IMG/VR virus record: IMGVR_UViG_2974625098_000001
Location: 59,622 to 123,621 of that record
Length of the DNA stretch: 64,000 bases
Source: a virus
Lineage: Duplodnaviria > Heunggongvirae > Uroviricota > Caudoviricetes
Reading direction: 5' to 3' (one strand)
Every line of letters begins with the position of its first letter. The stretch's first letter is position 1. Positions 1 through 64,000 of this stretch are shown one piece after another. The notes beneath the pieces were generated by a model that was given only the letters and a program-made list of their open reading frames with translations, had not been told where the DNA came from and ran no database searches. Made by a program: the position numbers and the translations under genes.

Positions 1-120
1 AAGCAGCGAACGATGGACTTCTTCAATAAGAAGTGGCCGCAGATGGCTCTGACGGATAATGATGTTGGAGACAGCGCGGGTATCGCATACTTCGCTTACC
101 ACACCTTGACCTCTAGGTAG
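1..120 (+). CDS. 3' end of a CDS truncated by the window edge
   Basis: open frame from base 1 to TAG at 118-120; no start inside window. Confidence 0.3.
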   Translation, partial: KQRTMDFFNKKWPQMALTDNDVGDSAGIAYFAYHTLTSR

Positions 121-180
121 GTCGTGAGGTACCATGAGGGGACCGGGCAACTGGTCCCCTTAAGCTTTTTAGGAGGAGAT

Positions 181-687
181 ATGATTGTTGTTGGCACAGG
201 CCATCGACCAGAAAAGATTACCGACAGAGATTGGCTCCTGGAAAACATCGGCTATGTCTACGACCTGGCTGGAGCCGAGAAGGTAATTCAGGGCTGCGCA
301 GCAGGAGCAGACCTCCTGTTTGCATATGCAGCTCACAGTATGGGTATTCCTTACGTGGCTGCCAAGCCGTGGGAGAACCACAAGTCGAGAATGGGCGGGT
401 CTTCTGGATTCAAGCATGACGATGCTGTCGTTTATGACCTGATGATTAAGCACGCGTCAGAGATTGTAAACGTCACCGGAGCTGTGGAGTATCCTGGACC
501 GTGGGCCTATTTCAAGCGCAACGAATGGATGGTTGACCAGATTACTCCCGAGACGGGAATTGTTCTGGCAGCCTGGGACGGAACCAAGAGCGGTACTCAG
601 GCGACGGTTACTTATGCTCTGGACAAGGGCATTCGTGTATTCCAGCTTGACCCACTGAACAACAAGGTGGTGGGTTGGATTGAGTAA
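181..687 (+). CDS. SLOG/DprA-like Rossmann-fold protein (YpsA/DUF1273-like)
   Basis: track ORF 124-687; RBS AGGAGGAG then ATG 181; motifs VVGTGHRP and GCAAGADLL. Confidence 0.45.
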   Translation: MIVVGTGHRPEKITDRDWLLENIGYVYDLAGAEKVIQGCAAGADLLFAYAAHSMGIPYVAAKPWENHKSRMGGSSGFKHDDAVVYDLMIKHASEIVNVTGAVEYPGPWAYFKRNEWMVDQITPETGIVLAAWDGTKSGTQATVTYALDKGIRVFQLDPLNNKVVGWIE

Positions 688-829
688 ACTGTATAACTCC
701 AAGGCATGGCTGCGTAAGCGCTACCTTGTGGACAAGAAGACTCCGCAGGAAATTGCGGACGAGTGTGGAGTTGCGATGATGACTATTTATCGTAAGCTCC
801 AGGAGCAGGGACTCATCAAAAAGCGATGA
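680..829 (+). CDS. small helix-turn-helix protein (49 aa, TTG start)
   Basis: overlaps previous stop; ...TPQEIADECGVAMMTIYRKL... HTH-like; ATGA overlap with next gene. Confidence 0.3.
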   Translation: MSKLYNSKAWLRKRYLVDKKTPQEIADECGVAMMTIYRKLQEQGLIKKR

Positions 830-1452
830 GATACACAATTTTTAGCGTGGATGATAGGCGCTCCCACTACACCACCAAGATTCGCAATAGCCTGGACTGG
901 GAGCAGGTGGCCACCGAGTGTGTGGACGGCCGGGTTAGAGAGCAGCTTGAGGCTGCACAGCAAAAGCATCCGTACCCAGTTAATTTCGATGCTAAGGTTG
1001 GTCACCTAGGAATTTGGTACACGGTGCTAAATTCTTTTGAGCACGCTCCACTGGTGACCTTCGAAGACGATGCTATGCTCGGTCCTGACTTTGTGATACA
1101 CTTCGGTTGGCGAGTGGCAGAGCTGCCAGAGGACTTCGATTTCTTCTCGCTGTTCCTGCCCAGAGATAGTGACCACATGTATAATCCTTCCCTGTCATCT
1201 GGGAACTTTACATGTCGGACCTATCAGCGCTATGGTGGAGTCTCCATGTTCTACAGCAGGCAAGGCGTGGAGAAAATTCGCCGGTTGCTTGAGCGAGACG
1301 GCTTCACGGGACAGTATGATGACACCCTATACGCATACGCCAAGTCTGGTGAGCTGAACGGATACTGTTCCAAGCCGAATTGCTCCGACCTTGTTTATAT
1401 CAGTGGGGTAGAACCCAGCATCGTTCAGGAGACAGAGAAGTATGACGGTTAG
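826..1452 (+). CDS. hypothetical protein, possibly glycosyltransferase-like (EDD motif)
   Basis: track ORF; coding-like composition; weak GT25-like resemblance only. Confidence 0.45.
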   Translation: MRYTIFSVDDRRSHYTTKIRNSLDWEQVATECVDGRVREQLEAAQQKHPYPVNFDAKVGHLGIWYTVLNSFEHAPLVTFEDDAMLGPDFVIHFGWRVAELPEDFDFFSLFLPRDSDHMYNPSLSSGNFTCRTYQRYGGVSMFYSRQGVEKIRRLLERDGFTGQYDDTLYAYAKSGELNGYCSKPNCSDLVYISGVEPSIVQETEKYDG

Positions 1453-1936
1453 AAATTTTGTATTTATCGACTGCGAGACCACGGGGCTTAACCCCAAGGA
1501 AGACAAGTTGGTCGAGCTGACTTATGCGACCAACGACAGCCATTTCCGGACGCTGTATTTTGGTGTTACCGAGGTTCCTCCGTTTATCGATGAGCTGACT
1601 AAGTTCACCGAGCGCGGGGTTGCTGATGAGCCTCACGCAAGCCTTGCACAGATTAATGACTTCCTGGAGACGCTGGACGACCAGACGATGGTCTCGGCCA
1701 ACCCCGCTTTCGACAAGGCGTTCCTGGAGGAGAATGGTCTGTGGAATGGCCACTACCGTGTGCTTGACATTGAGGCATACGCCATGGCAAAGTTGGGTCT
1801 CGACTTTGTTCCCAGCATGAAGAATATCTACGACATGCTGACGGAGCGCGGCTATAAGCTGACGACTCCGGACCACTCTTCGTACAAGGACACCAAGGCT
1901 CTCCGTGAAGCCTTCAACATTCTGAGGTATATGTAA
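1442..1936 (+). CDS. DnaQ-like DEDD 3'-5' exonuclease
   Basis: FIDCETTGL Exo I motif; later D/H acidic motifs. Confidence 0.7.
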   Translation: MTVRNFVFIDCETTGLNPKEDKLVELTYATNDSHFRTLYFGVTEVPPFIDELTKFTERGVADEPHASLAQINDFLETLDDQTMVSANPAFDKAFLEENGLWNGHYRVLDIEAYAMAKLGLDFVPSMKNIYDMLTERGYKLTTPDHSSYKDTKALREAFNILRYM

Positions 1937-1937
1937 A

Positions 1938-2492
1938 ATGAAGATTCTCGGCCTCGCAGGCTACGCAAGGTCCGGGAAGGATACGGCAGGAAACGCTCTC
2001 GAAGCAGATGGGTGGAAGCGAGTTGCTTTTGCTGATGTGCTTCGAGAGTTTGCCTATACCCTGAACCCGGTTATTCAGAGCGAGCACGGTTTTTACACTC
2101 CTCTCCAGTGGGTCATTGATGAGTACGGCTGGAACGGCTACAAGCGTACTCAGTGGGCAGAAGGCGTCCGCGACCTCCTCCAGCGGCTCGGTACCGAATG
2201 CGGACGTGAGCTTATTTCCCAGAACATCTGGGTGGACGCCACGTTTAATCGCATGGACCCTAATTTCAACTACGTCATCTCAGACATGCGCTTCCCGAAC
2301 GAGGCGTCTGCTATCCTGGCTCGTGGTGGACATCTGCTGCGTATCGAGCGACCGGGTGTTGGGCCAGCCAATGGCCATAAGTCTGAGACTGCCCTGGACG
2401 ACTGGGACCTTGACGTTATCCTCAATGACAGAACGCAGGGACAATTTGAGGTCGAGGTCCGACAGTATGTCGCCAAGTACATTTCTAGTTGA
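1938..2492 (+). CDS. deoxynucleoside monophosphate kinase
   Basis: P-loop GYARSGKDT at N-terminus; dNMP kinase family size and layout. Confidence 0.6.
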   Translation: MKILGLAGYARSGKDTAGNALEADGWKRVAFADVLREFAYTLNPVIQSEHGFYTPLQWVIDEYGWNGYKRTQWAEGVRDLLQRLGTECGRELISQNIWVDATFNRMDPNFNYVISDMRFPNEASAILARGGHLLRIERPGVGPANGHKSETALDDWDLDVILNDRTQGQFEVEVRQYVAKYISS

Positions 2493-2537
2493 CTAGAAAT
2501 AAATGGTGTTGTACAATTAGTTTTAGAAAGGGTTTTA

Positions 2538-2711
2538 ATGCCACTTTACACGTATTACTGCCAGGCTGAGGACAAGGGTCTGGAGAAGAATGCTCCTATC
2601 GCACAGCGGGATAACCAGTGGTGCGAGGAGTGCGGGAATCGCCTCATCCGAGCTATTGACGCTCCGGGCGGGGTCTATGCTCCTACTTCTGGAAAGGGCC
2701 TTGCGGTCTAA
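2538..2711 (+). CDS. small zinc-ribbon-like protein (57 aa)
   Basis: MPLYTYYCQAEDK...CEECGNRLIR; too short for the ORF track. Confidence 0.3.
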   Translation: MPLYTYYCQAEDKGLEKNAPIAQRDNQWCEECGNRLIRAIDAPGGVYAPTSGKGLAV

Positions 2712-3022
2712 TGCCTCCTCGTCAAAAGAATAAGATGGGCTCCAATCCGAATGCCTGGTGGGAGAATGCCTACCAGTCTCATCCGGATATTGTGGCCGAG
2801 TTCGAGTACCAGTTTGGGAATGACACGCTTGTTCCCGGAACCAAGTTTCGAATCAAGTACATGCGCGGTGAATTCAAGTTCCGCTGCTTTGCGAGGAACA
2901 CTCGTACGGGGGCTGAGTGGATTGACTGCCTGGAGGGAGATGCGGCTTTCCGTTCCTTCCGGGTAGACCGCATTCAGCGTGTAGTCAAGCCGAAGCGGCC
3001 ACGCCGAAAGAAGGCTTCTTAA
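2711..3022 (+). CDS. hypothetical protein with basic C-terminus
   Basis: track ORF; KPKRPRRKKAS tail. Confidence 0.5.
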   Translation: MPPRQKNKMGSNPNAWWENAYQSHPDIVAEFEYQFGNDTLVPGTKFRIKYMRGEFKFRCFARNTRTGAEWIDCLEGDAAFRSFRVDRIQRVVKPKRPRRKKAS

Positions 3023-3076
3023 ATTGTGTGGGACCGGCTCAGAAATGGGCCGGTCCTATGCGGGAAGACAAAAGCT

Positions 3077-3613
3077 ATGAGTAAGGATATAGAACTACTC
3101 GACCGAGTAGAGCAGATGAATAAGGTGGTGGAACGCTACCTCAAGGGAGAGAATCCCACAGCAATCGCTCGTGCCACCGGCATGAAGCGAGCAGACGTGC
3201 TTACCTACATTGACGAGTACAAGGAAATTGCTCGCAATGACGATGAGGTCAAGGAACGCGCACGCGAAGCTTTGCACAGTGCTGATAAGCACATGTCCAT
3301 GATTATTGAGCGAGCCTGGGAAACTGTTGAACAGGCTGACGACTCCGGGGACATTAAGACAAAGGCCACGCTTCTCAAGAACCTCGCTGATATCGAGGGC
3401 AAGCGTGTAGACATGCTGCAAAAGGCCGGGTTGTATGACGACGCCTCTCTCGGTGATGAGCTTGCCGAGATGGAAGAAAAGCAGCAGATTCTCATTTCCA
3501 TCCTCAAGGAAGTAACCAGCGATTGTGACCACTGCAAGGTAGAGGTTGCCCGTCGTCTATCCAAGGTTACGAATAAGTCCGAACCAGTTGTCATTACTGG
3601 GGAGGTGAGCTGA
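3077..3613 (+). CDS. terminase small subunit (HTH)
   Basis: ATG 3077 in frame of track ORF 3026; HTH-like NPTAIARATGMKRADVLTYI; immediately upstream of terminase large subunit. Confidence 0.5.
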   Translation: MSKDIELLDRVEQMNKVVERYLKGENPTAIARATGMKRADVLTYIDEYKEIARNDDEVKERAREALHSADKHMSMIIERAWETVEQADDSGDIKTKATLLKNLADIEGKRVDMLQKAGLYDDASLGDELAEMEEKQQILISILKEVTSDCDHCKVEVARRLSKVTNKSEPVVITGEVS

Positions 3614-3645
3614 GCCCTCTCCCTTTTGGGGGAGGGCCATTCGTC

Positions 3646-5454
3646 ATGTCCTTCGACTTTAATGAACTCCTGAATATGCTCGACGGAGAGGACTTCGATG
3701 AGAGACCCGTTTCCATCGAGACGTTCGTGCAGTCCGAAGACTATATGGGTCTTCCTGCGCTTTCAGATAATCAGTACCAGCTCATCAAGGCGTCCAGCCA
3801 GATTTACAAGCGGTCTACTCTCGTTTCCTTGTACGGGGAAGAGGAGGCCGACCGCAGGTTTGCTGAGACGATGAACGAGGTTATCTTCCAGCTAGGCAAG
3901 GGTTCGGGTAAGGGTTACACGTCGTCTATCGCGTGTGCCTACATCGTGTATCTGCTGATGTGCCTAAAGGACCCGGCCAAATATTACGGCAAGCCTCCCG
4001 GCGACCACATCGCAATTCTGAACATCGCCATTAACGCCGCACAGGCTCAGAACGTCTTCTTCAAGTATTTCAAGCAGCGTATTACCTCTAGTCCTTGGTT
4101 CGTGGGTAAGTACACCGAGAAGTCCGGCGAATTCCAGTTCGACAAGAACATTTTCGTTTACTCGGGTCACTCCGAGCGTGAGGCTTGGGAGGGTTACAAC
4201 GTTATTTTCGTAATCCTTGACGAGATTTCCGGTTTTGCTCTTGAGTCCACCTCGGGTAACGAGCAGGCAAAGACAGCTTCCGCTGTGTACAAGATGTACA
4301 AGCAGTCGGTTACGTCGCGATTCCCGGAATTCGGAAAGGTAGTTCTCCTCTCCTTCCCACGATTCAAGAACGACTTCATCCAGCAGCGTTACGCAGATGT
4401 TATTGCAGAGAAGGAAGTGCTAATTCGTAAGCACACCTTCAAGATTGTTGCAGACCTGCCTGACGGTACTGAGGGAAATGAGTTCGATATCGAGTGGGAA
4501 GAGGACCACATCATCTCGTATCGAATTCCTAAAATCTTCGCGCTCAAGCGTCCGACGTGGGAAATTAACCCGCTCATCAAGCTCGATGACCTGATGGCTG
4601 CGTTCTACGACGACCCGATTGACTCGCTCTCTCGTTTCGCGTGTATGCCACCTGACGCCATCGACGCCTTCTTCAAGGACCGCGCCAAGATTGAGACAGC
4701 TTTTTCTAAGCAGTCGTCTTTGAACGAGGACAACTCGTTCCGGGAGTCATTTGTTCCGGACCCAGAAAAGCGTTACTACGTCCACGTTGACCTTGCGCGT
4801 GTCCACGACCATGCGGCGGTTGCCCTGGCCCACGTAGAAAAGTGGGAGCAGCGCAATATCGGTGGCAAGCTCACTGAGCCAGCTCCGGTGGTTGTGGTTG
4901 ACCAGGTTCGCTACTGGACGCCATCGAAGACGAAGAACGTGGACTTTACTGAGATTCGAGAATATATCCTGAGTCTCAAGAGGCGCGGGTTCAATATTCG
5001 TCTCGTTACATTTGACCGCTGGGAGTCTGCTGACACCATGCAGTACCTCAACGAGCGTGGCATGAAGGCCGAACGACTGTCGGTAGCAAAGAAGCATTAC
5101 GAGGACTTTGCAATGGTTATCGCTGAGGAGCGAGTTACCGGCCCTCAGATTGAACTTCTGATTGAGGAGCTTTTGCAGCTTCGCATTATGAAGAACGACC
5201 GAGTTGACCACCCTCGTAAGGGTTCAAAGGACCTTTCCGACGCGGTTTGTGGAGCTATCTATAACGCTATTGCACATACGCCAAGGAATGCTGACGAGGT
5301 TATTGAGGTCAAGACGCTGGAGTCTCTAAAGAGGGAGATTCGTCGCAACGAGCTGGAAGAGGAGCCTGTGAAGAATAACAATGTCATCTCAGCTCCGAAG
5401 CGCTCGATGCCACCAGAGCTAGAGAACTTCCTGGCAAGGTTGAAGGTTCTTTGA
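3646..5454 (+). CDS. terminase large subunit (ATPase plus RNaseH-like nuclease)
   Basis: 602 aa; Walker A LGKGSGKGYT; Walker B VIFVILDE; C-terminal nuclease acidic residues. Confidence 0.9.
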   Translation: MSFDFNELLNMLDGEDFDERPVSIETFVQSEDYMGLPALSDNQYQLIKASSQIYKRSTLVSLYGEEEADRRFAETMNEVIFQLGKGSGKGYTSSIACAYIVYLLMCLKDPAKYYGKPPGDHIAILNIAINAAQAQNVFFKYFKQRITSSPWFVGKYTEKSGEFQFDKNIFVYSGHSEREAWEGYNVIFVILDEISGFALESTSGNEQAKTASAVYKMYKQSVTSRFPEFGKVVLLSFPRFKNDFIQQRYADVIAEKEVLIRKHTFKIVADLPDGTEGNEFDIEWEEDHIISYRIPKIFALKRPTWEINPLIKLDDLMAAFYDDPIDSLSRFACMPPDAIDAFFKDRAKIETAFSKQSSLNEDNSFRESFVPDPEKRYYVHVDLARVHDHAAVALAHVEKWEQRNIGGKLTEPAPVVVVDQVRYWTPSKTKNVDFTEIREYILSLKRRGFNIRLVTFDRWESADTMQYLNERGMKAERLSVAKKHYEDFAMVIAEERVTGPQIELLIEELLQLRIMKNDRVDHPRKGSKDLSDAVCGAIYNAIAHTPRNADEVIEVKTLESLKREIRRNELEEEPVKNNNVISAPKRSMPPELENFLARLKVL

Positions 5455-5524
5455 GACAGGGGGGTTGACAAGCCCCCGTCTCTCTGGTTAGACTATCTTT
5501 TAAGAAAGAAGAAAAAACAAAGAG

Positions 5525-5770
5525 ATGAATATTAACCTTATTAAGAAGGATGAAGGAATATGTGAGTGTGTAGGTAAGCATATTCCTCTACCTCACAAGC
5601 TGTTCAGGGTCGTAGAGGGAGACGTGACGGTGGAAATCTGTCCCAACGCTCTCATGAACCTGCTAAGCTTGATGGAAGAACACCAGAAGCACGGTGGCAA
5701 TCCGCCGGGTTCTGTGCGAAAGCATTACTCAGAGTTTATCCATGATATCTACTCCCTGCTATACTTGTAG
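5525..5770 (+). CDS. hypothetical protein (low-GC islet)
   Basis: track ORF; AT-rich upstream region. Confidence 0.4.
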   Translation: MNINLIKKDEGICECVGKHIPLPHKLFRVVEGDVTVEICPNALMNLLSLMEEHQKHGGNPPGSVRKHYSEFIHDIYSLLYL

Positions 5771-5787
5771 TAAGGAGGTAGTTATAT

Positions 5788-6495
5788 ATGACTCGTGTTC
5801 TAAACCGTCTTGTCCAGTTCGATGAGCGAAGCAAGGCGTATCGTGCCGTTGAAGGCATTGAAACTAAGCCACTCAGGTCTTACTCTTGGCGTTGTAACGC
5901 TTGGAACGACCAGGGCAAGGAAGGCGCTTGTGTAGGATTCGCCTGGTCACATGAGCTAGCCGCAAGGCCATCAGAGTACCCAGCAGATGCTACAGTAGCT
6001 CTAAATATTTATCACCGAGCTAAGCAGCTTGACGAGTTCCCCGGCGAGAGTTACGATGGAACAAGCGTCCTCGCAGGAGCCAAGGCGTGCCAGGAACTAA
6101 TCGGTTCTCACGGCAAGCCACTGATTGGTGAGTACCGCTGGGCCTTCGGCATCGAAGACCTTCTACGTTCTCTTGCCTACAAGGGTCCTGCTGTGCTAGG
6201 AATTAACTGGCACGAAGGAATGTGGAAGCCAGACGCCAACGGCTTTATTCACCCAACGGGTAGCGTTGTTGGTGGTCACGCTATTTTGGCGCGGGCTGTC
6301 CGAATCGTATGGCGTAACGGCCATGGCCCTGCTAACATGGATAACGTAGACGTTCAGAAGTCCTATGTCACTCTAAGGAATTCCTGGGGTAGGGACTGGG
6401 GCCTAGGCGGCGATTGCCGAATCTCGGTTCTAGAGCTTAATGCACTGCTTCGCGAACAGGGTGAAGCTTGCATTCCAGTTGTTCGTTCCACGTAA
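5788..6495 (+). CDS. papain-like (C1 family) cysteine peptidase
   Basis: QGKEGACVGFAW (Cys), VVGGHAI (His), NSWG (Asn-Ser-Trp) in canonical order; strong RBS TAAGGAGG. Confidence 0.7.
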   Translation: MTRVLNRLVQFDERSKAYRAVEGIETKPLRSYSWRCNAWNDQGKEGACVGFAWSHELAARPSEYPADATVALNIYHRAKQLDEFPGESYDGTSVLAGAKACQELIGSHGKPLIGEYRWAFGIEDLLRSLAYKGPAVLGINWHEGMWKPDANGFIHPTGSVVGGHAILARAVRIVWRNGHGPANMDNVDVQKSYVTLRNSWGRDWGLGGDCRISVLELNALLREQGEACIPVVRST

Positions 6496-6504
6496 GGAGA
6501 AGTA

Positions 6505-6765
6505 ATGTCCACTGCTGATGAGCGTTATGAGCTGGCTCGTAGCGCGACCGACAAGATGGTTGACCTGGCTGAGACGTTCAACCAGATTGGCATTTACGGT
6601 GAGGACGAGTTCAAGGCGGCGGCTACGCTGCTGATGTCTCTTTCTCGTGCCATGACCATCCTTGACCCTGATAAGGCCAAGGAGTACCGTGAAAGCGTTC
6701 TTGCTCAGCACGGTCTTGGCAAGGCACCTGGCGGTATTGATTTTGCAGGTGGCCAGTACCTCTGA
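6505..6765 (+). CDS. hypothetical protein
   Basis: track ORF; RBS AAGGAGAAG. Confidence 0.5.
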   Translation: MSTADERYELARSATDKMVDLAETFNQIGIYGEDEFKAAATLLMSLSRAMTILDPDKAKEYRESVLAQHGLGKAPGGIDFAGGQYL

Positions 6766-6831
6766 GTTGACACGGCTCAGAATAATGTGTTAGTATTAAA
6801 GAGTTGGAGCCGCTCTCAATAATGGCTCTAT

Positions 6832-6903
6832 CGGGTACGAGGAAGACGGTAATCCGCTAGTTTTGGGAACTAGAGACACTGGGTTCGACCCCCAGGTACC
6901 CGA
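6832..6903 (+). pseudogene. degenerate tRNA-Pro(TGG)-like copy immediately upstream of intact tRNA-Pro
   Basis: acceptor CGGGTAC/GTACCCG; anticodon arm CTAGT-TTTGGGA-ACTAG; T arm CTGGG-TTCGACC-CCCAG; D stem poor. Confidence 0.3.
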
Positions 6904-6904
6904 C

Positions 6905-6979
6905 CGGGATGTAGCTCAGCTTGGTCAGAGCGCTGCATTTGGGATGCAGAAGTCGAAGGTTCGAATCCTTTCATCCCGA
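6905..6979 (+). tRNA. tRNA-Pro(TGG)
   Basis: acceptor CGGGATG/CATCCCG; D arm GCTC-AGCTTGGTCA-GAGC; anticodon loop TTTGGGA; T loop TTCGAAT. Confidence 0.7.
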
Positions 6980-7025
6980 CTCCAAGGGAGCTGTTATTAA
7001 CTAACAGCTCCCTATTTTTATATCC

Positions 7026-7589
7026 ATGGCAGGGAGAGTGATACCCGTGTCTGTACGGGAAGGAAAACAAGGGAGGGACAGGTCACCATCTCGGCAAGAT
7101 ACAATTAAGAGGCTGAGAGAAATATGGGGGCCAGATTGCTTCCTATGCGGAAATCCGTTCGCAAGCGATTCAGATATCACCATCGAGCACTGGTTTCCAC
7201 AGGCCGAGGGCAAGAGGCGTGGTTGGTCTTATGACAAGATTAACCACATTGACAATTTGAGGCTTGCGCACAAGCCATGCAACTCGGCCAAGGGTGATAT
7301 CGTTCCTAACGAGGACGGAACCCTTCCCGAGCGACAGGTGAAGCAAAGGGTTATCAGGACTCCACGGCCAGACCGTTGTGAGACCTGTGAAAACGGCCGG
7401 TTGCTTCTGATTAACGAGCTGTGCGATGATTGTGGTTCAGGACCACAGCCTAAGTCAGCTCCCAAGGCGACACAAAAGACGCCAAAGGAATGTAGCCACT
7501 CAGGTGTTGACCACTGCTGGATGTGCTTCATTGGTCACGTACCAAGGAAGTCTGCACTAGAAGTGATTATCACAGGAGAAAGTTCCTGA
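7026..7589 (+). CDS. HNH endonuclease
   Basis: IEHWFPQ ... NLRLAHKPCNSAKG HNH motif plus CxxC pairs. Confidence 0.7.
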   Translation: MAGRVIPVSVREGKQGRDRSPSRQDTIKRLREIWGPDCFLCGNPFASDSDITIEHWFPQAEGKRRGWSYDKINHIDNLRLAHKPCNSAKGDIVPNEDGTLPERQVKQRVIRTPRPDRCETCENGRLLLINELCDDCGSGPQPKSAPKATQKTPKECSHSGVDHCWMCFIGHVPRKSALEVIITGESS

Positions 7590-7653
7590 GATTTTTGAGG
7601 GGGTTTCGTAATGTCTACGGAGCCCCTTCAAGCTTTCCTACGATGGAGGTAAC

Positions 7654-8079
7654 ATGGGTTACTACTCTGACTACGAGCTGGAGCTTAGGGGCAAGGGACC
7701 TATCTACAACCGGCTCAAGGATAATGCGCACAACATCGACGCGGCGGGTGTGTATAATCGTTCCCTAGAGGAGCTGATTAACGATGGTCTCTACGAGGTC
7801 AAGTGGTATTCTCATGCCGAGGATATTGCGGCTATCTCGAAGGACTGGCCCAACGTGATGTTTGTTCTCTCTGCTGTTGGCGAGGACAACGAGCGCTGGC
7901 GGGTGTATGCCATGAATGGTAAGCACCAGAAGGTCAACGGTCGCACGGTCTACGATGACCCGGACATGTCTCAGTTCGATTATCTTGACGAGGCAGAGAT
8001 TCAGGCCAAGGAGGAGCGTAAGGCAGAGCTGAAAGCGATGCTCAAGAAGGTACAAGACGAACTTGACAGCCTTGGCTAA
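7654..8079 (+). CDS. hypothetical protein
   Basis: track ORF; coding-like. Confidence 0.5.
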   Translation: MGYYSDYELELRGKGPIYNRLKDNAHNIDAAGVYNRSLEELINDGLYEVKWYSHAEDIAAISKDWPNVMFVLSAVGEDNERWRVYAMNGKHQKVNGRTVYDDPDMSQFDYLDEAEIQAKEERKAELKAMLKKVQDELDSLG

Positions 8080-8122
8080 CTACGATATATTTAATACATA
8101 AGCACACGGGCTTCGGCCCTAT

Positions 8123-8197
8123 TGCCCACTAGCACAATTTGGCAGTTGCGCTCGGCTCTGACCCGAGAGGTTCTAGGTTCGAATCCTAGGTGGGCAG
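8123..8197 (+). tRNA. tRNA-Gln(CTG)
   Basis: acceptor TGCCCAC/GTGGGCA; anticodon arm CTCGG-CTCTGAC-CCGAG; T arm CTAGG-TTCGAAT-CCTAG. Confidence 0.55.
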
Positions 8198-8209
8198 CTC
8201 GTAACACTT

Positions 8210-8280
8210 ATCCGCTTCGTATAATGGTAGTACAAGAGATTCCAAACCTCTTAGCGTGGGTTCGATTCCTACAGCGGGTG
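8210..8280 (+). tRNA. tRNA-Trp(CCA)
   Basis: acceptor ATCCGCT/AGCGGGT; D arm GTAT-AATGGTA-GTAC; anticodon loop TTCCAAA; T arm GTGGG-TTCGATT-CCTAC. Confidence 0.5.
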
Positions 8281-8307
8281 CTCGACTTCCAGTCAAGGAG
8301 GTAATAA

Positions 8308-8391
8308 TATGAAGGCTCTAGTGAAGTGGTTCGTCGCTTCTAAGCTTTTCGAAAAGCTACTTGCCAAGTGGCGCAGCCGCAAGGTAAGATA
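8308..8391 (+). CDS. 27-aa peptide ORF with strong RBS
   Basis: CAAGGAGGTAATAAT then ATG; MKALVKWFVASKLFEKLLAKWRSRKVR. Confidence 0.25.
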
Positions 8392-8422
8392 AGAATATGG
8401 CTGGCAACCTACTGCCAACCAA

Positions 8423-8495
8423 TGGGGTATAGCTCAGGTGGTTAGAGCGCTTCGCTGATAACGAAGAAGTCGGGGGTTCAACTCCCTCTGCCCCA
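8423..8495 (+). tRNA. tRNA-Ile(GAT)
   Basis: acceptor TGGGGTA/TGCCCCA; D arm GCTC-AGGTGGTTA-GAGC; anticodon loop CTGATAA; T loop TTCAACT. Confidence 0.7.
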
Positions 8496-8500
8496 ACTCT

Positions 8501-8587
8501 GGAAGTGTGGCCGAGTCCGGTTTATGGCGCTAGTCTTGAAAACTAGAGTGGGTAACACCACCGGGGGTTCGAATCCCTCCGCTTCCG
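8501..8587 (+). tRNA. tRNA-Ser(TGA), class II long variable arm
   Basis: acceptor GGAAGTG/CGCTTCC; anticodon loop CTTGAAA; variable arm GTGGGTAACACCACC; T loop TTCGAAT. Confidence 0.7.
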
Positions 8588-8597
8588 CTCCAAACAT

Positions 8598-8671
8598 GCT
8601 CGTGTGGTGTAACGGTGTGCACAATTCCCTGTCAAGGAATAGGCAGCGGGTTCAACTCCCGTCACGAGCGC
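8598..8671 (+). tRNA. tRNA-Asp(GTC)
   Basis: acceptor GCTCGTG/CACGAGC; anticodon arm ATTCC-CTGTCAA-GGAAT; T loop TTCAACT. Confidence 0.7.
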
Positions 8672-8704
8672 TTTACGCTGTTGTAGTCTAGACTAAGGAA
8701 TAAC

Positions 8705-8908
8705 ATGGCCCGAGTGAAGAAGTTCGACCTCAAGCCTCTGGACAAGGACAACCATTTTTCGGCGGTTGTGAACGGTAAGTTTCGCGGCCTGGTTGAGAAG
8801 TCTGGACGGTCGAATTACGCTCTGATGCTGGGTAAGAAGAACCTGATTAACTTCACCAGCAAGAAGTCCCTTGAAGACTGGCTGCTTGCTAAGTGGCCTA
8901 ACAAGTAA
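8705..8908 (+). CDS. hypothetical protein
   Basis: track ORF; RBS AAGGAATAACATG. Confidence 0.5.
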   Translation: MARVKKFDLKPLDKDNHFSAVVNGKFRGLVEKSGRSNYALMLGKKNLINFTSKKSLEDWLLAKWPNK

Positions 8909-8943
8909 ATATCGCGATAACTGAATAATAAGAGAATAACCTA

Positions 8944-8971
8944 AGCCCCTAAGAAATTAGGGGCTTTTCTT
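8944..8971 (+). terminator. rho-independent terminator
   Basis: AGCCCCT-AAGAAAT-TAGGGGCT followed by TTTTCTT. Confidence 0.6.
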
Positions 8972-9235
8972 ATGGACCAAATCGTGAAAGGGATAAGCCG
9001 TGGAGCGCGAGCGCAAGCCTGAGATTGCTGTGAACCTCGTTCGCAAGAGCAACGAGGAGTATTACCGGATTGTCGATGACCAGGAGATGTTCCTGCTCAA
9101 GGCTCGTGGCAACGTCCACTTCGAGAAGGCACGCTTCGACAAGGGCCGTGTGGGCTCTTTCTACGTCGAGATGTAATTTCTCGGCCGGGTTTCGGCCCGG
9201 CAAGCTTTATTGTCCCCACTCATAAGGAGCCAGAC

Positions 9236-9472
9236 ATGGCTGAGGGTTGGAAGAAGAGGATGTATGAGTCCCTGGCAGAGATGCTGAGGGAGGAGCACAA
9301 CCTTGACGCGGTGGAAGTCACCGAATTTGAGGACTACACCGAATATGGCGGGTACTGTGAGACCTGCTACTATGAGGACACGAGGTGCAAGATTTCCTAC
9401 GTGGACTCCCAGGGGGAGACTCAGACCTACAATTATTACGGGTCGTTTGCGGAGCTGGTCGGCTCCATGTAG
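9236..9472 (+). CDS. hypothetical acidic protein
   Basis: track ORF; RBS ATAAGGAGCC; preceded by hairpin-AAGCTT element. Confidence 0.55.
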   Translation: MAEGWKKRMYESLAEMLREEHNLDAVEVTEFEDYTEYGGYCETCYYEDTRCKISYVDSQGETQTYNYYGSFAELVGSM

Positions 9473-10025
9473 CATGGAGAAAGCGGGGACGGCAGGCTGT
9501 ATCCCCCGACACCTGTCGTCCCCGCCTCCTATTCCCCCGTCGGGCCTCTCATGGACCCGCACCCCCTGTGGGCTCCCCCCGGAGCCCGTCCCCCTGAATA
9601 TCCCCCAGGTGCTACGCTGTGGGGGTGACAGGCCGCACAGGCGGAAGCAGCGACTTGACCTCCCCACAGCGCGGACAAACCTTCAGCTTGCCGCCTGGCA
9701 CCACGCGCCAGAGGTGGTACCCGACTGGTAAACACTGGTTGGTTCGTCTCATGTGACACAGTTCATCATGGTTTGACATCCCCCGGCAATGGCTAGTATG
9801 GACTACTAGATGGGGGTTGACAACTGGTCGGATGTGTGGTTGTCAAGCCCCATCTCACAAGACGGACAAGTGGCTCGTGTGGTACCGTCTGGGGCATGTC
9901 AGACACCCCCGTGTTCGACGCTCTGAGGGCCGAACGGCCAGACGTGAAGCTCGAACCTCCCCCGCCCCGTCCACGGCTCCTCACGGGCTACGAGTGGCCC
10001 AGACCAAGGCCCTGGAGCATCCACA

Positions 10026-10313
10026 GTGGACACTAAGCTCTGCGACTTCTGCAACGCTCCCAATCCGACCTGGATGGTGCCTGTGGCCCCGTTCAATTTC
10101 TTGGGCGGTCGGAGCGTAGACGAATGGCTCGCGTGTACGCCCTGTGCGGACCTCGTTCGTGCTGGGTTGTGGAACCGTCTGCTGGCTCGTGTCATCGAAG
10201 CTTGGGACCGTCAACACGACACGCCCATGAACGCTGAGATGATTGAGATTATGCGGACCACCTACAAGAAGCTCAAGAAGAACGTAGACGGTCCTCCGGT
10301 CAGACTTCTCTGA
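10026..10313 (+). CDS. hypothetical Cys-containing protein (CxxC..CxxC)
   Basis: track ORF in high-GC segment; start uncertain. Confidence 0.35.
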   Translation: MDTKLCDFCNAPNPTWMVPVAPFNFLGGRSVDEWLACTPCADLVRAGLWNRLLARVIEAWDRQHDTPMNAEMIEIMRTTYKKLKKNVDGPPVRLL

Positions 10314-10381
10314 GGCACCCACAGGAAAAGCGAACACCCCCGGTTATACCTCTACCGGGGGTGTTCCTGTGAGCCTGTGTC

Positions 10382-10702
10382 TCAGCGACCGTGGGCCATC
10401 TCGTAGGCTTCCATGACGGGCTGTGGGATGCGGCCCTTGGCAGCAATCTTGAAGCCGTGCTTGGCTGCCCACTTGCGGATGTCCTTGAGCTGTTCGCGAC
10501 GGGTGCCAAGGTCCGTCGTGGTGGCTGTGACAGTGGCTCGTGACCGAGAGCGGCCGGTTGTGCCAGTGGCAGGAAGCTCCTCCGTCTCTTGCTTCGGCTG
10601 CCGGATGTTGGCTGCCCACTTGAGGTAGCGAGTAGCGTCCTCATCGGTCAAGGTGATTTGAAGGCCCACAGTGTGTCCTTTCGTGGTGGATGTTGGCCCC
10701 AC
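10382..10702 (-). CDS. Lsr2-like nucleoid-associated DNA-binding protein
   Basis: C-terminus IRKWAAKHGFKIAAKGRIPQPVMEAY matches the Lsr2 DNA-binding domain (RGR-IP motif); track ORF N-terminal part is antisense of tRNA-Arg so true start likely GTG near 10702. Confidence 0.5.
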   Translation of the reverse strand: MGPTSTTKGHTVGLQITLTDEDATRYLKWAANIRQPKQETEELPATGTTGRSRSRATVTATTTDLGTRREQLKDIRKWAAKHGFKIAAKGRIPQPVMEAYEMAHGR

Positions 10703-10830
10703 AATAGCATAGACGTTCGCTTGTGCAAAGTGCCTAAGCCTTCTCCACAGGTGATTCAGCTCATAGTTTGAGACGGTTCGTCCGGGTTTGACACGGGTAG
10801 AAATATCGGCTATTATTTTTTCATCAGCAA

Positions 10831-10904
10831 GTCGCCGTAGCTCAATCGGATAGAGCACTTCGCTACGAACGAAGAGGTTGGGGGTTCGAATCCCTCCGGT
10901 GACA
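10831..10904 (+). tRNA. tRNA-Arg(ACG)
   Basis: acceptor GTCGCCG/CGGTGAC; D arm GCTC-AATCGGATA-GAGC; anticodon arm CTTCG-CTACGAA-CGAAG; T loop TTCGAAT. Confidence 0.7.
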
Positions 10905-10969
10905 CGCAAAGCACAATCAGAGGCTCGTGAAATTTTTCGCGGGCCTCTTTCCAACCAAGGAGAAAAACG

Positions 10970-11224
10970 GTGGAGCTAGAAACCCTCATTGAGATGGGTG
11001 TCTACGAGGTCTCGGGTGTCGATGAGACAGGCGAGCCACTGTATTCGCTCAACGTCCCGATGGCCAAGGAGCTTGCTCCGGAGGTATACTGGGCTGACAG
11101 GAACGCCTGCGAGACTGCGATTTTCGACGCGGTGGAGCAGGGCTATCTGGAGTGGGACGTTGACCCGGAGACTCTGGAGATGACGTTCTCGGTGACCGAG
11201 CTGGGAGAGAAGTTCATCGACTAG
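10970..11224 (+). CDS. hypothetical acidic protein (GTG start)
   Basis: track ORF; RBS AAGGAGAAAAAC. Confidence 0.5.
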   Translation: MELETLIEMGVYEVSGVDETGEPLYSLNVPMAKELAPEVYWADRNACETAIFDAVEQGYLEWDVDPETLEMTFSVTELGEKFID

Positions 11225-11230
11225 CGGTTT

Positions 11231-11303
11231 GCCCCTATAGCTCAGTGGATAGAGCAGGTGCCTTCTAAGCATCTGGCCGCTGGTTCGAGTCCAGCTAGGG
11301 GCG
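11231..11303 (+). tRNA. tRNA-Arg(TCT)
   Basis: acceptor GCCCCTA/TAGGGGC; D arm GCTC-AGTGGATA-GAGC; anticodon loop CTTCTAA; T loop TTCGAGT. Confidence 0.7.
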
Positions 11304-11360
11304 CAATTTTCGGCGGGTTGCCCGCAAGCTCGTTTGTTCGTCCTAACACAGGGAGAAGAG

Positions 11361-11555
11361 ATGGGCGAGATTTGGCACCACTATGCTGAGATGATTACGG
11401 ACCCGGCTCACACCCTCGTGGAGCTGACGTTTATCCTCTTGGTTGATGTACTGTTCCTTGGTCTTCTGTGGCCTCTTGCCAAGCGTTCCGTGAATAAGCG
11501 GGTTAACGCTGAGCACAAGGTTCTGGACAAGGAGCACGGCGTTACGCACGATTAG
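11361..11555 (+). CDS. small membrane protein
   Basis: RBS GGGAGAAGAG then ATG 11361; one TM segment LVELTFILLVDVLFLGLLWPL. Confidence 0.4.
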   Translation: MGEIWHHYAEMITDPAHTLVELTFILLVDVLFLGLLWPLAKRSVNKRVNAEHKVLDKEHGVTHD

Positions 11556-11599
11556 AATAATGTGGTAAACTAGTTACGCAGAGTGACTAGGAGGCCACA

Positions 11600-12280
11600 A
11601 TGAAGGTAGTAACCGCGAATATTCGCAATAACCCCGACATGCTCAGAAAGAAGGTCAAGGCTGATGCTGCGACAGTCTCCGGGCTAGGCGGGGTTTTGCT
11701 GTTCCAGGAAATCGGAGAGCCAGAGGACCACACGGACGTGAAGGCGGCTATCGGGACCGCCTTCACCTACGTCCACGATAATGTGGAAATTCCCATCGCC
11801 TTCCGCAAGAGTTCCTGGAACCTGCTCGACAGCGACGTAGTTCTCATGCACAAGGGGAAGAGGATGACCTCCCCGAACAGATATCTGTCATGGGTTCTGC
11901 TGGAGCGTCGGAGCAACAAGCAGCTCGTCTGCATCATGAACACCCATTTTGTCTCGGGAGCCTGGAACGGGACTCCCAAGCTGAACAAGGCGTGGCGCAG
12001 GGAGCGCTGGCTGGAGCACTGGAAGAAAATGTCATCCGTGGTCAATTACTTCCACAGCCAAGGAGTCACCGTGATTTTCGGTGGCGACTTCAATAGGCTG
12101 AGGGTTGGCAGGTTCCACCAGGACCAGCGTTGGGCCGTCAACCGGGGTATCGACAAGATTGGTGTGCTGGAGGGGCACGGCGGGGTTCGTGTTAAGCTTC
12201 TAGGACAGTCCCATCATCCGCTGAATAGCGACCACGACGCCCATGTAGCCAGCATTGAATTGCATGGCGTGGTAAAATAA
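11600..12280 (+). CDS. endonuclease/exonuclease/phosphatase (EEP) family protein
   Basis: LLFQEI, NTHF, GGDFN, NSDHDAH catalytic motifs in EEP order. Confidence 0.6.
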   Translation: MKVVTANIRNNPDMLRKKVKADAATVSGLGGVLLFQEIGEPEDHTDVKAAIGTAFTYVHDNVEIPIAFRKSSWNLLDSDVVLMHKGKRMTSPNRYLSWVLLERRSNKQLVCIMNTHFVSGAWNGTPKLNKAWRRERWLEHWKKMSSVVNYFHSQGVTVIFGGDFNRLRVGRFHQDQRWAVNRGIDKIGVLEGHGGVRVKLLGQSHHPLNSDHDAHVASIELHGVVK

Positions 12281-12284
12281 TGCT

Positions 12285-12800
12285 ATGACTAATAAGCCAT
12301 TGCCCGGAGATTTCGGGCTGACACGAATTCGCGGGTTTGTGGGGTGGTGGATTGGGCTGGGCCAGCTAATCACGGGAGATGCTTCCCGGTACACCCATGC
12401 ATTCATCGTGCTAGATGATGAAACAGTTGTTGAGGCAATGCCTGGTGGAGCTATCATTACTCCAATTTCCGAATATGTTGGAAGGGCTGTGTACTCACGA
12501 CTGGAGCTGACTGATGACCAGCGTGCAGCAATCGTGCGTGAGGCAAGGTCGCTCAAGGGAATCCCATATTCCTTCCTTGACTACCTTGCCCTTGCTCTGG
12601 CACACTTCGGCATCAAGCCAAAGAAGCTCCGCAAGTACATCACGACTAAGGGGCATATGATTTGCTCCCAGCTTGTTGATGAGGTATATAGGCGGGCGGG
12701 TATCCACATGTTCAATGACGGCAGGCTTCCACAGGACGTAACTCCTGGAGACCTTGCCAATTATCTCATTGAGCGTGAATGGGAACTTGAAACCCTTTAG
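12285..12800 (+). CDS. putative permuted papain-like / NlpC-P60 superfamily hydrolase
   Basis: His (YTHAFIV) precedes Cys (GHMICSQLV), a pattern of permuted papain-fold enzymes. Confidence 0.35.
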   Translation: MTNKPLPGDFGLTRIRGFVGWWIGLGQLITGDASRYTHAFIVLDDETVVEAMPGGAIITPISEYVGRAVYSRLELTDDQRAAIVREARSLKGIPYSFLDYLALALAHFGIKPKKLRKYITTKGHMICSQLVDEVYRRAGIHMFNDGRLPQDVTPGDLANYLIEREWELETL

Positions 12801-12815
12801 TGATATACTGATGTC

Positions 12816-12971
12816 ATGAAGAGATACGTTTATTCAGTGCTTCTACAGGTTGAGGTAGAGGCGTTCAGTGAAGCTGATGCCCAAGAGGCGGTCCAGGACT
12901 GCTTTGGTGAGGGCAGCAATTGTGGATTGAATGTCCTTGACTTCGAGGTTGTAGATAGCGATGAGTTCTGA
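12816..12971 (+). CDS. small acidic protein (52 aa)
   Basis: ATG 12816; overlaps next start; below track length cutoff. Confidence 0.3.
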   Translation: MKRYVYSVLLQVEVEAFSEADAQEAVQDCFGEGSNCGLNVLDFEVVDSDEF

Positions 12972-13185
12972 GTTCCAAGAGATGCTTGACCTGATGGGCA
13001 AGCCTGGGGTTACGGTTATGCAATTCTGCGGGATTTCCGTGGATGACGATAACTTCTGTGACCAAGAGGCCGTAGGAGAAGTCCTGGCCGAGCTGGAGGA
13101 CGGGGTTACCCTTCCTATCCCAATCTGTGAGGGCCACCTGCGTGCCGTGCAAGCCCAGTACACAGTAGAAGAACTGAATACGTAA
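12961..13185 (+). CDS. hypothetical protein
   Basis: track ORF. Confidence 0.45.
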   Translation: MSSEFQEMLDLMGKPGVTVMQFCGISVDDDNFCDQEAVGEVLAELEDGVTLPIPICEGHLRAVQAQYTVEELNT

Positions 13186-13233
13186 TTATTTGACAAGCAG
13201 TTGGAACTCTTGCTATGATAGAGGAGTTCCGTT

Positions 13234-13306
13234 GGGGATGTGGCGCAATTGGAAGCGCAGGTGCTTTGCAAGCACAAGGTTGTGGGTTCGAGTCCCATCT
13301 TCTCCA
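13234..13306 (+). tRNA. tRNA-Ala(TGC)
   Basis: acceptor GGGGATG with G3:U70; D arm GCGC-AATTGGAA-GCGC; anticodon loop TTTGCAA; T arm GTGGG-TTCGAGT-CCCAT; discriminator A then CC. Confidence 0.6.
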
Positions 13307-13416
13307 CCTATTCCCAAATCCAATGGGAGGTGATAGCATGTCTATTGAACGTGCTCTCGTAATTGCAATTCTCGTAATTCTGTTTATTGCAGTGCTAATG
13401 TGGGTATTCTAAAAGC

Positions 13417-13445
13417 TTGACAGCCTGTTCCTCGGCTGTTACAAT
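13417..13445 (+). promoter_or_regulatory. sigma70-type promoter TTGACA-N17-TACAAT driving the tRNA cluster
   Basis: exact consensus hexamers; AAGCTT immediately 5' of -35; spacer contains hairpin ACAGCC/GGCTGT. Confidence 0.6.
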
Positions 13446-13458
13446 AGAGGAACAACAT

Positions 13459-13531
13459 GCGCCGGTAGCTCAGTTGGTAGAGCAATAGACTCTTAATCTA
13501 TGGGTCCTCGGTTCGAGTCCGAGTCGGCGTA
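13459..13531 (+). tRNA. tRNA-Lys(CTT)
   Basis: D arm GCTC-AGTTGGTA-GAGC; anticodon arm ATAGA-CTCTTAA-TCTAT; T arm CTCGG-TTCGAGT-CCGAG. Confidence 0.65.
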
Positions 13532-13554
13532 CTTCGGAAGCATTAGCTTCCCAT

Positions 13555-13626
13555 GGCGGCTTAGTTCAGGGGTAGAACGCTCCCCTCATAAGGGAGAAGT
13601 CATTGGTTCAAATCCAATAGCCGCTA
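13555..13626 (+). tRNA. tRNA-Met(CAT), elongator or Ile2-like
   Basis: acceptor GGCGGCT/AGCCGCT; anticodon arm CTCCC-CTCATAA-GGGAG; T loop TTCAAAT. Confidence 0.65.
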
Positions 13627-13628
13627 CT

Positions 13629-13704
13629 TGCGCGGTAGTGGAGTTAGGTTCCACGCAGGGCTCATAACCCTGAAACATCGGTTCGAATCCGGTCTGCGCC
13701 ACCA
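13629..13704 (+). tRNA. initiator-type tRNA-fMet(CAT)
   Basis: anticodon stem with three consecutive G:C pairs (CAGGG/CCCTG); position 1:72 mismatch (T:C); A73 and CCA encoded. Confidence 0.6.
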
Positions 13705-13732
13705 CGTAAATCCTGTGACGAAAGTCACACCT

Positions 13733-13808
13733 GGGGCCGTAGCTCAGTTCGGTCAGAGCGCTCGGTTGAAACCCGAGAGGTTCGTTGGTTCGATTCCAAC
13801 CGGTCCCA
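13733..13808 (+). tRNA. tRNA-Phe(GAA)
   Basis: acceptor GGGGCCG/CGGTCCC; anticodon arm CTCGG-TTGAAAC-CCGAG; T loop TTCGATT; CCA encoded. Confidence 0.7.
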
Positions 13809-13815
13809 CCATGAA

Positions 13816-13846
13816 ACCCCCGTGACACGCTCGCGGGGGTTTCTGC
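13816..13846 (+). terminator. rho-independent terminator closing the tRNA cluster
   Basis: ACCCCCG-loop-CGGGGGT followed by TTTCTGCTAT. Confidence 0.6.
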
Positions 13847-13859
13847 TATCCTGTGAGGC

Positions 13860-14147
13860 ATGGCGAAGTTCCAGGAGCATGTCTCATTACATGAAACTGC
13901 TGTGCAAGCTGCGGCGGATGGGGTTGACATTCCGAAGCCCCGTCGTCGTCGGTCCAAGCCCGAGGAGCACCCCGTAGACGTGTCTGTGCAGACGCGCAGG
14001 AAAAGCTCCAAGGTGGCGGATAAACTCTTCAAGGATGTCCACGAAGAGGTTTACGACACAGCGATGAATCTAGCGGGCCAGAACTGGCGACGGCTGGAAG
14101 TCATTGACAGCACAACGGTTGTAGTCCATAATAATGAGGTACACTGA
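13860..14147 (+). CDS. hypothetical protein
   Basis: track ORF. Confidence 0.5.
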   Translation: MAKFQEHVSLHETAVQAAADGVDIPKPRRRRSKPEEHPVDVSVQTRRKSSKVADKLFKDVHEEVYDTAMNLAGQNWRRLEVIDSTTVVVHNNEVH

Positions 14148-14332
14148 TGGCAACGGCAGAACCTCCGATTGAAAGTCCTACGGAGACTGACAAGCGCGCT
14201 GCGGCTGAGCTTGGCATTACTCCCGAGGAGATGGTTCGCATCCTTGACGTGTGGTCCAAGCACGCAAGGGATGTAGCCCTTGAGCGTCGAAAGGCGCGGG
14301 TTGCGAACGTTCAGCGGATTGTGGTAGAATAA
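14147..14332 (+). CDS. hypothetical protein
   Basis: track ORF; ATGA overlap with previous. Confidence 0.5.
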   Translation: MATAEPPIESPTETDKRAAAELGITPEEMVRILDVWSKHARDVALERRKARVANVQRIVVE

Positions 14333-14356
14333 TTCAAATGAGCCCGAAAGGGCCTA

Positions 14357-14440
14357 GTGTCGGTAACCCGTAATTGGTAGCGGTCCTGACTGTAAATCAG
14401 GTGTCTTCGGATTCTGGGGGTTCAAGTCCCTCCCGGCGCA
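14357..14440 (+). tRNA. tRNA-Tyr(GTA), class II
   Basis: acceptor GTGTCGG/CCGGCGC; anticodon arm CCTGA-CTGTAAA-TCAGG; long variable arm TGTCTTCGGATTCT; T arm GGGGG-TTCAAGT-CCCTC. Confidence 0.6.
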
Positions 14441-14441
14441 C

Positions 14442-14540
14442 ATGTCAACTCCCGGTCCAGTATATTGTGCAGAGTGCGGTGGAGCTAATCCACCAGGGTC
14501 AACCTATTGTCAAGGTTGCGGAAAGATGTTGAATCCATAA
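14442..14540 (+). CDS. 32-aa double CxxC zinc-ribbon peptide between tRNAs
   Basis: MSTPGPVYCAECGGANPPGSTYCQGCGKMLNP. Confidence 0.3.
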   Translation: MSTPGPVYCAECGGANPPGSTYCQGCGKMLNP

Positions 14541-14548
14541 AGTAATTC

Positions 14549-14621
14549 GCCCCCTTAGCTCAGTTGGTAGAGCAGGAGACTTTTAATCTTCGGGTCGTCC
14601 GTTCGAGTCGGACAGGGGGCA
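14549..14621 (+). tRNA. tRNA-Lys(TTT)
   Basis: acceptor GCCCCCT/AGGGGGC; anticodon loop CTTTTAA; T arm GTCCG-TTCGAGT-CGGAC. Confidence 0.7.
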
Positions 14622-14623
14622 CT

Positions 14624-14696
14624 GTGACGTAAGCCGAGCGGTTAAGGCACTTGGTTGTGGCCCAAGGTTTGGCGGGTTCGACTCCCGTACGTCACC
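14624..14696 (+). tRNA. tRNA-His(GTG)
   Basis: acceptor GTGACGT/ACGTCAC; discriminator C73; anticodon arm CTTGG-TTGTGGC-CCAAG; position -1 is T, not the usual encoded G. Confidence 0.6.
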
Positions 14697-14698
14697 CC

Positions 14699-14769
14699 GG
14701 TCCTATGTGCGAGTGGTTAGCAACTAGTCTGCAAAACTAGGAACGTCGGTTCGAATCCGACTAGGACCT
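14699..14769 (+). tRNA. tRNA-Cys(GCA)
   Basis: acceptor GGTCCTA/TAGGACC; anticodon arm CTAGT-CTGCAAA-ACTAG; T loop TTCGAAT. Confidence 0.7.
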
Positions 14770-15007
14770 CAATCTCGGCAGGCTGTCTGGTCGAGCCGAT
14801 ATCGTGGCGCTGGCTGCGGTATCCTGTGTGACAGTACGGGACAGCTCTAGCAGGCTGATTAATCCAAGGGTAGAGCCCGTGAACACCTTGGCGTCAGAAC
14901 GACTAAGTATGTGCTAGCATACTCTGACGAACTTATCATGCGGTACGGCGGCTAGTCACCTCCAGATTCCGCCCCGTGGTACCCCATCACACGTTAAACT
15001 GGGGCAC

Positions 15008-15080
15008 GCCTCCTTAGCTCAGGGGACAGAGCAGCGGTCTTCGGAACCGCGTGGCGGGAGTTCGAATCTCTCAGGGGGCA
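15008..15080 (+). tRNA. tRNA-Arg(TCG)
   Basis: acceptor GCCTCCT/AGGGGGC; D arm GCTC-AGGGGACA-GAGC; anticodon arm GCGGT-CTTCGGA-ACCGC; T loop TTCGAAT. Confidence 0.65.
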
Positions 15081-15101
15081 CTTCCGATTTAAGGAATAAA
15101 A

Positions 15102-15533
15102 ATGATTAACGTTGTCTGGGGTGAATACAGCTACCAGTCAGAGCCAGGTGAGGACACGGATGAGCCGTACTCCTGGCGAGGCGTAGAGACGACCGAGATT
15201 AGCGATGTAGAGGCCGTTTATTCGAAGGGCGAGGGAAACCCTCACCGAGGAATGATTCGGCCGGGTGCTTTTTCGTGTGAGGCTGAGCCGGGTGATACTG
15301 TGTATGCAGTCATCGTCAGGTACTCCACGGGAGACACCTTCGGACGTGAAGAGGGATTGGCTATCTGCCTTGACGTTTTCACTGATGCTGACAAGGCTGA
15401 GGAGCTTGCGAAGGCAGCTCGTGAGGTCGATGAGTTCCGGATGACCGTCAACGGTGTAGAATATTACGTCAGTTGGGTCGGCTACTTCGAGCATCTTGAG
15501 GATGTTGTCGTAGAGGAACTTGTGGTACGATAA
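15102..15533 (+). CDS. hypothetical acidic protein
   Basis: track ORF; RBS TTAAGGAATAAAA. Confidence 0.5.
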   Translation: MINVVWGEYSYQSEPGEDTDEPYSWRGVETTEISDVEAVYSKGEGNPHRGMIRPGAFSCEAEPGDTVYAVIVRYSTGDTFGREEGLAICLDVFTDADKAEELAKAAREVDEFRMTVNGVEYYVSWVGYFEHLEDVVVEELVVR

Positions 15534-15641
15534 GTTTGTGGCTGCGGTTGCCAGCCAGTATAGAATAATCCGTAAATCCTGGTTATCGCGCCTACGCGGC
15601 GGGTTGTTCGAATACAAAGGGGTCACGCCCAAGCAACCAAT

Positions 15642-15714
15642 GCTCGTATAGTTCAGTGGATAGAATACTCGCCTCCTAAGCGAGGGGTCGCTGGTTCGAA
15701 TCCAGCTACGAGCA
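15642..15714 (+). tRNA. tRNA-Arg(CCT)
   Basis: acceptor GCTCGTA/TACGAGC; D arm GTTC-AGTGGATA-GAAT; anticodon arm CTCGC-CTCCTAA-GCGAG; T loop TTCGAAT. Confidence 0.7.
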
Positions 15715-15725
15715 CGCACGAACTC

Positions 15726-16018
15726 GGGGTAGCCTGGTTTCGACGTTGATGAATGGTATATAAGCGCAGCCAGTCTTTGAGCAAGAGACTTAAAACAGGT
15801 TCAAAACAATAAATGCTGACAACATTGATGCAGAGTACGAGGCGCTTTGCGCTGAGTACGCACTCGTGACCGTTTGAGTCACCGGGCTTGCGGATGGCCT
15901 AGGAACAGAACAATCCGCTTGTGTAGAACATGCAAAACCCTGTAGTAAATGATGGACATGGCTGTACATCGACTGTATGCTTGAAATGAACGGACAGGGG
16001 TTCGACTCCCCTCTACTC
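15726..16018 (+). ncRNA. ssrA: tmRNA (ssrA)
   Basis: 5' end GGGGTAGCCTGGTTTCGACG matches the tmRNA 5' consensus; 3' tRNA-Ala-like T arm AGGGG-TTCGACT-CCCCT and acceptor CTACTCC pairing GGGGTAG with G3:U70; internal tag reading frame present. Confidence 0.7.
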
Positions 16019-16029
16019 CACGCAATGAG

Positions 16030-16202
16030 GAATGATGAAGGCAAGTAATCAGTACGTCTACAGTGACGACGAAGGTTATCTAGATAGACTCGCGGAAGAG
16101 TATGCTATGCTTGGGCGTAGCGTGAAGCGAGAAAAGGGCAGGCTTATCGTCTTTGCCCTGGCTCGCAAGAGTCGTAAGTCGTCTCCTCGCAGGAAGCGTT
16201 GA
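16030..16202 (+). CDS. small basic protein (about 56 aa)
   Basis: RBS GAGGAATG; MMKASNQYVYSDDEGYLDRLAEEY...RKSRKSSPRRKR. Confidence 0.3.
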
Positions 16203-16228
16203 CAACTTCCTACGGGGGATGCTACAAT
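16199..16228 (+). promoter_or_regulatory. sigma70-type promoter TTGACA-N18-TACAAT upstream of tRNA-Asn
   Basis: exact consensus hexamers. Confidence 0.55.
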
Positions 16229-16319
16229 AAATATACAGCACACGGACAAGGCTTAGGCGCATGAGGGCATAGGGTGCCCAACAAGGCGGTGGGATGCGAG
16301 TGGTGATGCTGTATTCTTT

Positions 16320-16393
16320 CCCCGTTAGCTCAATTTGGCAGAGCGGTGAGCTGTTAACTCATTGGTTGTTGGTTCGAGTCCAGCACGGGGAGC
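16320..16393 (+). tRNA. tRNA-Asn(GTT)
   Basis: acceptor TCCCCGT/ACGGGGA; D arm GCTC-AATTTGGCA-GAGC; anticodon arm GTGAG-CTGTTAA-CTCAT; T arm GTTGG-TTCGAGT-CCAGC. Confidence 0.65.
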
Positions 16394-16501
16394 AATTGCG
16401 TGGTAGCCCAACTAGAGGCGGCACGGATATGTGAGAGTCCTTCCTGTAGTCCGGTAAAAGGTGGAAGGTAGTGCGGGTGAAAATCCCGCCCACGCAATAA
16501 G

Positions 16502-16531
16502 TTGACAGACGACAATAAAGTCTGTTAACAT
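16502..16531 (+). promoter_or_regulatory. candidate promoter TTGACA-N18-TAACAT
   Basis: consensus -35; acceptable -10. Confidence 0.35.
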
Positions 16532-16556
16532 AGAAGTACAAAGCAAGCCGGTGTGG

Positions 16557-16637
16557 TGGAATTAGGCAGACACGCTAGTCTTAGGAACTAGTTCTTCGGA
16601 GTGCAGGTTCGAGTCCTGTCACCGGTACGTTACACTG
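16557..16637 (+). tRNA. tRNA-Leu(TAG), class II
   Basis: acceptor GCCGGTG/CACCGGT; anticodon arm CTAGT-CTTAGGA-ACTAG; long variable arm; T arm GCAGG-TTCGAGT-CCTGT. Confidence 0.6.
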
Positions 16638-16679
16638 AAAGTATGATAACAAGTCCCTTCTCCGGAAGGGCACTATGCG

Positions 16680-16751
16680 CGGTTAGCTCAGCGGGAGAGC
16701 GTTTCGTTTACACCGAAAGGGCCGGGGGTTCGAATCCCTCACTGCGCACTG
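16680..16751 (+). tRNA. tRNA-Val(TAC)
   Basis: acceptor GCGCGGT/ACTGCGC; D arm GCTC-AGCGGGA-GAGC; anticodon arm TTTCG-TTTACAC-CGAAA; T loop TTCGAAT. Confidence 0.7.
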
Positions 16752-16755
16752 GTCC

Positions 16756-16797
16756 CAGCATTCATCTCACGACAATGCTGGGGCCTTTTATTATGCG
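16756..16797 (+). terminator. rho-independent terminator
   Basis: CCCAGCATT-loop-AATGCTGGG followed by CCTTTTATT. Confidence 0.6.
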
Positions 16798-16866
16798 AAG
16801 AGAGCCAGACTGGGGATTGTATCTGCTGATTATCATGGCAGTGCTAATCCTGATAAAGACACACAT

Positions 16867-16947
16867 GCCCGCGTAGGAGAATGGTATATCCGGGGGTCTC
16901 AAAAACCCTGCCCTAGTGGCGTGTCGGTTCGAGTCCGACCGTGGGTA
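16867..16947 (+). tRNA. tRNA-Leu(CAA), class II
   Basis: acceptor GCCCGCG/CGTGGGT; anticodon arm GGGGT-CTCAAAA-ACCCT; variable arm GCCCTAGTGGCGT; T arm GTCGG-TTCGAGT-CCGAC. Confidence 0.6.
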
Positions 16948-16989
16948 CGTACAATAATAAGAGATTATCCCTTTCGAAAGAAGGAGCAC

Positions 16990-17235
16990 ATGGTGAAGTT
17001 CGTTAAGGTCGATGAGGACGTTGTTTCGGTCGAGCTGAGCCTGGACACGGTTGGGCGAATTGCTCGTGCACTGTCCCTGGTTGAGTCTGAGTACGACGGC
17101 ACTGACCTGCTGGACGAGCGCGACAAGTCTCTGAGCAAGGTCTTCACGACTGCTTCTCAGCGTTTTGCTGAGAGCGAAGAGGAGCCGCTGGCTGAGTGGG
17201 AGCGTCTGCTCCTTGAGGGTCCGGCCTCCGAGTGA
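16990..17235 (+). CDS. hypothetical acidic protein
   Basis: RBS GAAAGAAGGAGCAC then ATG 16990; in frame of track ORF 16921. Confidence 0.5.
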   Translation: MVKFVKVDEDVVSVELSLDTVGRIARALSLVESEYDGTDLLDERDKSLSKVFTTASQRFAESEEEPLAEWERLLLEGPASE

Positions 17236-17294
17236 TTTATGAGCCCCGCTGGAAACGGCGGGGTTCAAGCTATAATAGAATAAGGTGATACAAT

Positions 17295-17513
17295 ATGACT
17301 CAGTACATTAAGCCCAATAAGAGGGTGATGGACCTAGCGTATCTTCGAGATGGCGATGTGGTTCATACGGGTGAGGCATTGCTACTGGCTCTCTTGATAG
17401 CTGCGAAGGGTAAGACCAAGCGTGGCGCAGAAGAGGTTAAGCAGGTGGCTAAGATGCTCGATGACCCGAATATTGAAGAGAAGCCAAAGAGGAAGCCCCG
17501 CAGGAAGAAGTAA
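17295..17513 (+). CDS. hypothetical protein with lysine-rich tail
   Basis: track ORF; preceded by hairpin then TTCAAGCTATAAT. Confidence 0.5.
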   Translation: MTQYIKPNKRVMDLAYLRDGDVVHTGEALLLALLIAAKGKTKRGAEEVKQVAKMLDDPNIEEKPKRKPRRKK

Positions 17514-17527
17514 TCCTGGCGGGGCTT

Positions 17528-17548
17528 TCCCCGTTTTACAAGGAGAAT
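17528..17548 (+). terminator. rho-independent terminator
   Basis: CGGGG-CTTT-CCCCG then TTTT. Confidence 0.5.
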
Positions 17549-17554
17549 TTAATA

Positions 17555-18093
17555 TGGGTTGGTGTTCAGGGACCGAGTTCTTTGATGACGGTCTCAGCAC
17601 GTTTCTCAAGTACGTCCCCGAGGACAAGAAGTTCGAGGTGGTCAAGGAGTGGTACGACAGCTTTGCATATTCCGATTGGGATTGTCAGAGCGAGTCCATC
17701 TACTACCAGGACTACATTGTCCACTTCATGATGCAGGAAGATGGTGCGCAAGATGACGACACCATCCTGTATATTGGTCGAAGCAACTCCCGGTGTAGCT
17801 GTGGGGTTGATGCCTTTCCTGGCGAGAACGGCCATTACACAGCGGCGGGTTGGGATGACACCAAGGCCGCCTGTGGTTTTGAGTGGGACGCTGTCTCCTC
17901 CGATTACATCAACATGCCAGAGCTGTTCTTGAAGAACACGTTCGGCTATGATAATCTCATTGGGTTGCCGGTGGTGACCTACAGTGGCGAGTATCTAGGG
18001 ATGTATGGTGGCAAGACAAGAGAGAATGCGGCGATGCCCGAGGTGTCAGAGGAAAGTGATGACGCCATTTATGAAGCAGAAGATTTGTCCTGA
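17555..18093 (+). CDS. hypothetical protein
   Basis: RBS CAAGGAGAATTTAAT then ATG 17555; in frame of track ORF 17422. Confidence 0.55.
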
Positions 18094-18128
18094 CTGTAGG
18101 GCAGACGAGATTATCGCGGAGGTCAAGC

Positions 18129-18362
18129 ATGGCAGGACTGCCTAAGAAGTTGTACTACGTCCTCTTGAAGCCCGGAGGAAAGCCGCTGGGCTATCGTCAA
18201 AAAGGTGGTGGCACCTATACTGACAAGAAATATGCTGAGTCCCAGTACAAAAACCTCAAGGCGTACGGCTCGAACGTAGAGCTGCACGAGGGCGTGATAG
18301 ACTGGACGAAGATTGCATCCTCCGAGCAAGACGAGAACGAAGGGCAGCCAACACTGTGGTAA
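18129..18362 (+). CDS. hypothetical protein
   Basis: track ORF; RBS GGAGGTCAAGC. Confidence 0.5.
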   Translation: MAGLPKKLYYVLLKPGGKPLGYRQKGGGTYTDKKYAESQYKNLKAYGSNVELHEGVIDWTKIASSEQDENEGQPTLW

Positions 18363-18832
18363 CCTATGTCAAGGGCGATGCGACGAAGCCCCAGGGCGAT
18401 GGCAAGAAGATTATTGCTCACGTCTGCAACGATGAGGGCCTGTGGGGCTCGGGATTCGTCCTTGCGGTGAACAAGTTGTCTCCGTTGCCGAGGATGCTTT
18501 ATCTCCAGGAGCACAAGTTCTGGACCGAGGAGGCCGGGTTTACGTTTACTCCGTTGGGAGTCACCCAGCTCGTAACCGTTGCCGAAAACCTCATGGTCTG
18601 TAATATGGTGGCTCAGCACCGAACGATTCGGCACGTCGAGAAGCCGATTTGCTACAAGTCCCTTGAGGCCGCTCTTAATGAGCTGGCTGGACGGGCAAGG
18701 GATGAAGAGGCTACAGTTCATATGCCTCGCATCGGGGCGGGTTTGGCCCGAGGCAACTGGGAAGTTATTGAGTCGATTGTCAATCGTACTCTAACGTTGC
18801 AGGATGTTGACGTTACAGTCTACGACCTGTAA
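18356..18832 (+). CDS. macro domain protein (ADP-ribose binding or hydrolase)
   Basis: YVKGDATKP, IAHVCNDEGLWGSGFVLAV, HMPRIGAGLARGNW correspond to macro domain GDIT, NAAN and GGGV-type motifs. Confidence 0.6.
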   Translation: MVTYVKGDATKPQGDGKKIIAHVCNDEGLWGSGFVLAVNKLSPLPRMLYLQEHKFWTEEAGFTFTPLGVTQLVTVAENLMVCNMVAQHRTIRHVEKPICYKSLEAALNELAGRARDEEATVHMPRIGAGLARGNWEVIESIVNRTLTLQDVDVTVYDL

Positions 18833-18894
18833 ACTATAGGGGTTCCAGAAAATAACTGGAGCCCCTAAGCTCCAGAAGAAAAGAGGGAAGTAGA

Positions 18895-19089
18895 ATGGCA
18901 GAGTGGATTGCCGAGCAGTTGATGAAGTTTGCATTCGGAACTGCTGTTGCGGGCATCGCCTGGGTGCTCCTGGTTGGTGTCCTGGCCTGGACGGTTCCTT
19001 TCTGGGTTATCTGGCTCGTCTGTGAGCTGCTGGTATTTGGAATTATCTTCGGCCTTGAGCACAGCGATGGACACTGGGACTTCTTCTGA
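18895..19089 (+). CDS. small 2-TM membrane protein
   Basis: two hydrophobic stretches; RBS AGAGGGAAGTAGA. Confidence 0.5.
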   Translation: MAEWIAEQLMKFAFGTAVAGIAWVLLVGVLAWTVPFWVIWLVCELLVFGIIFGLEHSDGHWDFF

Positions 19090-19153
19090 GGTACCATGGG
19101 GCTAACGCCCCAAGCTGACACATTGGTTCCAACCAAAGGGAGAATAAAAACCA

Positions 19154-21076
19154 ATGCGACCGAACACGATTGTTGCTCAGCGCGAAGGTAACCTCGGCGG
19201 CAACGAGCACAAGATGATGTTCGATGAGAACAGCGTTGCGCATCTGATGTCTGTTCTTACGGACCTGTATTCCGACCCCGAGCTGGCTGTAATTCGAGAG
19301 TACAGCACAAACGCTCTCGACTCGCATATTGCGGCGGGTACTGTTCGACCGATTGAGGTCACTACGCCGAATGCGCTCTCTCCATTCTTCAAGGTCAAGG
19401 ATTACGGCCTTGGTATGGATGAGGAAGACATCAAGAATATCTACTCCAAGTACGGTGCTTCTACGAAGCGCGATTCCGACTCGGTTGTGGGTATGCTTGG
19501 CCTCGGCTGCAAGTCGGCACTGACGTACACTCAGCAGTTTACGCTTAACACCGTCAAGAATGGCGTTAAGTACATGGTGGCGGTTTCTCGCACCGAGGAC
19601 GGCTCTGGTGTTATGGAGGTTATCGACTCCTCTCCGACCGACGAGCTGAACAGTGTTGAGGTCGTTGTTCCCGTTAAGCGGGGTAACGAGTTCGAGCGCA
19701 AGTCTCGGGATTTCTTCCGGTTCTGGAAGCCTGGCACGGTCCTGCTTAATGGTGCACAGCCCCAGGGAATCGGTGGCAAGGAAATCGCTCCGGGTGTTTT
19801 TATGGTCCGTGACATTTCCTCTGACTACCTGGTGATGGGCAACGTGGCCTACCCGCTGGACATCGAGCACGCGCTGTCCGACAGTCAGTCGTACTACAAG
19901 CGCTGGGCAATTGTGGCCTACGTCGAAATTGGTTCGGTGAACTTCACGCCTTCGCGTGAGTCGCTGCATTACACCCGACGCACCGAGGCGACTATCCGTG
20001 AGTTCAAGAAGATTGTGGACGAGCGGATTACCAAGGTGGTCCAGGAGGACATTGACTCCAAGGATAGTGAGTGGGACGCTTTCCAGGCGTACTACGAGTG
20101 GAGTGAATTCTTCGGCGGTAATTACGGTGGCAGTCGCTACATGCCGCGCAACGTGGTCTACAAGGGCACCGAGCTGCCGACCGTCTTCCGGGCGGATGGT
20201 ATGCTTTACAACACGAGCGCTTCTCGGTACGCTGTAAGCGATGTCCACAAGATGGACGCTCGCAACGCAGCCAAGACGCCGGTTATCTACGATTACCCGA
20301 GCGAGAAGGTTGCACCTACTCACCGAGAGAAGATGCGAGCCTGGCGCAAGGATAATGCTTCCGACGCCTACCACATCTTTGTCTGTAAGGAGCTGCCGGA
20401 ATTCCCGGACTGGCTTCCCATTCAGACGGTAAAGTGGGAAGACGTTAAGTCCATCAAGATTGTTCGGGAGAAGACTGGCGCTACTCGGTCCAAGCCTCGT
20501 TTCGAGATTTTCTACGACGGCAAGGACCACTACCTGACCAAGGACGAAATCAAGAAGACTGAAATTGTTCTGGTGAAGCCGAAGAACTACATGAGCAATG
20601 CTTCGAAGAAGCAGCTTGAGGCACTTCGGCCGGGTATTGGTATCGTCACTCTGACCGAGAGTCGTTGGGACGCCTTTAAGAAGACGTTCCCGAATGCCAA
20701 GTCCCTTGAGGAAATTCTTCGAGAGCTGGTGGTGGAAGTCAAGGATGCACTGACGAAGGAGGACTTGCTTTTCCTGTCGGTGCGGTGGTACTCTCGTAAC
20801 GTTCTCATCCAGCTTGACCCCAAGCGGATTGACGACCCGACGCTTTCGAATATCGTGACGTTCGTCAAGAGCAGCACGGCATCCGATAATGTCAAGCGTT
20901 ACAACACCTGGCATTCGATTTACAACGACATCACGATTGGCACTATCCTGGACAGGAACGCCACCGTTGACACGGACGTGATGGATAATTACCCTCTGAT
21001 TCGGAACCTCCAGTCCGATTCTCTTGAGGATGCCTACTGTTACATCAATGCGAAGTATGCTACGATGAATAAGTAA
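19154..21076 (+). CDS. rIIA-like protein with N-terminal GHKL (HATPase_c) ATPase domain
   Basis: N box EYSTNALDS, G1 box DYGLGMD, G2 box GMLGLGCKS; 640 aa; a longer antisense ORF overlaps it but lacks motifs. Confidence 0.55.
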   Translation: MRPNTIVAQREGNLGGNEHKMMFDENSVAHLMSVLTDLYSDPELAVIREYSTNALDSHIAAGTVRPIEVTTPNALSPFFKVKDYGLGMDEEDIKNIYSKYGASTKRDSDSVVGMLGLGCKSALTYTQQFTLNTVKNGVKYMVAVSRTEDGSGVMEVIDSSPTDELNSVEVVVPVKRGNEFERKSRDFFRFWKPGTVLLNGAQPQGIGGKEIAPGVFMVRDISSDYLVMGNVAYPLDIEHALSDSQSYYKRWAIVAYVEIGSVNFTPSRESLHYTRRTEATIREFKKIVDERITKVVQEDIDSKDSEWDAFQAYYEWSEFFGGNYGGSRYMPRNVVYKGTELPTVFRADGMLYNTSASRYAVSDVHKMDARNAAKTPVIYDYPSEKVAPTHREKMRAWRKDNASDAYHIFVCKELPEFPDWLPIQTVKWEDVKSIKIVREKTGATRSKPRFEIFYDGKDHYLTKDEIKKTEIVLVKPKNYMSNASKKQLEALRPGIGIVTLTESRWDAFKKTFPNAKSLEEILRELVVEVKDALTKEDLLFLSVRWYSRNVLIQLDPKRIDDPTLSNIVTFVKSSTASDNVKRYNTWHSIYNDITIGTILDRNATVDTDVMDNYPLIRNLQSDSLEDAYCYINAKYATMNK

Positions 21077-21125
21077 GCGATTGGCCCTTCGGGGCCAAGC
21101 TTCCCAACAAGTTCCAATATTTGGA

Positions 21126-22214
21126 GTGGTTAAAATTAAGTACAATCTGGTTAAGTTCCAGGACTCCGACGAGGCGAACCTGACGGTTTTCGTCAACGGG
21201 GAAATGTACGTTGCCACCGACTCGCACCCGAATTTCAAGGCGATTCTCGTTAAGGTCGCTGAGGAGGACGAGAGTGTCGTGGACCTGTTCGATGTAAGCA
21301 AGACCGCTGAGAAGCGATTCGACCGGCTTTCCGAGCGGGTTACCGTTTCGAACGGCCGGATTTACTTCGACGGTGAAGAGGTGGATAACGCGCTGACCTC
21401 TCAGGTGCTCCGTTTTATCGACGGTGGCGTTGAGGACTTCAACCCTCTGGTTAAGTTCTTCGAGAAGGTCATGACCAACCCCAACGAGCACAGCAGGGAA
21501 CAGCTTTACCGCTGGCTGGCTCGTTACGACTTCACCATTACCGATGAGGGTGACTTCATCGCGTACAAGGGTGTTGCTACTGACGCTGAGGGTAACTACG
21601 TCAGTGTTAATCACGGTCGAGCGATTTCGAATGGCGTCGAGTACAATGGTGCTATTCCTAACCCGCTCGGTGCAGTTGTTGAGATGCCTCGTGGCGATGT
21701 TCAGCACGACCCTTCGGTTGGCTGTCACGTCGGTCTGCACGCCGGTACTTACGAGTACGCTAGGCAGTGGGCTAAGGGTGGTCTTCTCACCGTTGTGATT
21801 AATCCTCGCGACGTTGTTTCTGTTCCGACTGACTGTCAGGACCAGAAGTTGCGGGTTTGCCGTTACACGGTTCAGGAGGTCACCGAGGTCAAGTATTCCG
21901 CGCCGGTTATCAGCTTCGATGAAGAGGATGACGAGGACGAGGATGCTTGCTACAATTGTGGTTACGTCGAGTGTGAGTGCTGCGGCGAGTGCGGTTCTGC
22001 GTACTGCTACGACGAAGAGTGCATGGACTGTCCTGACTGTGGCGAGCGTGACTGTGAATGCTGCGAGGCTTGTGAGGCTTTCCCTTGCGAGTGCCCGGAG
22101 CCGCAGACTCCTGCTGCTGACCTTGACGCTTTCGTGAAGGGCATTAACACGGTGGAGGGCTTTAAGCGCGGTTACCTCGGTAACGACTGGCCTGACGCTC
22201 CTTGGAATAAGTAA
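21126..22214 (+). CDS. protein with extreme Cys-rich C-terminal tail; possible rIIB-like partner
   Basis: track ORF 21081-22214; true start likely GTG near 21126 after the hairpin-AAGCTT element; tail CYNCGYVECECCGECGSAYCYDEECMDCPDCGERDCECCEACEAFPCECPEP. Confidence 0.4.
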   Translation: MVKIKYNLVKFQDSDEANLTVFVNGEMYVATDSHPNFKAILVKVAEEDESVVDLFDVSKTAEKRFDRLSERVTVSNGRIYFDGEEVDNALTSQVLRFIDGGVEDFNPLVKFFEKVMTNPNEHSREQLYRWLARYDFTITDEGDFIAYKGVATDAEGNYVSVNHGRAISNGVEYNGAIPNPLGAVVEMPRGDVQHDPSVGCHVGLHAGTYEYARQWAKGGLLTVVINPRDVVSVPTDCQDQKLRVCRYTVQEVTEVKYSAPVISFDEEDDEDEDACYNCGYVECECCGECGSAYCYDEECMDCPDCGERDCECCEACEAFPCECPEPQTPAADLDAFVKGINTVEGFKRGYLGNDWPDAPWNK

Positions 22215-22275
22215 TTCCCATGGCCCCCTGGAAAACAGGGGGCCAAGCTTTTTATCCGCCCCGGAAAGGAAAACA

Positions 22276-23037
22276 ATGAAGATTATGGTTCTGGGCGACA
22301 CCCATGGTGAGGGCAAGTTCCTCCGCAACATGGTCAATAAGGCCAAGCGTGAGGGAGCCGAGAAGATTGTCCAGGTTGGGGATTTCGGTCTGTGGGACCA
22401 TGAAGAGGATGGCGTTCGATTTCTTGACTGGGTGAACGAGGCCCTGCGAGAGACTGGGATTAAGCTGTACTTTGTGGGAGGCAACCACGAGAATTGGGAC
22501 AGGCTCGACTGGTACGAGAAGAATAACCCAAAGACTTATCGTGGTCTGACCTTTATTCGCAGCCACATCCTTTACACAGGCCGCGTGAAGCGCTGGCAGT
22601 GGGACGACAAGTGGTTCCAGGCGGTTGGTGGAGCTGTCTCCATCGACAAGCAGTGGCGTACTCAGGGCAAGAGCTTCTGGGCACAGGAGCAAATTCCTGA
22701 GCGTGTCGTTTATGGTCTGGAGCAGGCTGGCCGCAGGTCGGATTATCTATTTACTCACGACGCGCCTAGCTGCGTTCCGATGGGGAATCTCAAGCCAGAT
22801 GCCGACTCCGCTGCCCACCGTCAGCTCATGGACCGAATCGGGCGGGTTGTTCGCCCGAATCTCTGGTTCCACGGTCATTACCACAAGTGGATGGAATACA
22901 GCTTTATGCACCAGGATGGTTACTCCTTTGTGTATGGGCTTGACCGGGATTACCAGTTCTACAACTACGTTATTCTCGACACCGAGACTGACAACGTGAA
23001 GACGGCAACTGGTAAGATTATTGAGCACGGAAACTGA
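22276..23037 (+). CDS. calcineurin-like metallophosphoesterase
   Basis: GDTHG, GDFG, GNHE, HGHYH motifs in canonical order. Confidence 0.7.
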   Translation: MKIMVLGDTHGEGKFLRNMVNKAKREGAEKIVQVGDFGLWDHEEDGVRFLDWVNEALRETGIKLYFVGGNHENWDRLDWYEKNNPKTYRGLTFIRSHILYTGRVKRWQWDDKWFQAVGGAVSIDKQWRTQGKSFWAQEQIPERVVYGLEQAGRRSDYLFTHDAPSCVPMGNLKPDADSAAHRQLMDRIGRVVRPNLWFHGHYHKWMEYSFMHQDGYSFVYGLDRDYQFYNYVILDTETDNVKTATGKIIEHGN

Positions 23038-23042
23038 GCGTT

Positions 23043-23072
23043 TTGCCTTAGAATTTAATCCCGTGCTATAAT
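23043..23072 (+). promoter_or_regulatory. promoter TTGCCT-N18-TATAAT
   Basis: consensus -10; good -35. Confidence 0.5.
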
Positions 23073-23082
23073 TTAATATACC

Positions 23083-23103
23083 GTTGACTACCTAGGAGTC
23101 AAC
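23083..23103 (+). promoter_or_regulatory. palindromic operator-like site GTTGACT-ACCTAGG-AGTCAAC just downstream of the -10
   Basis: 7-bp perfect inverted arms around a CCTAGG core, overlapping the predicted transcription start. Confidence 0.4.
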
Positions 23104-23125
23104 AATTCAAGGAGGTGCAAAACAC

Positions 23126-23572
23126 ATGGCAGAAGAGAAGAAGGACGAGTTCAAGGTTCTTTCCGCCGACGAGCGTCGTGAGGCTGTAAAGCGTTCCGAC
23201 GAAGAGGCTGCAAAGGCCGAGTACAAGCCACGCACAGCGCACAACGTTGTTGCCGAGGTTGGTCCTGTTGACGTTGAGGACGCTAACGAGCGTGCCAAGA
23301 AGGCTGGAGTTACCGACTCAGCTTTCGTTGACTACGAGGAGGCTCTTAAGAACTACGAGGGCCGTTCCGACATCGAGCCTCTAAAGGAGCGTCGTGCCCG
23401 TGAGGGTGGTCGTGACTTTAGCGATGCGGCTTTCCGTCGTCAGATTGGCGGTACGGATAATCCTGGCGTCGTATCAACTGACACGGCTGTAAAGACCGAC
23501 GAGGACAAGAAGGCTGTTGCTGAGGATAAGACCGAGGCAAAGCCAGCGACTCGCAGGGCTGCACAGAAGTAA
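23126..23572 (+). CDS. hypothetical highly charged protein
   Basis: track ORF; RBS CAAGGAGGTG. Confidence 0.55.
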   Translation: MAEEKKDEFKVLSADERREAVKRSDEEAAKAEYKPRTAHNVVAEVGPVDVEDANERAKKAGVTDSAFVDYEEALKNYEGRSDIEPLKERRAREGGRDFSDAAFRRQIGGTDNPGVVSTDTAVKTDEDKKAVAEDKTEAKPATRRAAQK

Positions 23573-23591
23573 GCAACCCTCTTAAGCAGTA

Positions 23592-23634
23592 GGGCCGAAG
23601 ATTTCGAAAGATTTCTTCGGCCCTAAGCTTTTTG
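23592..23634 (+). terminator. terminator hairpin followed by TAAGCTTTTT
   Basis: GGGCCGAAGA...TCTTCGGCCC then AAGCTTTTTGG. Confidence 0.6.
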
Positions 23635-23710
23635 GTGTTGACATTCGCTTATGCAAAATGTTAACATAGTTGTACAAAGCACGATTAAGCAACTAGAAGG
23701 GTTTATTTTT

Positions 23711-23950
23711 ATGTCTCGACTCACTCTCGACTTCAAGGCCGCTCACAAGTTTGTGAATGACCAGCGTCGAATGGGCTCTGACATCCGTTGGGATGGCTAC
23801 GATATCGTTATCTGGAAGCCGACCCACTACGGTTTCACGAACAAGCGTGGGGCTTTCCGCAACGGTCGTTGGGGAATGGAAACCCGCGTGGTCGTCGGTA
23901 ACGACGGTACATGGAAGGTCCCATTCAAGAGTGTCAAGTCTTCTCGATGA
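23711..23950 (+). CDS. hypothetical protein
   Basis: protein-like part of track ORF 23651; ATG 23711. Confidence 0.45.
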   Translation: MSRLTLDFKAAHKFVNDQRRMGSDIRWDGYDIVIWKPTHYGFTNKRGAFRNGRWGMETRVVVGNDGTWKVPFKSVKSSR

Positions 23951-24239
23951 ACTAGGAATTGACCCGGAGAATTTCGAATGGCAAGACCTGGCTCTGTGCG
24001 CTAACATGCCAACCGAGCTGTTCTATGACAAATATGAGTCAGACAGCGAGACAGCAAAGGCCACCGACCAGGCTTGCCTTCGGTGCCCGGTCATGAGACA
24101 ATGTTTTTTCGCCGGGTCCGATGGTGAATATGGAACCTGGGGTGGGGTATACTGGAACGGTGCTGGCAAGCCAGACAAGAACCGTAACTCCCACAAGACC
24201 GAAGAGGTCTGGGTAGAAATTCGTCAGAGGGTGCTATGA
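23931..24239 (+). CDS. WhiB-like (Wbl) Fe-S transcription factor
   Basis: four Cys in C-X29-C-X2-C-X5-C spacing and GTWGGVYW (G[VI]WGG) motif; N-terminal 58 codons of track ORF 23757 are an alternate frame of the previous gene, so start placed at in-frame GTG 23931. Confidence 0.55.
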   Translation: MSSLLDELGIDPENFEWQDLALCANMPTELFYDKYESDSETAKATDQACLRCPVMRQCFFAGSDGEYGTWGGVYWNGAGKPDKNRNSHKTEEVWVEIRQRVL

Positions 24240-24487
24240 GTAAGTACACTCCGACAGTCCAGAAAATCTTCAAGTCGATGAAGTGCCCAGTACAGGGCTT
24301 CATCGTGGATATCGTAGAATATCCAGACTACCTTGCACTGCGTGTTTACAAGGACAACATCGAGTCTTTCAGCGAGCCGAAGAAACTGGCGGCTGCTGAA
24401 TATCTCTATAAACTTAGAGATGCAATTAGGTCCGAAGTCAACTGCCATATTCAGGGAGTCACCGATGCACCGCCTGGAAGACGATAG
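24236..24487 (+). CDS. hypothetical protein
   Basis: track ORF; ATGA overlap. Confidence 0.5.
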   Translation: MSKYTPTVQKIFKSMKCPVQGFIVDIVEYPDYLALRVYKDNIESFSEPKKLAAAEYLYKLRDAIRSEVNCHIQGVTDAPPGRR

Positions 24488-24665
24488 GGAAATCTACCAG
24501 CTCATCTACATCATCGATGATGGTGTGTATGGCGTACTGCTTAGCGAGGGAGCTTTTGCCTCGAAGGTGCGGTACACGGCCGGTGGAATTGAATACGATG
24601 GTGTTTACGTCGGGAACGATGAATTCCTTACGCTGGACACTCTGACGGAATACGAGGAAGTTTGA
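24465..24665 (+). CDS. hypothetical protein
   Basis: C-terminal protein-like part of track ORF 24333; ATG 24465. Confidence 0.4.
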   Translation: MHRLEDDREIYQLIYIIDDGVYGVLLSEGAFASKVRYTAGGIEYDGVYVGNDEFLTLDTLTEYEEV

Positions 24666-24904
24666 TGGTTTGTAGTTCCTGCGGCAAGCAGCGAAATGAA
24701 CTCAGCGCTCGCAAGTCCAAGTTGATGGCGAATGTGCCTCTATTTCTCTGCACCGATTGCATTAAGGGAAAGATGGAGCCACGCTACCTCATCATCCTGG
24801 TCGGACGGGCTCAAGGACCTGAGAAGGTCGCGGAGTATATCCGCAATAATCGGTATCACAATGCCGAGAGCAAGCCGATTCTGGCAAGCGAACTGATTGC
24901 CTGA
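24662..24904 (+). CDS. zinc-ribbon protein
   Basis: CSSCGK...CTDC; track ORF. Confidence 0.5.
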   Translation: MMVCSSCGKQRNELSARKSKLMANVPLFLCTDCIKGKMEPRYLIILVGRAQGPEKVAEYIRNNRYHNAESKPILASELIA

Positions 24905-24913
24905 ATTACCATA

Positions 24914-24946
24914 GGGAGGTCTTCGGACCTCCCTAAAGCTTTTTGC
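24914..24946 (+). terminator. terminator with UUCG tetraloop then AAAGCTTTTT
   Basis: GGGAGGTC-TTCG-GACCTCCC then TAAAGCTTTTTGC. Confidence 0.6.
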
Positions 24947-25008
24947 ATCTTCACAATTGGTGACTGTGGCAGATGGACTTTTAAGTGACTGCAAGTTATA
25001 CTTAAGGC

Positions 25009-25434
25009 ATGTTCAGAGTTGGATTTGTAAGAAGGACTGCTATTCGTCCGATGGATGTAGTTGAAGGTATCCTTACCACGACTATGTTCCTGCACGGTGT
25101 ATGGCTCGTGTCGCCCTTCTTCAAGCCAAGCTCCTCAGCAAGTGCCCTAATCTTGCAGGGCGAATCTGGTCTCCCCCAGATAATTGGTCTTACTCAGGTC
25201 GCGGTAGCGGGAGTCCATCTTTACAGCCTTCTTCGAAAGCCCGTGAAGCAGGAGGTGATTCGTCGGGGGGCCATGTTCTTCATGTTTACCCTCTATCTGT
25301 TCTACGGAACGTCGTCTCTAATCCTGTTTGGTCTAGGGAAGGTAAACTGGGTAACCACATTCGCGCTGGCTTTCATTGCAGCGGTGGTTTACCTAAGACT
25401 AAAGTGGGAGGTGAGCCACGATGCCAGAAATTAA
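25009..25434 (+). CDS. membrane protein (multi-TM)
   Basis: track ORF; 3-4 hydrophobic helices. Confidence 0.5.
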   Translation: MFRVGFVRRTAIRPMDVVEGILTTTMFLHGVWLVSPFFKPSSSASALILQGESGLPQIIGLTQVAVAGVHLYSLLRKPVKQEVIRRGAMFFMFTLYLFYGTSSLILFGLGKVNWVTTFALAFIAAVVYLRLKWEVSHDARN

Positions 25435-25732
25435 CCAGGCGTGGCTCGCTTTGTTCGCAGCGCTTCTTGGAGGTTCTGGTCTTAAAGTCATCGAGTATTG
25501 GCTGAATAGGTCCAAGACCCAGGATGACTCGGCGGCGGCTATGCGCACAGAGTTGCGGGAAGAAGTTCGGAGCCTGCGCGAAGAATTGCGAACCGTAGAG
25601 GAGCAGCTTGACCTGTGGCGGGGCAAGTATTACGAACTCATGGATGAGTTTATGAAGGCCAAGGGAGACCTTGCCGAAGCTGTTCGCCAGCAGCAGCGGA
25701 TTCTAGAACGTCCGCCTAACACTGGTGACTAA
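25421..25732 (+). CDS. membrane-anchored coiled-coil protein
   Basis: N-terminal TM then charged heptad-like region. Confidence 0.5.
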   Translation: MPEINQAWLALFAALLGGSGLKVIEYWLNRSKTQDDSAAAMRTELREEVRSLREELRTVEEQLDLWRGKYYELMDEFMKAKGDLAEAVRQQQRILERPPNTGD

Positions 25733-25746
25733 TAAAAAAGAATATA

Positions 25747-26043
25747 ATGGGGGTGCCACTTTTGGCATTTTATGAAATTGCAAATTTCTGGTACGATGAG
25801 GAAACCGGCAACGTGTTCCTCAACATCAGCAAGAGCGTCGATGTCTCCTACCCAGTTGACCCTGAGTACGGAGAAGCCTCGGATTACTACGAGGCTCAGA
25901 TTTATCTTGATGGTGGTCTTTCCCTAATCGGAAAGAAGCGTCCAAGGAGCCTTGACGGTACTGTCTCTGGCGGTACCTACGGAAAGATTTCCAGCTCTCC
26001 GGATGCATCTGATTTTCTGCCTCTAGCAGACGCTCCCGAGTGA
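25747..26043 (+). CDS. hypothetical acidic protein
   Basis: track ORF. Confidence 0.5.
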   Translation: MGVPLLAFYEIANFWYDEETGNVFLNISKSVDVSYPVDPEYGEASDYYEAQIYLDGGLSLIGKKRPRSLDGTVSGGTYGKISSSPDASDFLPLADAPE

Positions 26044-26119
26044 TGTTGACAGGCCCAACCCGGTCTGCTACCATATAATCAGAAAGGGAAAGCCAATCGC
26101 CCTAAAGGGTTGGCGACTT

Positions 26120-26193
26120 GCCCCAGTGGTCTAGCGGTCTAGGATACTTGACTCTCAATCAAGAGGTCGCCGGTTCGAATCCGGTCTGGGGTA
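26120..26193 (+). tRNA. tRNA-Glu(CTC)
   Basis: acceptor GCCCCAG/CTGGGGT; anticodon arm CTTGA-CTCTCAA-TCAAG; T arm GCCGG-TTCGAAT-CCGGT. Confidence 0.65.
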
Positions 26194-26306
26194 CAAACGG
26201 AAATAGTAGGTCGGCGGGTGGCCACCCAACAAAGAGATTGCCGAGCTGCTATTATCGTCAGGGTAAGTAGGGATAAAACGCGAGACACCCTCGGAGACCC
26301 GCCCAT

Positions 26307-26379
26307 GCCCCGGTGTACGATGGAATGCAGTTAGGGTTTTCACCCCTAATTTTCGCGGGTTCGATTCCCGTCCGGGGTA
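26307..26379 (+). tRNA. tRNA-Glu(TTC), D arm atypical
   Basis: acceptor GCCCCGG/CCGGGGT; anticodon arm TAGGG-TTTTCAC-CCCTA; T arm GCGGG-TTCGATT-CCCGT. Confidence 0.5.
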
Positions 26380-26383
26380 CGCA

Positions 26384-26611
26384 ATGGCAGCACGACAGGT
26401 AACACAGAAGTCAGCTCTAATTGAAGCCCGCTGGGTCATCAAGATTCTTCTTGGTATGTTCGGCGGGATTATTGTTGCGTTCTTGCTCATAGGTTGGATA
26501 TCAGAAAGCAATGACACAGAGAAGATGAAAGCCTGTGTAAGCAAAAGTGACAGGGAATGGGTCAAGAACGATTGCGTCTTCCCGCCCCAACCAATTCCAT
26601 CAAGCTCTTGA
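26384..26611 (+). CDS. small membrane protein
   Basis: track ORF; one TM; start uncertain. Confidence 0.4.
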   Translation: MAARQVTQKSALIEARWVIKILLGMFGGIIVAFLLIGWISESNDTEKMKACVSKSDREWVKNDCVFPPQPIPSSS

Positions 26612-26629
26612 ACAGTCGCTCCGGGTAAT

Positions 26630-26654
26630 GCCGCACCGGCTGTTTCTTTTTTAT
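26630..26654 (+). terminator. terminator
   Basis: GCCG-CAC-CGGC then TGTTTCTTTTTTAT. Confidence 0.5.
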
Positions 26655-26676
26655 CCCCTAGAATAAGGAAAAAGAG

Positions 26677-27240
26677 ATGTCTCTCGTTGGTACGCGAGTT
26701 CGCGTCAAGGATAACTACGCCGGTGGCCTGGATGGCGTTATCGGTAAGACCGCTAAGGTTGTCGCGTTCGACCCGAACCACGACCCGGCCACGGAGGGGC
26801 GGCTTTACGCTCTGGATATTCAGGGCAGCCGCACCAAGACCTACTACGACTCTTGGCGCAAGGAGGATGTCAGCTACACCTACGATTACACCGTACTCGT
26901 GACGGGCGAGGAAATCGAGCCGGTTGTCTTTGATGTCACGGACTCCAAGGGTCAGAAGATTGAGATTGGCGACACTGTTGCCTATGGCCCTCTCGGCGGT
27001 GGCGTCAACGTCGGCAAGGTGGTTGACCTCAAGGAGGCCAATGACCGCTATTACAAGGTCGCGGTAAAGGTTGAGCTGGACGAGACCACTTCGCACATTG
27101 ATGGTGGCGACAGGCGAATTGATGGCCTGCCTTCCAAGCGTTACCAGACCTACACCCACACTGACCGGATGCTGGTTATTCAGAAGGGCTCGTTTAACTA
27201 CGTGCAGCAGTTCGGCAAGATTACTCTTGGCTCGCTCTGA
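26677..27240 (+). CDS. hypothetical protein with two KOW/SH3-like repeats
   Basis: track ORF; repeated GxxVxVxxxxxGGxxGxxGKxxKVV segments. Confidence 0.55.
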   Translation: MSLVGTRVRVKDNYAGGLDGVIGKTAKVVAFDPNHDPATEGRLYALDIQGSRTKTYYDSWRKEDVSYTYDYTVLVTGEEIEPVVFDVTDSKGQKIEIGDTVAYGPLGGGVNVGKVVDLKEANDRYYKVAVKVELDETTSHIDGGDRRIDGLPSKRYQTYTHTDRMLVIQKGSFNYVQQFGKITLGSL

Positions 27241-27443
27241 TGGATTTCGTTGACTGCATCGGACGCCCGGTTGCCGTTGGTGACCGGGTTGGTGTAGCAT
27301 TCTCTTATTCCCGAGCTTCGGTCGGGTATATCAGAATCGGTCGCGTGAAGACTCTGGAGCCTGAGTTCCGGATGCGCTGGGAGGCTGACGACAAGGTCAG
27401 TCCTCCGATGGTCTACGACGCCAGGCGAATGGTCATACTCTAA
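27240..27443 (+). CDS. hypothetical protein
   Basis: track ORF; ATGA overlap. Confidence 0.5.
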   Translation: MDFVDCIGRPVAVGDRVGVAFSYSRASVGYIRIGRVKTLEPEFRMRWEADDKVSPPMVYDARRMVIL

Positions 27444-27529
27444 TGTGTTGCAACCGTCCTTGTATGGTTTCCACCTGGGAGAACGGCAAGTACGTTCTCA
27501 AATGCATTAACTGCAACAAGTGTAGTTGA
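27443..27529 (+). CDS. 28-aa Cys-rich peptide
   Basis: MCCNRPCMVSTWENGKYVLKCINCNKCS; TAATG overlap. Confidence 0.25.
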   Translation: MCCNRPCMVSTWENGKYVLKCINCNKCS

Positions 27530-27555
27530 CACGGCTGAATAATCCGTGCTACTAT
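27526..27555 (+). promoter_or_regulatory. promoter TTGACA-N18-TACTAT
   Basis: consensus -35; good -10; followed by 8-bp hairpin CATCAGGT-CAAC-ACCTGATG. Confidence 0.5.
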
Positions 27556-27585
27556 AGATACATCAGGTCAACACCTGATGCATCT

Positions 27586-27656
27586 GCGCTATTAGCTCAA
27601 CAGTAGAGCACTAGTCTTCCAAACTAGGGACGCCGGGGCGGCACCGGCATAGCGCT
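27586..27656 (+). tRNA. tRNA-Gly(TCC)-like with non-canonical T loop (possible pseudo-tRNA)
   Basis: perfect acceptor GCGCTAT/ATAGCGC; D arm GCTC-AACAGTA-GAGC; anticodon arm CTAGT-CTTCCAA-ACTAG; T arm GCCGG-GGCGGCA-CCGGC lacks the TTC motif. Confidence 0.35.
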
Positions 27657-27670
27657 CTCTAAACAAAACA

Positions 27671-27703
27671 CCCCGGAGGATTTTCCTCCGGGGTTTCTTA
27701 TTT
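27671..27703 (+). terminator. rho-independent terminator
   Basis: CCCCGGAGG-ATTTT-CCTCCGGGG then TTTCTTATTT. Confidence 0.65.
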
Positions 27704-27712
27704 AGGAGAGTA

Positions 27713-28084
27713 ATGAAGAGGGTATTCTTTCGGCTGGCGAACACTACCCACATGCTGGTCCTGACGATTATCGGTACAATCCTGGTTAGCTCGGTGGTGT
27801 TTTCGCTGACCGAGGGCGTTAGCCTCTTCGATGGTGTATACTGGTCTGTAGTGACCATGAGTACGACGGGTTATGGGGACCTGAGCCCAGAATCTATCGT
27901 CGGCAAGGCGTACACCATGCTTCTCATGCTCTGGTCCGTGTTCTTCCTGGTTCCCAGTGCGGTTGCTCAAATCATTATGAAGTTCATCCATAACCGAAAT
28001 GAGTTCACCCACGAGGAGCAGGAGAAGATTATGCAGCAGCAGAAGCGCATCATTGAGCTGCTAGAAGGAGGAAAGAGTGAATGA
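27713..28084 (+). CDS. minimal potassium channel (2TM plus pore; Kcv-like)
   Basis: K+ selectivity filter VVTMSTTGYGDLSP between two TM helices; 123 aa. Confidence 0.7.
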   Translation: MKRVFFRLANTTHMLVLTIIGTILVSSVVFSLTEGVSLFDGVYWSVVTMSTTGYGDLSPESIVGKAYTMLLMLWSVFFLVPSAVAQIIMKFIHNRNEFTHEEQEKIMQQQKRIIELLEGGKSE

Positions 28085-28274
28085 GATTGAGGCGTACTGC
28101 TTCGACGTTCAGATTTATGTGAACGAGTTCGGGAAGTACGAGTACGGCGTGTCTCAGGAATTTGAAATTGATGGTGAAGAACAGTGGGAGTTGCTTGAAT
28201 CTGGCTCGGCAGATACTTTGGCTGAGGCCGCGCAGATGGCTAGTAACAGCATTCGCACACTGTTCCCGGCGTAA
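28077..28274 (+). CDS. hypothetical acidic protein
   Basis: track ORF. Confidence 0.45.
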   Translation: MNEIEAYCFDVQIYVNEFGKYEYGVSQEFEIDGEEQWELLESGSADTLAEAAQMASNSIRTLFPA

Positions 28275-28310
28275 ATAATTCGTGAGATTTTAGAGCCCTT
28301 TCGTAAAGGG
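28272..28310 (+). promoter_or_regulatory. copy 1 of bipartite motif TTCGTGAGATTTT-N16-TTCGTAAAGGG, directly upstream of tRNA-Gln
   Basis: see finding on the CGTGAGA/CGTAAAGG motif family. Confidence 0.45.
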
Positions 28311-28313
28311 CGG

Positions 28314-28386
28314 TCCCCTGTGCTCTGTCGGTTGGGCAACCGGACTTTGAATCCGGCCTACGCAGGTTCGAGCCCTGCCAGGGGAG
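28314..28386 (+). tRNA. tRNA-Gln(TTG)
   Basis: acceptor TCCCCTG/CAGGGGA (U1:A72 as in bacterial tRNA-Gln); anticodon arm CCGGA-CTTTGAA-TCCGG; T arm GCAGG-TTCGAGC-CCTGC. Confidence 0.55.
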
Positions 28387-28387
28387 C

Positions 28388-28750
28388 GTGCTAACTGATA
28401 ATCTATACTGGTACCGAATCAAGGAGTTCCTTTACAACCACGATGGTGATACACTCAAGGTGGTTGTGGACATGGGTATGCGTGTCTGTCGTGAGGTGAC
28501 GTTGCGAGCCGAGGGAATTAACTCCCCCGAGCTTCGTGGCGACACGCTCGAAAAGGCGCGGGTTTCCCGTGATGCCGCTAAGGAATGGTTCACTAAGCCT
28601 GGCAGAAAGCTGGTCGTCAAGACATACCTTGACCCCGGCAGCTATGACAGGTACACGGCCGAAATCTTTGACGCCGAAACCGAAGAGTGCTTTAATAAGT
28701 TCATGGTGGATAGCGGTTTCGCTGACACCTACGTCTATAAGTGGGGCTAA
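28388..28750 (+). CDS. thermonuclease (SNase-like)
   Basis: NHDGDTL ... RAEGINSPELRGDT ... SNase-like calcium-site and catalytic motifs; GTG start abuts tRNA-Gln. Confidence 0.55.
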   Translation: MLTDNLYWYRIKEFLYNHDGDTLKVVVDMGMRVCREVTLRAEGINSPELRGDTLEKARVSRDAAKEWFTKPGRKLVVKTYLDPGSYDRYTAEIFDAETEECFNKFMVDSGFADTYVYKWG

Positions 28751-28987
28751 ATGCTGTTCTGGATTTGGATTATTCCGGCCGGAATCGTGTTCTGTCTGCT
28801 GGGCCTGATGGTTCTGTGGGCAGCTCTGGCTAACGCACAGAGTGGTGAGCCTTTCTATGGCTTCCTGACTTTTGTTCTTGGAATTCCCACGGTTGCAGTG
28901 CTAGCTGCGGTCTGGCCGATTTGGTTCCCGTTCACGTTTACGTCTGACATCAAGAAGGACCTTCGAAAGAAGGCTGGCAAGGCTTAG
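28751..28987 (+). CDS. membrane protein
   Basis: track ORF; 2-3 TM. Confidence 0.5.
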   Translation: MLFWIWIIPAGIVFCLLGLMVLWAALANAQSGEPFYGFLTFVLGIPTVAVLAAVWPIWFPFTFTSDIKKDLRKKAGKA

Positions 28988-29031
28988 CCTTGTGGGGCGC
29001 AAGCCCCAAGCTTCCTACTATGGAGAACAAA

Positions 29032-29328
29032 ATGTTCTGGCTATCCCTCGCAGGACTGGCTCTAATTATTCTTCTTCTCGGATATTTCGGTCGCAAGTCC
29101 TCAGAGAAGCAGGAGCAAGAGCTAGCACGGCTCAGGTCACTTCCCAACTTCAACCGCTTCTGTGTGGTTGTGGACAAGCGGGGGCGTGAGCTAAGATGTC
29201 GGGTACGGGAATGGAACATCGAGCCGGGTTATTCTCGGCTGTGGTGCATCGACCCGATTCAACACCCGAACGGCTGGACGCAGAGCTTTGTCTGGCCGAA
29301 TGAAGATATCGAGTTCCTGGAGAATTAA
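29032..29328 (+). CDS. membrane-anchored hypothetical protein
   Basis: GGAG then ATG 29032 in frame of track ORF 28990; N-terminal TM. Confidence 0.5.
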   Translation: MFWLSLAGLALIILLLGYFGRKSSEKQEQELARLRSLPNFNRFCVVVDKRGRELRCRVREWNIEPGYSRLWCIDPIQHPNGWTQSFVWPNEDIEFLEN

Positions 29329-29525
29329 TGAGCATCTTGCTCGCTATTTATCTCATTGGCATCGGTGCATTCCTTGGCATTGGAGTGTTCCTGGTGCTCC
29401 TTGGTGGCCTTATTGGCATCGAGCCGAAGGACAGCATCGTTCTTAAGTATCTCGCGTTTACTGCGGGATGGCCGATTACTTATCCTGCCTGGGCTCTCTG
29501 GGTTACATACCAGGATAACAAGTAA
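29328..29525 (+). CDS. small 2-TM membrane protein
   Basis: track ORF; ATGA overlap. Confidence 0.5.
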   Translation: MSILLAIYLIGIGAFLGIGVFLVLLGGLIGIEPKDSIVLKYLAFTAGWPITYPAWALWVTYQDNK

Positions 29526-29555
29526 CACCTCGCCCCTTCGGGGGCAAGCTTAAGT

Positions 29556-29578
29556 CCCGGTCCGCCGGGGCTTTTTTA
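29556..29578 (+). terminator. terminator
   Basis: CCCGG-TCCG-CCGGG then GCTTTTTTATT. Confidence 0.6.
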
Positions 29579-29599
29579 TTGCCCGAACGAGAGAATAAT

Positions 29600-30196
29600 A
29601 TGAAATTCGAGAAACTACACGACCTAATTCCGTATGCGACAGGCGGAAAGAATCACGCTGTCACGATGACTCCCTACAATGCGATTACCCTCGCCATGCC
29701 GGGAAGACACCAGCACGATACGGTTCCGGCCGGTGGAGATTTCGTCGTTATGGTTTCCGACGATAATCTCGGATGGGTTAATCACCAGTTCACGCATGAC
29801 GATATCTTCCTGGACATGGAGCGCAAGATGGCCCTTGACTCCAAGTCTGCGGAGGAGCTGATGGCGGATTACGCAGAGGTTGTAATTAATGGCTCCGACC
29901 CGGAAAAATATGACTGGGAGCGTGGAGACTGGGAAGATACTCTGCACCCTCAGACGTTTCTGTATGCCGTTCAGTGCCTAGCTGTGGCTGAGCACAGGCG
30001 GTATCATCAGTTCGAGAAGCGAGGTGGGGGCAGGTACTTGCCTCTGCGCTTTACTTTCGGTATCGTTAGTGAGGCGTGGACGGCAGCCGACTGCAAGAAT
30101 TTTCAGCGGCGTGGTCGTCCTGGCCTGGAACACCTTGAGAAGGAGAAGGAGTTTAAGACGACTCTGACCGCTATCAAGGATTTTATGGCTGCATAA
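29600..30196 (+). CDS. hypothetical protein
   Basis: RBS GAGAGAATAAT then ATG 29600; in frame of track ORF 29579. Confidence 0.55.
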   Translation: MKFEKLHDLIPYATGGKNHAVTMTPYNAITLAMPGRHQHDTVPAGGDFVVMVSDDNLGWVNHQFTHDDIFLDMERKMALDSKSAEELMADYAEVVINGSDPEKYDWERGDWEDTLHPQTFLYAVQCLAVAEHRRYHQFEKRGGGRYLPLRFTFGIVSEAWTAADCKNFQRRGRPGLEHLEKEKEFKTTLTAIKDFMAA

Positions 30197-30248
30197 TTTC
30201 GCCGGGGTTGAGATACCCCGGCAAGCTGGTATACTAAGGAGGTAGAAA

Positions 30249-30467
30249 ATGGCTAAGGACTTCGAGGCCAAGAATTCCAAGGCGACGAGCAAGACTGTCG
30301 TGTTGACTCTCAAGGTTGACGCTGATAACATGGCAGAGCTATACGCACGGGTCGCGAATATTGTCGCGGCTGTCGAGAATAGTGCAGACGTGGAGAGCGT
30401 TGATGTTCGAGACAAGAAGGCCACTGCCAACTTCGGCGGACACGGATACAACACCCGCGCGCTCTGA
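30249..30467 (+). CDS. hypothetical protein
   Basis: RBS CTAAGGAGGTAG. Confidence 0.55.
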   Translation: MAKDFEAKNSKATSKTVVLTLKVDADNMAELYARVANIVAAVENSADVESVDVRDKKATANFGGHGYNTRAL

Positions 30468-30502
30468 ACCCTTGACGTGGGAAGAAATGGAGATGAGAAT
30501 AA

Positions 30503-30742
30503 TTGAAGGAGCTAGTAGAAAATCTAGCGACGACCTTCCTAATCAACGGGTGGGAGTGGAAGTTCGACTACGGCATGGCCGTTCCGAACGAGGATGACCT
30601 AGAGCGGGCTATTAATTATGCCAAGCAGGTGCTAGACTCTGAGGAAGCAACAAACGCCCAGCTAGAACTCGGGCGGCTCGTCTTCAAGAAGCGCGAAGGC
30701 GTCATCGACATCTTCGTTTATTCCGGAACCCTGGAGGATTAA
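30503..30742 (+). CDS. hypothetical protein (TTG start)
   Basis: track ORF; GGAG 12 nt upstream. Confidence 0.45.
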   Translation: MKELVENLATTFLINGWEWKFDYGMAVPNEDDLERAINYAKQVLDSEEATNAQLELGRLVFKKREGVIDIFVYSGTLED

Positions 30743-31177
30743 ATGCTGTTCGAGTACACTGATTTCAGTGAGGTTGCTAGCTCGCTGGTGAAGCGGGCCT
30801 ACTTCAACGCGAAGAACGGCGAGATGGCGGTCGTCCTGGCTGGTGGGACTTATGTCTACCAGGACGTTTCGTACCGCACCTTCTCTGACCTGATTGAGGA
30901 TATCTCTCCGGGCAGTTATTACAACCGAAACGTCAAGGGTGCGTACAAGAATAAGTACAACGGCGGGCTTTACGCTGTTGACTTCCAGCCCCTTGAGGAG
31001 GATGATGAGCCTGTGACGGCAAGCAATACGAAGGTTTATACGGTGCGAGCTTTCGTGCCGTTCGAAGCCCAGGTTGAGGCTTCTAGCCTGGACGAGGCTG
31101 TGCGACTCTTTGCCGAGTCCCACAACGACGTGCCGGGTGTTACTATCAAGGAGGTTGTGGTACCCTTTGGCGAGTGA
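30743..31177 (+). CDS. hypothetical protein
   Basis: track ORF; TAAATG overlap. Confidence 0.5.
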   Translation: MLFEYTDFSEVASSLVKRAYFNAKNGEMAVVLAGGTYVYQDVSYRTFSDLIEDISPGSYYNRNVKGAYKNKYNGGLYAVDFQPLEEDDEPVTASNTKVYTVRAFVPFEAQVEASSLDEAVRLFAESHNDVPGVTIKEVVVPFGE

Positions 31178-31490
31178 TAAGGTCGTAGAAGCAACCACGC
31201 TTGACCAGTTGCATGAGATTTTCAACAACCACGAGAAGGTCGTTGTTGATTTTCACGCCCCTAGTTGGTGTATCCCATGCCGTAGACTGGCTCCGCACAT
31301 TGACCTTGCGGCAAACAAGCGTGAGGATGTACGATTCGTGAAGGTCGATATTGACCGAGCGGACGAGGGCATCCGAAACACGTTCGAGATTATGTCGGTT
31401 CCGACCGTGCTATACTTCGAGAACGGTGAGCAGACGCGAGAGATTAAGGGTCGTACCGGCCCGGTTATCCTCCAGGAGCTTGACTCCTGA
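31167..31490 (+). CDS. thioredoxin
   Basis: WCIPC active site (FHAPSWCIPCRRLAP); N-terminus ASDKVVEATT resembles Trx; TTG start 12 nt after AAGGAGG. Confidence 0.65.
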   Translation: MASDKVVEATTLDQLHEIFNNHEKVVVDFHAPSWCIPCRRLAPHIDLAANKREDVRFVKVDIDRADEGIRNTFEIMSVPTVLYFENGEQTREIKGRTGPVILQELDS

Positions 31491-31567
31491 GTCTGCGGGT
31501 GGTTCAATTAGAACCACCCAAGCTTCCGGGAAACGCCCGGTTAATTGAATAACCAACAAGGAAAACT

Positions 31568-32452
31568 ATGCTGTTCATTGTTCTCGCAATTGTGTTCCTC
31601 CTGATTATTCTCGGTGGTGTGGGATTCTCCCTCGCTACTAAGGATAAGTTGGGATTCGGAGTGGCGGGAGGTGCGCTGGTTATCTTCCTGATAATCACTG
31701 GCTTCATGTCGTTCACGAAGGTCGATGCCCGAGCGGTCGGTATTCAGACTGGCTTCGGCAAGTACCAGGACACTTTGGGTAACGGTCCGCATTTCCTGGC
31801 CCCGTGGTCGGAGACGGAGCAGTTTTCCACGCAGGTTCAGTACCTTGACCTTGACGACACCGATGGTGACGGCAATGACTCGGTAAGCGTTACCTTTAAG
31901 GGTGGCGGCGGTGGCCAGGTTTCTCTCACTCCTCGCTGGAGGATTGACGAGAACAAGGCTGAGAACCTGTGGAAGAAGTACCGCACCTTCGACAAGGTTC
32001 GGGACCAGTTGGTGAACTCGTCTTCTAAGGATTCGGTCCGCGTGGTTGTTTCCAAGTACACGCCTAACGAGGCGCGTGATGGTGAGAACCTGCGTCCGAT
32101 TGCTGAGCAGATTCAGGCTGACCTTGCTAACTCGCTTAAGGATGACGGTGTTATCATCGACTCCGTAAGCATTAAGAAGATTCAGCTTGACGCTCGTAGT
32201 CAGAACTCGCTCGACAAGATTGTTGAGGCTAACAACAACATCGAGCGTGCCAAGGCCGAGCGTGAGCGTGCAAAGATTGACGCTGAGACTGCCAAGATTC
32301 GTGAGCAGTCTGGTCAGCTCTCTGAGAAGGCCAACCAGCGTTACTGCCTTGAGATGATGAACAACTGGGACGTGAAGAAGAACGGTCCTCTCCAGGACGG
32401 CTTCGTCTGCCCCGGTACCACTTCTCAGGGTTACACGACCACCAACAAGTAA
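31568..32452 (+). CDS. SPFH/band-7 (stomatin-prohibitin-like) membrane protein
   Basis: N-terminal TM pair then GIQTGFGKY and a coiled-coil, typical of SPFH domain proteins. Confidence 0.6.
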   Translation: MLFIVLAIVFLLIILGGVGFSLATKDKLGFGVAGGALVIFLIITGFMSFTKVDARAVGIQTGFGKYQDTLGNGPHFLAPWSETEQFSTQVQYLDLDDTDGDGNDSVSVTFKGGGGGQVSLTPRWRIDENKAENLWKKYRTFDKVRDQLVNSSSKDSVRVVVSKYTPNEARDGENLRPIAEQIQADLANSLKDDGVIIDSVSIKKIQLDARSQNSLDKIVEANNNIERAKAERERAKIDAETAKIREQSGQLSEKANQRYCLEMMNNWDVKKNGPLQDGFVCPGTTSQGYTTTNK

Positions 32453-32492
32453 TACTTCGCGGGGCTCTTTGTTAAGAGCCCCGCAAGCTTTT

Positions 32493-32530
32493 AAAAATCC
32501 GTGAGATTTTCACGTACGTTCGTAAAGGGG
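32493..32530 (+). promoter_or_regulatory. copy 2 of bipartite motif AAAAATCCGTGAGATTTT-N16-CGTAAAGGGG
   Basis: ends 4 nt before ATG 32535. Confidence 0.45.
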
Positions 32531-32534
32531 CATC

Positions 32535-32783
32535 ATGACTTCACGGCGTAAGTTCCTCTGCCTGGACTGCCGAGTGGACACCGGGAAAATCGGTGAGCAC
32601 TACATGCTTATTGATGAGACCTGGCACTTGACCGGGCTCCAGAAAATCGGTATGCTCTGTATCGAAGACGTTGAGCGCCGGATTGGTCGTAAGCTTGTTC
32701 CGTCCGACTTCAACAACAGCTACCTAAACCAGCCGAGGACTGGTATTATTAGTCAGCGACTCCAGGACAGGATGGGAATATGA
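32535..32783 (+). CDS. hypothetical protein (CxxC)
   Basis: track ORF. Confidence 0.5.
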   Translation: MTSRRKFLCLDCRVDTGKIGEHYMLIDETWHLTGLQKIGMLCIEDVERRIGRKLVPSDFNNSYLNQPRTGIISQRLQDRMGI

Positions 32784-32983
32784 GTCTCTTCCGAATGGCT
32801 GAGGGTAACGGCCTTATTTACATTGTTCCGATGGACGTGTATGATTTCGTCACCAAGATGCATCCCGACTGCTTTAAGAACGGTGAGATGCGGGCGATGG
32901 CGAATGCGTACCTTGTAATTGACAAGAAGTCCGCGAAGGTAATTAAGGCAAGGAGTTTCAACCCTAATGGAAATGACCACTAA
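32780..32983 (+). CDS. hypothetical protein
   Basis: track ORF; ATGA overlap. Confidence 0.5.
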   Translation: MSLFRMAEGNGLIYIVPMDVYDFVTKMHPDCFKNGEMRAMANAYLVIDKKSAKVIKARSFNPNGNDH

Positions 32984-33335
32984 CGAGCTGGTTAACGAAT
33001 TTCTCTTCGAGAAGTTCAAGGAGCAGGCGCGAGAGCAGTACCGCGTTTGGAATTTTGACAAGGACGATATTCTTCCAGGCTACGAGAAGCACAAGCATCT
33101 GGTAGACTGTGAGACCACGGCCATCAAGAATGCCGAATGTGACCTGGAGTGCGGCTGCTACTCGTGCTACACTCGTGATGACTCGTTCGCAATGACAGCT
33201 CACATCGGCTGTGACTGCGGAGTAGAGCTTCGCTTTGTGTACGGCTACATGTGGAATCTCCCGGATTTCATTACGGAGCTGGACGAGTACAAGGAAGCGA
33301 TGGCTAAGTGCTATCATGATGGAGACTGCTGTTGA
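32967..33335 (+). CDS. hypothetical Cys-rich protein
   Basis: track ORF. Confidence 0.5.
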   Translation: MEMTTNELVNEFLFEKFKEQAREQYRVWNFDKDDILPGYEKHKHLVDCETTAIKNAECDLECGCYSCYTRDDSFAMTAHIGCDCGVELRFVYGYMWNLPDFITELDEYKEAMAKCYHDGDCC

Positions 33336-33568
33336 GTTTCATTCCGCACAGAGACGTATTCGACCTACCTCAAGATGTACTAGACCAGCTCGACCGGTTG
33401 TACGATGAGATGGAAGCGGAGTTTACAAAGGATTATGTCAAAGACGAATTTCGGCCGGATGCCACGGTGGAAGACTGGATTGAGCACTACGGTTCTCACC
33501 CTTGTCCTTCTATGGGGGCCTGGTCGCTCCTCGTCTACCTCTACGGCCAAGGCAAGTTGAAGATGTAG
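33332..33568 (+). CDS. hypothetical protein
   Basis: track ORF. Confidence 0.5.
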   Translation: MSFIPHRDVFDLPQDVLDQLDRLYDEMEAEFTKDYVKDEFRPDATVEDWIEHYGSHPCPSMGAWSLLVYLYGQGKLKM

Positions 33569-33612
33569 ATTGACAGCCCTTCTCCCAGGCTGTAAAATAA
33601 TGGGAGAAGCTT

Positions 33613-33697
33613 GGAGATATGTCCGAGAGGCCGAAGGGACTCGACTGCTAATCGAGTAAGTGTAAAAGCTTCGTGGGTTCGAATCCCACTATCTCCG
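33613..33697 (+). tRNA. tRNA-Ser(GCT), class II
   Basis: acceptor GGAGATA/TATCTCC; anticodon arm CTCGA-CTGCTAA-TCGAG; long variable arm; T arm GTGGG-TTCGAAT-CCCAC. Confidence 0.7.
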
Positions 33698-33700
33698 CTT

Positions 33701-33736
33701 AAGCCCGTGGCAATAAGGTCACGGGCTTATTTTTAT
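33701..33736 (+). terminator. rho-independent terminator
   Basis: AAGCCCGTG-loop-CACGGGCTT then ATTTTTAT. Confidence 0.65.
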
Positions 33737-33756
33737 GGATTTAAGGAGTGAGTCTA

Positions 33757-34812
33757 ATGGTTCACGTTTCTGAAATCTTCTCGACGGACGAGCTTGAGAA
33801 GGCAATTGAGAACGGCTATGTCCGAGTGAACCCGCACCCGGACGCACCGCTGGTAATCCTCGGGTACACGGAAAAGGCTCAGTTTGACCGGATGTGGAAC
33901 GACGTTACGCTGAACTGCCGTGGTCTGATTATCGACTACGACGGTTTTGTTGTAGCTCGGCCGTGGAAGAAGTTCTTCAATTTCGGAGAGCGCCCGCTTC
34001 TTTTCGACACCGACGCTCCGGTTGAGGTGACTGACAAGAAGGATGGTTCGCTGGGTATTCTTTATCGGCACCCGGTGACTGGCGACTGGGCGATTTCCAC
34101 TCGTGGCTCTTTCACCTCGGACCAGGCGATTCACGCGACGAAGTTGTTCAACGACAAGTACAGTCACATCGTGAAGCCGCTCAAGGACACCACGTTCCTC
34201 TTTGAGATTGTTTATCCGAAGAACCGAATCGTTCTGAACTACGGTGACATGGACGACCTGATTCTTCTGGGTGCTGTCGATAACGAGCGGGGTTACTACT
34301 GGGGTCCGACTCAGGCTGCGGGTATTCTCAACTGGCCTGGCCCGGTGACGGAGGTATTCAAGTACCGCACCCTGAACGACTGCTTCTCGGTCCACAGGGA
34401 AAATGCTGAGGGCCTGGTAATTCGTTCGGGTAGCAACATGGTCAAGTTGAAGCAGGTCGATTATGTCGAGCTGCACCGCATCGTGACCAACCTGAACGAG
34501 CGCTCTGTCTGGTCTCAGCTCAAGGAGGGTAAGTCTGCGCGGGATATTTGCGAGATGATTCCCGACGAGTGGCACGACTGGGTTGTGGATGTGGCCGAGG
34601 TGCTGTACTCTAAGTACCACGAGCTGGAGAACGAGGTCACCGGCGCTTATGCAGACGTGATTCACTCTCTGCCGGGCGGATTTTCTCGTAAGGACTTTGC
34701 CCTTGAGGCGAAGAAGACTCCTTACATGTCTTACCTGTTTGCTCTGCTTGACTGCAAGTCCATCAGTGATATGCTGTGGGACGCGGTAAAGCCTGCGGTT
34801 AACAACAAGTAA
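33757..34812 (+). CDS. ATP-dependent RNA ligase (T4 Rnl-like nucleotidyltransferase)
   Basis: motif I TDKKDGSLG (KxDG), motif IV AEGLVIR, motif V NMVKLK; 352 aa; AAGGAG 8 nt before ATG 33757. Confidence 0.65.
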   Translation: MVHVSEIFSTDELEKAIENGYVRVNPHPDAPLVILGYTEKAQFDRMWNDVTLNCRGLIIDYDGFVVARPWKKFFNFGERPLLFDTDAPVEVTDKKDGSLGILYRHPVTGDWAISTRGSFTSDQAIHATKLFNDKYSHIVKPLKDTTFLFEIVYPKNRIVLNYGDMDDLILLGAVDNERGYYWGPTQAAGILNWPGPVTEVFKYRTLNDCFSVHRENAEGLVIRSGSNMVKLKQVDYVELHRIVTNLNERSVWSQLKEGKSARDICEMIPDEWHDWVVDVAEVLYSKYHELENEVTGAYADVIHSLPGGFSRKDFALEAKKTPYMSYLFALLDCKSISDMLWDAVKPAVNNK

Positions 34813-34860
34813 GACGGCGGGGCTTCGGCCCCGCAAGCTTCCTCTGACTTAGGAGATATT

Positions 34861-35046
34861 ATGGTGCCCGAGGGCAACTGGCTGACTGTTGGTAAGCTCA
34901 AGGAGCTGCTGAACGGCGTGCCAGATGATATGCTGGTGGTCGGTTGGTCGGACTACTACCCTGGCCTGGCAGACAGTGCAGGCGTCGAAGATTGGGGCGA
35001 CAACGGCAAGTTCTTCGTGGTTAACGGAAACGGCGGGGAGTTTTAA
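34861..35046 (+). CDS. hypothetical protein
   Basis: track ORF; RBS TTAGGAGATATT. Confidence 0.5.
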   Translation: MVPEGNWLTVGKLKELLNGVPDDMLVVGWSDYYPGLADSAGVEDWGDNGKFFVVNGNGGEF

Positions 35047-35291
35047 TGGACCTAGAACAGATAATCGACTGGTATAATGACCTCCGAGAGAAGTGCTTGG
35101 AGGTCGCTAAGAAGAAGCCCGAGCTTTTTGGTGACTCTGTCTGGCTCCAGTACGCTATACAAGAGTCCGACATCACGCTATACTTCATCGCAGGGGTTGG
35201 CGTTGAATGTTCGGGCATGGCATACACAAGCCAGACCATGGACAATGAGCCGTTCGACTTCATCATTCCGTTCTCTGAGCTGGAGGATTAA
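35046..35291 (+). CDS. hypothetical protein
   Basis: track ORF. Confidence 0.5.
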   Translation: MDLEQIIDWYNDLREKCLEVAKKKPELFGDSVWLQYAIQESDITLYFIAGVGVECSGMAYTSQTMDNEPFDFIIPFSELED

Positions 35292-35543
35292 ATGGACTTC
35301 GATGGTTACGTCATCAAGGTCAAGTTGGTTCCGGGATATGCACACTTTCCACAGGAGCTTTACGAGGCTTACGTCGATAAGCCTGATGGCACTCCACTGA
35401 TGGGCAAGGGAATGTTCCCCTCACCCAAGCGATTCACCACCTTTGGTTGGTCGGTGGACCAGGCGAAGCGCAAGTTCCGCCGAGAGATTCGCCATTATCT
35501 CGAAACAGTGGACAGGGACCCGGTTCGCTACTTCTCGCTCTAG
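35292..35543 (+). CDS. hypothetical protein
   Basis: track ORF. Confidence 0.5.
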   Translation: MDFDGYVIKVKLVPGYAHFPQELYEAYVDKPDGTPLMGKGMFPSPKRFTTFGWSVDQAKRKFRREIRHYLETVDRDPVRYFSL

Positions 35544-35598
35544 ACAAGCACAACGGCCAGTGATAAACTGGCCAAGCTTCCCTACTAAGGAGAATAAA

Positions 35599-35856
35599 AT
35601 GGCAAAGGCCATGAGCAAGGGCGAGCGCGCTGTTTCCGGTCTCGTTGTCGGAGTTATCGGGTTCTTCCTTGAGGGCTGGATGCTCATGCTGTTCCTCGGC
35701 GGGGTTCATCACGAAGTTCTCGGGTCGGTTCGTCCCATCGGTTACTGGACTGCTTGTATGCTGTCGGTTCCGCTGGACATTCTCTTCATGTCGTACTTCG
35801 CGATGACTGCCAACAAGGTGGATGAGCTGCACCAGCGCGTTATTGACGGTCGCTGA
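35599..35856 (+). CDS. small membrane protein
   Basis: RBS CTAAGGAGAATAAA then ATG 35599; in frame of track ORF 35443. Confidence 0.5.
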   Translation: MAKAMSKGERAVSGLVVGVIGFFLEGWMLMLFLGGVHHEVLGSVRPIGYWTACMLSVPLDILFMSYFAMTANKVDELHQRVIDGR

Positions 35857-35906
35857 CCGACTGCCGGGTGAAAATCCCGGCAAGCTTCCCAACGAGAGGG
35901 TGTAAA

Positions 35907-36197
35907 ATGCAGCGTCGGATTATTCGCGTTGTTTGTTGGGTTATCGGTATGGTAGGCTTTGGTCTCATGCGGGGGAACCTGCTTGACCAGAACTACCTGG
36001 CCTTTATCGGTGGCGTGGTTATTGCTGGTGTGGTCTACATCAGCTATGCTCCCGAGAAGAAGGTTGTTGAGGCTAAGCCTCTAAACCGAGAGGCCCGTCG
36101 CCACCCGAACGGCAAGGCTCCTGCTCAGAAGTTCAAGACTGTAAATGCTCGCGGTCGTCAGAAGCAGGGGAACAATAAGGCCGTTAAGGGTTGGTGA
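35907..36197 (+). CDS. membrane protein with basic tail
   Basis: RBS GAGAGGGTGTAAA then ATG 35907. Confidence 0.5.
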   Translation: MQRRIIRVVCWVIGMVGFGLMRGNLLDQNYLAFIGGVVIAGVVYISYAPEKKVVEAKPLNREARRHPNGKAPAQKFKTVNARGRQKQGNNKAVKGW

Positions 36198-36249
36198 CAC
36201 TCGGCCGGGTTATCCCGGCCAAGCTTCCATTGTCTAAGAAGGGAAAATA

Positions 36250-37122
36250 ATGCTGGAGCTAGTTCTTACTCGCGGCATTCCCGCTTCTGGTAAGTCAACC
36301 TGGGCTAAGGCTTGGGTCCTTTCCGGAAAGAACCGAGTCCGAATTAACCGTGACGATATTCGAATGCAGCTTTTCAACAAGGAGTTCGGCGTTGACGAAG
36401 ACGCTGTGACTGCCGTTGAGGATGCCATGGTTGCGGCGGCTCTTAAGGCTGGCAATTCCGTTGTGGTCGATGACTGCAACATTCAGAAGCGTTACATCAA
36501 CCGGCTGGCTGCAATTGGTCATCGGTACGGTGCAAACGTTCGGGTTGCCCAGTTCGATATTCGTCTGAGCGAGGCTCTGGAGCGGAACGCCAAGCGGGAC
36601 CGGGTTGTTCCTGAGAACGTCATCCGGGACATGTTCAAGCGTACTGGAGCGAACCTCCACGGCCCCGTAGAAAATCCGCTGGTCATCGAAAAATATGTTG
36701 CCCCAGAAGATGCCCCCGAGGCTATTCTGGTGGACATTGATGGAACCCTGGCCAAGATGGTCAACCGTGGTCCGTTCGAGTGGCACCGGGTTGAGGAAGA
36801 CGAGCCGGTTGACACGATTATCGATATCGTGGATACTGAGTGCTCAAGCGGTACTCAGATTATCGTGATGTCGGGTCGGGACGGTTCCTGCCGAGCAGAG
36901 ACCGAGCGGTGGCTTGACAAGCACGAGATTTTCCACGATGCTCTACACATGCGGGCTCCGGGGGATATGCGTAAGGACAGCATCGTGAAGTTGGAGCTGT
37001 TCAATAAGCACATCCGCCACGACTATCGAGTCAAGTACGTCCTTGACGACAGGGACCAGGTGGTTGACATGTGGCGCTCGCTTGGGCTAACCTGTCTACA
37101 GGTCGCACCGGGAGATTTTTAA
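36250..37122 (+). CDS. polynucleotide 5'-kinase / 3'-phosphatase (Pnkp, T4 Pnk-like)
   Basis: N-terminal P-loop TRGIPASGKST; C-terminal HAD phosphatase motif I ILVDIDGTLA and later DD motif. Confidence 0.7.
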   Translation: MLELVLTRGIPASGKSTWAKAWVLSGKNRVRINRDDIRMQLFNKEFGVDEDAVTAVEDAMVAAALKAGNSVVVDDCNIQKRYINRLAAIGHRYGANVRVAQFDIRLSEALERNAKRDRVVPENVIRDMFKRTGANLHGPVENPLVIEKYVAPEDAPEAILVDIDGTLAKMVNRGPFEWHRVEEDEPVDTIIDIVDTECSSGTQIIVMSGRDGSCRAETERWLDKHEIFHDALHMRAPGDMRKDSIVKLELFNKHIRHDYRVKYVLDDRDQVVDMWRSLGLTCLQVAPGDF

Positions 37123-37329
37123 ATGGCTCTTATCGGAGCGTTGTTTATCACGCTGATTGTTGGTGTGGTAGTTTTCATGTGCCTCGGCCTTCCCTATATT
37201 GCTATAGGGTTCGGCGGGCCGACCAGAAGCAATGTGTCATGCCTGATTATCGGCTTGATACTCTCTGCCTTCATGGTGTATGGTTGGTGGCACTACGTCG
37301 GAAGTAATATCCACTTTAGCTTCGGCTAA
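37123..37329 (+). CDS. small 2-TM membrane protein
   Basis: track ORF. Confidence 0.5.
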   Translation: MALIGALFITLIVGVVVFMCLGLPYIAIGFGGPTRSNVSCLIIGLILSAFMVYGWWHYVGSNIHFSFG

Positions 37330-37379
37330 ACCCGGCGGGTCTTCGGACCCGCCAAGCTTAATCTACTACGGAGGTAAAT

Positions 37380-37736
37380 ATGTCCTGGAGCGACAACCCG
37401 TACTACGACCCGTCGAAGTTCGGTCTGGAGCTGGTGGATTCCATTGAGTGGGACGGTGAGTCTTACGAGTTCAACATGACTGCCGTTTGGAAGGCGAAGC
37501 GCGGAGAGTATTACATCGGGGATGACTCGGGCTGCTCGTGCCCTGCGCCTTTCGAGAACGTCGAGAAGTTGGAGGAGCTTGACGGGCCTCACAACAAGCG
37601 TGGTCTTGAGTCGGCACTGCGGTACCGTCTTAAGCAGAACGCGCGGGATGAGAGCGAGACTTCGGGCTACCGATACGGTCGTTCTTATGCCGAGCTGGAG
37701 AAGGAAGTTCGCGAGCTGTTGGCGAAGTTGACCTAA
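37380..37736 (+). CDS. hypothetical protein
   Basis: track ORF; RBS ACGGAGGTAAAT. Confidence 0.55.
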   Translation: MSWSDNPYYDPSKFGLELVDSIEWDGESYEFNMTAVWKAKRGEYYIGDDSGCSCPAPFENVEKLEELDGPHNKRGLESALRYRLKQNARDESETSGYRYGRSYAELEKEVRELLAKLT

Positions 37737-37782
37737 TCCAGTGGGGCTTCGGCCCCAAGCTTCCCAATCTAAGGAGAGGGTA

Positions 37783-37944
37783 TGTTCAAGAAAGGCGATA
37801 AGGTTGCCTTGAAGGAGAACCCGCTTATCACTGGAACTATCCTCTACGTTAAGATGGGGATGGCTTACCATGAATATCGAGTTCTGTGGATGAATGGTCA
37901 AGAGCTTGACCACCGCGCACAGAGCATTGAACACGCGGAGTGAA
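37783..37944 (+). CDS. small protein (53 aa)
   Basis: RBS CTAAGGAGAGGGT then ATG; MFKKGDKVALKENPLITGTILYV. Confidence 0.4.
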
Positions 37945-38122
37945 ATTGAGTTCTTACGACCTGGCCCTGGGTAAGGGTGTTGTTGCAATTCAGGACACCG
38001 CTCCGGATGCAATCCGAGAGCTGGCAGACATAATCGAAACCCGTGACGGTGTTCTTCTTGCCGTGGGTATTCAGTACAACCAAGACGAGGGCGATTACAC
38101 CGCATACGCTCTCTTCGAGTAG
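37940..38122 (+). CDS. hypothetical protein
   Basis: track ORF. Confidence 0.4.
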   Translation: MKLSSYDLALGKGVVAIQDTAPDAIRELADIIETRDGVLLAVGIQYNQDEGDYTAYALFE

Positions 38123-38181
38123 TTCCGGATGGCCGGGGGAGAAATCCCCCGGCCTTTTTGGCGTTTCAAGGAGTAAATAAA

Positions 38182-38694
38182 TTGGCTAATGTTATTGGCA
38201 AGTTCGACGGAGAGAACTACTTCCTCAGTAATTTCTCTCCGTCTGAGATTATGTTCGACTACGAGGACGAGAAGTTGGTCTTCAAGAACGGCGAGGCGGC
38301 TTTTCAGGCGGCCAAGGTTAGGTCGATGGCCTCCAAGGACCCGGCAGAAAAAAGCGCCTACGTCAAAAGGCTGGAGGCTGCTTCTAGCCCCAACGATGCC
38401 AAGTACGCGGGTCGCTCCGTCAAGATTGACCTTGAGCACTGGGAAACGATTAAGGTCAAGTGCATGAGGGAGGTTGTCTTTCAGAAGTTCCAGCAGAACC
38501 CCGAGCTTCGGGTACAGCTCATGCAGACTGGCCATGCCCTGCTCGTAGAAGGAAATACCTGGGGCGATAAATTCTGGGGCCGATGCGAGGGCAAGGGCTT
38601 TAATATCCTCGGCGGGATTTTGATGGAGGTGCGTGGTTACTACCTCTGGACTGCCGAGTACAACCGTCGAGCGTTTCAAAGGGACATGGGCTAG
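38182..38694 (+). CDS. NADAR (YbiA-like) domain protein
   Basis: FLSNFSP, EAAFQAAK, GNTWGD..FWG motifs of the YbiA/NADAR fold; TTG start 8 nt after AAGGAG, in frame of track ORF 38158. Confidence 0.5.
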   Translation: MANVIGKFDGENYFLSNFSPSEIMFDYEDEKLVFKNGEAAFQAAKVRSMASKDPAEKSAYVKRLEAASSPNDAKYAGRSVKIDLEHWETIKVKCMREVVFQKFQQNPELRVQLMQTGHALLVEGNTWGDKFWGRCEGKGFNILGGILMEVRGYYLWTAEYNRRAFQRDMG

Positions 38695-38715
38695 GTAACA
38701 ATTTGGCTGGGGGAC

Positions 38716-38745
38716 TTGACAGTCCCTCAGCAAGCTCTCTACAAT
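38716..38745 (+). promoter_or_regulatory. promoter TTGACA-N18-TACAAT in an AT-rich islet
   Basis: consensus hexamers; -35 sits in the loop of hairpin GGGACT/AGTCCC. Confidence 0.5.
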
Positions 38746-38794
38746 AGTCTTTAAGAAAGAAAATAATAACAAGGAGAAGAGGTATATAAAATAT

Positions 38795-39070
38795 ATGCCT
38801 AGTGTAATGCTTGGTGAAGATGAAGTAGTAGAGATAGTAGAGCTGCTTCGAGGTATCAACCGGGATATCGGAGACCCAGAGGACTGGGGCATTCCGGATT
38901 ATCTGCTGGAGGCGATGCCAGAGAAGATGCGCAAGCACAGCTTCACCCTCGTCATCGAGTCAAACAAGGACGACCTAGACCTTGACATCGACTCTCTGCG
39001 GGCTGTAGTCTTTGGAGAAGTGAACGACGCAGAGGCCAGGGTCTCCCTGACCTTCGACGGGGTTTCGTAA
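38795..39070 (+). CDS. hypothetical acidic protein
   Basis: track ORF. Confidence 0.5.
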   Translation: MPSVMLGEDEVVEIVELLRGINRDIGDPEDWGIPDYLLEAMPEKMRKHSFTLVIESNKDDLDLDIDSLRAVVFGEVNDAEARVSLTFDGVS

Positions 39071-39083
39071 AGGAGCGAAATAA

Positions 39084-39263
39084 ATGAGCACCACTAGCCT
39101 TATCCTTTTCGTTATCGCGGGTTTGTTCCTGACGTGGCAGGTGGTGCTTGCTATTCTTGCCCACGCCATGGTCAGAAGTGGTAGATTTAACCAGGTGAAG
39201 ATTGGTATGCTTCCTCTGGTCCTTGCTACTATCTTCTGCATCATAGGAATTTTCACGCGGTAA
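39084..39263 (+). CDS. 59-aa 2-TM membrane protein
   Basis: RBS AAAGGAGCGAAATAA then ATG; below track cutoff. Confidence 0.4.
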   Translation: MSTTSLILFVIAGLFLTWQVVLAILAHAMVRSGRFNQVKIGMLPLVLATIFCIIGIFTR

Positions 39264-39315
39264 CTGCTGCCCGGTTCCCCACAACCGGGCAAAGCTTCCC
39301 TGACTAAGGAGAAAT

Positions 39316-40062
39316 ATGAAGACTCTTGTTGGCTCATTGGCAGCCCACCAATACTTTTCGGATTTCCGTGACGTAAAGGATGTTGACTTCTTCTCCGAGG
39401 AGAAAATCGACGGGGCTGAGACCTTTCACCATCCGGCTCTGGAGCAGTGGAACTGGGGTCCGGTCGCCACGGTGAATGAGCTGTACACCATTAAGGTTTC
39501 TCATGCATTCTGGAATCTACATGGAACCTGGAACAAGCACATGGGTGATATCGTCTTCTATCAGAAGAAGGATGCGCGATTCATTCAGCCTCTCTTTGAT
39601 ATTCTTTATCCCATCTGGGAGGAGAGGTATGGCAAGAAGAAGGCCAACCTGAACGCTAAGCCCGAGGATTTCTTCAACAAGAATGTCCACCGGGTATATG
39701 ACCATGACAGTATCCACCGGTCGATTGCATATTACGACCGGCCGCTTTTCGAGCGGATTCTTCGGGATGGTCATGAAGTAGCGGTTGACAGGGCCAAGTT
39801 CGAAGCGCTACCATATGTAGACAAGCTCAAGCTTGTCCGCGAGGAAGTCTACGCTACCGCTCTGGAGCGTCAGATTATCCCTAGCGAGTACCGGGCAAGT
39901 CCCCGTGCTGCATATGCCTGGGCTATGATGAAGACGGTTACGTCCTTCTCGAAGGGCTGGTTCCCTCTGTTCATCGTCCAGAATTATCAGGACCTCTTTA
40001 AGCCTGATGTGGATTATGTTAAGGTCCACCGGGAAAATACAGACAGGCTGGTGCTTCTGTGA
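39316..40062 (+). CDS. hypothetical protein (248 aa)
   Basis: track ORF; no family recognised. Confidence 0.55.
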   Translation: MKTLVGSLAAHQYFSDFRDVKDVDFFSEEKIDGAETFHHPALEQWNWGPVATVNELYTIKVSHAFWNLHGTWNKHMGDIVFYQKKDARFIQPLFDILYPIWEERYGKKKANLNAKPEDFFNKNVHRVYDHDSIHRSIAYYDRPLFERILRDGHEVAVDRAKFEALPYVDKLKLVREEVYATALERQIIPSEYRASPRAAYAWAMMKTVTSFSKGWFPLFIVQNYQDLFKPDVDYVKVHRENTDRLVLL

Positions 40063-40210
40063 AGGTCTCATGTAAACTGGGACTGCATGACTGGACCGAC
40101 TGGATTCCGCAAGTCCTACCGGCTGGGTGGGGCGGGTATCTTTGGAGGATGTCTTGCCGGAAATGCGGCAAGGCAAGATTCCTTGACGGCAAGAATAGGG
40201 AATGGTCTGA

Positions 40211-40546
40211 ATGAGTTTTACAGTCCAAGAGCTGGAAGACTGGCTCAACGACGAGGATGGCATCTCGGGATTTTACTGGGATGACCTGGACGGCGGGTAT
40301 ACCGAGTACGATTCTCCGTTTGGTAGAATCACCTGGGTAGAGACCGAGAGCAATTACGATGAAGTCAACCACTTGAAGCTGGTCTTCAAGGTTGGCGACA
40401 GGTTTTTCCTCAAGCATGGCTATTATGAGTCGTGGGCTGGAGGAGCCTGGGACGGTAACCTGTACGAGGTACGGCCTCGTGAGGTAATGGTCACAAAGTA
40501 CGAGGCGCTGAATCCTTGTGCTGAGGTTGCTGCTCCGGGTTACTGA
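40211..40546 (+). CDS. paralog family member 1 (GYYxSW...WDG..YEV.P.EV.V.KY)
   Basis: shares C-terminal motif block with ORFs at 41003, 41840 and 42228. Confidence 0.55.
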   Translation: MSFTVQELEDWLNDEDGISGFYWDDLDGGYTEYDSPFGRITWVETESNYDEVNHLKLVFKVGDRFFLKHGYYESWAGGAWDGNLYEVRPREVMVTKYEALNPCAEVAAPGY

Positions 40547-40589
40547 TTTACTGCCCCGCAAGGGGCAAGCTCGCCTTTAGGAGGTTATC

Positions 40590-40781
40590 ATGTACAAGTT
40601 CCAGATTACCGTTTTCGAGCACGAGCGCGGCTGGGGTCAGGATTATTGGTACGAGAAGTTCGATACTCCCGAAGAGGCCCAGAAGCGTATCGATGAAATC
40701 AATGGCCAGAATAAGCCCGGTCCTGCGCCGGATTACTACTTGCAGGCTTCTACCGACATCCGGGCGGTTCTGGTAGACTGA
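40590..40781 (+). CDS. hypothetical protein
   Basis: track ORF; RBS TTTAGGAGGTTATC. Confidence 0.5.
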   Translation: MYKFQITVFEHERGWGQDYWYEKFDTPEEAQKRIDEINGQNKPGPAPDYYLQASTDIRAVLVD

Positions 40782-40847
40782 AAACCTAGCCCTTCGGGGC
40801 AAGCTGCTCCTGGTATTCGAAAGGGTTCGAAACCACTAGGAGGAATT

Positions 40848-41002
40848 ATGAACGTCTGGGTTATTACTGCTGGAAACTGCACCTGCTGCAACTGGTACGT
40901 CATCGGCGTATTCACGACCGAAGAAAAGGCCAACGAAGCGGCAGAGGCAAGCGACTATCAGTACACCGAGATTGAAGAATGTGTAATTGACGAGAGGTAC
41001 TA
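40848..41002 (+). CDS. 51-aa Cys-containing protein
   Basis: RBS CTAGGAGGAATT then ATG; coordinates within 2 nt. Confidence 0.35.
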
Positions 41003-41314
41003 ATGTACACTGTCGAGCAGGTTGAATCCGCGATTACTGCAAAGTACAGCGCGTATTCCTCGGAATTCTACGACTGCATGGAGGGTCGTCCCAATCGGGA
41101 ATACTACCTTCCGGCTCTCGATGAGTTCGCTGAGTTCGTGAAGTCTTATCAGCCCGAGGACAGTGGCGAGCAGTGGCTTCTGTTCAAGGTTGGGGAGCAG
41201 TATTTCCGCAAGTACGGCTACTACAACTCTTGGGATTCTCCCGAGTGGGACGGTAGGCTTGTTGCGGTAATCCCCCGCGAGGTGACCGTCGTTAAGTTCA
41301 TCGACCAGGAGTAA
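41003..41314 (+). CDS. paralog family member 2
   Basis: FKVGEQYFRKYGYYNSWDSPEWDGRLVAVIPREVTVVKF. Confidence 0.55.
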   Translation: MYTVEQVESAITAKYSAYSSEFYDCMEGRPNREYYLPALDEFAEFVKSYQPEDSGEQWLLFKVGEQYFRKYGYYNSWDSPEWDGRLVAVIPREVTVVKFIDQE

Positions 41315-41349
41315 TCCTGGTGGGGCGCAAGCCCCAAGCTGGAGGTACA

Positions 41350-41601
41350 ATGTCTCATGTAGAAATCCGCCTGACCAAAGATATGGCGATGCGGGTCCGA
41401 AACCTATTCGATTGCCTGAATGAAGATATGCGTGCAATTGCGGCGGATATCGACAAGCAGCTCAAGCGAATGTGGGACGAGGGCCACGACCAAGAGGCAC
41501 TGTGCCTTTGTGGTCATTCTTACTACCGACACTTTGACTCCTGGGAAGGTATGGAGCCAATCGGCTGTAAGTATTGTGAGTGCGACACTTTCGAGGAGTG
41601 A
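41350..41601 (+). CDS. hypothetical Cys/His-rich protein
   Basis: RBS GGAGGTACA then ATG 41350 in frame of track ORF 41320. Confidence 0.5.
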   Translation: MSHVEIRLTKDMAMRVRNLFDCLNEDMRAIAADIDKQLKRMWDEGHDQEALCLCGHSYYRHFDSWEGMEPIGCKYCECDTFEE

Positions 41602-41602
41602 A

Positions 41603-41839
41603 ATGAATCTCTGGCAAGAACTGAGCAGAAGTCTCAAGGGCATCTTTATGAAGAAGTGCGACATGTCTGACGGTTCTGCCGAGATTTGTTTGCGCAGCCT
41701 TCGTAAGGCAGCTACTCTGGATGTTATTCTGGAGTTCAATGACCAGCTAGAACCGCCAAGCACCAACCGGCATTACAACGCCGGGTATTATGATGCTCTG
41801 GCAGACCTTGCACGATACGCTAGGACTAAGGGGAATTAA
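41603..41839 (+). CDS. hypothetical protein
   Basis: ATG 41603 in frame of track ORF 41420. Confidence 0.4.
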   Translation: MNLWQELSRSLKGIFMKKCDMSDGSAEICLRSLRKAATLDVILEFNDQLEPPSTNRHYNAGYYDALADLARYARTKGN

Positions 41840-42178
41840 ATGAGTTACACCGTTGAGCAGATTCAGGATGCCGTCCGCGCCTTCGACAGTGCGGGTGACT
41901 GGCACAGCGATGGCGAGTTCTACGACGAGATTATGTGGGCTCGCAAGGACAAGGCGGTACACCTGGACAGCCTTGGCGTGGATGCTTTCCACGTTGACCG
42001 TGTGGGTGGCTCGGAGGGTGATGGCGACCACATGGAGGTTATCTTCCGTGTTGGGGACCAGCTTTTCCGTAAGGCCGGTTACCACAACTCGTGGGACTCG
42101 AATGACTGGGACACCGATTACGGCCTTGACGAGGTTGAGGCTTTCGAGAAGACCGTAACGGACTACCGCGCCATCTGA
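41840..42178 (+). CDS. paralog family member 3
   Basis: FRVGDQLFRKAGYHNSWDSNDWDTDYGLDEV. Confidence 0.55.
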   Translation: MSYTVEQIQDAVRAFDSAGDWHSDGEFYDEIMWARKDKAVHLDSLGVDAFHVDRVGGSEGDGDHMEVIFRVGDQLFRKAGYHNSWDSNDWDTDYGLDEVEAFEKTVTDYRAI

Positions 42179-42227
42179 TTTACTGCCCCGGATTTATTCT
42201 GGGGCAAGCTCTCGACTAGGAGGAAGT

Positions 42228-42530
42228 ATGTTTACCGCTCAGCAAATCAAGGACGCCATCGAGAAGGACTGGGAGGGTGACGAGTCCGAGTTCTTTTACT
42301 GCGTTGAGGACAGCGCAGAGCTGGAGTCTCTGGGCGTTGTTGCCAAGGGCGTTGACTCTTACGGTGGTGAGGGCCAGGGTGACTCTCTCTGGGTTGTTTT
42401 CCAGATTGGTGACCAGTTCTTCGAGAAGACTGGTTATTGGCAATCCTGGGAGGGTGGCACTTGGGATGGCGACCTTTATGAGGTCGAGCCTTACGAGGTA
42501 ACCGTTACCAAGTACCGAGCCAAGCGCTAA
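42228..42530 (+). CDS. paralog family member 4
   Basis: FQIGDQFFEKTGYWQSWEGGTWDGDLYEVEPYEVTVTKY. Confidence 0.55.
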   Translation: MFTAQQIKDAIEKDWEGDESEFFYCVEDSAELESLGVVAKGVDSYGGEGQGDSLWVVFQIGDQFFEKTGYWQSWEGGTWDGDLYEVEPYEVTVTKYRAKR

Positions 42531-42563
42531 AAATCCGTGAGATTTTTGGGGATGTTCGTAAAG
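42526..42563 (+). promoter_or_regulatory. copy 3 of bipartite motif AAAAATCCGTGAGATTTTT-N-TTCGTAAAGGG
   Basis: second half embedded in hairpin GGGGATG/CATCCCC. Confidence 0.45.
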
Positions 42564-42577
42564 GGCATCCCCAAAGC

Positions 42578-42607
42578 TATTGACATCAGCTATTGCCGCC
42601 TGGTACT
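42578..42607 (+). promoter_or_regulatory. promoter TTGACA-N18-TACTAT
   Basis: consensus -35; good -10. Confidence 0.5.
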
Positions 42608-42613
42608 ATTAAA

Positions 42614-42712
42614 GTATGTTCTGGCGGACAAACAACAAATAGCTTCGAAATATCTCGTATTTCGCGATAAGCCCCGAAAGACTTCCGCCAGAGTCTTTCG
42701 GGGCTTTTTTCG
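42614..42712 (+). ncRNA. candidate small RNA (about 95 nt) ending at a strong terminator
   Basis: promoter at 42578-42607, then no ORF longer than 8 codons, then terminator GCCCCGAAAGACT-loop-AGTCTTTCGGGGC plus T6 at 42671-42712; internal complementarity TCTGGCGGA/TCCGCCAGA. Confidence 0.4.
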
Positions 42713-42759
42713 TTGCTTAGCTAATGTCAAACCCACAATTAAAAGGAAAATAAGTAAAA

Positions 42760-43689
42760 GTGAATAAGATTGATGTTCGAAAGGGCCTGGGTATTGCGTA
42801 TGCATCGTCATTCGTAATTGCCCTGGCGGCGGCTCTGGCGGTTTCAACGTGGTCTCTGCACCACCTGGGAGCGAAGTTCTTCGACCTCCCGGAATTGCTA
42901 AGCTGGGTAGTTAGTGGAATTTTTGATGTCGGTGCTCTCGGTGCTGCGATTCTCGCAACGCTTTATGCACTCGATGGTGAGTCGGGTGGCAAGGGTAAGT
43001 TCATTGCCTTCCTGATGATTGGAACGTCTGCGTTCCTGAACGCAGAACACGCGCTCATGCTGGGCCATGGATATATTGCAGCTCTGCTGTATGCGGCTCC
43101 AAGCATCGCGGCGGGTTTTCTGCTGGACCTCTTCCTTGACTGGCTCAAGTCTGGTAGCTTGAGGTCACGAGGACGAGTCCACAAGGAATTTCCTCTGGTA
43201 CGACACGCAACACTGTTCTACAACCCACGCAAGTGGATTGGCTTCTACCGCAAGGGTCTGGCTATTGACCTCCAGGTTGCCGAGAGGCAGCTAGAGGATA
43301 GGCTGACTGCCCTTGTGGAGGTCACAGAAAAGGTTGAGCCGAAGGCAATTAAGGCCACGGTCACTCGACTGGACACCGCAAAGAAGAAGCCTGTAGAAAA
43401 GAAGCCAGCCGCTAAGGCTATTGAGGCTAAGAAGCCTCGCCCCAAGAAGGTTCAGGACCCTGAGTCTGGTGCTATTCTCGGTCTCAGCGCGTTCCAGAAT
43501 ATTCCTCAGAACACGTCACACGCCAAGCTGGTGAATATTGCTATGCAGGCTGGCGTCAAGGACCGTGACGTTATCGAACAGGCTATCTTGCTGCACACTG
43601 GCAAGGCTCCAGCTCGTTCAACGCTCAACGCTTACGTTTCTCGTTGGAACCGTGAGCACAAGGACTTGCCAACCGGCATGTACCTCTGA
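42760..43689 (+). CDS. integral membrane protein (4 TM N-terminal domain, DUF2637-like) with lysine/proline-rich linker
   Basis: track ORF; GTG start. Confidence 0.5.
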   Translation: MNKIDVRKGLGIAYASSFVIALAAALAVSTWSLHHLGAKFFDLPELLSWVVSGIFDVGALGAAILATLYALDGESGGKGKFIAFLMIGTSAFLNAEHALMLGHGYIAALLYAAPSIAAGFLLDLFLDWLKSGSLRSRGRVHKEFPLVRHATLFYNPRKWIGFYRKGLAIDLQVAERQLEDRLTALVEVTEKVEPKAIKATVTRLDTAKKKPVEKKPAAKAIEAKKPRPKKVQDPESGAILGLSAFQNIPQNTSHAKLVNIAMQAGVKDRDVIEQAILLHTGKAPARSTLNAYVSRWNREHKDLPTGMYL

Positions 43690-43747
43690 TAGATTATCTG
43701 TGTCGGGCCAAGAGGCCCGGCACAAGCTACTCATCTCGGGAGTAGGC

Positions 43748-44104
43748 ATGACTGAGGTTCTGTACCACAGCGACATTTTTCTGCCCGGCTGGTTTACGGC
43801 TCCTACCCGACGTGTTAAGGTTGACTACGGTCACCACGCCAAGCGTGAGGCCCTGGCTGACCGTTATGGTGAGATTGCCCTTCCGGCATACGTAAACCTC
43901 AAGCGCTTCCGTGTTATTGAGGTTGGTGTTATCAACGGCCGGGTTTCTAAGATTCTGTTCCGTGGTAAGCTCGACAACGAGCGAGACCTCTGCATCGTCC
44001 TTATTCCTCGGGGAGACAACCCCTGGCGCTGCAAGACGGTATGGGTTAACCTGAACAGTGACAAGCACAAGACGCTTGACCGCAGCCGGTACGCTGCTGC
44101 ATAA
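43748..44104 (+). CDS. hypothetical protein
   Basis: RBS CTCGGGAGTAGGC then ATG 43748 in frame of track ORF 43538. Confidence 0.5.
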   Translation: MTEVLYHSDIFLPGWFTAPTRRVKVDYGHHAKREALADRYGEIALPAYVNLKRFRVIEVGVINGRVSKILFRGKLDNERDLCIVLIPRGDNPWRCKTVWVNLNSDKHKTLDRSRYAAA

Positions 44105-44117
44105 TTAGGGGGCAACG

Positions 44118-44288
44118 ATGAAGGACTATTCGCACCTGACTGATGCAGAGTGGGAGAAGGTTTACGCTAACATGTCCACCTGGGAGAAGACGAAAGTCAA
44201 TCTTGCGGTGGTTTTCTTCTTCATCTGCTTGACCTCTTTCTTCTGGGTTCCTGCTGGTCTTATGACTTATGTGGCGCTCAACCACTAG
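44118..44288 (+). CDS. 56-aa membrane protein
   Basis: RBS TTAGGGGGCAACG then ATG; below track cutoff. Confidence 0.35.
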   Translation: MKDYSHLTDAEWEKVYANMSTWEKTKVNLAVVFFFICLTSFFWVPAGLMTYVALNH

Positions 44289-44316
44289 CACAACCGCCCG
44301 GTTCATCCGGGCAAGC

Positions 44317-44346
44317 TTGACAGCATAAGCTGTCGCAAGGTTTAAT
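44317..44346 (+). promoter_or_regulatory. promoter TTGACA-N18-TTTAAT fused to hairpin-AAGCTT element
   Basis: AAGCTTGACA; spacer contains palindrome GACAGC-ATAA-GCTGTC. Confidence 0.45.
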
Positions 44347-44360
44347 CTCGGGAGAACGTT

Positions 44361-44651
44361 ATGGCGCAGCTTCGTCGCTCCAATCGTCGTGCTACCTTTG
44401 AGAACTGCCAGGGTCACGAGATTCCCACCATTCCGGTATCGCGCAAGCCTACCGAGGATTTCTGCCCGGTTCATCAGCGAATGATGGTCAAGTTGGCTGA
44501 CGCCAAGGCGCGCGTTCGTCATGCTGGTAAGATTGTTGTCAGCCGTGCCTCTGAGGAGAATATCGCTACGCTGACGACGGCCAAGGCGGGGGTCAAGGAG
44601 ATGAATTCTCGCATCATGGAGCACCTGCTTTCCTGCGAGACCTGCAAGTAG
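44361..44651 (+). CDS. hypothetical protein
   Basis: track ORF; RBS TCGGGAGAACGTT. Confidence 0.55.
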   Translation: MAQLRRSNRRATFENCQGHEIPTIPVSRKPTEDFCPVHQRMMVKLADAKARVRHAGKIVVSRASEENIATLTTAKAGVKEMNSRIMEHLLSCETCK

Positions 44652-44705
44652 TTTTATCGCCCGGTTGTCCGGGCAAGCTACCTCTAACGACAAGAAAGAG
44701 GGAAT

Positions 44706-44891
44706 ATGGATATTCGTACGGTTCGAATCGCGGGCTATGCACTTCTTCTGTGCTGTGCAGCTCTGCTCTCGGCTGGTAATACTGCTCTTGAGACAGACCA
44801 GACGGTTCTTGCCAACTTCGAATTCTTTATCGCTATGCTGTGCTTCACCAATGGTGGTATGGCTATTGCGATGACTAACGGCATCAAGTAA
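44706..44891 (+). CDS. small membrane protein
   Basis: track ORF. Confidence 0.5.
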   Translation: MDIRTVRIAGYALLLCCAALLSAGNTALETDQTVLANFEFFIAMLCFTNGGMAIAMTNGIK

Positions 44892-44931
44892 TGTCGTAGC
44901 CCGAAAGGGCAAGCTTCCCGCCAACAGGAGG

Positions 44932-45585
44932 ATGGATATGATTGAGTACCCCAAGACCGAGAACCTGTACAAGCGGAACCCCAAGAAGAAGTCTGAACTG
45001 ATTATCGGTGAGTTCACCCGGCCGGAATTTGCGCTTATCAATAAGTGGCATGTAACCGAGAAGGTGGACGGCACGAACGTTCAGCTCAAGTTCTTCAAGG
45101 ACGGCCTTTGGGAGTGGTACGGTCGGACTGCGAACGCGCAGTTTACCATTGGCCAGAACGATTATCTCGATGACCTTGGCTTTGCGATTCACCAGGACGT
45201 AGCGCGGGGAATGGAACAGTTCAACCTGGACACCATGACCCTGTACGGTGAGCTGTACGGCCCGAAGATTCAGGCGGGCGGGAATTATTCCGATGTCCTC
45301 GGATTCCGCATGTTTGACATCATGGTCAACGATAAGACCTGGCTGGGTGCGGACCAGGTAAAGGCGAATGCGGATGTGTTCGGCCTGGATTATGTTCCGT
45401 ACTTTGGTCACCTGACCACGGATGAGATTTTCGAGATGGTCAGCACTGGCTTTGTCTCGACGTTCTCTCAGAACCGTGAGTATCAGGCAGAGGGAATCGT
45501 GGCGGTTACGCCGGTTCCGATGTACGACCAGCGGGGAGCGCGAATCAAGTTCAAGTTGAAGACGAAGGACTTGAAGTATGTGTGA
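44932..45585 (+). CDS. second ATP-dependent RNA ligase (Rnl2-like nucleotidyltransferase-only type)
   Basis: motif I TEKVDGTNV (KxDG), motif IV AEGIVAV, motif V RIKFKLK; 217 aa. Confidence 0.6.
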   Translation: MDMIEYPKTENLYKRNPKKKSELIIGEFTRPEFALINKWHVTEKVDGTNVQLKFFKDGLWEWYGRTANAQFTIGQNDYLDDLGFAIHQDVARGMEQFNLDTMTLYGELYGPKIQAGGNYSDVLGFRMFDIMVNDKTWLGADQVKANADVFGLDYVPYFGHLTTDEIFEMVSTGFVSTFSQNREYQAEGIVAVTPVPMYDQRGARIKFKLKTKDLKYV

Positions 45586-45778
45586 GCCTGTTCAGAAAGA
45601 AATCGACCCGGCTGTTGGTCCGTGTGTTTGCGGCGATTCAGTTTGGTCTGCTGTTGGACATTGTCCTGGTAAGGACGGGGACCTGAGAGCTTATTACTCT
45701 TGTCCTCGCCGCGAGGGTCTGTTCAAAATTGGTGAGCTGTTGCCCGAGAGTTCTTATCTCAAGCGCCACGGCTTTTAA
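45578..45778 (+). CDS. Cys-rich small protein
   Basis: track ORF; overlap ATGTGTGA. Confidence 0.45.
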   Translation: MCEPVQKEIDPAVGPCVCGDSVWSAVGHCPGKDGDLRAYYSCPRREGLFKIGELLPESSYLKRHGF

Positions 45779-45807
45779 TCACCAGCCCCCGAAAGGGGGC
45801 AAGCTCG

Positions 45808-45845
45808 CAAAATCCGTGAGATTTTCCTACCCTTTCGTAAAGGAG
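45808..45845 (+). promoter_or_regulatory. copy 4 of bipartite motif AAAATCCGTGAGATTTT-N16-CGTAAAGGAG
   Basis: directly after a hairpin-AAGCTC element; ends 7 nt before ATG 45852. Confidence 0.45.
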
Positions 45846-45851
45846 AGACGC

Positions 45852-46130
45852 ATGTCTCAGCCCTGGAGCATCACCGGCTGGTCTACTGAGTTCCGGCAGG
45901 TTGGTCCCGAGGAATATCGATACAAGGTCAAGGACCCAGAGGGAAAGACCTGGCACCGTAACGGGGTTTCTGAGTTCACCGCTCAGGGCACCCAGCAAGA
46001 GGCTCTGGCCGAGATGAAGGACAAGGTTAGGTCTTTCGTCAGCACCTATGCCGCAGCGAAGGCACCGGTACAGGTCTACACCTTCTTTGATGAGAACGAC
46101 GACCCTCGTGAGGTTGACACAACGAGCTAG
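45852..46130 (+). CDS. hypothetical protein
   Basis: ATG 45852 in frame of track ORF 45729. Confidence 0.5.
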   Translation: MSQPWSITGWSTEFRQVGPEEYRYKVKDPEGKTWHRNGVSEFTAQGTQQEALAEMKDKVRSFVSTYAAAKAPVQVYTFFDENDDPREVDTTS

Positions 46131-46175
46131 GGTCTGTATATTCTTTCTTGTCAGCACGACAACGAAGGGAAGCAC

Positions 46176-46436
46176 ATGAACGACATGGTTACTTTTGAGG
46201 CAAGCGCTGATGGTGGCTGGCACTACTTCACGGTTCGTTTTCTCGGAGGCAACCTGGACGCTCGTGCGGCCAACTACGTGAAGCGTAACGTTCACCTTGT
46301 GTTTCTGATTGATGATGACCAGCTCGATGGCCACCCGCTTTTGCAGGAAGCTCTTTATCCTTCCTGTGAGCACGGTCTGTCTCTTAGCCTCTGCGCTGGC
46401 CCTGGTCACTACCCGATGGATAATCAGTTCGTCTAA
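46176..46436 (+). CDS. hypothetical protein
   Basis: track ORF. Confidence 0.5.
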   Translation: MNDMVTFEASADGGWHYFTVRFLGGNLDARAANYVKRNVHLVFLIDDDQLDGHPLLQEALYPSCEHGLSLSLCAGPGHYPMDNQFV

Positions 46437-46463
46437 AAAATCGGGCGGGTTCGCCCGCCAAGC

Positions 46464-46492
46464 TTGACGCTACAAGCGTCGCCATGTACGAT
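46464..46492 (+). promoter_or_regulatory. promoter TTGACG-N17-TACGAT fused to hairpin-AAGCTT element
   Basis: AAGCTTGACG; near-consensus hexamers. Confidence 0.4.
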
Positions 46493-46520
46493 GGTTACAC
46501 CTTCTCGGGAAAGAGGACAT

Positions 46521-46970
46521 GTGAACCTGATGCTTGCTGAGCGTATGGCCCGTAAGCTGATGCTGGACCACGGTCTGTACGGCTGGAATTTCAAGTGGGA
46601 CAATGCAGCTCGCCGGTTCGGGCAGACCGATTATTCCAAGGCCACCATTTCGCTGTCTCGTAAGCTGACTGTTCAGCGAACCGAGGACGCCGTTCGTAAC
46701 ACGATTCTCCACGAGATTGCCCACGCTCTTACTCCGGGAGCTGGCCACGGTCCTAAGTGGCGAGCCAAGGCCCTGTCTATCGGATGTAACGGAAAGCGTT
46801 GTTCGGATGACCCGGTTGAGGTTAAGCCGAATTGGATTGGCAAGTGCCCGAATGGGCACACGGCCGGTACTCGTCTCCGTCGTCCTTCTGCCAAGGCCCG
46901 CCCGATGTCGTGTGGTAAGTGCTCTCCGGTTTACAACGACAAGTACGTTATCCGCTGGGTTGCGGCATAA
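46521..46970 (+). CDS. SprT-like zinc metalloprotease domain protein
   Basis: YGWNFKWDNAARRFG ... ILHEIAHAL (HExxH) plus C-terminal CxxC zinc ribbon; GTG start after GAAAGAGGA. Confidence 0.55.
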   Translation: MNLMLAERMARKLMLDHGLYGWNFKWDNAARRFGQTDYSKATISLSRKLTVQRTEDAVRNTILHEIAHALTPGAGHGPKWRAKALSIGCNGKRCSDDPVEVKPNWIGKCPNGHTAGTRLRRPSAKARPMSCGKCSPVYNDKYVIRWVAA

Positions 46971-47016
46971 TCTACTGGGGTCGAAAGACCCCAAGCTTCC
47001 CCAATTAGGAGATATA

Positions 47017-47238
47017 ATGAACAAGTGGCTTGCCAAGCACGCGTCCACAATCAGCCTTTTCCTGGCTGGGTGGTTCTTGGTGAATGCTGTTCTGGATGCC
47101 GTGAGCGGTAAGTGGAGCGAGTTCTGGCTCGACCTGATTATCGTTGTTAGCAACCTGAACCTTGCTGTGTATGAGCACGAAATTAAGCACGGGCTTCTTG
47201 TGCGGCCGAAGCGGGACAGCTTCGACTATTCCAAGTAA
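47017..47238 (+). CDS. small membrane protein
   Basis: RBS TTAGGAGATATA then ATG 47017; in frame of track ORF 46717. Confidence 0.5.
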   Translation: MNKWLAKHASTISLFLAGWFLVNAVLDAVSGKWSEFWLDLIIVVSNLNLAVYEHEIKHGLLVRPKRDSFDYSK

Positions 47239-47286
47239 TACTCGCGGGCCGAAAGGCCCGCAAGCTTCCCTACCAAGGAGAATGAA

Positions 47287-47523
47287 ATGCGTAAGCGCAG
47301 CGACGGTTATATGTTCGCGTTCCTGGTTAACCTGGCGGGGTTCTTCATTAACCTGGCCCTGTTCATTATCTGGGCACACCAGGACTTTGTTCCGGGAATG
47401 GCTATCAACGGATGCGCTGGGGCGTTTTCCTTCACGCTGGCGATGGTCAACCTGTCTCGTTACCTCAAGGCTTCTTTCGATGAGGACATGGACGAGATTT
47501 ACCGCCGGATTTACGGCAAGTAG
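47287..47523 (+). CDS. small 2-TM membrane protein
   Basis: track ORF; RBS CCAAGGAGAATG. Confidence 0.55.
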   Translation: MRKRSDGYMFAFLVNLAGFFINLALFIIWAHQDFVPGMAINGCAGAFSFTLAMVNLSRYLKASFDEDMDEIYRRIYGK

Positions 47524-47569
47524 CAACACCTGGCCCGCAAGGGCCAAGCTTTCCAACGAAGGGAATAAA

Positions 47570-47785
47570 ATGGCCGGGTATGACTCAAAGTCTGAGAACC
47601 GGATGGTGGTCTCTATTGCGGCCATCGTCGCAACGGTTATTCTCGGTGGGATTGGTGCTGGAGCCTTTACAGCTCACGAGAACAACATCAAGTCTCGCAA
47701 GGTTGCAACGGTGTGTGCTGAGCATGGTGGCACTTTCCGTCAGGGTGGCCAAGGCGAGATGACTTGCGACGGCATTAAGAAGTAA
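47570..47785 (+). CDS. small membrane-anchored protein
   Basis: RBS GAAGGGAATAAA then ATG 47570. Confidence 0.5.
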   Translation: MAGYDSKSENRMVVSIAAIVATVILGGIGAGAFTAHENNIKSRKVATVCAEHGGTFRQGGQGEMTCDGIKK

Positions 47786-47859
47786 CCAACCTGCCCGGCA
47801 ACGGGCAAGCTACATATGGTGGTACAAAAAACCGCTGTATGGCTTTCTAAGGAGGAAAA

Positions 47860-48150
47860 ATGCGGGTGTGGCTCGATGACCTTCGGGAAGCTCCGAGCGG
47901 CTGGCTATGGCTCACCAGTAGCCGTACAGCCATCACCTGGCTTGAGTGGGCCAAGATGCTCAACGCTAGGCCAGAAGTTATGTCGTTTGACCATGACCTA
48001 GGGGGTAGCGACACCTCGCGGGCTGTGGTACTTTGGATGTGTGAGAACGAGTTCTGGCCTGACCAGTGCTTTATCCACAGTGCCAACCCAGTAGGCCGCG
48101 AGTGGCTGGCTGGTATGATTAACCGCTACGGACCTGGAGTGTCGCGATGA
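47860..48150 (+). CDS. hypothetical protein
   Basis: track ORF; RBS CTAAGGAGGAAAA. Confidence 0.55.
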   Translation: MRVWLDDLREAPSGWLWLTSSRTAITWLEWAKMLNARPEVMSFDHDLGGSDTSRAVVLWMCENEFWPDQCFIHSANPVGREWLAGMINRYGPGVSR

Positions 48151-48431
48151 GTTGGCAGGCAGGCTTGGAAGAGGCTCTTGACGAGCTGGAAATTCCGTGC
48201 TTTATTTCTAACATCAACGGTCGTAAGGTCGTTCGTGTTGAGATGGGCAGTAAGGCCATCGAGATTGAGCGTTGGGGCAGCAAGATTTTCTTCTCCGTCA
48301 TGGAGTGGGACGAGACTGGTGGCCTGACTGACGAAATCTCGCACACCGAAGTGTCTCTTACGGACGAGACCCCCGTAACAGCTTCCCGTCTGGCAGAAAT
48401 CGCTCTCAGCATTTACTCGGAATACGAGTAA
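48147..48431 (+). CDS. hypothetical protein
   Basis: track ORF; ATGA overlap. Confidence 0.5.
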   Translation: MSWQAGLEEALDELEIPCFISNINGRKVVRVEMGSKAIEIERWGSKIFFSVMEWDETGGLTDEISHTEVSLTDETPVTASRLAEIALSIYSEYE

Positions 48432-48535
48432 GGTATAATTGAATATAAGGCCCGGCTGTTCGCGGTCGGGCCTTTAGCTTGCCCCAAGCAAAACCAATCA
48501 ACCCAATCCGGCGTGGTTTACCGGAGTAAGGAGAA

Positions 48536-48997
48536 ATGCTAATGCGTAAGGTGATTTCGGTCGTAGCTATTGCGGCTGGTTTTACTCTTGCTATGTCGCA
48601 GAATGCTAACGCGACCACTGTTCAGTCCAAGGCATATAGTGTTGCCAAGGCGCAGCTCGGAGACCCCTATGTTTACGGGGCCGTTGGGCCTAACTCGTTT
48701 GACTGTTCGGGTCTCACCCAGTATTCGTATAAAAAGGCCGGGAAGTATATTCCCCATTACACAGGTTCACAGTTCAAGTACACCAATGACATCACTGTGA
48801 ATCAGCGTGTGCCGGGGGATTTGATTTTCTGGTCTCATAAGGGAACACATGACCGGTTCCATGTGAGCATGTATGCTGGCAACGGCTATATGATTCACGC
48901 CAACGCCGGTTCGTACCTTGGCTACAAGGTGGTCAAGGAAAAGGTTGGCTCCTACTGGTCCAAGCACTACAATGGCGATTATCGCCGGGTCAAGTAA
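48536..48997 (+). CDS. secreted NlpC/P60 family cell-wall peptidase
   Basis: signal peptide; DPYVYGAVGPNSFDCSGLTQYSY (Cys), HVSMY/MIHA (His) NlpC/P60 motifs. Confidence 0.65.
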   Translation: MLMRKVISVVAIAAGFTLAMSQNANATTVQSKAYSVAKAQLGDPYVYGAVGPNSFDCSGLTQYSYKKAGKYIPHYTGSQFKYTNDITVNQRVPGDLIFWSHKGTHDRFHVSMYAGNGYMIHANAGSYLGYKVVKEKVGSYWSKHYNGDYRRVK

Positions 48998-49049
48998 GGT
49001 ACTTGACAGCCAGGCTTCGGTCTGGCAAGCTTCCTACCAGGAGGTAAAA

Positions 49050-49226
49050 ATGAAGTCGGTTCTTGCGTCCCTCGGGTACTTCCTTATGGTACTCTGGTTC
49101 TGCATCGGCCTGGTAAATATGGCGTCCGACAAGCCCCTGTGGCTGGTCGCTATCAACTTCGGTACCGCTTGCATCTGGGGTGTCACTGCTACCTTGTGGA
49201 TGGTTGCGGCAGCGAACGAGAGATAA
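49050..49226 (+). CDS. 58-aa 2-TM membrane protein (holin-like candidate)
   Basis: RBS CCAGGAGGTAAAA then ATG 49050; directly downstream of the peptidase. Confidence 0.45.
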   Translation: MKSVLASLGYFLMVLWFCIGLVNMASDKPLWLVAINFGTACIWGVTATLWMVAAANER

Positions 49227-49319
49227 TGCTTGACAGCCAGACGAAAGTCTGGCAAGCTTATTACATCACCACGAAGGGAGGCGGAATGAATGTGTTAGTA
49301 CCTTAAGGAGGTATTAATA

Positions 49320-49469
49320 TGGCCAAGATGATTGGCAAGTTCTGCCCCGATGGCCCTGGTGGTCGTGACTGCTACTGCTGCGGTCAGGCTCCGGGAAAGA
49401 GCCGTAAGCTGGCTCGACGCGCTAAGAAGCGTGGCAAGAAGAATAACGCCTGGCGACGGGAGGTCTGAT
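49320..49469 (+). CDS. 49-aa basic Cys-containing protein
   Basis: RBS TTAAGGAGGTATTAAT then ATG. Confidence 0.4.
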
Positions 49470-49472
49470 AAG

Positions 49473-49613
49473 ATGGCTCGTATGATGGCTAAGAGCCGCC
49501 GCTACAAGGTGGGCTGGCGGTTCTGCTGCAAGGGTCACGACCCCAACTGGTACGTGAAGACCGGGCAGCGCCAGAAGGAAAAGCGTCAGTGGCGCAAGGA
49601 CCTGGTTGACTAA
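49473..49613 (+). CDS. 46-aa basic Cys-containing protein (paralog of previous)
   Basis: RBS GGGAGGTCTGATAAG then ATG. Confidence 0.4.
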   Translation: MARMMAKSRRYKVGWRFCCKGHDPNWYVKTGQRQKEKRQWRKDLVD

Positions 49614-49867
49614 GAACCCGCCAGGGTGTATATTCCAGTTAAGCAAGACGGCGGCGGGTGGTGACTCAGACTCCCACCCGCACGCCAAGCTAGCCTACTG
49701 GTGTATAGGCGTCCCGCTAACGGACGAAAGCACGCCGAGACTATAATCTCGGAGGACCAGAATTAACTGGGTGGGTCGATTCTTCCCGTTGATACCCGGA
49801 TTGCGGCCTCATAGTCGCGAATATGAGTGACCGTAACATCGGTTGCAAACGATAAAGGGTGGAGGGG

Positions 49868-49941
49868 TGCGCTGATAGCATTATTGGTTTAATGCGCCGA
49901 ACGCAATTCGGAGATTCCAGGTTCGAATCCTGGTAGCGTAC
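49868..49941 (+). tRNA. tRNA-like element with aberrant anticodon arm
   Basis: acceptor TGCGCTG/TAGCGTA with G:U pairs; perfect D stem GCAT/ATGC; T arm CCAGG-TTCGAAT-CCTGG; anticodon stem only 4 bp with loop ACGCAAT. Confidence 0.35.
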
Positions 49942-49944
49942 TAG

Positions 49945-49987
49945 GCCCCGGATAATTCTTATGTTAGAGTTATCCGGGGCTTCTGTC
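49945..49987 (+). terminator. long hairpin, possible terminator
   Basis: GCCCCGGATAA-loop-TTATCCGGGGC then TTCTGTCTATT. Confidence 0.4.
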
Positions 49988-50005
49988 TATTCAAAGGGGA
50001 ATGTA

Positions 50006-50296
50006 ATGACAGGGAAAGTATCGGTACGACACCTGATGCAAGCTAGTGTGTTCGCGGATGTTGACACACGGAGAATATCCAAGGAAGAGTTCGTCGCTCG
50101 TCACTTTGACATGACGGACATCGAGTTCATAAAGTATGTTGAGGTAAACGGAATCCCCGGCTGTATCTGCTATGACCCGGACGAGGATTGCGTGTATGAT
50201 GGACACAAGCGTATTATCCTCGCATGGTTGCTTGATGTAGAGGAAGTAGAGTACGCTTACGGAGAATCACAGTTCCTTCTCGACCTGGAGTTTTAA
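50006..50296 (+). CDS. hypothetical protein
   Basis: ATG 50006 after GGGGAATGTA; in frame of track ORF 49961. Confidence 0.45.
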   Translation: MTGKVSVRHLMQASVFADVDTRRISKEEFVARHFDMTDIEFIKYVEVNGIPGCICYDPDEDCVYDGHKRIILAWLLDVEEVEYAYGESQFLLDLEF

Positions 50297-50562
50297 TGCC
50301 TAAGAAGCCTGTTGACCTGACCGGTTGGAAGTACGAGATTGAGCTTTCCCCCGGTTACAAGGTAGGGTTTGCCAATCAGTACCGGGCCAGGATTACTACG
50401 CCCGAGGGTGAGTCGCTGACCACCTTCCCGTTTGGTGGAGACACCATCGGCGTGTACGCCTGGACAGACAAGCGCGCAGAGCGTAAGGTAATCAAGGTAA
50501 TCGAGAAGTTCGTTCGTAACGAGCAGGCTCGCGAGGACAGCAAGCGTTCCGCTACTCTCTAA
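50296..50562 (+). CDS. hypothetical protein
   Basis: track ORF; TAATG overlap. Confidence 0.5.
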   Translation: MPKKPVDLTGWKYEIELSPGYKVGFANQYRARITTPEGESLTTFPFGGDTIGVYAWTDKRAERKVIKVIEKFVRNEQAREDSKRSATL

Positions 50563-50635
50563 GGGGTACGAATATGTTCGACATTTTCGATGAGGACGAC
50601 GACATGCACACCGAGGGTCAGCTCCGGGAGTTCTG

Positions 50636-50830
50636 ATGACCAGTCGGGAAAAGCGACTCTACTGGGGTTGCGCCATCGTGGTCGGGCTTATGCTGGTGGC
50701 CACCTGGTTTATCCTGAAAGCCCCGACCCCGCAAGACAGCCCGCAGGAATGCCAAAAGGCAGGCGGGGTATGGGTGGACAGCAAGACCAACGCTTTTGAT
50801 GGGTGCATGTTCACTCACATAAAGCGTTGA
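50636..50830 (+). CDS. small membrane-anchored protein
   Basis: track ORF. Confidence 0.45.
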   Translation: MTSREKRLYWGCAIVVGLMLVATWFILKAPTPQDSPQECQKAGGVWVDSKTNAFDGCMFTHIKR

Positions 50831-50835
50831 GTTAC

Positions 50836-50872
50836 GGCCGGTTCTATGATTAGAACCGGCCAAGCTTTTTAT
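50836..50872 (+). terminator. terminator hairpin followed by AAGCTTTTTAT
   Basis: GGCCGGTTCTA-TGAT-TAGAACCGGCC then AAGCTTTTTATC. Confidence 0.6.
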
Positions 50873-51040
50873 CTCGGGAGGTAGTCATGTGTACCGATGG
50901 TAAGGACCACGAGTGGGTCATCTGGTCCGGAAAGTTTCGTTGCCGCAAGTGTGGCACTACAGGCTAGGACCGTGTAAGATAATCAGTACAGGGCGGGGGA
51001 GACCCCGCCAAGCTCTCCAATCTAATCTCGGGAGGATTTA

Positions 51041-51583
51041 ATGATTGGGTGCGTCACCGAGGCCATCGAGATTGCCTCGTGGGAGATTGAGTACGACGAC
51101 GAGCACGACGAATATGTTTTCATCCCCGAGGGTTGGACGTACCTTGGTGAGGGTGAGTCGAGAATTGCTTTCCTCTCTCCGTCTGGTGTGGTATACAAGC
51201 GCGAGGTCAACGATGGCGAGTGGTTCGGTGCCAACTCGATAGAATATCGCTACCTTCGTAAGGCGGCGGGTATTCCGGTTCAGGGCTGGCGTGTCCCCGA
51301 GCACCAACTGTACGATATTCCGGTTGGCTACAAGATGGTTAGCGTCATGGCCATGGAATTCGTCGGTGGAGAGTTTGACGCTTGGTGCGACATGAGCCAG
51401 GGTAAGTGCAACTGCGAGAAGCCTGGTGGAATATGTTCCCGAGCTGCTGCGCTTGCTGCTGCGGCGGCCTGGGGAGTGACTGACATCCACCGTGGCAACG
51501 TCCGCGTGCAATGGGACGGGACTCGGGTTATCATTGATGCTGCTGGTGACCTTGAAGAGGAAGAATATGAGGAGGTAGCATAA
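51041..51583 (+). CDS. protein kinase-like domain protein (paralog A)
   Basis: GEGESRIAFLSPSGVVYKRE (Gly-rich loop plus VYK lysine), DIHRGNV, VIIDAAG; similar to ORF 63047. Confidence 0.45.
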   Translation: MIGCVTEAIEIASWEIEYDDEHDEYVFIPEGWTYLGEGESRIAFLSPSGVVYKREVNDGEWFGANSIEYRYLRKAAGIPVQGWRVPEHQLYDIPVGYKMVSVMAMEFVGGEFDAWCDMSQGKCNCEKPGGICSRAAALAAAAAWGVTDIHRGNVRVQWDGTRVIIDAAGDLEEEEYEEVA

Positions 51584-51704
51584 TGACCAAGCAGGATGAA
51601 CGAACGCAAGCTATACTGGAACTGCGGCGGGGTTCTAGGGCTCAGCCGATTCCCAGCAAGAAAAAGTATCGTCGCAAGAAAAAACATCGTAACAAGGAGG
51701 ACTG
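51582..51704 (+). CDS. 40-aa highly basic protein
   Basis: TAATG overlap; KKKYRRKKKHRNKED. Confidence 0.25.
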
Positions 51705-51862
51705 AGATGGTTTGTCCGTTCTGTAAGCGAATGATTTGCATTTGTCGCCGCATCCTGGGGCGATAAAAAATCTTGGGTGGGTGCTTGCGCCCACCAAGCT
51801 CGGTAGGATACAGTAGTCCTACCAACAAGGGGAACGAACCCCTAATAATCTCGGGAGAATAC

Positions 51863-52537
51863 ATGAACAAGCGTACTGCTCTTGTCTCTCTGGTCGCCGG
51901 TGGCGCGATGGTCCTGACCGGTTGTTCCGGTTACGACTGGGACTCCGCTCCGGATTACTACAAGCCCCGCGCTTTCGGAGAGAAGAACAAGTGCTACTAC
52001 GCCAAGTACCGTTCCGAGGCTGAGAAGTTGAAGAAGGAAGGCTTCTGCAAGGACGGTTGGGTTCCGACCGTTATGCCGACGTACTGGCTGAACATGTACG
52101 CGCCTTACTACTTCTCTTCCGAGTACCGCAACTACTACGTGCCGAAGTCGAAGCGCGGTCTGTACAAGTCCTACGGTACGAGCTACACGATTAAGCACAA
52201 CGAGGCTATTCGTAAGGCTCAGGCCAAGGCTGTCTACACCGACAACAACGGCAAGAAGGTCAACGGAAATAAGGTTGACCTGAATAAGTTCGGTGGTGGT
52301 TCGAAGTCCAAGGGTGGCAGCGGCGTTCGTATCTGCGCGGCTGGTGAGCCTGGGCAGGTTGTGGTTGCCCTCGGCGGAGGCCGTGGCGGCTCGTCTGGCG
52401 GCTTTGGTGGCTCGCGTGGTGGTTCTTCTCGGAGCGGCGGTTTCGGTGGCTCTAAGGGCGGCTCTAGCGGCTCCTCGGGCGGCTGGGGCGGTGGCTCTGG
52501 CAAGGCCAAGAGCGGTGTCACTCGCGGTGGCTGCTAA
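51863..52537 (+). CDS. lipoprotein with Gly/Ser-rich C-terminal repeats
   Basis: signal peptide with lipobox LTGC; C-terminal GGSxGG repeats; ATG 51863 in frame of track ORF 51773. Confidence 0.55.
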   Translation: MNKRTALVSLVAGGAMVLTGCSGYDWDSAPDYYKPRAFGEKNKCYYAKYRSEAEKLKKEGFCKDGWVPTVMPTYWLNMYAPYYFSSEYRNYYVPKSKRGLYKSYGTSYTIKHNEAIRKAQAKAVYTDNNGKKVNGNKVDLNKFGGGSKSKGGSGVRICAAGEPGQVVVALGGGRGGSSGGFGGSRGGSSRSGGFGGSKGGSSGSSGGWGGGSGKAKSGVTRGGC

Positions 52538-52596
52538 GTAGTACCGAGGGGCTGGGAAACCAGCCCCTCAAGCTTTTTATACCAAGGAGGGAAATA

Positions 52597-52827
52597 ATGC
52601 TGACTCGTCGTGAGGCTGCTATTATTACCGCGTACACCGGAATTACTCTGGGAGACTTCAACGCCTTCTCTGACTATGCGGAAGAGAAGCTTGGGACTCC
52701 GCCCGGTAGTGCTGAGTTGGGCAGCAAGCATTGGTGGGATAGACTGCACGAGGCTTCCAAGGCTGACTTCCTGGCTCTTGAGATTGAGCCTCGGCGGGAG
52801 CGTCCTCCATTTCCGGGTAACAAGTAG
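52597..52827 (+). CDS. hypothetical protein
   Basis: track ORF; RBS CCAAGGAGGGAAATA. Confidence 0.55.
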   Translation: MLTRREAAIITAYTGITLGDFNAFSDYAEEKLGTPPGSAELGSKHWWDRLHEASKADFLALEIEPRRERPPFPGNK

Positions 52828-52849
52828 GGTTTCGTAAAAGGGGAGATTA

Positions 52850-52948
52850 TGTTTACTAAGTGGTTCTGGTTCGTCGGCATCCTGGCCCTCGGCTGGGCGG
52901 GCTTCATCATCTGGGCAATTACTCGGGTGGTTCTGCACTTCACCTGAG
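52850..52948 (+). CDS. 32-aa hydrophobic peptide
   Basis: RBS AAAGGGGAGATT then ATG. Confidence 0.3.
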
Positions 52949-53223
52949 AAAACGGCGGGGTTTCGTAAACAAGACCCCGCAAGCTTCCCTGATTGACAGG
53001 GATAATTTGGATATGTTAGGCTTCCGGTATGAGATTCGAAATTAAGGAAGAAACATACAAGCACGGTCGTAAGACCGAAAAGCAGTTCGCAATCTTTGAT
53101 AAGTTCAAGGGCGAGGTTGTCGTCCGATACGCTGAGCGCAAGAAGTGCCAGGAACTTATCGATAAGTACGAAGCTGCTCAGGCTGCTGCGGAAAAGTAGC
53201 AGATAAATTCTCGGGAGAGTCCA

Positions 53224-53598
53224 ATGATTAACCTCAAGACGGTTGGTTACGCTAACGGTGTCCCTATCCCCACCGAGATGATTTTCGAGGGGCAGGACCC
53301 GTACACCATTGAGTTTGTTTTCCACCACGGCGGTGACACTCGATGGACCTTCTCCAAGGAACTGCTTGACGACCTGGAGAATAACGACCACACCGGAGAC
53401 GGTGACGTTCAGTTTGAGCTGGACGAGGGTACTCACACCCTGTCTATGGCCATCTGTTCGCCCGAAGGCTTTCTTGTTATCGAGTTCGACCCGTGCTCCG
53501 TGGACGAATTCCTGGAGGAGGTTAATTACTCCCCCGAGTTCGCTCATGCCACCGTTGAAATTACCGACGACGAGATTTACGGCTGGCTGGGTGCCTAG
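53224..53598 (+). CDS. hypothetical acidic protein
   Basis: track ORF; RBS TCGGGAGAGTCCA. Confidence 0.55.
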   Translation: MINLKTVGYANGVPIPTEMIFEGQDPYTIEFVFHHGGDTRWTFSKELLDDLENNDHTGDGDVQFELDEGTHTLSMAICSPEGFLVIEFDPCSVDEFLEEVNYSPEFAHATVEITDDEIYGWLGA

Positions 53599-53750
53599 TG
53601 TACGAAGTACAGCTCCGAACCTGGAATGTAGTGTGGTTCGGAATCAGAGAGCCAGATTGGGAAGACGAAGAGTGGGAAGAGGAAGAGGAAGAATTTTCTC
53701 TCCGAAACTCTAAGAAAAAGAATTCCCTCAAGGGTGGAATGCGAATCCGA

Positions 53751-53790
53751 AAAAATCCGTGAGATTTTTCGGGGGGTTTCGTAAAGGGGG
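53751..53790 (+). promoter_or_regulatory. copy 5 of bipartite motif AAAAAATCCGTGAGATTTTT-N-TTTCGTAAAGGGGG
   Basis: second half embedded in hairpin CGGGG..CCCCG. Confidence 0.45.
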
Positions 53791-54043
53791 AACCCCGTTC
53801 ATATTCAACTGCCCCGGACCGGACATCCGGGGCAAAGCTCGCACAAGGTGCAAATCGGACATACCGGACAGAGTAAAAAATCTTGAAGTTTGGGCTTGCC
53901 AAGTAAAGACAGGCCGCGTAGTCTTATGGATGTCGGCAGGGGAGAGCGACAGGGAACCAAGGCCCAACAGTCCCCCAGCTAGACAAAGTAAAGAAAATCC
54001 ACTAAGCTCTTACTCACAAGGGCACTCGGTCTCGGGAGTAAAA

Positions 54044-54394
54044 ATGAAGGTTTCCGCTCGCATCGTTCGCAAGTCCGTCTCCGTCAAGGGTCAGAAGAAG
54101 GTCGTTAGCGGCATCTCCGTCAAGAAGCTGGGCCGCAACGCTGCAAAGCACGAGGGTGACGCGGGTACGGTCATCATGACCAACGTCAAGTTCGGTAAGA
54201 CGGTCTGCGGTGACCTGGTGGAGGAGAGCGAGAAGCGGGTTATGCCGCGCTCCGCTAAGTTCGGCGCGGTGAGCTACTGGCCGAAGGCGCGTTACATCGG
54301 TTCTCTTGGCTACTACGTTGACGCTGAGACGGGCCAGAAGGTGACCAGCGCGACGGCTGTGTACATGGTCGGCAGCACCATCTACTACATGTGA
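54044..54394 (+). CDS. hypothetical protein
   Basis: RBS TCGGGAGTAAAA then ATG 54044; about 240 nt untranslated region upstream. Confidence 0.5.
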   Translation: MKVSARIVRKSVSVKGQKKVVSGISVKKLGRNAAKHEGDAGTVIMTNVKFGKTVCGDLVEESEKRVMPRSAKFGAVSYWPKARYIGSLGYYVDAETGQKVTSATAVYMVGSTIYYM

Positions 54395-54459
54395 GATAAG
54401 GTAAAACCGCAGGTCAGAGGCCCTGTCAGAACTTTTTCGAGAAAAGTTCGAGAAAAGTG

Positions 54460-54488
54460 TTGACAGGGCCAGGCGGGACCACTAGATT
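54460..54488 (+). promoter_or_regulatory. candidate promoter TTGACA-N17-TAGATT inside a 10-bp hairpin with tandem TCGAGAAAAG repeats
   Basis: GGCCCTGTCA ... TGACAGGGCC. Confidence 0.35.
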
Positions 54489-54542
54489 TTCTGTCATGGC
54501 CCGGAGGAAAAGCCACCGGGGGAATGACACAAGGAGCTAGTC

Positions 54543-54821
54543 ATGGCCCGCACCACCACCCGTAAGTCCGTCAGCATCGACGTTCGCTCGCTGAGCGGCG
54601 AGGTCCGCGAGTTCTGCCGCGAGAACGGCATCGCCATCGGCAGCCGGGGCCGCGTCTCGGCCGAGCTGTTCGTGGAGTACCTGATGACCCAGCCGAAGAA
54701 GACGCGTGAGCTGGCCAAGGCCCTCTCCGTCCCGGTCAACGACCGTGGCCGCGTGGCCTTCGAGACCACCGCTGCGGTCGGTGTGGCTCTGGCCACCAAC
54801 AAGGCCATCCGCGAGGCGTGA
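54543..54821 (+). CDS. Lsr2-like DNA-binding domain protein
   Basis: VREFCRENGIAIGSRGRVSAELFVEY resembles the Lsr2 C-terminal domain; second RGRV repeat follows; GC-rich. Confidence 0.45.
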   Translation: MARTTTRKSVSIDVRSLSGEVREFCRENGIAIGSRGRVSAELFVEYLMTQPKKTRELAKALSVPVNDRGRVAFETTAAVGVALATNKAIREA

Positions 54822-54950
54822 CCGCTAGTCCTGGGGTATGACTATCAAAACTGCCCCAATAATCTCTTCCCTCGGCTGGACAACCCGGCCGAGGATGCTG
54901 TATCTTTAGAGAGTCAGCAGGACAGGGCAACACAATCTCGGGAGTAGAAA

Positions 54951-55502
54951 ATGAACAAGCGTCAGTACCTCATTCAGCTCGGACTCGCCAAGCCTGGTAA
55001 GGGCCGGTTCTCCGCAGAGGGTAAGGCCGCGATTGAGCTGGCCATCTCGCAGGGCATTAAGTTTGACGAGCCCGTAGCTAAGCCGGTTTCCGCCCCCAAG
55101 CCGAAGGCCCCGAAGGTCGTCAAGGAGAAGGCCCCAAACAAGGGCTCTTACGACGCCAAGGCGATTCGTGCATGGGCCGAGCGTACCGGAGCTATCGAGA
55201 AGGGTAAGCGGGGCCGGATTCCGACCGACGTTATCAACGCTTACCTTGCTTCGCAGGGTACGGTTACCGCCCCGGTAAAGCGTGTGGTTACCGCTAAGCC
55301 GAAGGTTCGTGAGGTGACCGTGGGTTGGACCTACGCCCGTCGCGGTAAGAACGACAAGCCGTTTATCTCTGAGCCGCTTGTCGCGGTAAGCACCTGCGGC
55401 GGTTGTGCTAAGGGTGTTGCCTACTGCGGTTGCTCGAATGGGCCGGTTGCCCCGAAGTACCTCGGTGGCGAGCCGCTTATCATGGAGAAGCCCGCCGCAT
55501 AG
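54951..55502 (+). CDS. Lsr2-like protein with Cys-rich C-terminus
   Basis: IRAWAERTGAIEKGKRGRIPTDVINAY is a close match to the Lsr2 DNA-binding motif; PK-rich linker. Confidence 0.55.
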   Translation: MNKRQYLIQLGLAKPGKGRFSAEGKAAIELAISQGIKFDEPVAKPVSAPKPKAPKVVKEKAPNKGSYDAKAIRAWAERTGAIEKGKRGRIPTDVINAYLASQGTVTAPVKRVVTAKPKVREVTVGWTYARRGKNDKPFISEPLVAVSTCGGCAKGVAYCGCSNGPVAPKYLGGEPLIMEKPAA

Positions 55503-55572
55503 ACAGACTCTCTTAAAGCCTGTACCATAAGGGAAAGGGGAGGACCGTCCTCCCCTTAGCTAGGGAGAGTCT

Positions 55573-55830
55573 ATGGCAGCTCAAAGTTCAGAGGGTCGTG
55601 CGGCTCAGTCCGTTCTCAAGGGAATAGATGGATTGGGCTTCGACTCGGAAATCTTCGCTTACATTCTGGTCAGTCACGGCGGAAAGGCTCTCCGAAAGAG
55701 AATCATGAAGGTGGTCTTTTCAATCATTCGGACCCTGGCAGAAACGTACGACGCGGGGGATATGGATGACGAGACCTGCAACGCAAAGCGACTGACAGAC
55801 ACAATGGAACTCTTCCGAATGGAAGGGTAA
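55573..55830 (+). CDS. hypothetical protein
   Basis: track ORF. Confidence 0.5.
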   Translation: MAAQSSEGRAAQSVLKGIDGLGFDSEIFAYILVSHGGKALRKRIMKVVFSIIRTLAETYDAGDMDDETCNAKRLTDTMELFRMEG

Positions 55831-55892
55831 CCATTCCGCTAAGGGGCCGGGGTTTATCTCCTCGGCCCCTTTAGCTTGTTGGAAAGGAAACG

Positions 55893-56171
55893 ATGAAACC
55901 GCTTAATCTAACCGCACAGCTAAACCCCAAGGTGGTTGACGGCAAGGTTTACTTTGACCTTGACGCCTTGTGCGAAGTCCTCTTCTCGCACTGCACCGAA
56001 ATGTCTCAGCTTGCCAATGACCTACGTGACCCCATGCTAGGTCTGATGGTGATGGGTCAGACTGTGCTCGCACAGGCTCTAGATGACGTTCTGGGAGCCG
56101 AACAGGCTAAGCATGGCCTAGAAGTTACCGGGACTCCTCAGAGGCCCGCAGACGGGCACACAGAGGCTTAG
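55893..56171 (+). CDS. hypothetical protein
   Basis: track ORF; RBS GGAAAGGAAACG. Confidence 0.5.
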   Translation: MKPLNLTAQLNPKVVDGKVYFDLDALCEVLFSHCTEMSQLANDLRDPMLGLMVMGQTVLAQALDDVLGAEQAKHGLEVTGTPQRPADGHTEA

Positions 56172-56176
56172 AGGCC

Positions 56177-56206
56177 CGTTGACAATAATTCGCCAACGAT
56201 GCTACA
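56177..56206 (+). promoter_or_regulatory. promoter TTGACA-N18-TACAAT flanked by 9-bp inverted repeat TCGCCAACG/CGTTGGCGA
   Basis: exact consensus hexamers. Confidence 0.55.
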
Positions 56207-56358
56207 ATAAATTATACGTTGGCGAGGAAGCAGCAACGTTCTGAATTTCGGTACCCCTAGTCTAGTCGCGGGTCACGGCAAGGGGCTAAGCACAACATAA
56301 GCAGGCCGAAATTCATTTCCCAATCTGAATACCTGAATCTAACTCGGAGGATTTGTCA

Positions 56359-56463
56359 ATGCCGAACTTTATCGACTACGATGATGAGACCAACGACGTT
56401 GAGGTTGAGCGGGATAACCCGAGCGACGTGACTTACATTCTTGATGGTCTTCTTACTTTCTAA
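56359..56463 (+). CDS. 34-aa acidic peptide
   Basis: RBS CTCGGAGGATTTGTCA then ATG. Confidence 0.3.
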   Translation: MPNFIDYDDETNDVEVERDNPSDVTYILDGLLTF

Positions 56464-56477
56464 GGAAATACTCTTTC

Positions 56478-56687
56478 ATGGCTGTTGTTCGTCTTAGCAC
56501 TGCCCTTCGTAACGCCCCGGCTGTCAATGTTCAGTCCTGTGTCTATGGGATTGAGTGTGAGGTCAAGGAAAAGACTGACCCCGCCAACATTGTCTTTGAG
56601 CTGATTGGCAGTGTGGAAAAGATTCGTCTCATTGCTGCGAAGACGAATTCGCAGGTTGTGTCGCACCTGGATAAGGTAGCGATGTGA
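56478..56687 (+). CDS. hypothetical protein
   Basis: track ORF. Confidence 0.45.
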   Translation: MAVVRLSTALRNAPAVNVQSCVYGIECEVKEKTDPANIVFELIGSVEKIRLIAAKTNSQVVSHLDKVAM

Positions 56688-56761
56688 CACTAGCCCCGGT
56701 CTAAAAAGCCGGGGCTAAGCTTTGCCAGGAGGCTGGCAATATCGGAAACACTGGAGAATGA

Positions 56762-56998
56762 ATGTCTGACCGGTCTGTTCTTGACACCGTAGACGCTTAC
56801 GCTGTTGAGCCCGAGGACTACGTTCGCTTTGTCGATAGCGAAGGTGTTCATGAGGGCATTGTTCTGGCCATTGAGGACCACGGAGACGCCATTACGCTGG
56901 TGCTCTCGGATGACCTGGAGGGGGACACCATCGACTATCAGATAGAGGCCCTGTCACAGGTTGAGATTCTTGGCTTCGATGTTCTCGAAGTTGCTTGA
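56762..56998 (+). CDS. hypothetical acidic protein
   Basis: track ORF. Confidence 0.5.
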   Translation: MSDRSVLDTVDAYAVEPEDYVRFVDSEGVHEGIVLAIEDHGDAITLVLSDDLEGDTIDYQIEALSQVEILGFDVLEVA

Positions 56999-57153
56999 CA
57001 CCTAATGCTGGTGGAGCTACGCTCATAGCATGACTGTGACTGGATGGGCGGGGAAGGCTTTCGTCAGACTGGCGATGGAACTGCCCTTGCTTCCGCCCAT
57101 CCCGCGCAGACGGCTTTACGAATTCCTGATGTCCGCTCCGGAATCGGTCAAGC

Positions 57154-57582
57154 GTGAAGCTGCGAAACATCTACTGGATTCGGAGTGAACAAGTGGAAGC
57201 AAAGAGAAGGAGGCTTTGGCTTATCATTTCGGCGGGTCTTTCCGTCGTGATTCTTGTGTTGGTTATCGCACTGAGAGAAAATAGGCCATCGACCCAGTAC
57301 CAGGATTACCAATCCTGGGCAAGTACATTTGGTGTAGGCGATTGGACGCTTACCGAAGATACCACCAAGGATTTCGCTGAAAGCAATTGTCAGCACATCA
57401 TCAATGGTGGTGACCCTGGATGGTTGATTCGGAGTGCCGACCATCTAAAGGCCACGTCTGCGGTTTTCATGGCCTACTGCCCAACGGCTATTGAGAGCTA
57501 CCTGAAATACGTTGACAATGACGACAGGTACGACGAATATGCCAGCACCACCGCGCGTATCCGCAGGGACCTAGCTCGGTAG
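57154..57582 (+). CDS. signal-anchor membrane protein
   Basis: track ORF; N-terminal TM LWLIISAGLSVVILVLVIAL; start uncertain (GTG 57154 or 57190). Confidence 0.45.
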   Translation: MKLRNIYWIRSEQVEAKRRRLWLIISAGLSVVILVLVIALRENRPSTQYQDYQSWASTFGVGDWTLTEDTTKDFAESNCQHIINGGDPGWLIRSADHLKATSAVFMAYCPTAIESYLKYVDNDDRYDEYASTTARIRRDLAR

Positions 57583-57705
57583 GTTGCAAGGCGAGCAAGA
57601 TTATTCTCTCGCCAAGCTAGGGAGGGGTTGACTAGACCCCTCCCTTCTTGTTATTGTAGGTATCACAAGAGAGGGACAGGCCCTCTCCAGCTAGGAGGTA
57701 AGAAA

Positions 57706-58086
57706 ATGGACTCCACTCGGGGACTCCGACTGCACGCTACTGACCACGCGCTCAAGCAGATTCTCCAGAAGGGTTTCGCTGTTGAGAAGATTCGCGAGAC
57801 GTTCGAAAACCCGGTTAAGCTTTACAAGAATGGCAAGTACGAGGGACAGTACCGCGTGACGGGTAACGGAATTTGCCTGGTTGGTAAGCCGAAGGGCAAC
57901 ACATTCACCCTGATTACCGTTTACGAGGATGGCGTAATGACCCCGCCTCGGCCCGACCAGCTTGAGACCGAAGAGGGTAGGGCATACGCTGAGCGGTACG
58001 CTGAGGGGCTGGCGCGGGATAACGAGTACATGCCTCGCGCAATCGCTCGTGAGAGGGCACAGCGTAAGGCTCAGCGAGCCGCTTGA
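57706..58086 (+). CDS. hypothetical protein
   Basis: RBS CTAGGAGGTAAGAAA then ATG 57706 in frame of track ORF 57628. Confidence 0.55.
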   Translation: MDSTRGLRLHATDHALKQILQKGFAVEKIRETFENPVKLYKNGKYEGQYRVTGNGICLVGKPKGNTFTLITVYEDGVMTPPRPDQLETEEGRAYAERYAEGLARDNEYMPRAIARERAQRKAQRAA

Positions 58087-58153
58087 TTATCCGGCGGGGT
58101 GTGCTAGAATCGTAAGCACACCCGGTAAGCTCGTCCAGTGAGAGGCAGAGATA

Positions 58154-58585
58154 ATGCGTAAGACTGCTTGTGTCGTTGGCCTGATGGTTGCGAGTGTCGT
58201 TCTCACGGGATGCGGTGAGGACAAGCCCAAGACCCCTGAATTCCACGTCAAGCCCCCGAGCAAGGCCACTCTAACAAAGCTCCACAAGCAAGAGTGGGAG
58301 CGCGACTGGTTTGAGCCTCGCATCGTTGACGTGTGGCCCATGGGATACTGGAATGACCTTTCCGACGAGACTCAGGAAAAGATTTCCGACACGGCTTTTA
58401 AGGTTTGCCGACACATTCGTAACGATGATGACTGGGATGAGGACAGGGCGGAAGCGTACACCCTGGACGTTCTGAATTCCATGGAATCGCTGGACGAATA
58501 CCCCGGCAGCAGGGAAGACGCTGCTCAGCGAATTGTTTACCAGGCGGCTACTTGGGCGGACTACCTTTCAGAGCTGACCTGCTAA
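58154..58585 (+). CDS. lipoprotein
   Basis: signal peptide with lipobox LTGC. Confidence 0.55.
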   Translation: MRKTACVVGLMVASVVLTGCGEDKPKTPEFHVKPPSKATLTKLHKQEWERDWFEPRIVDVWPMGYWNDLSDETQEKISDTAFKVCRHIRNDDDWDEDRAEAYTLDVLNSMESLDEYPGSREDAAQRIVYQAATWADYLSELTC

Positions 58586-58650
58586 GCAATACTGGCCCCG
58601 AAAGGGGCCAAGCTTTTACCCACAATGTCTAGTATCTCGGGAGACATAGT

Positions 58651-58968
58651 ATGTGCTACAAGTGCGACGAGGACCGTTACAGCTACTCCGACGAGCCGAA
58701 GACGGTTGACGTTGTTATGCCCGATGCTGAGGGAATGCAGTACCGCACGGGCGGTGTTCTCGGTTACTGGAAGGATGTTCAGAAGGGGCAGACCTCTTTC
58801 GAGGTTCCTTATTCTCGAATCGAATTCCGTAAGAAGCCGAAGATGGTTGCCACGATTACCTACCCGACTAACACGGCGGTTTTCTACGACGAGGAATCGC
58901 TTAAGCGGGCTATCGAAATCAATCTCCAGAACGGTGCAAAGTTCGACCTTAAGGTTGAATGGAAGTAA
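58651..58968 (+). CDS. hypothetical protein
   Basis: track ORF; RBS TCGGGAGACATAGT. Confidence 0.55.
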   Translation: MCYKCDEDRYSYSDEPKTVDVVMPDAEGMQYRTGGVLGYWKDVQKGQTSFEVPYSRIEFRKKPKMVATITYPTNTAVFYDEESLKRAIEINLQNGAKFDLKVEWK

Positions 58969-59030
58969 TACCAGCCGGGCGAAAGCCCGGCAAGCTTTTC
59001 CCTATTCGTAACGACGAAAGAGTCTCGGGA

Positions 59031-59234
59031 ATGTCTAAGCCTCTCAGCATGGCCGTGTCAGAGCTGACCATCCGTGACGGATACGGGCGGGTTTCCAAGC
59101 GCTACCGGATGGTTCGAAGCAACGACATAATCAAGTGCCTGATGACTGTCTCTGAGTCATCTAATGAGAAGCACACGCAAGAGAACATCCGTAAGGTCAT
59201 AGACATGATTCTTGACCTCAACCCAAACGTCTGA
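59031..59234 (+). CDS. hypothetical protein
   Basis: RBS TCTCGGGA then ATG 59031 in frame of track ORF 58959. Confidence 0.5.
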   Translation: MSKPLSMAVSELTIRDGYGRVSKRYRMVRSNDIIKCLMTVSESSNEKHTQENIRKVIDMILDLNPNV

Positions 59235-59253
59235 AAGGCTTGCCCTACATCCC

Positions 59254-59284
59254 TTGCGGGGTGTAGGGTTTTGTCGTTGGCACC
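59254..59284 (+). terminator. rho-independent terminator
   Basis: CCCTACA-loop-TGTAGGG then TTTTGT. Confidence 0.55.
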
Positions 59285-59303
59285 CATAGGAAGGGCACAG
59301 AAA

Positions 59304-59549
59304 ATGGCTCAGGGCATTTGGATTAACGGGGAGCGCCCCAAGTCCAAGAAGGCAATTCGAGAGGCTGTGGAAACTAACCCAGCCATGGTGGACGTGGAAG
59401 CCACCAGCTTGCACGGGGGAGAGTACGGCGGTCCTCTCCACCAGGCTCCGGAAGGCACGATGATTGTCTTTGTCGGGCCAGACCCGTACAAGTCTCGGAA
59501 GTTCTACGGCACCATTACCAAGTTCAACGGAGAGCTTCACATTTCCTGA
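59304..59549 (+). CDS. hypothetical protein
   Basis: ATG 59304 after GGAAGGGCACAGAAA; in frame of track ORF 59271. Confidence 0.5.
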   Translation: MAQGIWINGERPKSKKAIREAVETNPAMVDVEATSLHGGEYGGPLHQAPEGTMIVFVGPDPYKSRKFYGTITKFNGELHIS

Positions 59550-59605
59550 GAGCGACAAGAATATCCCTCGGCCCGGAAAGGGTCGGGGGATTTTTCTTTT
59601 CCCGG

Positions 59606-59690
59606 AAAAAATTCGTGAGAAAATTTGGAGACTTTCGTAAGCTTCGTAAAGCCTAAAACTTGGAGATTTTTGCGAGCTTCGTAAAGGGGG
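59606..59690 (+). promoter_or_regulatory. copy 6 (internally duplicated) of bipartite CGTGAGA / TTCGTAAAG motif
   Basis: AAAAAATTCGTGAGAAAATTTGGAGACTTTCGTAAGCTTCGTAAAG ... TTGGAGATTTTTGCGAGCTTCGTAAAGGGGG. Confidence 0.4.
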
Positions 59691-59699
59691 TTTCCCAAA

Positions 59700-60560
59700 A
59701 CCAGGGCAAACCGGACATGGCGGGCATATCGGTAAAAATTAGGTAAAGGCCGGCATTTCCGGCAAATCGGACATTCGGGACATGCCGGGCGAAACGGACA
59801 TAGCGGTTATCCACAGGGTTTATCCACAACTGTGGATAACGTCTGGTTACGCTCCGGATAAGTTACTCGACAGTCCGTAGCAAAAGCTCTGTACGCCGTT
59901 CTAAGAGCCTTTCAGCGGGTGACCGGTACCCCAGGTCATTTTTCGTCTGTTCGGCCGTTAGACGCGATTTTCACGCTCCGTAGTATCTGATGAGCTGTCA
60001 GGGAAACGACGTTCCCGCACGTCACGGCCGGTTTTCCAATCTGATGAGCCGTTAGGTTACTCGCGAGTGTGCGCAGCCTGTTAGCTGTGGATAACTTCTT
60101 TTACCTACTCGTTACCGAAAGCCTATGGACATGAGCTAGACCGATGCTGTATCACGCGCGCTTTCCTCTAGCCAAAGAAGGGCAGGACTGTTTGGTTAGC
60201 TAACGAAATAATTCGCGTGCCTAAGCTTTCTCGCGTCAGCGCGAACGAGGTCATTTCATTAGCTAAGGAAATGGTTTCGTTAGGTAATGAAATAATTTCT
60301 TTACCTAAGCTAAATATATTTGCCGGCCTTTTTTCTTTAGTTAGGCTAACGAATAATCGAATTCGGACATTTTCGCGTTTCCGCAGGTCATGCAGGGTTT
60401 TCCAAGCAATTTCAAGATTTTTTAGGGAGCTGCACCCCCTCTGACCTGCGGTTTTGTGTTCGTTACCAATCCGTGATGAAAAGAAGCGCGCTTCAAGGTC
60501 AACAACGCACCCCATCTGACCTGCGGTTTTCTACAAAAGCCCAGGTCAGAGACTCGCGTA
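59700..60560. repeat. gene-free repeat block: DnaA boxes, CGGACAT iterons, AT-rich 21-nt direct repeats, CTGACCTGCGGTTTT repeats (candidate replication origin)
   Basis: TTATCCACA at 59807-59815 and 59820-59828, TGTGGATAA at 59831-59839 and 60086-60094; CGGACAT x4 at 59712-59800; TTAGCTAACGAAATAATTCG-like x4 at 60196-60365; CTGACCTGCGGTTTT x2 at 60441-60530. Confidence 0.5.
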
Positions 60561-60885
60561 GTGTTTACCTCAGAACGAAGCAAGCAAACGAAACGGAGAC
60601 AGACAGGAAAACGCGAAACACGCGGGACGCGAAACCCCCGCAGACGGTATGGGATGCCTGGCGGCCCACTTGGACATACGGCCAGAGAGTGACCAAACAT
60701 TACCGGTCGCGTTTCGCAAAAAGCTAGACCGTTCGGGTGAGTCGGAAAACAGTTCCGTGACCACGAATAAGGATGTGATGCCTGCCTATAAGCTGCGCTG
60801 CGCTCCGAACGGAAAACCGCTCCAATCGATTGAATGTCTCTAGGAATTCTTCCTAGCGGCATTCCGGGATTGGAAAGGAAAAGCT

Positions 60886-61182
60886 TTGAAGAAAAAGGGT
60901 GTTGTTCGGGTGGCTGGTGACGCTGAATACCGGGTGAAAATCCGGTACGTCAAGGCGCACACGAATTGTGGAATGTGCACCATCATGCACGACCACGAAG
61001 CGGCCCCGGTTTCCGGAATTGTGGAAATGGGTAAGGCGGTGGCTGAAATTCTCGAATATTTCAGTCACGACATTGTCCATTCCGAGCTGTATTCGCACTG
61101 CGAGCGTATCGGCGTAGAAGTCGAAAGGCAGCACAAGGGCGAATGGCTTTGTGACGCGCAGTACGAAATTACGAGGGACTGA
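60886..61182 (+). CDS. hypothetical Cys/His-rich protein
   Basis: track ORF; TTG start. Confidence 0.45.
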   Translation: MKKKGVVRVAGDAEYRVKIRYVKAHTNCGMCTIMHDHEAAPVSGIVEMGKAVAEILEYFSHDIVHSELYSHCERIGVEVERQHKGEWLCDAQYEITRD

Positions 61183-61184
61183 CA

Positions 61185-61466
61185 ATGGAAATTCAGTTGT
61201 TCGGAAAGCTCCCCGGCTGTTACGACAATGACGCGAAATGGCGTAGGGCATGGCGGATATTCGGTTACCGCAATTCGATGGGTGACCGGTATTACCTTTG
61301 CCTTACGCGGTGCGTCAAGTCGGATAGCGCGTGTGGCTGGTCCTATGACCAAAAGCGTGTGCGCCTGCCTTTCATGACTTTCAGGCAGGCAATGAAACTC
61401 CGCCGGATTGGCGGATTCACTCTCTACCGGTGGCAACTCGCGATAATGCGACACGTCGCTAAGTGA
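61185..61466 (+). CDS. hypothetical basic protein
   Basis: track ORF. Confidence 0.5.
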   Translation: MEIQLFGKLPGCYDNDAKWRRAWRIFGYRNSMGDRYYLCLTRCVKSDSACGWSYDQKRVRLPFMTFRQAMKLRRIGGFTLYRWQLAIMRHVAK

Positions 61467-61469
61467 CCC

Positions 61470-61558
61470 GCTGCAAAGCCTATGCGGGCCGGTTATCCGG
61501 CCCGTGTGGAATGCGCAGTAAGTCAAGCGCAGACAGAAAAGCTCGAAAGGGAAAAGCT
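61470..61558 (+). repeat. structured intergenic repeat, copy 1 of 3
   Basis: AAAGCCTATGCG, then hairpin GGCCGGTTATCCGGCC, then GTGTGGAATGCGC...AAGCGCAGA...AAAGCT. Confidence 0.5.
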
Positions 61559-61957
61559 ATGGACAAGCTCACTCGCCGAATTGCTCTCGCCGAATTGAAA
61601 GAACTCAAGGCGCGGGAAGCGGAATACCGCGCGGAGCGTGAGGAATGGTACCGGTCGGGCGACGGTCGGCGTCCGCATTACTGGACCGACCCGGAAACGG
61701 GCCGGACGCACAATTACGGCGGGAAGGGATACACGTTCCCTTACTGCGAGCATGGTTCGTCGCGTTGGACGGACTATGACAACATCTGCGGCCCGTGTGA
61801 GGACGGATACAGCGTCTATCAGTTGGCCATCTGGAATGCGGAAGAAAAGGTGTCCGCGTACCGTGAGCGCTGCGACTGGGTTTTGAGCGCTCCGAAGCAT
61901 CTTGACCCGGACACCAAAAGCGAATTGGTCAAGTGGGCAATTTCGGCACTGGATTAG
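61559..61957 (+). CDS. hypothetical Cys-rich protein
   Basis: RBS AAGGGAAAAGCT then ATG 61559; in frame of track ORF 61463. Confidence 0.5.
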   Translation: MDKLTRRIALAELKELKAREAEYRAEREEWYRSGDGRRPHYWTDPETGRTHNYGGKGYTFPYCEHGSSRWTDYDNICGPCEDGYSVYQLAIWNAEEKVSAYRERCDWVLSAPKHLDPDTKSELVKWAISALD

Positions 61958-62053
61958 GCTTTAGGCAAAGCCTATGGGTGTCGGGTAGCAATATCCGACA
62001 CCCGTGGAATGCGCCTAACGTCAAGCGCAGAGAAAAGCTAGAAAGGCTAGACC
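61958..62053 (+). repeat. structured intergenic repeat, copy 2 of 3
   Basis: same flanks as copy 1; hairpin replaced by TGTCGGGTAGCAATATCCGACA (compensatory changes). Confidence 0.5.
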
Positions 62054-62293
62054 GTGAGTGAAATTCAGGCAATGGACCCTATGGCTTACCGGTTGCTCGC
62101 AATTCGGCGCGGGCTCATTCTCAAGATTGACACGGGAATGGAACTCACCCGTACGGCAACGTCCCTGTCTGTCGCACGGCGCGACGGATTGACAGACAAG
62201 CGAACCAATCGGGGAGCGCTAAAGGACGTGAACGCGTTTCTTGAGACGCACGGCGTACCGGCCGCATGGTCGCGTACTTACCCGAACGGCTGA
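62054..62293 (+). CDS. hypothetical protein
   Basis: track ORF (GTG); alternative ATG at 62072. Confidence 0.45.
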   Translation: MSEIQAMDPMAYRLLAIRRGLILKIDTGMELTRTATSLSVARRDGLTDKRTNRGALKDVNAFLETHGVPAAWSRTYPNG

Positions 62294-62294
62294 C

Positions 62295-62390
62295 AGGCTT
62301 TAGGCAAAGCCTATGCGGCCCGGATATTCCGGGCCGTGTGGAATGCGCCTAACACCTAAGCGCAGACACATAGCTGAAAGGCAAAACCCA
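62295..62390 (+). repeat. structured intergenic repeat, copy 3 of 3
   Basis: same flanks; hairpin GGCCCGGATATTCCGGGCC. Confidence 0.5.
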
Positions 62391-62558
62391 TGAACATTCG
62401 CACCGTTTCCGTCAACGGCCGTACCGGTATCGTCGTTGGCACGCGTACCAACAAGGCGGGCGACGTGACGCGCGGCATTCTGTGGGATGACGCGGACGTT
62501 ATCGGCTGGATTCCGGCCGGTTCGATTGACTCCGCCGTTTCGCTTGCCAAGCGCTGAA
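62391..62558 (+). CDS. 55-aa protein
   Basis: RBS TGAAAGGCAAAACCC then ATG; MNIRTVSVNGRTGIVVGTRTNKAGDVTRGILWDD; antisense track ORFs here look spurious. Confidence 0.4.
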
Positions 62559-62685
62559 ACAAAGCGCGCTACAAAAAATCGCTGTGTGGCCGCTAGGGAC
62601 ACTCTCTAGCGGCCCATGGGCAATGAGTCCAACCAACTAGCCAAACGCGCTCACACGGGCGCACAGACACTCTCTAGGGGAAGCT

Positions 62686-62958
62686 ATGCAGCGCATCACG
62701 GTTGACAACGTTCGGAACGCGTTCGCCCGGTACGTGCGAGCGTGTGAGGCATGGGGGTATGACGTGACCGGATGGCAGATGAGTGAAGGGGAGTACGGCG
62801 CAGCGTGGCGCGTAGGCGTCAAGGGGAACGGTTCCGCTCGAAAGCTTCCGGGCGTGGACGATTACGGGATTGTCGGTTACTCCCGTAGGGAGGTTTACGA
62901 AATGCTGCACACCATTTCGCGCACGCTGGAAGATGTGCCGATTGGTGGCGTTAAGTAA
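62686..62958 (+). CDS. hypothetical protein
   Basis: track ORF; RBS CTAGGGGAAGCT. Confidence 0.5.
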   Translation: MQRITVDNVRNAFARYVRACEAWGYDVTGWQMSEGEYGAAWRVGVKGNGSARKLPGVDDYGIVGYSRREVYEMLHTISRTLEDVPIGGVK

Positions 62959-62971
62959 ATCCGGCTGAGTT

Positions 62972-63013
62972 TAGGGATAGCCATTCTCTCGAAAAAGGGA
63001 ATGGCTATCCCTA
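62972..63013 (+). terminator. 15-bp perfect hairpin (possible terminator or processing site)
   Basis: TAGGGATAGCCATTC-loop-GAATGGCTATCCCTA; no U tract. Confidence 0.4.
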
Positions 63014-63046
63014 TGTCCAATCGGGTTAGGCGAGAAAGGCACAAAA

Positions 63047-63526
63047 GTGATTGGCAACAAAACCGAAGCTTCCGAAATTCTCGCCGCTCACAAGAAAGGC
63101 GATATTCCGGCCGGTTGGGAACTTATCGGTAAGGGTGGTTACCGGTACGCGTACCTTTCCCCTACGGGAGTTGTGTACAAAATCGAAAGGGGAAGGAAGG
63201 GACAGAGCAACCGGGGTGAATTCGAGCGCGCGTCAGAATTGCGTATCTCGGATGCGGCGAAAGCTGCCAACGTCTACATTCCGCGTGTGTGGCTTTACAC
63301 CATTCGGAAGACTGACGTTATCGCAATGGAATACGTCAAGGGTGAGTATTCGTCTCCGCTCCATTGCCTTGACGATTGCGACTGTGGGGAGCGTTTCAAC
63401 GGAACGTGCGCTAGCTCGCAATTTCTGAATCTCGAAAGCAAGTTGGGAATGCGTGATATCACGTCACGCAATGCGGTTTTCATTCCCGCGCAAAAGCGTT
63501 GGGCACTGATTGATTTGGGGGCCTGA
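63047..63526 (+). CDS. protein kinase-like domain protein (paralog B)
   Basis: GKGGYRYAYLSPTGVVYKIE, DITSRNAVF, ALIDLGA; similar to ORF 51041. Confidence 0.45.
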   Translation: MIGNKTEASEILAAHKKGDIPAGWELIGKGGYRYAYLSPTGVVYKIERGRKGQSNRGEFERASELRISDAAKAANVYIPRVWLYTIRKTDVIAMEYVKGEYSSPLHCLDDCDCGERFNGTCASSQFLNLESKLGMRDITSRNAVFIPAQKRWALIDLGA

Positions 63527-63527
63527 A

Positions 63528-63686
63528 ATGGAAAAGCTCGAAGAATTCGCCGCGCGACTGGAAATGGAACAAGCGCGACGGGATTACCGGGGTACGTGGT
63601 CAAGCTTCGACCGACACGCGGAATCGTCGGCATGGGATTACACGAATGCCTGTTACCGCGTATGGGCATACGAAACGAACCGATAA
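63528..63686 (+). CDS. 52-aa protein
   Basis: ATGA overlap with previous stop; below track cutoff. Confidence 0.3.
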   Translation: MEKLEEFAARLEMEQARRDYRGTWSSFDRHAESSAWDYTNACYRVWAYETNR

Positions 63687-63795
63687 TGCCCTAGCGCATT
63701 TAGGGGCGGGCACGTTGTGCCCGTTCCCTATGTCCGCTAGGACAACGGAAAAGCGGCCGGATATCCGCTTAAGCTCTCGGGAAAGAAGAAACACA

Positions 63796-64000
63796 ATGTT
63801 GGTTGCGTCTAACGACCGTAAGGTTACGAATGCCGTTTCTCCGAACGGCAAGACTCCGAAAATCGCTAACGCGTTTGGCCTGCCCGCTGGAAAGGGTTAT
63901 TCCTGCCCCGGTGCCACTAGCTTTTGTGAGCGTATCTGTTACGCCGGAAAGCTGGAAAAGGTCTATAAGGGTGTCAAGGCTGTATTGGTCCGCAACTTTC
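63796..64000 (+). CDS. 5' part of a CDS running off the window end
   Basis: RBS CGGGAAAGAAGAAACACA then ATG; open to window end. Confidence 0.45.
   Translation, partial: MLVASNDRKVTNAVSPNGKTPKIANAFGLPAGKGYSCPGATSFCERICYAGKLEKVYKGVKAVLVRNF

Follow-up and report, generated by a model that had tools for sequence, protein, structure and literature searches.

The closest described counterpart of the region analysed here is found in phage T5 and its relatives. All 25 of the T5-like phages that have been compared have DnaA boxes in pairs separated by 3 bp; the untranslated region that contains them measures 1.2 kb, abounds in repeats and palindromes and is situated where the terminal repeat has its inner end (bioRxiv 10.1101/866236). 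Because the T5 origins map elsewhere, near the centre of the genome, this region was judged unlikely to be replicative (bioRxiv 10.1101/866236), and for T5 the sole proposal on the role of the DnaA boxes is an in-silico model. Among actinophages, the cluster A mycobacteriophages produce abundant ncRNAs from a 500-bp gene-free region located 3' of the early promoter Pleft (PMC5712189), and work on RNA-based prophage origins indicates that such RNA is needed for replication in some phages (PMC7157519).

The window, a stretch of 64,000 nucleotides, comes from the Streptomyces phage BillNye, a virulent phage of 127 kb that belongs to the Loccivirinae (Stanwilliamsviridae). Its positions 59550-60885 (1336 bp) are the largest gene-free gap of the genome, and the counterpart gaps, all of them also gene-free, span 1.0-1.8 kb in every relative examined. 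A preliminary description of this DNA had already recognised a gene-free block, but had ended it at 60560, short of its true extent. It had also found no credible ORF here, and this view is borne out by the decay of the two annotated reverse ORFs. We have ruled out gp027 (59653-59814, minus strand) and gp026 (60168-60515, minus strand) as true genes because both are frameshifted in Circinus, where the block is 92% identical, and both counterparts contain in-frame stops in Muntaha; the annotation of the remaining relatives is blank at these positions. The genes flanking the block are all on the plus strand. Just past the stop of gp028, an intrinsic terminator with a 12-bp stem and a T-run (59563..59600, plus strand) closes the upstream operon. 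At the other end, an A-rich, T-poor stretch (60570..60660, plus strand; AT skew 0.65-0.93) is a possible leader of the downstream plus-strand genes, which begin with gp025 at 60886; no promoter for it was found. Some 20 small genes follow the boxes towards the right end, and the block lies where the main genome gives way to this right-terminal module of small genes. The PHROGs scan of the flanking genes gave no match of known function, and the only Pfam match among the block-neighbour and terminal-module proteins tried was GP88, for gp017. No tRNA or tmRNA was detected in the block, and the top Rfam 15 match over 59400-61000 was His_leader, located on the upstream terminator, with 26.8 bits where the gathering score is 49. 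An apparent hammerhead ribozyme (CUGAUGAG...GAAAC) was discarded, as its stems II and III are unable to form and Rfam was silent on the block.

The most conspicuous components of the block are four perfect DnaA boxes, all of them exactly where they had first been placed. Boxes 1 and 2 (TTATCCACA; 59807-59815 and 59820-59828, plus strand) and box 3 (TGTGGATAA; 59831-59839, minus strand) make up a cluster of 33 nt (59807..59839), with gaps of 4 bp between the first two and 2 bp between the last two. The distal box (60086-60094, minus strand; TGTGGATAA, extended CTGTGGATAAC) repeats box 3 in the same orientation. Box 1 pairs with box 3 as an 11-nt inverted repeat (GTTATCCACAG / CTGTGGATAAC), and the extended 11-mer is common to three of the four boxes. 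Throughout the non-redundant genome we counted 7 perfect boxes where 0.79 would be expected (mean of 300 shuffles, maximum 4), and 4 of the 7 fall within 290 bp, in this block. They are perfect in all 8 aligned relatives, in an alignment with a mean column identity of 72%; the weakest blastn matches are 68-75% identical. The distance from box 3 to the distal box is also maintained (252-256 bp in 7 of the 8), and Gilson-type relatives have a TGTGGATAA-ACC-TGTGGATAA box pair. The middle box changes orientation from one lineage to another while its 9-mer stays perfect, which together with the conservation points to selection on a DNA-binding site. Being perfect, conserved across the family and able to flip without loss of the 9-mer, the boxes are almost certainly genuine protein-binding sites.

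Upstream of the cluster there are two different repeat arrays. A tandem pair of ~35-nt repeats ending in TTCGTAAAG (59620..59686) is of a (C)ATCGTAAA type that recurs at the equivalent site in relatives and also in the gap of phage Bmoc. It is followed by an (A)CGGACAT-like array (59705..59806), with a 9-bp phasing over 59761-59806. These are the iterons initially reported, and perfect CGGACAT copies were located at 59713, 59769 and 59794, plus variants. The array is common to Muntaha, and the Gilson and Blueeyedbeauty lineages have palindromes instead (TGTAGCAAT..GCTACAA and GTTGAACGTTCAAC). The CGGACAT-like units are probably sites for a phage-encoded DNA-binding protein. On the other side of the distal box lies an AT-rich tract (60190..60365) with ~21-nt direct and inverted repeats of the TTAGCTAA/GGAAAT type, conserved in Muntaha. 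The AT-rich repeats of this length noted at the outset were recovered by Tandem Repeats Finder at 60253-60309 (period 21, 2.7 copies), and direct-repeat families extend across 60190-60349. The GC content is 32-40% at 60240-60390, starting ~150 bp past the distal box, against 53% for the genome. This tract is a candidate unwinding element or, alternatively, a candidate target of phage Lsr2-like proteins; on reading the block sequence by eye we recognised neither a 13-mer nor a DnaA-trio unwinding pattern. In total, the 1.2 kb of the block that we scanned contain 22 direct-repeat families and 27 inverted pairs. IdeR/DmdR1 iron boxes were considered for the AT-rich repeats and rejected, the best site having 5/19 mismatches and the genome having 8 matches at <=6 mismatches, for 2-15 in shuffled sequence.

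The 255 bp that separate the box cluster from the distal box are filled by a discrete, conserved noncoding cassette of ~190 bp (59858..60048). It consists of a 5' block AAAAGCTCTGTACGCC, a central GGCCGTTAGACGCGATTTTCAC and a 3' hairpin region with a weak copy of the CCGCAGGTCA motif, and its internal spacing is constant (67-68 nt) even though the intervening sequence differs. The duplication of TCTGATGAGC described in this part of the block is real, but the copies are at 59986-59995 and 60040-60049 and not at 59983 and 60047. Streptomyces tectiviruses, which replicate by protein priming, carry the cassette too, without DnaA boxes there. This exchange of a cassette between siphoviruses and tectiviruses points to a host interaction not yet described. 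We tested 12 left-arm proteins of Forthebois, and none had a match in BillNye, so co-transfer of the cassette with an adjoining gene was rejected; its orientation relative to the neighbour genes is opposite in these two phages. For the cassette, an ncRNA gene, a scaffold for protein binding and a folded single-strand element are all conceivable. In the tectiviruses it terminates in a hairpin and U-tract. Of 15 family members, 10 have a cassette that is more stably folded than shuffled sequence; the mean z is -1.8, the BillNye copy has z ~0, and in a partial second copy the closing helix is retained through two compensatory changes. RNAalifold detected no covariation in the cassette, both strands fold equally well, and it matches no family in Rfam 15.

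Established for the block are the boxes with their conservation and constant spacing, the lack of genes, the AT-rich tract and the bounding terminator; DnaA binding, strand opening, helicase loading and a replication role of any kind are our inference. We regard the block as a conserved docking platform for host DnaA, and our best guess from its sequence is that the likeliest single role of such a platform would be to act as a replication initiation site. Tentatively, and with clear reservations, we suggest a DnaA-dependent origin embedded in a boundary and regulatory region. Host DnaA would bind the three-box cluster and the distal box, generating over the 255-bp unit an oriC-like nucleoprotein complex of fixed geometry, which would aid the opening of the adjoining AT-rich tract and then the loading of the phage's own replication enzymes (DnaB-like helicase, primase, DnaE polymerase). 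Accessory protein or priming sites might be provided by the CCGCAGGTCAGAG-type motifs, present on both strands, and by the lineage-specific repeat arrays. Conserved blocks split by variable DNA of fixed length, as in the box-to-box interval and inside the cassette, are also typical of enterobacterial oriC. The block is reminiscent of E. coli oriC, P1 oriR and the pSC101 ori in having boxes at both ends of a ~250-bp noncoding unit with fixed internal spacing, with repeat arrays and an AT-rich tract nearby. Unlike them, it lacks a neighbouring Rep or initiator gene and a GC-skew signal, neither a 13-mer nor a DnaA-trio was recognised in it, and the cassette that makes up the inside of the unit also occurs in phages that do without DnaA. 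BillNye does encode a helicase, a primase, an SSB and DnaE; no Rep protein, initiator or loader is named in its annotation, and the only matches of gp180-183, the neighbours of the helicase, are to families of unknown function. The cumulative GC skew, proposed beforehand as a check, has its minimum at ~7.4 kb of the record and its maximum at the right end, with no inflection at the block. This result is weak either way because the skew follows the one-directional transcription. The theta-type origin that had been proposed is partly supported: the boxes, repeat arrays, AT-rich tract and fixed spacings favour it, but the skew, the annotation (which names no initiator) and the spacer, which is the tectivirus-shared cassette, do not. 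The E. coli type of the boxes, their position in the sister subfamily and the likeness to the T5 region, all described below, weigh against it too.

The protein that binds the boxes would most simply be host DnaA. The high-affinity DnaA box of Streptomyces is TTGTCCACA (PMC4285127), whereas the BillNye boxes are of the E. coli type, TTATCCACA. All the Streptomyces phages inspected have A at position 3, where G is optimal for the host, and this, together with the 11-mer extension common to three of the four boxes, might suggest that the 9-mers are bound by a phage protein, their likeness to DnaA boxes being coincidence or mimicry. We find this improbable, since matching, closely spaced box pairs are present in unrelated phages of Proteobacteria, Firmicutes, Cyanobacteria and Actinobacteria, a distribution more readily explained by a universal host protein than by one private to a phage. 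Besides, the 11-mer CTGTGGATAAC is identical to box R1 of E. coli oriC including its flanks. Box pairs at close spacing are known from ~400 sequenced phages and from over 120 IMG/VR contigs, so that the recruitment of host DnaA by a phage, initially singled out as notable, is not novel in terms of the boxes per se; our literature search on DnaA boxes in Streptomyces phages found nothing relevant. Of the 120 IMG/VR contigs examined, 46 had four or more perfect boxes inside the 400 bp on each side of the head-to-head pair. Such frequent clustering, along with the perfection and conservation of the BillNye boxes, would also be expected of a DnaA sink, in which multiplying phage genomes titrate or inactivate host DnaA and stop initiation of the host chromosome. 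The E. coli datA locus is a DnaA-box cluster outside the origin that acts on DnaA, but it is chromosomal and needs an IHF site; the BillNye block would resemble it as a box cluster that acts on DnaA instead of starting replication, and an equivalent activity is a conjecture. With only 2-4 boxes per genome, and with the conserved position, the fixed spacing and the accompanying architecture left unexplained, we consider a sink very improbable. Another reading is transcription control, in which the block would be a terminator-to-promoter interval driving the terminal module and a small ncRNA (the 190-nt cassette), with DnaA serving as transcription factor and coupling early phage expression to the replication state of the host, and the repeat arrays as operators of phage regulators. 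A strong terminator opens the block and the flanking genes are all on the plus strand, so the downstream genes need a promoter within it. Moreover, the lineage-specific palindromes resemble operators, TTGACA hexamers are found ~40-50 bp past the distal box in several relatives, the gap of Comrade contains a complete TTGACA-18-TAGAGT match, and the terminal hairpin, better-than-shuffled folding and compensated helix of the cassette would all suit an RNA. As in the Pleft ncRNA region of cluster A, a gene-free stretch of ~0.5-1 kb heads an early or terminal gene block in an actinophage. However, there is no sequence similarity between the two, no DnaA boxes have been reported in the cluster A region, and the structured ncRNA, abundant there, is a possibility here. 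No sigma-70-like promoter was found on searching the BillNye block, the Bmoc box pair is located where two transcription units converge and not at a start, and the cassette shows no covariation, has the z score, strand symmetry and lack of Rfam match described above, and faces opposite ways in BillNye and Forthebois. Altogether we think this role rather unlikely.

The remaining possibility, by analogy with T5, is that the block marks the inner limit of a segment that enters or acts first; host DnaA, which is largely membrane-associated, would pause or anchor the incoming genome at the boxes, and the small terminal genes would be pre-early functions for host takeover. Like Repeat Region 3 of T5, the presumptive injection stop signal (~1.2 kb, gene-free, with direct and inverted repeats and palindromes; bioRxiv 10.1101/866236), the BillNye block has paired consensus boxes a few bp apart that are conserved family-wide, is located at the inner boundary of a small-gene terminal module, belongs to a large siphovirus that is virulent and has direct terminal repeats, and is more conserved than many neighbouring genes. 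In Bmoc and SaltySpitoon, from the sister subfamily, the box pair is at a convergent gene junction 60-115 bp upstream of the start (the inner edge) of the right-hand terminal repeat (11,063 and 12,588 bp, respectively). Their boxes lie at 8.4-9.7% of the genome from the right end, to be compared with 7.9% for the first-step segment of T5, and those of BillNye at 7.4-7.7 kb (5.8-6.0%), followed by the small genes. BillNye and Bmoc agree in this boundary position even though they transcribe the terminal module in opposite directions, away from the block in the former and towards it in the latter. About 200 T5-like records even match the 26-nt TGTGGATAA-ACC-TGTGGATAAC of Gilson-type relatives at 92-96% identity, but the two boxes themselves account for most of this identity. 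On the other hand, the terminal repeats of BillNye, Gilson and Blueeyedbeauty measure just 0.77-2.26 kb and start 5.4-6.3 kb past the boxes, which rules out a location of the block inside the repeat. In BillNye it occurs once, 5.4 kb outside the 2.26-kb repeat, and, unlike T5, this phage has as host an actinobacterium with a different optimal DnaA box, and its block includes the 190-bp cassette and a ~21-nt actinobacterial motif. Two-step DNA entry, which in T5 depends on A1/A2-type pre-early proteins, would be a prediction for BillNye, the T5 mechanism is itself an in-silico proposal, and no A1/A2-like function is named in the phage annotation. By analogy, then, a boundary of the T5 type is possible but doubtful, and we are a little more sceptical still of its fuller version, an actinophage counterpart of the T5 first-step-transfer boundary to which the Loccivirinae would have added a mobile 190-bp cassette and a ~21-nt host-factor motif. 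If true, large virulent terminal-repeat siphoviruses of both Proteobacteria and Actinobacteria would use paired DnaA boxes on the inner edge of a terminal pre-early module, and the DnaA captured there would pause or anchor the entering genome or otherwise stage infection. The BillNye block may be an origin, but its likeness to the DnaA-box region bordering the T5 terminal repeat is just as great. In any case, a T5-like DnaA-box element is conserved throughout this family of Streptomyces phages; in one subfamily it goes with the terminal-repeat boundary, and in the other it is set apart from it. This provides a second, genetically tractable system, with natural variants, for separating origin, entry stop and regulation.

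The ~21-nt motif (GTTTCCGCAGGTCAGAGG) is concentrated in the block and occurs in hundreds of actinobacterial phages and plasmids. One copy, GTTTCCGCAGGTCATGCA followed by GGTTTTCC, is on the plus strand (60377..60394); AAAACCGCAGGTCAGAGG, which reads CTGACCTGCGGTTTT on the plus strand, is on the minus strand (60438..60455), as is a further copy 75 bp away (60513..60530), a spacing that is identical in Circinus, Muntaha and Moab. The last of these forms an inverted pair with a degenerate plus-strand copy, GCCCAGGTCAGAG (60539..60551). The CTGACCTGCGGTTTT copies picked out previously correspond to 60441-60455 and 60516-60530, with inverted partials at 60381-60390 and 60540-60550. Other actinobacterial elements have the motif flanked by iteron-like arrays and immediately 3' of primase or helicase genes (D5_N, Prim-Pol, AAA_25), and in one plasmid it is 5' of a gene for a 'replication protein', which speaks for an origin. 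Against this, it is found about as often as beside replication genes next to genes for integrases or recombinases (7 of 96 neighbours) and near cos ends, frequently ~50 bp from them. A promoter or terminator is unlikely, the orientation with respect to both neighbour genes being close to half and half and no -10 element following the motif, and so is a Chi-like end protector, because both orientations appear near genome ends. A literature search for the motif string found nothing relevant. Its pan-actinobacterial distribution again points to a host interaction that has yet to be described. A relation to the single-strand origin (sso) of Streptomyces rolling-circle plasmids of the pIJ101 type is conceivable: in pIJ101, a motif-like GGGCCGCAGGTCAGAG is located inside a 135-aa ORF that matches spdA2 in length and position, and adjoins two CGTCACGTGACG palindromes that fit the sps repeats as described.

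The window proved to be 100% identical to the genome of Streptomyces phage BillNye (NC_042105.1; Stanwilliamsviridae, Loccivirinae), a linear molecule of 127,084 bp with an exact direct terminal repeat of 2,262 bp, and corresponds to record positions 59,622-123,621 (window coordinate = record coordinate - 59,621). Nearly all genes of this phage are on the + strand, the exception being a short - strand group at record 2.7-6.0 kb. The noncoding block with DnaA boxes that had been called a putative origin of replication falls at record 119,171-120,181, which places it 6.9-7.9 kb short of the right physical end and 4.6-5.6 kb upstream of the terminal repeat on that side. The actual gene-free gap (59550-60885, 1336 bp) is the largest in BillNye and opens with a strong intrinsic terminator (59563-59600). 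Replication and recombination genes include a DnaB-like helicase, primase, SSB, DnaE-type polymerase, UvsX-like recombinase and resolvases, and the annotation holds neither an initiator nor a helicase loader; the four genes beside the helicase have PHROGs matches solely to families of unknown function.

All four perfect DnaA boxes of the preliminary description were found where it had placed them, three in a cluster (boxes 1-3, at 59807-59815 and 59820-59828 on the + strand and 59831-59839 on the - strand) and one distal (box 4, 60086-60094, - strand). The non-redundant BillNye genome contains seven perfect boxes, four of them inside these 290 bp, for a shuffle expectation of 0.79 on average and four at most (300 shuffles). 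Boxes 1, 3 and 4 have in common the 11-mer GTTATCCACAG / CTGTGGATAAC, and the flanks of the boxes match those of box R1 in E. coli oriC. A lone fifth perfect TTATCCACA (48071-48079, + strand; record 107,692) lies inside annotated gp058 and, since no boxes are nearby, is probably there by chance. Most of the repeat structure also stood: the CGGACAT-type units are real and phased at 9 bp, as real as the 21-nt AT-rich repeats and the CTGACCTGCGGTTTT copies, and TCTGATGAGC is indeed duplicated, at 59986 and 60040 rather than at the positions first assigned. A 35-nt tandem pair in the block ends in TTCGTAAAG, and GC content at 60240-60390 is 32-40% vs 53% genome-wide. The reverse ORFs in the block, already suspected of being artefacts, are spurious: gp027 (59653-59814) and gp026 (60168-60515), both on the - strand and probably false gene calls, are frameshifted in the related phage Circinus and carry in-frame stops in Muntaha, and no gene is annotated there in other relatives. 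GC skew, proposed as a check of the origin, gave no signal at the block and had its cumulative minimum at record ca. 7.4 kb, where genes diverge; this is weak evidence because skew in BillNye tracks transcription.

A sensitive DNA search detected the block in 35 phage records, all of Streptomyces phages, and its best-conserved part runs exactly from the box cluster through the distal box. Column identity averages 72% among eight aligned relatives, and blastn identity is down to 68-75% in the weakest matches. Each of the eight keeps one to three perfect boxes at the cluster, and the distal box is perfect in all of them; its distance to the last cluster box is 252-256 bp in seven. The middle box reads TTATCCACA in the BillNye lineage vs TGTGGATAA in that of its relative Gilson, the orientation having flipped with the 9-mer still perfect. 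To judge from the alignment, this conservation looks like that of selection on a double-stranded protein-binding site. Position 3 of the box is always A in the Streptomyces phages inspected, unlike TTGTCCACA, the high-affinity DnaA box of Streptomyces and Mycobacterium (PMC4285127).

A search of the phage collection for the box cluster retrieved 398 records. Streptomyces phages, with both Stanwilliamsviridae subfamilies included, accounted for 84, and ca. 200 were T5-like phages infecting Salmonella, Escherichia and Klebsiella, with 92-96% identity to TGTGGATAA-ACC-TGTGGATAAC; there were also Microbacterium phages, matched at 343-367 bp from their left ends, and Lactococcus 949-like and Synechococcus phages. 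More than 120 IMG/VR contigs have a head-to-head perfect box pair; among the 120 examined (L293-L412), the spacer is 3 bp in 88, often GGC or GCC, at least four perfect boxes lie within 400 bp of the pair on either side in 46, and two contain 15. DnaA boxes in phage genomes are already known from lambda and P1. Their presence here is not new in itself: T5-like phages, too, have been described with ca. eight boxes, paired 3 bp apart, in a 1.2-kb repeat-rich untranslated region at the inner end of the left terminal repeat, a presumptive injection stop signal, with the origins of T5 mapping near the genome centre (Davison, bioRxiv 10.1101/866236).

In the sister subfamily Boydwoodruffvirinae, the terminal repeats measure 11,063 bp (Bmoc) and 12,588 bp (SaltySpitoon), and an inverted DnaA-box pair is found 60-115 bp upstream of where the right repeat begins (Bmoc, record 121,709-121,741, L413:2210-2242; SaltySpitoon, record 118,172-118,204, L415:1173-1205), inside a 1.2-kb gene-free gap where + and - strand genes converge. 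The Bmoc gap contains CATCGTAAA-type and TCGGACA-type repeats, as in BillNye, and neither the cassette nor the ca. 21-nt motif described below. In BillNye, Gilson and Blueeyedbeauty the terminal repeat has shrunk, to 0.77-2.26 kb. From these genome comparisons we infer that the family-wide conserved feature is a DnaA-box element situated at the inner border of a right-terminal module 7-12.6 kb long, a placement that holds whatever the direction of transcription of the module and whether or not the whole of it is repeated. The literature searched contained no description of family-wide box conservation in Streptomyces phages or of a link between the boxes and the terminal-repeat boundary.

The 245 bp that separate box 3 from box 4 are other than a neutral spacer. 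They contain a ca. 190-bp noncoding cassette (59858-60048) with conserved blocks GAAAAGCTCTGTACGCC and GGCCGTTAGACGCGATTTTCAC..GTAGTATCTGA and a 3' hairpin whose loop bears (U)UCCGCAGGUC. This cassette is also carried by Streptomyces tectiviruses, namely Forthebois (L012:3425-3615), RickRoss (L013:409-601) and one IMG/VR genome (L165:3442-3634), where it is intergenic, adjoins the DNA polymerase gene and has no DnaA boxes beside it. None of 12 tested Forthebois left-arm proteins has a BillNye match, so the cassette moved on its own; that tectiviruses, which are protein-primed, carry it too speaks against its being an intrinsic component of a DnaA origin. Shorter versions were found in other viral contigs, two of them on one 67-kb IMG/VR contig (L152:1932-2040 and L157:4519-4625), and BillNye has partial extra copies of the 5' part, one per strand, in its second-largest gene-free gap. 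This gap (record 124,303-125,249; L001:11684-12629) lies just past the window end and straddles the terminal-repeat start (record 124,823); the left genome end then has arrays of AT-rich TACTTT and ATATTCGC repeats.

In every full copy compared in which both blocks are recognisable, the 5' and central blocks of the cassette stand 67-68 nt apart, against 66 nt for the partial second copy, and the intervening sequence is unrelated among copies despite the held spacing. The two blocks pair in the minimum-energy folds of most copies and, by reading, the partial second copy retains the same helix via two compensatory changes. Overall the folding evidence is mixed: mean z is -1.8, with 10 of the 15 copies folding better than shuffled controls, both strands fold equally well, z is ca. 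0 for BillNye's own copy, RNAalifold detected no covariation and no Rfam family matches. Orientation with respect to local transcription is opposite in BillNye and Forthebois. The cassette is, we conclude, a real, self-contained functional unit. It may encode an ncRNA transcribed from its own promoter, act as a folded single-strand element or serve as a fixed-geometry protein scaffold; a mobile 190-bp cassette was not described in the literature searched.

CTGACCTGCGGTTTT is the reverse complement of a ca. 21-nt motif with the consensus (G)YGT-TTCCGCAGGTCAGA-GGCY, usually followed by GTTTYC beginning 20 nt from the start of the motif's own GTTTCC; GT lies directly upstream at 77 of 116 distinct IMG/VR sites that match the 14-mer exactly, where chance would give 1 in 16. 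A 30-nt motif consensus matched 776 phage records, nearly all actinophages (Mycobacterium 611, Gordonia 56, Streptomyces 44, Rhodococcus 41), and 155 actinobacterial plasmid records, 107 of them from Streptomyces (motif loci L166-L285, L286:38333, L287 and L289). Phage matches are almost always intergenic, in both orientations, and often 30-160 bp from the genome end; by our own count, ca. 48 of 60 among those listed are no more than 160 bp from it. In phiC31 a variant adjoins attP, the linear plasmid pRL2 has two perfect copies amid repeats near its end, and a 10-kb plasmid has the motif upstream of a 'replication protein' gene, at a distance of ca. 210 bp. At many loci a GC-rich hairpin precedes the motif and element-specific iteron-like or operator-like arrays bracket it, and, relative to either neighbouring gene, the two orientations are about equally frequent (own count). 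The motif has the behaviour of a mobile-element-specific site at the DNA level, and the literature searched held no description of such a pan-actinobacterial motif. Of 96 neighbouring proteins, seven are integrases or recombinases and four or five are primase/helicases with D5_N, Prim-Pol or AAA_25 domains, a tie to replication genes that is suggestive, not statistically strong. BillNye copies are at 60377-60394 (+), 60438-60455 (-), 60513-60530 (-) and 60539-60551 (+), with a weak one inside the cassette; the two - strand copies are 75 bp apart, a spacing identical in Circinus, Muntaha and Moab. One more, AAAACCGCAGGTCAGAGG (54403-54420, +), in a 148-bp intergenic region upstream of an Lsr2-like gene, is followed by a TTCGAGAAAAG tandem repeat (54436-54458).

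That the block is a replication origin is the likeliest of the readings weighed, but we hold it only tentatively and would not call it probable. The boxes are perfect, conserved and at a fixed, oriC-like spacing, an AT-rich tract adjoins them, repeat arrays fill out the block, no phage initiator was recognised and the ca. 21-nt motif is loosely linked to replication genes. However, the skew signal is absent (weak evidence, given what skew tracks), the boxes are of E. coli and not Streptomyces type, the unit encloses a cassette common to tectiviruses, the sister-subfamily boxes sit at a convergent junction and repeat edge, and T5 provides a precedent for boxes away from origins.

By analogy with that precedent, the block would be an entry or boundary element of the T5 type; we find this rather doubtful. 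It gives the best fit to the family-wide position but leans on a presumptive mechanism. DnaA-responsive transcription control with an ncRNA is unlikely: a purely promoter-regulatory role suits BillNye, where the block begins with a terminator and a promoter is required for the genes downstream, but fits Bmoc poorly. It is improbable that the boxes are bound by a protein other than DnaA, and we give very little credence to their acting as a DnaA sink.

Upstream of gp025, after an A-rich T-poor stretch, there is an unannotated 64-codon ORF (60649-60843, +) without PHROGs match, and Muntaha has an extra small gene annotated at the place equivalent by position. Pfam matches among the right-terminal module proteins scanned were confined to gp017, the largest protein of that module (record 123,417-124,154; L001:10797-11534), which starts at window 63796, runs beyond the window end and matches GP88 with E = 8.6e-60.
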